Below the pieces are notes generated by a model. It saw only the letters and a program-made list of their open reading frames with translations, searched no databases and was not told where the DNA came from. This document shows, piece after piece, positions 1-64,000 of a DNA stretch of 64,000 nucleotides. The stretch is taken from NCBI GenBank assembly GCA_951406725.2, contig OX597814.1:8556001-8620000 (forward strand). Direction: 5' to 3'. The position numbers were made by a program, and so were the translations under genes. Source of the stretch: Octopus vulgaris (taxonomy: Eukaryota). The first letter of the stretch is position 1. The number at the start of each line of letters is the position of its first letter.

Positions 1-1350
1 ATTTAATGTCCATCAGTTTGACAAGATCTGGTAATCTCTAGATCTGTGTTAGGTTCCACACTCAGCTGGCTGGCTGAGTGCTGCTGGCTGGCTGAGTGCG
101 GCTGGCTGAGTGTGGATGGCTGGCTGCCCTTCAAAATGCCTATCATTTTACAGTGTGGAGTGAAAGCTGCTTTTCTCATGGCACCAGCACTGGTGAGGTC
201 ACTAAGTATCTTGCAAAACAAAGCAAAGAATGGAAAAGGATAAAAACCCCCAATGGAATTGGGGGGAGGGTGGCTTGTTGCCAGGGGTAGAAAGTCTAAA
301 GTTTGCCAAAGGGTCAAGCACAGTTGTCTGGATATAGAGGGATTCATGGCCTCCTTATATTTATGCAAGGGTGCATGACAGTATCTAGAAGGGAGAAAGA
401 TGGTGGTAATAGGGTGCAAGAGCATAGTCCCAAGTTACAAGAAGGGGAGTAGAAGGGAGACTGTGGATGAGGAAAGAAGGAATGGGAGGGTAATGGCATC
501 AGAGTGTGAGATGAGAATGGCAGAGGTTAGAGATGGGGCTTGAGGTGGTTGTAGGAAGTGAGGAACAATGGTTTGAGGTGGAGTTGAGAGACTGACGGGG
601 CTCGGAAAGGAGGAGGTGACAAGAAGTAGCATAGGAAGGGTGGAGAGCAGCAGAACCATCAATCTGTTGATAGATGAGGAGGAAGAGAGATGATGACCAG
701 GATCTGACAGCAGAGGGAAAGCAAAAATGATGAACTGTGAAAGAGATGGGAGTCAGAGATACATGGGGGTGGCTGTAGTGAGTGGGGCCAGAAAACTGGA
801 GGGAGTTTTAGCAATGGCTGTGAGAGGGTGTTGAGAATGATTGCAGATAGGATAAGTGTTCAACAGGAAACCTGGCAGAGTAAGGTGTAGCTAAGAGGGG
901 TGGGTGGGAAAGATTAGGGAAGGGACAGAAAGGGATGATCGATGGAAGGGTGTATGGACAGAGATGATGATGCAAGTGAGGCGACTGGTATTAACGAAAG
1001 GGTATGGTCGGTATTGAATGCTCTCAAATGGTTACAGCAGTAAAGTAGGACCATAGTTAGAAGAGTATAATAGAGGGATGGGTGTTAGGAAGATGAGATG
1101 TGGTGAAGGGGATGCTTCACAGGGACAGATGTGGGTGTAGGGCCCAGCATGGACAGTTTTTGGACATGACTTTTGCTGTGACAAATGTGTCTTTATATAT
1201 CATTTTGTTCAACTTGGACCTGGATGGAATATGGACATTATATCATCATGGGGGGGGGGGGGTAATGATGATGTTGGTATATATATATATATATATGTGT
1301 GTGTATACCTATACACACACATACACACACTGATATTTGTTTATTTTCAG

Positions 1351-1466
1351 AAACCACAACATCAAAACAGGAATCATCCTCCATGGCACCAAGAACTAAT
1401 GTGGCATTGACAAAGAATCGTGGCATCAAAATACAACTAATGATTGATTCAATTTCTAATGCATCT
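1351..1466 (+). CDS. Copy 1 exon a (linker + macrodomain start)
   Basis: ttttcag|aa...gcatct|gtgagt; translates TTTSKQESSSMAPRTNVALTKNRGIKIQLMIDSISNAS in phase with the next exon. Confidence 0.8.
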
Positions 1467-4400
1467 GTGAGTAAATAGATTCACTTAACATATTTATATT
1501 TAATTGTTATTTCATTTCCAAATGAGGAATCATTACAGTTAATTAAAACATTTTCTCAATCTAACTCAAACATTTTATTTCCTTCACATCTGATATCTTG
1601 AGTATATCTTTTGCTAACTTTAACAACCTCAAACTTACTACAGCCATTCTGTAGAGCCTTTCTTAACAACAATATCAACTGCAACAATGTATCTCTCTTC
1701 TCTCCATGGACTGTTCCTTAGTTGTTTACCATTAATTACTTTTGTAGGTTGATGTCATCGTTAACAGCACCAATGAACGGCTCCAGCTTAACAAGGGTTC
1801 TATTTCCAATTCTATTCTCAATGCTGCTGGTTCACAGATACAATATGAATGTAACCAGAGATATCCTCAAGGTATTTCTACATCTAAAATAGCCATCACT
1901 AAAGGATATAACCTCAAATGTAAGAATGTATTTCATCTGGTATTACCTCTCTGGGATGAAAATTCCTCTGATTTAGTAAGTATCAATCATATGATATTGA
2001 TTTATTGAAACAGTTAATGTTTGAAGAGAACCTTATGCATGTTGTGTGAGAATCATAAAGCAAATGTCAGCATCCTGTTTAATATTTGTTCTTCCAAGTT
2101 ATCATTGGAAGGAAGCAGAAGATATCGATGAAACAGGACACTTTTATATATAAATAGAAGGAAAAAAGCCTCATGGCCTAACAACAGTTATGTGACTGAT
2201 AAATAAGACTATATTAAAACATATTTCTCTGTTTTACTCTCTGTATTGGTGAGTTTTTCTCTGTCATGGCACGAGCACTAGAGAGGTTGTCATGTCCTCA
2301 ACAACACTAAAGACTCCTCTTGGGTCTGCAATGTCTCTCTTCATTCACCAACCATTTTACACGGTGGATTGGGTCTGATTTATTGTAGCAGCATCATGAG
2401 TGAGGTTGCCTTGTCCCTTGCAGGACTAAAGAGTGATAGGAATGACAGTTGTGTTTAGAAGTGGTAGGAGTGAGAGGAGTTGTGAGAGGAGGATATATTT
2501 ATTACAACTTAATGCTTTCTTCCTGTAATAAGAAAATAATTTAATAAAATGTTCATTATCAATTACTAAACAATTATTTTTTTTAGATTCTGGCAAACTT
2601 GACTCAAATAATAACCATTTGTCTATACACTGCTGAGAGAATGGGAGCAAAATGCTTGGCATTTCCTATATTAGGGGCTGGGATATTGAAGTACCCCATT
2701 GAAAACCTACCAAGAACTATGTACGAAGCCGTGAAAAACTACTCAAATCAAAATTCAAGCCAGATCAAAGATGTTTACTTCGTGGTTTATCCTCAAGACA
2801 CGGAAATAATGAAGGTTGGTTGATGTATTTGTTGTTTGTTGTTTTATGTTGATATTCTTGGAATTTACCAAAAAAATATTCTACAAGAAACAAAGGAAAT
2901 AGAAATGATCTTCATTTACAGTCCTTGTTCCATTTTGGAATTGGTGCAACATTTTGACTGGCTCCAATGAGCCACAAGGGTTTATTGAACCCCAGTGTCT
3001 GCTTTGGCATGGTTTCTATGGCTGAATGCCATTCCTAATGCCAACCGCTTCACAGCATGTCCTGGGTACCTTTCTTCATGCTACCTTTAATGCTGTTCAT
3101 TATATCTTGTTGTGCTTTATCCTTTCATTATACCATTTCCCATCACCAAATTCTTGCTTCTGAAATATTCCATTGTAACATTTGAAGCTAAGAATGTTTT
3201 GCTTGTTGTTGTTGTTGTTGTATTTATTGTTGGACCCTGAGTCAGTTCCGATTCTGCAGACTGAATGTCATAGATGCTTGTATGTCTTTCTTCTCTTCTT
3301 TCTTTCCATTCCTCCTCCTCCCCCTCTTCTTCCTAGCTGCCACAGCCAAGATCCATTTCACAAATGCCAAACCAATTACCTCTGTCCCTCTTCCCCCTTT
3401 CTCTCTGTTTCTTGTTCTGGGACTCTTGCAATAACATCAGTTGTAATTAGGTGGAACTTTCTCCCTATCCAAGTATGGAAATCTCCAAAATCTAACATCT
3501 GATATGGTCAACGGTTCAGCAAAATAGCTTTGGTCAGCAAACCCTATACTTTATTGAGCATCAAAAGCCAGGATGGATGGAATATGTCCACAAATTTCCT
3601 CTTTGGTTCAGTGCCCTTTAAAAAGCCTGGTGCATTTACCATCAAGCCTTGTCCACTTTGAAATATTTAATTTCCAGATGTTCTGAAGAATGTTTCAAGT
3701 AATCCAAGTTGTTTCCATTGTGCATGAAGAAGTCCCAAATAAAGACCCAAATTACCTGAGAGACCCCATTCTCTGGCTAAGACTTCCCACATTTATTCAC
3801 AAAACACTATAAAGCAGCAAGGTATGATGTGAGAGAGATTTGGCTGTTAATTTTAGCAGATCAAGTGACCACTTAAAGACCTCTTTCTTTGGTTCTTCTT
3901 GCGACTGTTCTTCATTCCCATGCAGTCAGTTATTAGTGTGGGGTAATATTTATCCCCGTTTAAATAAGAATGTTCCATTAGAACCAACTTTACTATGGTA
4001 ATTGCCATGAGAAAGACCCTCACATAGGCTTTTTGGAATGCCCTCTTCTTCATATCAGTAACAAAAAGATAAATCTTCAGCACCAAGGTCACCGAATGAC
4101 ATGATTTCCACCTTGTTTGAACTTATCGATGATGAACACTTGACCGCTAGAGACCGCAGTAATACAGGTCCCCTCCAGCGTTATATAGATTGACACTCCC
4201 TAGTGATCATGTGTCCATCATTGACAAGGTCCAAACAAGGTGGATATTATGTGATCTTGTTGTCCCAGTGCTGGAAGTAGCAGGGAATTATCTCCCCACT
4301 AGTGATATTAACAAGAATACATCTTGCACCAAAAATCCAATGTTACGGTTTAGCTCATGGCGTCTACCACAGTAAAGTTTGTACTAAAAGGACACCCATC

Positions 4401-5173
4401 TAAGCAAATTCTCTCCCTAATGAGATGGGTTATGACCCTCTCTGTGACCTTCATCACCTAATCCAACAGTTTAATACCCCTGTAGTTATTTCTATCTAGA
4501 GCATCACCCTTACCCTTGTAGCAGTTGACTATGGTGCTGCTACGCCAGTCATTGGGTATGACTCCATTATGAACTACCTGGTTTATAATGCGGGTGAGTA
4601 GGCCATAGCCCACATAGCCAGCTGTTTTAAGCCTCTCAGCAGTGATTCCTGATGGGCCGGGGGCTTTACCTGGTTTCATATCCTTAATTGCCTTAACTAC
4701 AAGGGAGCTGTCTATTCAGGTAGCTGGTCCCTCTACTGGGTCAACATTTGGCAGGCTCTCCTCCTCCCGTTCATTCTCCTCATTCAGCAGTCTTTCATAA
4801 TGACTTCTCCAAGCCTCTTTCTTTTCACCAACAGTAAAAGCAAGTGCCCCATCATCCATGCGGACACATTTCTCTCCTGTAACATCACTATTTTCTCTCA
4901 CACACTGTCTGGCAATCCAAAATACCTCAGCTCTTTGGTCCTCACGTCGCTGGACATTAGCAAACTTCTTCCTTTCTGCTACATCTTTGGCTATGTATAC
5001 CTGCCGCCCAGCCTCCCTTTTGGCTACCTGGTACAGTTCCCTGCTACCCCCATCCCTCCAGGCCCGTCTCTTTGCACTAATGGCTTTGTCTACTGCACTA
5101 TTCCACCACCACGTAACTCTAGGCCTGGAAGGGACTTTGCACCATCCACAGACTTGGTCTGTGGCACTCACAC

Positions 5174-5210
<37 letters not shown>

Positions 5211-8200
5211 CATGTGCATGCATATATTATTTTAGTGCTAACTTCATTTCACTACATTCCAAACATCCTGGTTCCCCACTTTATATAGAAATCGCCCATA
5301 GATATTTCCCTACACCACTGCTAGATCACTCTTTTGCCTATCAACTTCAAAGTTCTCCTCTGGAAGATGGTATGATTTTAATATATTGAGCCTCATGGCC
5401 TCTTCTCAAGGTATGTTCTTTTCTATTTTCTCTTCCCTTCATTTATTTTATTTTACGCATTTGTATTCACTCTGATGAAGCTCCAGATCAAATGTCCTAT
5501 GAAGATGATGAATATTAGTTTTGTAATTCTTTCATTAGCACTGACTGGCATTGGAAGCAGAAACAGCCGTAAGAATTGTTTTGTCATGTTTTGTATTGAA
5601 AAGTAATCTATAGATGTGATCCAATTTGTTTCTTTGTTGATCAAAAGTGTTCTTCATTTTCTGATTATTTAAATTTCATTGCCTCACAGAGGCAATGACA
5701 GGAGACCGTGACCTTTGGAGATATGCTGTGATCGAGAAGACCCTGCGACTAAAGTGAGATCGCAACCACACATGTCCAGCCCTGTTAAGAATACTCCTGA
5801 TGTGCCAAGCGATATGATATGCTTGATGAGACTTGTAGAGTCAAGTAAAACCAATATCGTAGCTGGAACCGTTGCCTTCTGACAGACTCCTGTGCCAATG
5901 GCATGTGAGGAGCACCATCCAAACATGGTCCATGCCAGGACTGTGCAAATATAGCCTTGGTGTCAACTGCAAAATGAGAAATGTGGTTTACTGAATGAAG
6001 TGCATGAATGGTGATTATAAAAACCAGAAGACTACATACATAGGTGAAATAGTGAGAAGTTTGGCCAAGCATATAAATAAACATTGGAGAGGATACAAGG
6101 ATTAGAGGCAGGCCTCAATACTCTACCAGCATGCCAAAGGACAACATGGTGGTGTGCGGAACCGAATTAGCATAGAAATCTTGTCTAGATACCCAGACAA
6201 TGCATTCTACAACAGATACAATATTTTTTCATGTGCCACCTACACAAGTGTCAGCAAGGCGACACAGGTAATGATCATGCTCGAATAGTGATTTTACGTG
6301 CCACTGGCACGGAGTCCAACTTGTTGCTCTGGCAACAATCACGCTCGTATGGTGCTCTTAGCGCTCCACTAGCATAGGATGTCAGTCATCGAATTTGATT
6401 CTGATTTCACTTGCCTCAACTGGTCTTCGCAAGCAGAGTTTAGTGTCCAATGAAGGAAAGGTACGCATAAGTGAGCTGGTTACACCCCTGGCATAGGCCA
6501 CGAGGTTATGGTCTCACTTAAGCTTGCTGAGTCTTCTCAAGCACAGCATATTTCCAAAGGTTCCAGTCACTAGTCATTGCCTTGGTGAGGCCCAATGTTT
6601 AAAGGTCATGCTTCACCACTTCATCCCAGGTCTTCATAGGTCTACCTCTTCCACAGGTTCCCTCAACCGCTAGGGTGTGGCACTTTGTCACACAGCTATC
6701 CACATCTATTCTCGCCACATGACCATACCAGCACAGTCGTCTCTCTTGCACACTACATCTGATGCTTCTTAGGTCCAACTTATCTTTCAAGGTACCAATA
6801 CTCTGTCGAGCATGCACACTGACATTACACATCCATCGGGCATAGTGGCTTCATTCCTTGTGAGCTTACGCATGTCCTCAGCAGTATATATACATATACA
6901 AACATTATGTAAATACATAGTGAGACTAATAGAACTGAAATTAATATATATACAGATAGTGAAAGTAATTGAAATTGAAGCCATATAATCGTGAAACTAT
7001 TATATCACATTACAATAGAGATATTATTGTTTCACTTTTGACACAATACCAAAACAGTGTAAGAGATAAGAGATTTCTCTGGGCTTGCATTAGGCAAGAA
7101 GTTGAAACATTTTTTGGCCCATAACACTGCATAGACCCTAAGTAAGGCATGTGTAAAATTTGAATGATATTTGTTGAATTGGTTGGGTAGTTCTCGAGTT
7201 TTAGTGATGCACACAGATACACACGCACATTTTCAGTTTTATTTATATTGATAAATAGAAATGTAAATTTAAAACAATATTCATGATAGAAGCAATGAAT
7301 AAAAGCATTGCATTGAAATTAACAGAAATTAATTAGGAAATTAATTATGTTTTTGATTGAGTGATGATAAATTATTTGTTTACTTCTAACAGAAATTTCA
7401 TGAATATTTCCAAGGAAACACGACAGGTAGTTCAGCTGCATCATCAGGTAAATACTTTCTTTTTATTTATCTTAAATTTTATTTAGGAAAAAACTAGTGT
7501 CTCTTTTCGTGGTTGTTGTTGTTCAGGAGGTGAGCTGGCAGAATCATTAGCATGTTGGGCAAAATGCTTAGTGGCATTTTGTCTGTCTTAACATTCTGAG
7601 TTCAAATTCCACCTTTCAGGGACAATGAAATAAGTACCAGTTACACACTGGGGTCAGTGTAATCCAGAATCCCTTCCTCCAAAACTTCAGGCCTTGTGCC
7701 TTTAATAACAAAGAGTATTATTTTTATTATTATTGAGTGAGAGAGCAATGCATGCCATCAAAGTGACAGTGAGGTACAAATATACAAAGTCCAGTATACC
7801 CATTATGTCTACCCATCTGATAAGGGTACACCAGGCCCATACATCACAACCATATGTGTGTGACATTATGATCTCATAACAAGATAAACAGTGTATGACC
7901 TTGCAGGTGGGGCTCAGACTTTCTTGTCATATCGAAGAGCCCATCCCGCTCAAAAGATTCCTGAATAAGGGGTGTTTAAAGATGATGAATGAAACACCCA
8001 TGTTTCCAAAGGTGAATTATCCAAACCCCAAAGAATCCCCCTCAACACATGGCTATGATGCTCCCCCACTACTTCTGCTCATGATCAGAGATGCACATAT
8101 TGTCAGCCCCTAAGGGACATGCTCAACTGGTTACGGTCAAACAACTGACAAGCAAATCTGTGGTATTGAGCAGAATATTTGCTGTAACCCATCTTTTATA

Positions 8201-11200
8201 CCAAGGCAAAACAATGTACATGATAACACTTCCAATCAGTTAAGATCAAAAGCCATGAGAGCCACTGCCTGTTACTGCATCAGAGCATTTATTATTATTA
8301 TTATTATTTTTATCATCATCATCATCATCATCATCATTATTATTAGAATTGTTGGTATACTGGATGAAATTCTTAGAAGTATTTCACCTGTTGCTGTCTT
8401 GAGTTCAAATTCTGAAGAGGTCGACTTTGCTTTTATCCTTTTGGGGATCCATAAATTAAGTCCCAGTGAAATGATGGAGTCGATGTAACTGACAAAATCC
8501 CCATCCTATAAATTTCTTGCCTTGCGTCTTCAAGTCGTGGTTGAAGGCAGATAGCCAAGGTCTTGTGGCCCTCTTCCCACAACAAAATGGAGCTTGAGGA
8601 ACAGCAGCTATGCTACCACCATCACCACAAGAAGGCCAAAAGCTGCAACAACAATCAATGCAGCAACAACCATTAAAGCAACATCTTCAACAGCAGAGTC
8701 CCACCACAACAATGGCACCATCAGCTGTAGCATGGAAAATAAGCAACACCAGATTATCCCATGCCTACAGACGGGCAACACAGATACGCCATGTATTTCC
8801 AACACTGGTGCTACAGAAGCCTTATCATGTAATGAGAAGGAACTGAATCTGCCAAGAAGGACTTGTGTTGGAGAAATGAAGAAAAATAGTTCCAAAAAAG
8901 GTTGTCCCAAGCTGAAAGTGAAAAGCCAGGATGAGGAATTTTCACCTAATCCATCAGCTACACTAGCAACACCAACACTGACACACTCACCCAAATCCCA
9001 ACAGCTAAAGCAATGCACACTCATTCAACTGCGGGTGCAGACTTCAGTGGTAGTTGCAAATATTGGAACTGTACACCTATAAAAAACACCAAAACAGAAA
9101 AAATGCACAAAGAGAAACAACAATTGCAAGAACAACTTGTACAACTGACTACAGGACCCAGACGCCTCATCATCTTCACAGTCGTTTGCAAGAGAAACAG
9201 TGAGCTGATGCAGGAAGTAGTGAATAACACAGGAAGTCATACAAAAGGAATAGGGTTTGGGGAACATCTGTTGAAAAGTCCCCACGACAGGCAGATTAAA
9301 AGAACTGACACAAACACTTATTTAGAACTAGATATATTCATGGGAGATTGGGCCCTTTAGGCTAAAGTCCATCAAAAGGACTTTGGGAAGGCCTTTCATT
9401 AATAATTTTTCTCAAGAAGCAGCTGAATCAGCTGACCTTCTCAAAATCCAAGGTAAGTGATCTTGTTCCGTTTTGTTTCTCTGATAAATATGGTCGTTTT
9501 CAGAGTAGGGTGTGTGAATGTATGTGGCCTGAGGTCAGCTTTGAAGCACAATCACTTTCTAAATGACTTCAGGTCACTTGATTTAGGTGTGACTGCATTT
9601 AGCAAGACAAGGATTTCTAAGGAGCAAGCATTAGCACCCATTTTTGAGGACTATGAAATATGCTTATCTTGTGGTCTGTCAGGAGCACGCAGCGGGGTAG
9701 CAGTGCTATTCTGAAAATCCTTAGACCTCAAAGTAAAAGCAATCTCCTTGGACCTGAGTGGCAGGCTGGTGGTTCTTGATGTGAATGGTAGTGAAGGTGG
9801 CATCCTTAGACTGGTGGTCATCGATGCTCTGGCAGGGGTTGGAAGGCAAGAATTCTACAGGTGCCAAGAAATATTACTTTGAATATCTCACAGTTTAGTA
9901 CTATTAAGGAACTGGAATGGGATTTTGGATGCAGAAAACGTTTGTGTGAGGCTAGTACACAGAAGAAGTGCTGGGGCCCTATAACCTACTCAGAAACTTT
10001 CATTTATCTTAAAAGTACTGACTGGATTTCCCTGATGTACATTGAGCAACCACAATGGATCATCCATTTCATATCTAGATAGAGCTACTGTTGCAGAAGT
10101 TGGAACAGCTAAGGGACGTCCCTTTCTAACTGGGGCCAGGAGGGATAGTGTCAGCATACAGGGACAAATCGAGGGCTTTTTGGTTGGGCTCCTGGACATG
10201 TAAGAGGATGCCATTGGTTAAACTGCACAGGATCTAGTTTGGTCATGACCTGCAGGTTGATAAGAATGGGGTGATGTGGCAACCAGGGTGGTCAGTCTTA
10301 CCCAGAAATGAGTTGAGAGGAAGCTGTCCCTGAAAGGTCGGGCAGAGGTGGCAAGTGTCTACATTGTATCTATTATCATTTATCACCTGACCACCGTACC
10401 TTGTCTTGGTTACTCTTCACCAGGCTGCAGCAGTTCTTCTTTAAATTCTTGTGGAAGGGTTTGGCAGTCAGTCTGTTGCCAGCATCCTCTGAGTGGTGGA
10501 TTAGGTATGGCATGGTTCCTAATGTGCAGACACACTCTTGGGTTATGCCACCTGCAGTGATTTCAGGATTTGTCTAGTGGAGGCATCTGAAAGCATTCAA
10601 GACAAGCTCTTTCCTCTTCACTCTTGCCACAAATGTCAGAAAGTTCATTGAAAGGTGTGTGAATGTGGCAAGGGTGACCCATGTGGACGGGTCTACTATG
10701 CACCTGTAGACAGGGGAGAGAGAAGCAGAGAGTTGTGATTACCTGAGGAGCCATGTGTGTGGGGTTTCCTTGGCAACTGCTGTTTGGATTTCCCCCATAT
10801 TGGGGAATTTAATTGTTTGTTTTCTTTTGTTAATTGTTTTTGTTTATTTACTGTTTACACACATCGTCTAAACACCACTGTCCATTGTTTGTTTTATGTA
10901 ATGTCCTTTTGTGTGGACCCTTGGGGAAAATAACGAAAGTATTATTAATATTATTATCTTAACTGATTATTATTATGATTTTGGAGCTTGGGGCAGCCTC
11001 CTGGATTCCCAGACCTCCAGTCAAACTGTCCAACCCATGCCAACATAGAAAACGGACATTAAATGATGATGATGATCATGATGATGATGATGATCATCAT
11101 CATCATCATCATCATCACTATCCTTCAATTCTGTTTCCATTTCTTGCTGGGTGTCTTCCTGACACCTAGGGCAGAGAAACTCACTGTATATATTGGTAAG

Positions 11201-14200
11201 CCACTGAAAGAAACACACCAGATTGTTCATTTACAAAGTCATGTGATAGAGAAAAAGTGGAAGAAAGACATAGAGAAAGATAAAAATGTAAACAAAGAAA
11301 ATAAAGGGGAAAAAAGTAAAGAAAATTCACAGCAACAATGCTCTTCTCAATACGTGTGACCAGTTACCAGTTAAGACAATCTTTTGCACTTCCTGTATGG
11401 ATGGTAAGCCAGGGATCATTCTTAAATAATTTTCAGTTCCTGTTTTGATCATTCCAACTGCTCCTACAATCACTGGTATTGTAGCCATCTTGAGATGCGA
11501 CATCTTTTTGATTTCAATCAGCAGATCTTTATATTTTCTGAGCTTATCAAATTCTTTTGCTGAGATATCATAGTCACAAAGTACGCTCACATCAATCAAT
11601 AAACAGACTTTATTGTTTTGGTCTTTCAAAACAATTTCTGGTTTATTAGCTTTGATGGTCACATCTGTACATACTGGGAAGTCCCAAAGAATCGTTACAT
11701 TTTCTCCCTCTCTAACAGCCTCAGGGTGGTGCCTGTACCATTTGTCAGCAATTTTGATTTTATGATACTGATACATTATCCAAAGTAGATACTGGTCGAC
11801 ACTGTCATTTCTTGATTTATACTCTACTGGTGCTAAATCCTTACACCCAGAGATTAGGTGGTCCACTGTTTCAATCCCATCCTTACAGTATAGGCACTTT
11901 TAGTCTAAACAATTTTTCATCACATTGGCTTGATAGTTCTGCGTCAATAAGTTCTGATCTTGGGTAGCCAAGATAAAGCCTTCACTCTCTGCCTTTAGCC
12001 CTGAGCTCCCTAGCTACTGATGGGTGTGCTTCTGGTCTACATCAGCTTGTTTGCTATGGGCCACATATTTGCCATGCAGAGGTTTTTGTTCCCACCTATC
12101 AACCAATTGTTTAAACGCATTTTGCTTTGCTCTTCATTTCACCTTCTTTGCAACTAGAGTTGTTGCACTTCCCTCATGCAGTTCCACTTGAACACAACAG
12201 AATGAGGCTTTTTATGTCTTTCGTGTTTCTCAATGAGCTTTTGCAGCCATTTGTCAGATGTTTCAAGATATTTTACCTGACCAATTGTGGTGGTTTTGTA
12301 GGAGATTTCAAGTCGAATCAAACCTTGACTTCCTTGAGCTCTGGGTAGGTAAACACGATCTGCATCGGCCTTTGGGTGGTGCATCCTCTTGCTTATTGAT
12401 TTTCCTGTCAGTGTTCCTTATTTTGACTGTGGCAACATCCAACTCCACTGAATGTGAGGTCTTCAGTTTTCCTTTCTGGAAAGTGACCTTGGCACACTTA
12501 TCAAAACCAAATTCCATCCCGATGTCCTTACTAAATGCTTTCACAGTATGTAGCAGTCCTTCAAGCTCATTATCATCTTTGCCACAGAGTTTTAAGTCAT
12601 CCACATAAAATAGATGACTTGTTTTCTTGTCGCCAATTTAATATTCATACCCTGTTCTGTTGAATTCATTTGTAATGAGTATTAGGGCTATGCAGAAAAT
12701 TAAGAATGAAAGTGAGTCACCTTGGAAAATGCTACAGTTGATATTAATATCTTTTGTGGTCAGTACTCCATCAGAGTGGTATAACTGGAGATTTGTATTC
12801 CACATTGACATGTTGTGCTTCAGGAAATGTGAGGAATTTGGAAGATATCCAGCGATTTCAAGATCCATGAATGCAGCATGCTGTCAAAGGCCTTTTTTAT
12901 AATCAATCCATGCAGAACTGAGATTTCTGCATTTGCTATGACAGTTCCTCAAGGGCCATGCTATTCATTAAGAGTTGGTCTTTACATCCATATGAGCCTT
13001 GTTGGCACCCTTTTTGTTCAGTGGGGAAAATATCATTCTGTTCCATAAATTTGTATGTTTTTCTCCATGAGGATGGATGCTAAAATTTCATACGTGGCAG
13101 ATAGACATGTCATGGGTGGATAGTCTTGGGGAAAGCTGGTTCCATTATTCTTCAGGAGAAGGTAAGTAATACCTCTTGCTAACCAATCGGGTGTTTTTGC
13201 AGGATCTCTCATAATTTCATTAAATACCTGAACTTAATTTTCATGTCTGCATGGGAGTGAAATTTTGCACACTATCATTACTACTATTAAACTATAGAAA
13301 TCATTAGTAATTCAGTGTTTCTTGTCTAAACCCAACATTTTGTCAAAATATACCTGTTTTTTTATAAACTTTCAACAATATTCTTATATTTGTTCTGAAA
13401 TATTTGATTTCTATTTGAACTTTAGAACCAATCCCAGATACATGGTCACCAATGGAAGACGAGGAATTAATTAAAATCGTTCCAGTCACAAGTGGATCAG
13501 AATATGATGACATCCAGGCCACTTTCCGTCGGAATTTGCCTTCCTATCGTATAATCAAAGTTTGTATTTTTACTTCTGTTTATAAACAATATTTGATGGT
13601 TTATTGTTAAAACAAAATGTTAAGAGACATTTTGTTTGTGTAAAAGACTTAAATCTCATAGTATGAACCTATTTTGGGATGGTTTTATGTGTTTTTGGAT
13701 ATTCACAAGAAATCTTTGCTCAACAAAAATACCTCTGCTTTAACTTCTTGCATTGAATTGTAAATGCAACACCATTTTGCAGCTAAACTATTATACCTTA
13801 CCAAAATTTACAGTTGAATCAAAATTGGTATCAAATAAAAAAAGAAAAAAGAAAACAGATAGGGTTGGGGATTTTCACCACAAATGTTATTTCCTTGTCA
13901 AAGAAGTGAATTGATTGTCTTTTCATAACTGTATTTTCCTTTCTACAGATTGAGAGAATTCAAAATAAAACATTATGCCAGAGATACAAAGCATTGAAAG
14001 AACAATTTGAGGCAGAAAATCCAAATACTGAAATTGAAGTTGATGGCCTTTGGCATGGTACTACTGCAGAATGTGTTGAAAGAATAAATAGATATGGATT
14101 CAACTGTAGATATTGTAGTAAAAATGGTAAGTAAATATTCTCGAAGTGGCAGCAGTAGTGTCCTCTACCCACCCTTCCTATTGTCCTGAGCTGGACAGTC

Positions 14201-16624
14201 ACTCTCCACATTGATTGCTGTTTAGAATCCTTTCTCACACAGAGAGGATGCCATGTTGCTCACACATTCCATGTTTGGCATCGTTTCTACTGCCAGGTCC
14301 CCTCCTAACATCTTCTGCTCTAGAGTAAACCAGGTGTATCTTATTATTGTGGAACCAACACTTTTATTTGGATTGGGAGGAAGGGTCTGTCCCCATCCAT
14401 TAATGTTCCTCTTGAACCTTTGTAAATGAAAATATTGCAGGAAAGATAAGAGAAGGGGTGGAATTCCAGAGGGGTAATGTTTTGGGGAAGAAGGACTGGG
14501 TGTAGTGGTGGGTCGGCAGGACTGGACAGAAATATCAACAAGTGAACACCAGGCCTAACAATCACCATTCTGAGTGGGTCAATTATAGATATACTGAGAT
14601 AATCAATACAGTGTTGTTAACTCTCATTGAAATATTCAATGTCTGCTACGGCCTAGAAATTGGTTAAGGGACATTTAATAACTGTACAGAAATCTGATAA
14701 ACCAGCAGAGGTACCATCACAGAGGTCACTCCATTTAGATATCTCAAACGACCCTCTCTCACTAACTCTTTTATCATCTTTTGGAATTAGATTTTGATGT
14801 GTATGGTGAATATGGATATGGGGTGAGTAGAAGAGTGGGGTTCCACAAAATGCTACCCAAACAAGTTCAATGGTAAATATTGGCAAGGGACAGGCTCTCC
14901 CAATGATAAAACATCATTTCCTGAAACCTGTTTGATGTCACATGGTGTCATGTGATGATGGAATGTCTTAGATTCAAAGAGATAAGCTCAATATCTCGTG
15001 TGACCACTATTAGTGTTGATTACTACCCGGCATCTTCTGCATATTGAATGCACCAAACGATTGATGAAAGCCATGGGGATAGCAGCTGACACTCTGTTAA
15101 AACCTGCAGTGAGCTGTCTCTGAGTTTTCAGTCTTGGACGGGTGTCATTTAGCCTTCTTTGGGGTTTCATCCCACAGGTGCTCTATAGGGTTTGAGTCTG
15201 GACTGAAGCCAGTGTCTGGATGTTGATGTTTTTGGAGGAAGCCTGTTGTCAACCTGCAGTATGGTCACGGGCATTGTTATGTCAGAACATGTAATTCCAA
15301 CAACAGGCAAAGTATGGCACAATGTGAGGCCTCCAAATTTGGTCAATATAGCAAGCAGCAGTTACTCCATTTCCTCAGCCTTCACCAATGTTTCGGAAGA
15401 CCACCAGTTCAGGTTTATGGTTGAGTGCAATCTTGCCCCTTGCCATGATGCTCTGTCTTCCCTATGAGTATCACTCCACCATACAGCCATTGGCACGACA
15501 TTCCCCCTTCTCCTCCAAATGCCAGCTCTGCTGTCTTCCAGAGAAATGCAATATCGACTTCTGTCAGACAAGACTACACTCCTCCACTACTCATGTTGCC
15601 CGCTCTGACGTTTTTCAGCTCACTGCAGATGTACCCATCAATAATGATCTGTGAGGATGTGGCTCCTAGCTGGACTTTGGTGAGTCAAATTGAAAGGTCT
15701 CAGCACAAATGGGTCTGTGGTGAGTTCCTATGCTCTGCCTAGCTGATTCCATTGTCCTAAAGAATCAGTCCTGCAAGTGCTGTCGCTGCAGATGACAATC
15801 ATGACGTGTTGTTATAACCCTTGGTCGGCCACTGTGTGGATGATTATCCATGTTGTTTGTGGCACTATCTCATTCCCTCGGCCATTCAATTGTCCAAATA
15901 CTGCAGTTCAAGTCATTAGCAATGACCTATGGACGTTGAACAGTATGGAGACATCCGATGGCTTGCTCCCTCTGATTTCATGTCAGTCTTGTTACACTTG
16001 CTGCATTTGGGAAATGAATGATAGGCTGGAGAACTTGGGTGCCTCTTACACCCAAAAGAGTCGACGTTCTGGCCCTGCATCATGCTTTGCATAAAGATGC
16101 GTTCGTGAGCATTACCATATTCACGAGAAGTGAGCGAGTTTGAACCCTAAATGCAATCCTTGTGTTTTCAAAAGAGAGTGGTGTTGTGGGTCAGTGACAT
16201 CTTCCTGATGTCAAATTACCTAGAATTGTGATAAAATCTATATAATCTCAATGTCGTGAAACAAATAATCTTTTACAGTGTGATGTGTTTATATTATAAC
16301 TGTATCAAGGAATTTCCGAAACACTCCAAATATATATATATTTTTTTCTTTCTGTTCTTAGGTGGATATGGTAAAGGTGTCTATTTTGCCAAAAACATCC
16401 AATATTCTGCAGATGATAACTATTCTCCTCCTGACCATCACAAAATAAAGAGAATATACCAATGCAGTGTTCTTGTAGGAAGAATGATACAAGGACACCC
16501 AGGATTAAAAGTTTTACAGGATCCTTACAATTCTGCTGTTGATGATATTCAAAGACCCTTTATTTATGTTACTTTCGATGACTCTCAAGCATATCCTAAT
16601 TATTTGATTACATTCTCTAATTGA
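1351..16624 (+). CDS. PARP14-like: Macrodomain + ART mono-ADP-ribosyltransferase (PARP14/PARP15-like), copy 1; spliced join(1351-1466,1748-1975,2587-2814,7393-7447,13426-13559,13949-14126,16362-16624); may be 5'-incomplete
   Basis: Seven exons with AG/GT boundaries and consistent phases give ~399 aa with no stop. Macrodomain motifs VDVIVNSTN..LNKGSIS and AFPILGAG..YP; ART motifs WHGT, YGKGVYFA and IYVTFDDSQAYPNYLITF (H-Y-I triad, mono-ART type). Family-level call; orthology not established. Confidence 0.9.
1748..1975 (+). CDS. Copy 1 exon b (macrodomain N-half)
   Basis: tttgtag|gtt...tta|gtaagt; 76 codons VDVIVNSTNERLQLNKGSISNSILNAAG...GYNLKCKNVFHLVLP. Confidence 0.92.
2587..2814 (+). CDS. 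Copy 1 exon c (macrodomain C-half)
   Basis: ttttag|att...aag|gttggt; 76 codons including CLAFPILGAGILKYP and IKDVYFVVYPQD. Confidence 0.92.
4390..5170 (-). mobile_element. RTE-clade LINE fragment
   Basis: KAPGPSGITAE..IPNDWRSSTIVNCYKGKGDALDRNNYRGIKLLD; same family as 26050-30030. Confidence 0.9.
5225..5680 (+). mobile_element. Probable Penelope-like element 3' remnant
   Basis: Decayed ..EPHGL end motif followed by a hammerhead-like fold. Confidence 0.45.
5465..5576 (+). ncRNA. Type I hammerhead ribozyme-like motif (degenerate)
   Basis: CTGATGA (5472-5478), long stem II region, GAAAC-agcc-GTA (5560-5571); stem I imperfect. Confidence 0.55.
5688..5940 (+). mobile_element. RTE 3' fragment
   Basis: EAMTGDRDLWRYAVIEKT end-of-ORF segment plus 3'UTR-like sequence. 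Confidence 0.6.
6220..6885 (-). mobile_element. RTE 3' fragment
   Basis: ERRLCWYGHVAR...GRGRPMKTWDEVV plus 3'UTR repeats. Confidence 0.88.
7393..7447 (+). CDS. Copy 1 exon d (55-nt linker exon)
   Basis: ttctaacag|aaa...tcag|gtaaat; KFHEYFQGNTTGSSAASS; phases match both neighbours; conserved in copy 2. Confidence 0.82.
7526..7715 (+). mobile_element. tRNA-derived SINE, family B (paralogous copy 50572-50752 on -; decayed copy 8345-8530)
   Basis: GAGCTGGCAGAA head and GAGTTCAAATTCC B-box-like motif; three related copies. Confidence 0.65.
7734..8291 (+). repeat. ~555-bp dispersed repeat of unknown class bounded by (ATT)n; other copies 43430-43987 and 49996-50552 on -
   Basis: Three aligned copies with the same ends. 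Confidence 0.85.
8530..10940 (+). mobile_element. Degenerate, internally deleted L1/Tx1-like LINE
   Basis: APE start FRVGCVNVCGLR..TAFSKTR (~9490); LSLKGRAEVASVYIVSIIIY (~10325). Confidence 0.65.
11120..13260 (-). mobile_element. R4/Dong-clade (RLE) non-LTR retrotransposon, 5'-truncated
   Basis: IFQGDSLS, DDLKL, HLISGC, ILWDF..TIKANKPEIV..LLIDVS restriction-like endonuclease. Confidence 0.9.
13426..13559 (+). CDS. Copy 1 exon e (ART domain N-terminus)
   Basis: tttag|aa cca...aaa|gtttgt; PIPDTWSPM...SEYDDIQATF matches the P..W..M / EY..V...F start of PARP catalytic domains. Confidence 0.9.
13949..14126 (+). CDS. Copy 1 exon f (ART catalytic His, donor loop)
   Basis: ctacag|att...aatg|gtaagt; IERIQN..LWHGT..GFNCRYCSKN. 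Confidence 0.93.
14988..16250 (-). mobile_element. Tc1-family transposon remnant (mirror copy ~22750-23925 on +)
   Basis: SPDSNPIEHLWDE and RRCRVVINTNSGHTRY C-terminal Tc1 transposase motifs, frameshifted. Confidence 0.85.
16362..16624 (+). CDS. Copy 1 terminal exon g (ART C-half)
   Basis: ttcttag|gt gga tat; GYGKGVYFA...QAYPNYLITFSN then TGA. Confidence 0.94.
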
Positions 16625-16714
16625 AATTAAGACTTTTGTAATGCTTTGAGCTGAGATTGGTAATTCTAAAGCCATTCACATTTCTATCCTTAAAATTATT
16701 AAAACTAACACTCT

Positions 16715-17760
16715 TCAAATTTATAACGCTAACAATATTTGAATTTGTAACACAAAACTATTCTGATTCTTCTTTTTTTTATTCTTTTACTTGTTTCAGT
16801 CATTTGACTGTGGCCATACTGGTGCACTGCCTTTAGTCGGGCAAATCAAACCCAGGACTTATTCTTTGTAAGCCTGGTACTTATTCTATTGTTCTCTTTT
16901 GCCAAACCGTTAGGTTGCGGGGATGTAAACAAACTAGCATCAGTTGTTAAACAATGTTGGGGGGATAAACACAGACACACAAGCACACACACACACACAC
17001 ACACACATACATACATACATATCCATCTATATAATGTTGGGCTTCTTTCAGTTTCCATCTACCAAATCCATGCACAAGGCTTTGGTTGGACCAAGGCTAT
17101 AGTAGAAGACGTTTGCCCAAGGTGCCACCCAGTGGGACTGAACCTGGAATCACGTGGCTGGTAAGCTAGCAACTTACCACACAGCCACTCCAGCACCTAT
17201 TCAAATTTGTAACATTAAAAGCATTCATATGAAAATTATTCACATTTGTGTCAGTTAAGATTTGTAACATTAAAACTATTAAAAAATGTATCACTACCAC
17301 TTTTCAAAAGAGTAACACTAAAACTTCAAATATGTAATAATTAAACCTATTTGAATTTTTAACGCTAACACTGTTCACATTTGTAACACTAACACTGTTC
17401 AAATTTGTAACAATATAACTATCCAGATTTGTAACACTAACAATATTTGAATTTGTAACACAAAAATTATTGAAATTTGTATCACTAACACTATTCAAAT
17501 TTGTAACATTAAAAGCATTCAGATTTGTAATAGGAAAATTATTCAGATTTGTAACAGGAAAATTATTCAGATTTGTGACATTAAAACTATTGAAACTTGT
17601 ATTACTACCACTATTCAAATTTGTAACACTAAAACTATTCAAATTTGTAACAATAACAATATTTGAATTTGTAACAATAAAACTATTCAGATTTGTAACA
17701 GGAAAACTATTCAGATTTGTAACAGGAAAACTATTCAGATTTCTGATGCTAAAATAATTG
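16715..17760. repeat. 24-bp minisatellite (ttcaaatttgtaacactaaaacta-like) interrupted by a SINE
   Basis: About 20 degenerate units at 17200-17760 and 2-3 units at 16715-16765; 8-aa periodicity in the spurious ORFs. Confidence 0.88.
16772..17197 (-). mobile_element. tRNA-derived SINE, family A
   Basis: A-box TGGCTGTGTGG, B-box GGTTCAGTCC, internal CA/TA microsatellite; 5 copies in the window. Confidence 0.88.
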
Positions 17761-18419
17761 AATATATTTTGACATTTTCCTTTTTTGTTACATTAAATGT
17801 AATTATTGCTTACAATAAAATGAAGGCTGCAAGTTCAAATCCAGTCAAAGTTCTGTTATTTTGTATTATATTTAAAAATAAAAAGTATAAACCAATTTTG
17901 AGACTGTCTGCTGATTTTGGAAATGTGATTCTTAGAAGAAAAAGATTCCTTTACGCTTACCAAAACCCCATCCATATGATCAGGCAGAGCCCAACTGGTA
18001 AATATTAAATGCCTGCTATCAGAGAAAATTGGTGGAAAAACCTGTGAAATATTCATACTTAGCATTTTGGAGTGAAATCACCAGACCATGGCCAACCTCC
18101 TGGTGGTATAATACTGAGGTATTATTGGGATGCACAACACTGTTGCCATTACTTTCACCATCTTTCTTGGAATTCTCAAGTAATATCATGGAAAATGTAG
18201 GTTGATTCTCAAAGCATCATTTTGAAAAGCCAGTACAGCTCCCATGTTGCAAAGTGCAATATACACACACACAACACACACACACACACACATACACACA
18301 CAAACAACACAAACACACATCCCCACCCACTGCGGAGTAATGCATATGTAAGCTGAAATGATTGCCATGCTAAATAGAGCTTACAATACATTAAGTCTTC
18401 TCTATGAAAGACTTAATGT

Positions 18420-18572
18420 ATTGGTTGGCATTAGGAAGGGCATCCAGCTGTAGAAACACTGCCAGATCAGATTGGAGCCTGGTGCAGTCTCCTGGCTTCC
18501 CAGACCCCATCTGAACCATCCAACCCATGCCAGTATGGAAAACAGTCGTTAAATAATGATGATGATGATGAT
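18420..18572 (+). mobile_element. Short RTE 3'-tail fragment
   Basis: Matches the 3' terminus of the RTE at 26050-26180; ends in (GAT)n. Confidence 0.75.
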
Positions 18573-19029
18573 GTGTGTGTATTGAGGAAAGCTGCTTATT
18601 AATTAGGTATGTAGTAGTCACTGAAAGAAAGCTATTATTAAAGGCTTGACCATCTTGAATTTTTTTATAAGTTCATGTTCCAAGAAATTTCCTGTAATTT
18701 TGATTTCTGAAGTTTATTCAGTATTTGAACTATGAGTTCTTCACAAATTTAAATTTCATTCACTGCAGAGTAGATTTTAAAAACAATATCAATTCGTTGC
18801 ACGCAACATTTTCAGTTTTCATTTGCAACAGTTTCTCACATTCTCTTGCCTCTATTTTCATTAATGATAATTTCCAATTTATTCATTTCAAGTTGTTGCA
18901 AAATCCACTTTATTCTATATATATAGTGTAAAAAAAATATTTAGTGAATGAATGAATGCTATTACACAAAATAGCTATATAACTTTGATGTGTGTTTTTG
19001 ATAAAATGAATTTTTCTTTCATATACCTA

Positions 19030-19333
19030 CTCTCTTTTCTCTTTTACTCTTTTACTTGTTTCAGTCATTTGACTGCGGCCATGCTGGAGCACCACCTTTT
19101 AGTACTTATTCTATCGGTCTCTTTTTGCCAAACCGCTAAGTGATGGGGACGTAAACACACCAGCATCGGTTGTCAAGCAATGCTAGGGGGACAAACACAC
19201 ACACATATACATATATATACATATATACGACAGGCTTCTTTCAGTTTCCATCTACCAAATCCACTCACAAGGCATTGGTTGGCCCGGGGCTATAGCAGAA
19301 GACACTTGCCCAAGATGCCACGCAGTGGGACTT
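19030..19333 (-). mobile_element. SINE family A, 5'-truncated
   Basis: Similarity to 16772-17197. Confidence 0.85.
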
Positions 19334-19609
19334 TGTATAATTTACAAAAGAAAAAACATCAAGAAATGGTTTTGTTGGTATGGCTGTATGGAATGCTTAC
19401 AATAGAACGCCTTACAATAATAACTATGTGATCGCTGCTATTTCTAGCACACTAAATGTATAAATTACTAAAAGAAATATCTACTAAGCAAGAGAAATTT
19501 TTTTATCAATTGAAGTTTTCAGGAAAATTTGCAGTAAATATTTTGTATAAGACCCATTTGTACCTTGGTGTGAAATAATATTTTTCCACAGGTTTTTTTA
19601 TGTGTATTT

Positions 19610-20620
19610 AATGTATCCGACCTCCAAACCCACTGCAAAACAACCAAGAGGAACTCCCATTCCTAGACATACTGGTTTTAAAAAGATACACAAAAAATAG
19701 AAAGGGACATATTTTACAAAAATACAGACATTAAACAATACCTATTATTTAGCTTGTGCCACCCAAGACATATTAAAACAAATATTCCCTTCAACCCTGC
19801 AAGAAGGATTTGCACCATAGTGATGGAAAAAATACCAAAGAACTAAGACTGCAAGAGCTTAAAAATGTACACTACCCAATTCTGCTCATAGGTGATGGGA
19901 TTAAACATGTAAAATTGATTGACATAAAAACATTAAGGAAAGTCGCACACCTACTCTAAAAATACTAACCTATATATCCATACACAACCCCAGAAACAAT
20001 GAAGCATTTAAAATCTCCCAATACTCCATAAGGGCCCCAAACTGAAGGAAATTCTGCATATACATAAGATCATTAAAAGCAATAGACAATCAAAGACATT
20101 AAAGAAGATCGTCACAAATGCTAAATTATTCTCAAGAATAACAGACACAGGAGTAAAAAAAATGCAGAACATGTTTCAATCTTTTGGAAGGATCAGAATT
20201 CCAGTTTAAACAAGGGCAAAAATTCAAAATTAAATCCGATTTCTCTCGCACCTCCCAAAACCTTCTTTATGTCACCAGAAGCTGGGGCTGCCATAAAAAC
20301 TATACAGTTTCCACAGGGATGGCTCTTAGACGTGGATGTACAGTCCACAGGCAATAGATTTGTTCCCCACAACATAGCCAGATACATTTCAGTGAACCCA
20401 TTGACAGATGTGCAGAACAACTGCAACCACAATTCTTAATCTTCCCATTATATCAATGTGCTTTTTGGACCTTTACACAAATGTAACTAAATTAAGGGGG
20501 CTCATTTAGGGAAGAAATATAAGCAAGAACTAAATATAAGTCCATATTGAAAATTATACAAGTGCAACTAAATAAAAAGAATCCTAATTTTTCTTGAAAA
20601 TATAAGCCAAAACTGAATAT
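19610..20620 (+). mobile_element. Degenerate Penelope-like element (RT thumb + GIY-YIG)
   Basis: ELPFLDILV, CHPRHIKTNIPFNPARRICTIV, GCHKNY and terminal KPKLN across frameshifts. Confidence 0.72.
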
Positions 20621-22012
20621 AAATTACAGAATTACCTCCCCTTTACTCAAAATACCTTAGTTACCAATTATCCACCATTTAACAAACAAAATTTCTCCTT
20701 TCATAATGCATTTAATACTCAAAATTTGAAAAACTACAGTGAAACCTGTTGGTTTATCAGAGGGAAAAAAAAATCTTATTTTGTATATTATTCTATAATA
20801 CTTTTACCACAGTTTCATGAAACAAATCTGTGTTTTTTCATCTTATTTCTTTCCTTGTATATTCAATCATGTGTAATCACTAACCATACATTCTCATATA
20901 TATATTAATACAGTGTACATTTAAACACATAAGAGATGGCCATAACAGGACATCTGACTCACTAGATATATATATATTTGTGAAATATAACATGTCTTGA
21001 ATGGCACAACAATGCAGAGTGGACTATAATAAATGTTATAATTGATATGAAAATTCATAGTCTGATATAATATTTTGGAATATAAAAATTCCTTCTTCAT
21101 ATGTCACTAATAATTAATAAGAATTTTGTCCCCAATTAATAAGTATTATGCCTACTCATAATAAGTGATAGATTTTTCTCTAAATTGAATAAATTTTAGA
21201 TCTATAATTTCTCCTTTAATCTAATGTATCAAAATACTCAAAACCTATCAGCTAATTATAAAGGTGATGTATATAAGTTTTTTAAAAAATCTCTGCTTTC
21301 TCTATGAGTGGTCATTATAATCATTATAACCATTTGATGCTAACCTAGTTTTCCTAATGCTAAATCTGTTTACCAAATAGTAGTAAAAGGCATCTGTAGT
21401 GTGACAACCCTTTTCTCTCTACCTCAATTTCTTTATATGGAACTTTGACATCTATTTAACCCCAATTTCTATAAATAGAAAATCTTTCTCTCCTTTCAAT
21501 TGTTCATTCTTCTCAAAATCTTCTAGCAGTTCAAAGCAACTGAATAGTCTTCAGTCAGTTGATAAACTCCACTACCTTAAATGTTCTTAAAATTTAAATC
21601 CACATCTTTGTCTATATATCTACCTTCTCTATGACTATGCTGATGATCTTGCAGATGTTCACATGTACATATACGTGGATATTAACAAGTGAAACTAATT
21701 AGTACATAGGTAATCGTTTTTTATTTCGTATATTTTCATTTGTCTTGCTTATTTTTACACTTTGGTTTTTTGCTGAGTTTTTTCTTGAGAACACATTCTT
21801 TGTGGAAAATAGCGATTTTGACGTTTATATCTAGCATATAGACTGTCCACTTTTAATGGTCAGTCCTTTAAATTTTGTATGTAAACAATATCTTTAATCT
21901 TTGGATTTTTGAAATATGCTAGGCTACTAGTTTTAATTGATTAATATCAATTTCTACCCTTATTTAATTTATTTATATATATATATATATGTATGTATGT
22001 GTGTGTATAAGA

Positions 22013-22225
22013 TTGTGTGTCTGTGTTTATCCCCCCAACATTGCTTAACAACTGATGCTAGTTTGTTTACATCCCCGCAACCTAACGGTTTGGCAAAAGA
22101 GAACAATAGAATAAGTACCAGGCTTACAAAGAATAAGTCCTGGGTTTGATTTGCCCGACTAAAGGCAGTGCACCAGTATGGCCACAGTCAAATGACTGAA
22201 ACAAGTAAAAGAATAAAAAAAGAAG
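22013..22225 (+). mobile_element. SINE family A 3' half (mirror of 16772-16982)
   Basis: Nearly identical to the copy-1 SINE but cut at the microsatellite. Confidence 0.85.
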
Positions 22226-22369
22226 AATCAGAATAGTTTTGTGTTACAAATTCAAATATTGTTAGTGTTATAAATTTGAAGAGTGTTAGTTTTAATAATT
22301 TTAAGGATAGAAATGTGAATGGCTTTAGAATTACCAATCTCAGCTCAAAGCATTACAAAAGTCTTAATT

Positions 22370-50954
<28,585 letters not shown>

Positions 50955-52089
50955 CTGTTAGAAGTAAACAAATAATTTATCATCACTCAATCAAAGACAT
51001 AATTGATTTTCTATGTAACAGTAAAAAATTATTCAAGGAATTGAATTTGGTATCAAGATTCCATGTTATGCCCAAACACCAGCTTAATAATGACAAACTG
51101 ATTTTACTTAATTCCTCATTATTTTCAAAACTGATTAAAACCAAAAGAAGAACATTTCTGTTGAAACAGACTGGCTTTGAGTAAATCCCAGTGAATTACT
51201 GGTATGCCAACAGTGCTTTACTTCAATGCTATATATACTGTCCTACAGAGTATATCTGCAGATGTGTACCCAACACTGGAGAAAGAAGAAAAGGAACGGG
51301 TCCAGCCAAACAATCTTTTCCTGTCCCCAACACATATTGTAGACAGAAAGTGTATATATGACGCTCAGTTTATATACAGCTTGCTTACATCTATCTTTAT
51401 ATAGAAATATAGTTTATAGAGACATGATGTTTACATGAGTCACTCATTCTCTCTCTCTTTCTCTCTCCCTAAATATTGTTATGAAAATGTTTTACTTGGA
51501 AAAAAAGTGAGGTTTTTTTTAGGCATATTGGTTTGAACTTGAATCTAAAGAATCCCCTTTTGATGTACCACAGCACTTTCTCATGGAGAAACAAGAATTG
51601 ACAGCTGAGATACTCAACACCTGGCCAATGCCAAGCCAATTTATGTATTCTCCACTTGACCTGTTCAACCCTTCCTAAGCAAACAATAGGAAGACACCTA
51701 CAGCAGTTCCCATTGTTATCAGAGTGGTATGTCCCCCTTTTTCATTGTGTTGTGAGAATGATAAATACAGAAAGTTCAATATGCCAAAGGCAGTTAATGA
51801 AAGGAGTTGGCGAAAGAGATGACTCCAACCAAGAAGCTGGCATGAGATGAAGATGACAAGAGGTGACTATGATATTTATAACTTTCACTGGTTCACTTTG
51901 GAATGACAAGTGTTGTTCTGTCTTCTTCCATCTTTCCTCTTTGCCACTCTATCACCCTTTAAGGGTTTATTACTACTACTAACGACATAAACACAAGAAG
52001 AAAAGAATAAGGGTGAATTTCCTTTTGTTTTGATCACCTTTTGAGGATTCCCAATGAATCAAGGAAATCCACCTGTCATTTGGAACTAG

Positions 52090-52960
52090 GGGACTCTTCT
52101 AGCCAGATTGATTTCATGCTCACCAGACAGCGGGACGCAGGGTTGCTCTTAAATACAAAGACCCTCCCAGGTGAAGAATGTACCCTCCAGCATAGGCTAG
52201 TCACTAGTGACTTTAGGTTTGAGGCCAGAAGGATGCCAAGAAGCAAGCCAATCCAGAAAAGAAGGATTTGGAAGCTAAAGAACCCCTCTCATGGTCAGAG
52301 ATTTAGGGACATCCTCATCAAGAAATTTGAGGAGAGGGAGGAGGAGCTACAAACATTGGACATAGAAGGTAGCTGGAAATTCCTATGGGACAGCTTACTG
52401 AGCGCCACAGACCAGGTCTGTGGCTGGTGCAAAGTCCCTTCCAGACCGAGAGTTACGTGGTGGTGAAATAGTACAGTAGACAAGGCCATCAGGGCAAAGA
52501 AACAGGCCTGGAAAGCCTGGAAGGATGAGGGTAGCAAGGAATGGTACCAGGTAACCAGAAGGGAGGCTAGGCGGCAGGTATACATAGCCAAGAGGGAAGC
52601 AGAAAAGAAGAAGTTTGCCAATGTCCAGAGACGTGAGGACCAAAGAACTGAGGTATTTCGGATTGCAAGACAGTGTGTGAGAGAAAATTGTGATGTCACA
52701 GGGGAGAAATGTGTTCGAATGGATGATGGGGCGCTTGCTTTTTGTGATTCTGAAAAGAAAGGGTCTTGGAGGAGCAACTATGTGAGACTGCTGAATGTGG
52801 AGAATAAGTGAGAGGAGGAGAGCCAGCCAAATGTTGACCCAGTAGAAGGACCAGCTATCCGTATAGATAGCTCCATAGTAGTTAAGGCAATTAAGGGAAT
52901 GAAGCCAAGAAAAGCCTCCGGCCCATCAGGAGTTACTGCTGAGATGCTTAAAACATCTGC
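52090..52960 (+). mobile_element. RTE internal fragment
   Basis: SQIDFML..PGEECT..KAPGPSG-like segment. Confidence 0.88.
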
Positions 52961-55900
52961 TGCACATGAAAGCTATCTTCTCGGTTAATTTTCCTTTGAT
53001 ATTGCTGCACCTCTTATGTGTTCATAGCTTACAATAGGTACATCCTATAGAGTTTCTAACTTCACATTTTCTTCAGATCGAGGAGGGCCATCTACCTGAA
53101 GGGGTGTGTGGTGAGTTTGCCTTCCTACTTACTAGAACTTTGGTCTTTGCTACATTGACTCTCAGGCCTTTTGATTCTAAACCTAGCTTCCACACACAAA
53201 ATTTCTTTTCTAGTTCCGGTAGTGATTCTGCTACAAGGACTAGGTCGTCAGCATAGAGGAGCTCCCAAGGACAACCTGTCTTAAATTCCTGTTATTGCCT
53301 GGAAGACTATGATGAATAGAAGGGGCTGAGGGCTGAGTCTTGGTGGACGCCAACTTCTACTCCGAATTCTTCACTGTACTCATTGCCAATTCTAACCTTA
53401 CTACTAGCCTCTCTGTAGAGAGCTTGTACAGCCCTTATTAACCATTCGTCACTCTCCAGTTTCCGCATTGACCACCAGATAAGGGATCAAGGGACCCTGT
53501 CAAAGGCTTTCTCCAAGTCCACAAAAGATAAGTAGAGGGGTTTATCTTTAGCTAAGTATTTCTCCTGCAGTTGTCGAACCAGGAATATGGCATCAGTGGT
53601 GTTTCTACCTGGCACAAAACCAAACTGCATCTCATCTAAGCAGACTCTCTCCCTAATGAGATGGGCTTTGACCCTCTCTGTGACCTTCATCACCTGATCC
53701 AGCAGTTTGATACCCCTGTAATTATTTCTATCTAGAGCATCACCTTTACCCTTGTAGCAGTTGACTATGGTGCTGCTACGCCAGTCGTTGGATATGACTC
53801 CATCACGTACTACCTGGTTTACAATGCGGGTGACTAGGCCAAAGCCCACACCACCAGATGTTTTAAGCATCTCAGTAGTGATTCCTGATGGACTGGGGTC
53901 TTTTCCTGGCTTCATACCCTTAATTGCTTTATCTACAAGGGAGCTGTCTATTGGGATAACTGGTCCCTCTACTGGGTCAACATTTGGCAGGCTCTCCTCC
54001 TCCCGATCATTCTCCACATTCAGCAGTCTCTCATAATGGCTTCTCTAAGCCTTTTTCTTTTCAGAAACATTGAAATCAAGTGCACCATCATCCATGCAGA
54101 TGCATTTCTCTTCTGTGACATCACAATTTTCTCTCACACACTGTCTTGCAATCCGAAATACCTGTTCTTTGGTCCTCACGTTGCTGGACATTGGCAAACT
54201 TATTCTCTTCTGCTATGCCCTTAGCTATGTATACCTGCCGCCCAGCCTCCCTTTTGGCTACCTGGTACAGTTCCCTGCTACCCCCATCCCTCCAGGCTTT
54301 CCAGGCCTGTCTCTTTGCACTAATGGCTCTTTGCACTAATGGCTCTGTCTACTGTATTATTCCACCACCATGTAACTCTTGGTCTGGAAGGGACTTTGCA
54401 CCATCCACAGACTTGTCCTGTGGCACTCAGCAAGCTATCCCAGAGGAATTTCCAGCTACCTTCTATGTCCGATGTTTGTAGCTCCACCTCCCTCTCATCA
54501 AATTTCTTGATGAGGATGTCCCTAAATCTCTGACCATGTGAAGGGTTCTTTAGCTTCCAAATCCTTCTTTTCTGGATTGGTCTTCTTCTTGGTATCCTTC
54601 TGGCCTCAAGCCTAAAGTCACTAATGACTAGCCTATACTGAGGGGTACATTCTTCACCCGGGAGGGTCTTTGTATTTAAGAGCAACCCTGCATCCCGCTG
54701 TCTGGTGAGCATGAAGTCTATTTGGCTAGCGGAGTCCCCTGACTGATAGGTTATAAGGTGGCAGTCTGGCTTTCTGAAGTTAGTGTTGCAGATTAAAAGG
54801 TTACATGCATCACAGAATTCCAGTAGTCTAGTTCCCTCATCATTTCTGGTGCCAATACCATGGCTACCGTGTACCCCAGTGAAGATACCTGATTCCCACT
54901 CAACATGCCCATTAAAGTCTCCAGCCACAAAGATGAGGTCCTTGCCACTCGTCTTTGAGGTAGCCTGTAGAAGGGTATCGTAAAAGTGGTCCTTCTGATC
55001 CTTTGGTAGCCCCGCATAGGCGGAGATAATCGTAGCTGAGCTGTTCTGTAGGACTAACCTGAGCTTGAGCACTCTATCACATACCCTGACAACCTCTATG
55101 ACTTTATCCACCCATTTCTCCACAAGGAGAATGCCTACACCCCCTACACCATCCATATTACCTTGCCAGAAGACTTTATACCTATGTGCCTTGCCTGTGA
55201 GGACCCTAGCTGAAGCACCTCTCCATCTTACCTCTTGTATGCAGCATACATCAACCCATCTTCTTTCAAGAATCTCTACAATCTTACTAGATCTACCTTT
55301 CAGTGTACTAACATTGACAGTGCCAACTCTGAAAACTATAAAGGTAATGTGGGGTGAGGTTTAGGGAGGAGGGATGCAATTCAGCACCTGAAAAGAAGAG
55401 GGTTGTTGTGGTGATCGGCTTTTAGGCATTTTTCATCTGATCTCTCTTCCGACATGACAACATTCAAGCATTTAGGGATGTTAAGATTGTTGCCCCTGCT
55501 GTAAGCAGGAGCTGGTATTAGCAGCATTGTAAGCATAAGCATTAAGGTCATTGATGATGTAGATGTAAGCTGTGTGGCAGAAATATTGATATTCCAGGTG
55601 TTAGTAGCGTTGTAAGCAAGCATTATGGTCATTGAATGATGTAGTTTTAAGTGGCGTAGCAGAAATATGGATATTCCAGTGTTAGGTTAGGAGGGGTTCA
55701 ACTGAAAACTGGTTGCATTGAGGTGGGGAAGGGTTCTGGCAGAGAGAAGAGAGATAGAGAGAGGGAGAGAAAGTGAGGGAGGAATGGAGAAGAGAGAGTG
55801 CAGGTAATATAGGGAACAGCACCAGTGAGGAAGGTGAGTTAGGAGAAGCGAAAACAGGTAGGGGTGGTAGCAGGTTCTAGAAAGAATGAAACATAGGTTA

Positions 55901-56040
55901 TCACGAGTGAAGGAGGGGACTGGAAGAGGAGATAGCTGGTTGAAGTGGTGACAGATTTCTAAACAGAAGAAGCGTACGATAACTGGTTAAGTGGGTCGGT
56001 TGAGGAGCAGCGGTACTAGCTACATCTGTCGTAGGGGAGA
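52961..56040 (-). mobile_element. RTE LINE, 3'-truncated
   Basis: APE (AGDFNGH), RT (QFGF, YADD); 16-bp tandem duplication frameshift at ~54313-54345; the 5' limit is approximate. Confidence 0.88.
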
Positions 56041-56062
56041 TATATATATATATATATATATA

Positions 56063-59000
56063 TCATCATCATTGTTTAACGTCCGCTTTCCATGCTAGCA
56101 TGGGTTGGACGATTTTGACTGAGGGCTGGCGAACCAGATGGCTGCACCAGGCTCCAATCTTGATCTGGCAGAGTTTCTACAGCTGGATGCCCTTCCTAAC
56201 GCCAACCACTCTGAGAGTGTAGTGGATGATTTTTACATGCCACAGGCACGGGAGCCAGTCTGGAGGCACTGGCAATGACCTCGCTCTAATCTTTTTACAC
56301 ATGCCACTGGCACAGGTGCCAGTGAAGCAATGTTGGTAACGATCACGCTCGAATGGTGCCCTTTTAGATGCCACAGGTACAGAAGCTACTTAGCTGCTCT
56401 GGCAACGATCACGCTCGGATGGTGCTCTTTGCACCCCACTAGCACGAATGCCAGTCATCAAATTGATTTTGATTTTGATTTCACTTGCCTCAACAAGTCT
56501 TCGCAAGCAGAGTTTAGTGACCAAAGAAGGAAAGGTACGCATAAGTGGGCTGGTTATGCTCCTGGCATAGGCCACAGGTTATGGTCTCATTTGGCTTGCT
56601 GAGTCTTCTCGAGCACACCATATTTCCAAAAGTCTCGGTCGCTAGTCATTTCCTTGGTGAGGCCTAATGTTCAAAGGTCGTGCTTCACCACTTCATCCCA
56701 GGTCTTCATGGGTCTACCTCTTCCACGGGTTCCCTCAACCGCTAGAGTGTGGCACTTTTTTACACATCTATCCTCATCCATTCTCGCCACATGACCATAC
56801 CAGCGCAGTCATCTCTCTTGCACACCACATCTAATGCTTCTTAGGTCCAACTGTTCTCTTAAGGTACTTACACTCTGTCGAGTATGCACACTGACATTAC
56901 ACATCCATTGGATCATACTGGCTTCATTCCTTGTGAGCTTACGCATGTCCTCAGCAGTCACAGCCCATGATTCACTGCTGTGAAGCATGGCTGTTTGTAC
57001 ACAAGCATCATACAGTTGACCTTTTACTGTGAGCGAGAGGCCCTTTGTCACAGGCAGAGGTAAGAGATCTCTGAACTTTGCCCAAGCTATTCTTATTCTA
57101 GCAGCTACATTTTCAGCGCACCCTCCTTCGCTACTGACTTGGTCACCTAGATAATGGAAGCTATCAACTACTGCTAGTTTTTCTTCCTGGAATATGGCGG
57201 AAGTTGGTCTCTGTGCATTTTTAGCGTTTATCGCTCCCAAGCATCTGCCACATACAAAAACTATCTTCCCAGTTACTCTTCCTTTGATATTACAGCACCT
57301 CTTATGTGTCCATAGCTTACACTGGGTACATCTTATAGAGTTTCTACCTACGCCTCTACTACGGATCGAACAGGGCCATCTACTTGAAGGGATTTGTGGT
57401 TCGCCTGCCTTCCTACTTATTAGGACTTTGGTTTTAGCTAGGTTGATTTAAGGCCCTTCGATTCTAATCCTTGTTTCCACACTTGAAACTTCTCCTCTAG
57501 TTCTGATAGTGACTCAGCAATTAAAGCAAGGTCGTCAGCATAGAGGAGCTCCCAGGAGCATCCTGTCTTGAATTCCTCCATTATTGCCTGGAGGACTATG
57601 ATAAATAGGAGGGGGCTGAGGACTGAATCCTGGTGGACCCCTACCTCTACCTTGAATTCTTCAGTGTACTCGTTGCCAACCCTTACCTTACTTACAGCGT
57701 CCCTGTACATGGCTTGCATCTATCCCTAGTTTCCTCATTGACCACCAGATAAGGGATCGGGGGACCCTGTCAAAGGCTTTCTCCATATCAACAAAAGCCA
57801 GGTACAGGGGCTTATCTTTGGCTAGGTATTTCTCCTGCAGCTGTTTTACCAGAAATATGGCATCAGTGGTGCTTTTCCCTGGCACGAAACCAAACTGCAT
57901 CTCATCCAAGTTGACTCTCACCCTAATCAGTTGGGCTATGACCCTCTCCATAACCTTCATTACCTGATCCAACAGCTTGATACCCCTGTAGTTACCTTTG
58001 TAACAATTGACTATTATGCTGCTACACCAGTCATTGGGTATGACTCCTTTGTGTATCACCTGGTTAACTATATGGGTGACTAGGCTATAGCTGACACTAC
58101 CAGATATTTTGAGCATCTCTGCAGTGACTCCTGATTGGCCTGGGGCTTTCCCTGTCTTCATGCTTGTAATTGCCTTAACTACCAAGGAACTGTCAACTCA
58201 GATATCTGGTCCCTCTGTTGGGTCAACATTCAGCAGACTCTCTTTATCCCATGCATTTTCTTTATTCAGCAACCTTTCATAGTAGCGTCTCCAAACCTCT
58301 CTCTTTGCAGCCTCATTTAGCGCAAGTGAACCATCATCCATGCGAACATATTTCTCTCCTACAACATCACGATTCTCTCTCACACATTGTCTTGCAACAC
58401 GAAATACCTCAAGTCTTTGGTCCTTACGGTACAGAATATTGGCAAATTTTTTCTTATCTGCTTCTCCTCTGGCTAAATAAACCTGCCTTCTAGCTTCCCT
58501 TCTGGCAGTCTGATACAATTCCCTGCTACCACCATTCTTCCAATCCTTCCAAGCCTGTTTCTTTTGTCTATTAGCCTTGTCAACAACATTGTTCCATCAC
58601 CATGTTATTTTTGGTTGAGAGGGGACTTTGCACCATCCACAGATCTGGTCAGTGGTCCTTAGCAGGTTGTCCCGTAGGAATCTCCAGTTGTCTTCAATAC
58701 CATGCGAAGCTATATCCCCTTCTATTTCGTCAAAGGCTTTGAGTAATATGTCTCAAAATCTCTGCCCGTTTGCAGGATCTTTAAGTCTCCAGACCCTTTT
58801 TCTCCTTGCTGGTCACCTTCTAGGCATACATTTAGCCCTGATCCTAAAGTCACTAACTACTAGTCTATGTTGTGGGGTACATTCTTCGCCAGGGAAGGTT
58901 TTGGCATTTATAAGCAGCCATCTTTCCCTTTTTCTGGTGAGAATGTAGTCAATCTGACTAGTGTGTCTGCCAGAGTGGTAGGTAACTAGGTGGCTGGCAG

Positions 59001-60146
59001 GCTTTCTTAAGTTACTATTGCAAACCATAAGATTATTTGCATCACAGAACTCCAGCAGCCTGGTTCCATCCTCATTGTGAGAGCCAAAACCATAGCCTCC
59101 ATGAATGCCATGGAAGCCCCCGACATGTTGTCCAACATGTCCATTGAAGTCACCAGCTACAAAGAAAAGGTCCCTGTCATTCGTCAATGTGGTAGTCTGT
59201 AAGAGGGTGTCATAGAATCGGTCTTTCTGTCCATCACGTAGTCCCAACTAAGGGGCATGTGCTGAGATAATGGTTGCTAACCCATGATTAAGCACTAATC
59301 TAATCTTAAATATTCTGTCACATACTCTGACTACCTCGATTACCTTATCTACCCATTTCTCTGCAAGAAGTATACCTACACCCCCAACCCCGTCAGTGTT
59401 ACCTGCACAGAAAATTTTGTACCTGTGTTCTTTGCCAGTGAGGAGCCTAGCGGAACCTCCTCTCCACCTTACTTCTTGGATGCAGCACATATTAACACAT
59501 CTCCGTTCAAGCATCTCAACAATCTCACTAGACCTACCTTTCCATGTGCCAACGTTGAGAGTGCCAACCCTGAGGGTGTGTGAGGTATGGGCCCTTGAGA
59601 CCCTGGGACGGACAGTAGCATCATGTACTTGAAAAGAGAGCACACATTTGGCAGAATTCATAGCAAACAATAATCTTAAGTTCAACCTGTGTACACTACA
59701 CTATCATATTTTGGACTGTATTATCACTACCTTATATAGTAGGGGTGGGGATGGCGTAAGGATTTTAGAAGTGTTCATGGGAGGCAACCAAAGATGATGA
59801 AACGAGGACTTCCGGTATAGGTGGAGGGGGTGGGAGGGTGGGTGAACCTCAAACTAACAAACATGTGCTAGGAGTTGTAAGAGAGAGATAGAGATAGAGA
59901 GAGACAGACAGGGTGGCACTGGAGTTATGGTTTTCAGGTGTTTGGAGAAAGACAAATTTGAGACGTGATTTTTATCTCAGCCATCAACAAATAAGAACAA
60001 AAATATAGAACTGAAATGAAATGCATGAAACTAAAGTTTCATTAACAGACAGGAAAAGATAGAAGAGAAGAGGGGAGTTGATAATAATAAGAGTTTATGA
60101 TGGAAAATACTGACAGAAATACAATGAAACGTAATTAACGACATAT
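56063..60146 (-). mobile_element. Near full-length RTE LINE, decayed
   Basis: Collinear with 26030-30035; several stops and deletions; (TA)n at both flanks. Confidence 0.93.
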
Positions 60147-60155
60147 ATACACACA

Positions 60156-60193
<38 letters not shown>

Positions 60194-60202
60194 TGTGTGT
60201 AT

Positions 60203-61050
60203 TTTTCCCTTGTTAACAATTAACACGGGAAAAATAGATAAATAGTTACCAGGTTAGCAAAAAATCACAGAAGCAAAGAGGCTGTATCTCCTTGTTTTTT
60301 AAGGTAGAAACTTCGGGTTTATGTGGTAGTTTTTGTATAATATATAAATAAATAAATGGAGTTTAATGCAGGTATAATTCAAATACTTTTACTTCTGACA
60401 CATGTTTCAAAGATTTCACTGATATTATTCAAAAGAATAAATGGTATAAAGCAATGTAATCTTCTCTTCAGGGAAGTGAAGAAATGAAACTCGTCAATAA
60501 GACATTTTAACAGAAAATGATGGATATGTATAGTGATTTACTGAACACTATTAATATTGTTTGAAAAAACGTTATATGATATAACGTCATAAGTAGCCTA
60601 TAGAAAGAGTAGGGATACTTTTTTAGTGAATATTAAATATAAAAGAAAATTAATGTTTAAATTATATATAATTATAGAAATTACTTATATGAACTAAAGG
60701 TATGTTTTTGCCAATGTTTACATTGGTATGCACGCTCTATAACCAAATTTACTAGGGGATTTTTAGAAAAAATAATGAAAAAATAGTTCAGAATTACAGA
60801 GAAGACAGAATCCCTTGCCTTTGTCATAAGGTATCAAGATTGAGATAATCAACCATTCTAAATTAAATTGTTCATTGTGGTCTTTTAGATCCCGAATTAA
60901 TTTACTGAGCCCAGTACTGTTATGTTTACTCCTATCCCTAAATGTTGAAATGATTTACACCATTTATTCTTTTGAATAATATCAGTGAAATCTTCGAAAC
61001 ATGTGTCGGAGGTAAAAGTATTTGAATTATACCTGCGTTAAACTCCATTT
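60203..61050 (-). mobile_element. 5'-truncated Penelope-like element (probably Naiad-type) with inverted partial LTR
   Basis: STGLSKLIRDLK..EWLII..PY..CLLCNSE..N..CKH endonuclease C-terminus (~60950-60680); ~97-bp inverted repeat 60354-60450 / 60954-61050; hammerhead. Confidence 0.8.
60391..60477 (-). ncRNA. Type I hammerhead ribozyme (canonical core)
   Basis: acttcc-CTGAAGA-gaagat...atcttt-GAAAC-atgt-GTC-agaagt. Confidence 0.8.
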
Positions 61051-61631
61051 ATATTATATATATGTATGCATGTATGTATGTATGTATATATATGTATGTA
61101 TATATGTGTGTGTCTATGTATGTATAAATGTGTGTATATGTATATATGGCTGTATGGCTATGTATATGCATAAGCATGTTTAGTGGTATATAAACATGTG
61201 AATTTGAGTGTACATATTTCCATGTGTCTGTTGTCAGTCTATTTACGTTTGTTTATGTATGCCAGCATTTTTTCCATTAATTACTGTCTCCCCTATAACA
61301 CATCAAACTTCTGTAGCTCACTCTTTTTGTTTTTTAGTTAGTTTTTTTCTCTATCAATGATAACTTACTCAACAATAATATAAACAATTTTTCTGATATT
61401 AACTATAAAAAAAAATCTTTCTCATTTATATTGCTCTATAGATGATTATATAAGTTTATCAGTTGATAATGTAAATAAAATCCCCTTTAGTTTGAATTTT
61501 TTATTCCTTATTAATTGTCTAACATCTATTCTGGAATTTCCTTAAAAGCCATTCCATTACTGTGACTAGATAATTAATTATTTTTCTCTATGAATATTAG
61601 ACACATTATTTACAATTAATACTTAAATTAT

Positions 61632-61679
<48 letters not shown>

Positions 61680-61776
61680 TATATACATATACATACATAT
61701 ACATATATATATCATCATCATCGTCCGCTTTCCATGCAAGCATGTGTTGGACTATAAATATATATATATATATATC

Positions 61777-61993
61777 CTTTTCCTTTTTATCTTTTTACTT
61801 GTTTCAGTCATTTGACTGCGGCCATGCTGGAGCACTGCCTTTTGTCGAGCAAATCAACCCCAGGGCTTATTCTTTGTAAGCCTAGTACTTATTTTTTCGG
61901 TCTCTTTTGCCGAACGGCTAAGCTACGGGGACACAAACACACCAGCATCGGTTGTCAAGTGATGTTGGGGGGGGGACAAACATAGACACACAA

Positions 61994-62056
<63 letters not shown>

Positions 62057-62220
62057 CACGACGGGCTTCTTTCAGTTTCCGTCTACCAAATCCACTCACA
62101 AGGCTTTGGTCAGCCTGAGGCTATAGTAGAAGACACTTGCCCAAGGTGCCACGCAGTGGGACTGAACCCGGAACCATATGGTTGGTAAGCAAGCTACTTA
62201 CCACACAGCTACTCCTATGC

Positions 62221-62222
<2 letters not shown>
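61777..62222 (-). mobile_element. SINE family A, full length
   Basis: A/B boxes, internal CA/TA tract. Confidence 0.9.
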
Positions 62223-62251
<29 letters not shown>

Positions 62252-62569
62252 AATGTTAAAGAAATAGAGAAAAACAATCGACATATTAAATTTTTTTTAC
62301 AATATGATATAATAATACTATAAAAAGATATAATATAATATAACAAATAATTAAAACAAATATAAATCCAACAATTTGTTTTGACTCATATCCACAAGTG
62401 AATTTATAAACATTCACATTTATGCATATGAATGTCTGCTTTAATAAATCAAAAATATAAAAAATATAATAAAAACAAAATTCAAATAGATAAAATAATT
62501 AAGTAAAGAAAAATCACAACGGTAATAAAACGTTGTTATGGATTTCCGATGTTATCAATCTAAAGATAT

Positions 62570-64000
62570 TTTAATCAAAAATAATCAGTGGCCATTTTAT
62601 TATATAACTAGCAAATGCAGCCATCTTCCTTTTCCTTTTCCAGATAATACAAGCTTGCCACCTAAAAAGAGGGCATGCACTGGCAGGAAGTCTTCTACAC
62701 CGGCAAACTAGCAGCACTGGCAGGCTAAGGAAACTGAAGACCAGAGGGATCCTGTACACTGTTGAAAAGAGCTGCTTTGGTGGTACTTTTTTCACTTTGT
62801 TCCAGTGTCACCTAAGCTCATTGAGCCATTTGCTCAGTGGTATCTCCCATGAAGTAAATTTCAACGAATCGGGGTTCAGCATTGTTGACAGGGGGAATAG
62901 AGCCTATCTGATGATAGGATTGGCCCTGAATTTTGAATGTTGGCATATAGGAGTCTTCATGAATAGGATTGTGACCAAAATTTGTCATCTGGAAGGCAGA
63001 GTTATAAGCACGAGTTTTCGGTATAAATTGCTGTGAATCAAGGTGTTGACCAAGGAGTAAAGAGAAGAAAGGCCGAAGAGTGTTGTGCAGGACAAACGAA
63101 CCTTTCTCTTTGAGTAGCATTGGACACTGGATTCTCCAACCCACTTGCAGGCCTTGCAAAATGGACATATTAGAGAAATAACCCCAGTAACAATCTCTCA
63201 AAGAGGGGCGTAATCATCGGCAGGATCATAGGTGAGCACATTTTGATGCCCACCGACAACTCAGTGGTTTCCAGTAGCTATGGGCAATAGCCATCTGGTG
63301 AAGATTAGACAGAAGTCTCATCATCCGATGGTTATCATCATCTGCCAACCTCACAGAAGAAGTGGATGCAGTGTTGTGTGTCCAATGGATAGTACTCTCT
63401 TCTGAGGCTTCTTAGGCCCTCGCAGCAGAAGTGAGTGCATCAGTGTGTGCCCGAGGGTTCACTCTCTCTTCTGTGGCTTCTTATGCCATTATGGTAGAAG
63501 TGGATAACACCCTCTTCTGAGGCTTCTTATGCCCTCGTGGCAGAAGTGTATGCAGCATTGTGTGCCCGATGGATAGCACTCTCTTCTGAGGTTTATTTGG
63601 CCCTCATGGCAGAAGTGGATGCAGCGTTGTGAGCCCAACAGATAGCACTCTCTTCTGAGGCCCCCATGGCAGAAGTGAATGCATCATTGTGTGCCCGATG
63701 GATAGCACTCTCTTCTGAGGCTTCAAATGCCATCATGGCTGAAGTGAATGCAGCGTTGTGTTTCAGATGGATAGCCCTCTATTCTGAGGCTTCTTAGGCC
63801 CTCGTGACAGAAGTAGATGCAGCATTACTAGCCCGATGGATAGCACTCTCTTCAGAGGCTTCTTATGCTCTTAGGACAGAAGTGAATTCAGCGTTCTGAG
63901 CCCGATGAATAGCAATTACTTCTGAGGTTTCTTAGGCCCTCATTGTAGAAGTGAATGCAGCATTGTGTGCCCAATGGATAGCACTCTCTTCTGAGGTTTA
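62570..64000 (-). mobile_element. Helitron RepHel N-terminal remnant
   Basis: RAYNSAFQMTNFG..FKIQGQSYHQIGS..PRFVEIYF. Confidence 0.82.
63345..64000 (-). repeat. 69-bp tandem repeat encoding 23-aa STPR-like units
   Basis: gatagcactc-like anchor at 63572, 63641, 63701, 63770, 63839, 63908, 63977; unit reads EASEESAIHRAHNAAFTSAMRA. Confidence 0.88.

Follow-up and report, generated by a model that had tools for sequence, protein, structure and literature searches.

A two-type ADP-ribosyltransferase exon in a converting PARP14/15-like gene family of Octopus vulgaris

How does one exon come to differ strongly between two paralogs whose adjoining sequence is almost identical? The question is raised by two genes in a 64,000-nt stretch of Octopus vulgaris contig OX597814.1 (forward-strand positions 8,556,001 to 8,620,000), here referred to as the window, whose coordinates are used unless the contig (G000:C1) is named. 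The genes, copy 1 and copy 2, form an inverted, tail-to-tail pair that shares a homogenised block of ~3.6 kb, from exon e to the 3' UTR region (13308-17021 on the + strand versus 25586-21974 on the - strand). We report that exon f, inside this block, carries a real peak of divergence, that it belongs to one of two old exon types in a family of at least 17 genes, and that selection against conversion offers one explanation of why it stands out.

Copy 1 consists, on the + strand, of macrodomain exons a (1351..1466, the start of the last macrodomain), b (1748..1975) and c (2587..2814), a linker exon d (7393..7447) and the ADP-ribosyltransferase (ART) exons e (N-terminus of the domain, 13426..13559), f (13949..14126; helix a2, the His of HGT, helix a3 and the D-loop base) and g (16362..16624; catalytic Tyr and Ile, the equivalent of PARP15 D665, and the stop), all in frame. 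The part of copy 2 in the window comprises, on the - strand, exons d (50900..50954), e (25321..25454), f (24778..24955) and g (22370..22632); its macrodomain exons, linked to exon d by position, lie on the same strand past the window (G000:C1 ~8.65 Mb), are intact and are 95% like those of copy 1. PF00644 (PARP-type ART) matches exons f and g (exon f alone scores under the curated cut-off), PF01661 (macrodomain) matches homologs, and the ART domain matches human PARP15 with E 1.6e-37 (query P0016). A protein search with exon f gave 18 matches, every one an Octopus protein (17 named PARP14/15-like and one uncharacterised), and exon f of nine copies is letter-identical to named O. vulgaris proteins. 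The genes are PARP14/15-like, in agreement with the macro-PARP identity proposed in an earlier note on this DNA. Both copies keep an H-Y-hydrophobic triad without the catalytic Glu (H-Y-I), which predicts the mono-ADP-ribosyltransferase type; the same triad is present in 16 of the 17 copies, one of which (L005) is out of frame before the Ile. Exon f had been called the catalytic exon, which is correct for the triad His, but the Tyr and Ile are in exon g.

Both window copies (at 16362 and 22632) are among the 5 of 17 copies in which a shifted splice acceptor takes one residue from the D-loop. The public model of copy 2, P0016, is without exon d and the macrodomains, its first 75 residues are largely a transposon-like ORF (33055-33462, - strand), and it is probably a mis-annotation. 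An AlphaFold single-sequence model of P0016 had a pLDDT of 31.6 and was left unused, and a complex prediction for P0001 with P0016 (77-265) scored 0.10. The spacer between the genes holds a 24-bp minisatellite of 20 copies (17260-17742), with 2.7 related units directly past the copy 2 stop codon. A 403-bp direct repeat (99.5%; 30090-30492 and 32237-32639) in intron d-e of copy 2 adjoins transposase-like ORF fragments.

A recount of exon f returned the earlier figures: 27 of 178 nt differ, 21 of 59 amino acids are changed, and a single codon (AAT/AAC) is purely synonymous. The Nei-Gojobori method gives 24 nonsynonymous and 3 synonymous steps, rather than one, because two of the latter sit in multi-hit codons. 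In the alignment exon e differs at 1 of 134 nt and the first 230 nt of intron e-f at 2; divergence rises toward exon f, the remainder of the intron differing at 11 of 135 nt plus a 23-nt deletion in copy 2, and the first 36 nt beyond the exon align poorly (13/32 and a 4-nt indel). WHGT is unchanged between the copies, and copy 1 has three extra Cys (C10, C42 and C53, against Y, A and R in copy 2). The rest of the block, beyond the divergent tract, has 62 differences in 3094 positions (2.0%; the peak stands out with Fisher p 3e-14), and the most divergent 178-column window there has 13. Exon g of the two copies is 8 nt and 6 amino acids apart. The description of the pair as otherwise homogenised holds for the block from exon e to the 3' end only, the last macrodomain region being just 95% identical; the intron immediately upstream of copy 2 exon e is 91% identical to that of L010 (351 nt) and 78% to that of copy 1 (142 nt).

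Searching the octopus genome itself, we found that exons e, f and g are each present at least 17 times, all on a single contig, with paralogs clustered around 5-9 Mb and around 207-216 Mb. Two of the copies have a type A exon f, namely copy 1 (L001) and a twin, L002, which differ from each other at 3 nt, all nonsynonymous; copy 2 (L015) and ten others have type B and are 1-14 nt apart, and four further copies are mosaics. The types differ from each other by 24-31 nt and each has its own 3' flank. The 23-nt deletion of copy 2 is common to L014, L016 and L017. Since the FNRS motif is present in type B, in PARP14/15 and in fish, bat, clam and snail homologs, type A would be the derived state at this motif. 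That the 21 changes arose between these two copies, as had been supposed, is not the case; they separate two old exon types spread across the family of at least 17 genes and two other Octopus species.

Several members and regions of the family deserve mention in their own right. L002 (G000:C1 ~7.587-7.609 Mb) is a twin of copy 1, 98.4-99.3% identical over at least 21 kb (versus window 1-21632), with an exon g that has no differences from that of copy 1; it lies 969 kb from copy 1, the likeness stops just before copy 2, and it is either a recent duplicate or an uncollapsed haplotype. In L004 the triad reads H-S-N (exon g, L034) and exon g is identical in the O. sinensis ortholog P0008, which suggests that a likely inactive paralog has been conserved, a situation like that of PARP9. 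Exon g of L005 (L021) has a one-base deletion, so that the frame is lost before the third triad residue, and is intact in sinensis P0011. Convergent inverted paralog pairs are located at G000:C1 7.60/7.66, 8.57/8.58 and 206.77/206.81 Mb, and the exon d sequences of the clusters at 8.5 Mb and 216 Mb share 99% identity. Within the B copies, L007-L017, pN is lower in exon f (0.046) than in e (0.095) or g (0.111), the pattern that would result if conversion had spread a single B version.

A walk along informative sites, in copy 1 coordinates, resolved copy 2 into a copy-1-like part (13413-13763), an L016-like part (13793-14159, ~370 bp) and a mostly copy-1-like part from 14163. The B-type tract, with its copy 2 ends taken from the pairwise alignment (24749..25087, - strand), covers the end of intron e-f with the 23-nt deletion, exon f and the 3' flank. 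A further copy-1 tract, likewise ending at exon f, is present in L007 (intron 0/230 and 3/157). Neighbouring sites are more compatible with each other than shuffled ones (p 0.0005), as expected under conversion, and the same test restricted to exon f gave p 0.17. The tract walk, the incompatibility test and the distances among paralogs bear out the claim of gene conversion. With respect to age, the B tract differs from its nearest relative, L016, at 11 of 344 positions and the 5' tract from copy 1 at 3 of 364 (p 0.03; limited to introns, p 0.14), so the copy-1 tracts in copy 2 look younger, which speaks weakly for an old exon that stayed in place and against one imported recently. A recent simple import of exon f into copy 2 was rejected, there being no near-exact donor in the 16 other copies (the nearest is 6/178 nt away); a donor absent from the assembly would fit. 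Exon f of copy 1 does have a close match, 3 nt away in L002, but L002 is a twin of the whole gene.

For the other Octopus species the data are protein gene models, among which chimeric models are possible. Within these, P0002 and P0018 of O. sinensis are 2/44 amino acids apart in exon e and 23/59 in exon f, and P0009 and P0034 of O. bimaculoides 1/44 and 17/59. P0009 clusters with type A (support 96/86 in a 59-column tree whose bootstrap has not settled, and which omits sinensis isoforms, the duplicate P0015 and bimaculoides P0019 and P0031). Exon f groups by type across species and the flanking exon within species (gene models, 59 columns), and read-through ends of bimaculoides models include both flank types. 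At 14 diagnostic positions most B copies across species have B residues at 13-14 of them. The bimaculoides-sinensis split has been placed at 13-34 Myr (PMC10925132). In sinensis P0003, exons e and g are L003-like and exon f is 4 amino acids from copy 1; from this model, exon f appears to move between genes.

The explanation that we prefer starts from observations: the family, the A and B types with their own flanks, the mosaic tracts, the same layout in the gene models of two species and the amino-acid excess in the ART domain described below. The island is an old two-type exon in a PARP14/15-like family of at least 17 genes that exchange DNA via conversion; copy-1 sequence would have overwritten copy 2 on both flanks of exon f and spared the exon, and selection rather than chance would hold the island by removing those conversions that erase the A/B difference. 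High mismatch and flanking indels can also stop conversion without any selection. On that basis the ART domain could diversify family-wide under selection and the island be a chance B-type segment, imported or left over, that resists conversion passively, as expected if the tract and its flanks match L014, L016 and L017, as they do. At synonymous sites A and B are as far apart in exon f (0.10) as in e (0.11) and g (0.08), and the depth of the island is therefore simply family background; the mosaics show conversion within exon f, and the exon swaps between orthologs (sinensis P0003). Such a patchwork fits less well with the lack of a near-exact donor, with the recurrence of a shared exon e and a split exon f in three species and in L007, and with the retention of 13-14 of the 14 diagnostic residues in most B copies; we regard it as unlikely, though a serious contender.

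For the pair alone, pN/pS of exon f is 2.1-2.8 with a binomial p of 0.056-0.157 depending on kappa, so the pair by itself gives no dN/dS significantly above 1 and pairwise dN/dS was set aside as proof of selection. Across the 17 copies diversity is 0.102 in exons versus 0.055 in those adjacent introns that could be aligned (an ascertained sample, and with columns that are not independent). We applied self-built codon models with fixed relative branch lengths. M0 omega was 1.21 for e, 1.95 for f, 1.98 for g and 0.56 for macrodomain exon c (18 copies; 20 of 40 macro matches were fetched, and two of those 20, of lengths 225 and 227, were excluded), and the M2a versus M1a likelihood ratio (LRT) was 7.6, 20.4, 59.0 and 6.0, respectively. 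About 30% of exon f sites were at omega ~4, the best-scoring ones (40, 42 and 44) being on the helix after HGT. Mosaic nulls were simulated because mosaic trees inflate the site-model LRT. The exon f value was attained by 0/97 plain nulls and by 1/91 and 1/86 mosaic nulls (2/177), the exon g value by 0/85 nulls. A tree-free test, in which distinct variants were counted against an intron-derived spectrum, gave 7 synonymous and 52 nonsynonymous variants for exon f (ratio 2.3, p 0.016), p 0.003 for e, f and g pooled, p 0.15 for exon e, p 0.08 for exon g and a ratio of 0.63 for macrodomain exon c. As a source of this excess CpG mutation or GC-biased conversion was rejected, the signal surviving removal of CpG columns (exon f p 0.042, pooled p 0.008) and W>S changes equalling S>W.

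With LRTs beyond nearly all nulls and a tree-free excess, there is support for positive selection on the entire ART domain, exon f being one part of it and exon g showing the strongest signal; dN/dS is thus above 1 family-wide, though not significantly so for the pair. A relaxed constraint, with redundant copies drifting at a dN/dS of about 1 and recombination or mutation bias creating a spurious excess, would agree with the non-significant pair test, the p of 0.15 for exon e, the frameshift in L005, the lost triad in L004 and the inflation seen in mosaic nulls (22/91 and 36/86 above 5.99). We consider it very unlikely, given that the observed LRTs exceed almost all mosaic nulls, that the signal stays without L002, L004 and L005 (f 12.3, g 61.0) and in B copies alone (f 16.8, g 49.7), that the tree-free excess outlasts CpG removal, and that frames and triads are intact in 15 of 17 copies.

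Transcripts were looked for in contigs from four sequencing runs, the RNA status of which was guessed, none of the runs that contain the sequence being catalogued as RNA. The e-f splice joint is present in 4/4 runs, as is the f-g joint with a copy-1-type start (inserted letters listed for three), and both forms of codon 49 are present in all four. The family is spliced; these are transcripts at the family level, with contigs that are not assignable to copy 2.

Where on the protein do the two types differ? We aligned exon f to PARP15, anchored on H559, and took the polar dimer contacts from supplement 1 of PMC12572374 (F532, Q535, S536, Q543, H572, N575, R576, S577, T644 and D665). Eight map to exon f codons 8, 11, 12, 19, 49, 52, 53 and 54, and the two others to exon g. 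Copies 1 and 2 differ at seven of these eight exon f codons (p 0.002 relative to all codons, 0.027 relative to the 33 that vary and 0.09-0.14 at class level among variable codons), an enrichment that is post hoc and concerns polar contacts only (8 in exon f, of 27 interface residues). The changes appear to match a PARP15-type surface of dimer and D-loop base better than they match catalytic residues. Codon 53, the equivalent of R576, is Arg in type B and Cys in type A (copy 1); R576 is required for dimerisation and activity of PARP15, whereas PARP14, as described in PMC12572374, keeps the same Arg yet is monomeric (for R576 see PMC12572374; bioRxiv 10.64898/2025.12.15.694324). Loss of the Arg is a CpG transition (CGT to TGT/CAT) and has also occurred in two B-type models, P0032 and P0035. 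The octopus family resembles the PARP15 dimer in that the D665 equivalent is present in 17/17 copies and the R576 equivalent in 13/17, and in that eight of the ten polar contacts of the interface fall in exon f; it differs in that type A, as read from sequence alone, is without the Arg and has the Q535/Q543 pair, while in type B the Arg is there and residue 543 is a Lys.

The earlier note had placed the difference in the pocket, with selection preserving two types that differ in the NAD+ pocket or in the substrates they accept. Codon 45, which is G in B and R in A, does align with PARP15 Y568, which swings into the NAD+ pocket, and the top sites 40, 42 and 44 are on the helix after HGT. In PARP15 dimer, D-loop and target engagement are coupled (for this and Y568, PMC12572374; bioRxiv 10.64898/2025.12.15.694324), and therefore the pocket proposal overlaps with our main explanation; as a separate account, set against the better match to the dimer surface, we give it little probability. 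Under the main explanation the two kept versions are probably of the surface through which human PARP15 dimerises to become active and on which its D-loop is anchored. The selected trait would be contact with a partner or target rather than catalytic chemistry, for instance pairing with itself, the choice of a partner or evasion of a pathogen antagonist, and immune conflict might, by analogy, be the driver. Counting against this account, exon g, which is converted in this pair, has a stronger selection signal than exon f. Of the original idea that selection opposes conversion here, the conversion and the family-wide dN/dS above 1 stand, but the changes were not born in the pair and selection is ART-wide and strongest in exon g. 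On balance we lean somewhat towards opsin- or MHC-like selection against conversion at exon f, likely acting on a partner-contact surface. A bolder version, which we think quite unlikely, is combinatorial ADP-ribosylation, in which conversion would reshuffle a dimer-interface exon among at least 17 macro-PARPs and the two types, kept for more than 13 million years, would set which paralogs pair and activate one another; if true, it would be an MHC-like diversification of an enzyme pairing code in an invertebrate.

Red/green opsin exon 5 offers a parallel, with one diverged exon between converted neighbours, low-divergence flanking introns and an exon shared by type across species (PMC3924837); it differs in that opsin concerns two loci, whereas the octopus has a multi-copy family with a peak read from its DNA only. 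As in the patchwork of MHC, self-incompatibility and R-genes (PMC3924837), exons exceed introns in diversity, short tracts reshuffle motifs and broken copies are kept, but the octopus case is an intracellular enzyme domain compared between paralogs. Vertebrate PARP14 and PARP15 have a history of gene birth and loss and of positive selection, in primates also on the PARP14 ART domain, and clustered PARP14-type duplicates are known in lancelet and sponges (PMC4038475, PMC13224862). The octopus genes are like them in layout, with a mono-ART domain (E 1.6e-37 to PARP15) placed after macrodomains. They differ in their at least 17 copies, interlocus conversion and trans-species exon dimorphism, in the triad (H-Y-I versus H-Y-L), and in ART exons with higher M0 omega (1.2-2.0) than the one macrodomain exon sampled (0.56), a comparison that is not like-for-like. 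A described cephalopod or mollusc macro-PARP expansion was not found in the literature searched, most of it outside subscription journals, where only a PARP14-like mucus protein appeared (PMC11431876); the main text of PMC13669787 does not contain 'PARP'. It is thus known already that macro-PARPs evolve under positive selection, the ART domain of PARP14 included, and that invertebrates can have PARP14 clusters; new are the scale of the family, the two exon types shared across species and the way in which they match the PARP15 dimer surface.

The finding would mean that the arms race of vertebrate macro-PARPs has a counterpart in a cephalopod, with far higher copy number and a focus on the writer domain; an immune role of octopus macro-PARPs is suggested by analogy, and the paralogs are candidate innate-immunity genes in octopus. 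The pair is also a natural swap experiment: the two ART domains are 21 residues apart in exon f and only 7 elsewhere in e and g, and therefore the role of the dimer/D-loop surface in activity and target choice becomes testable outside mammals.
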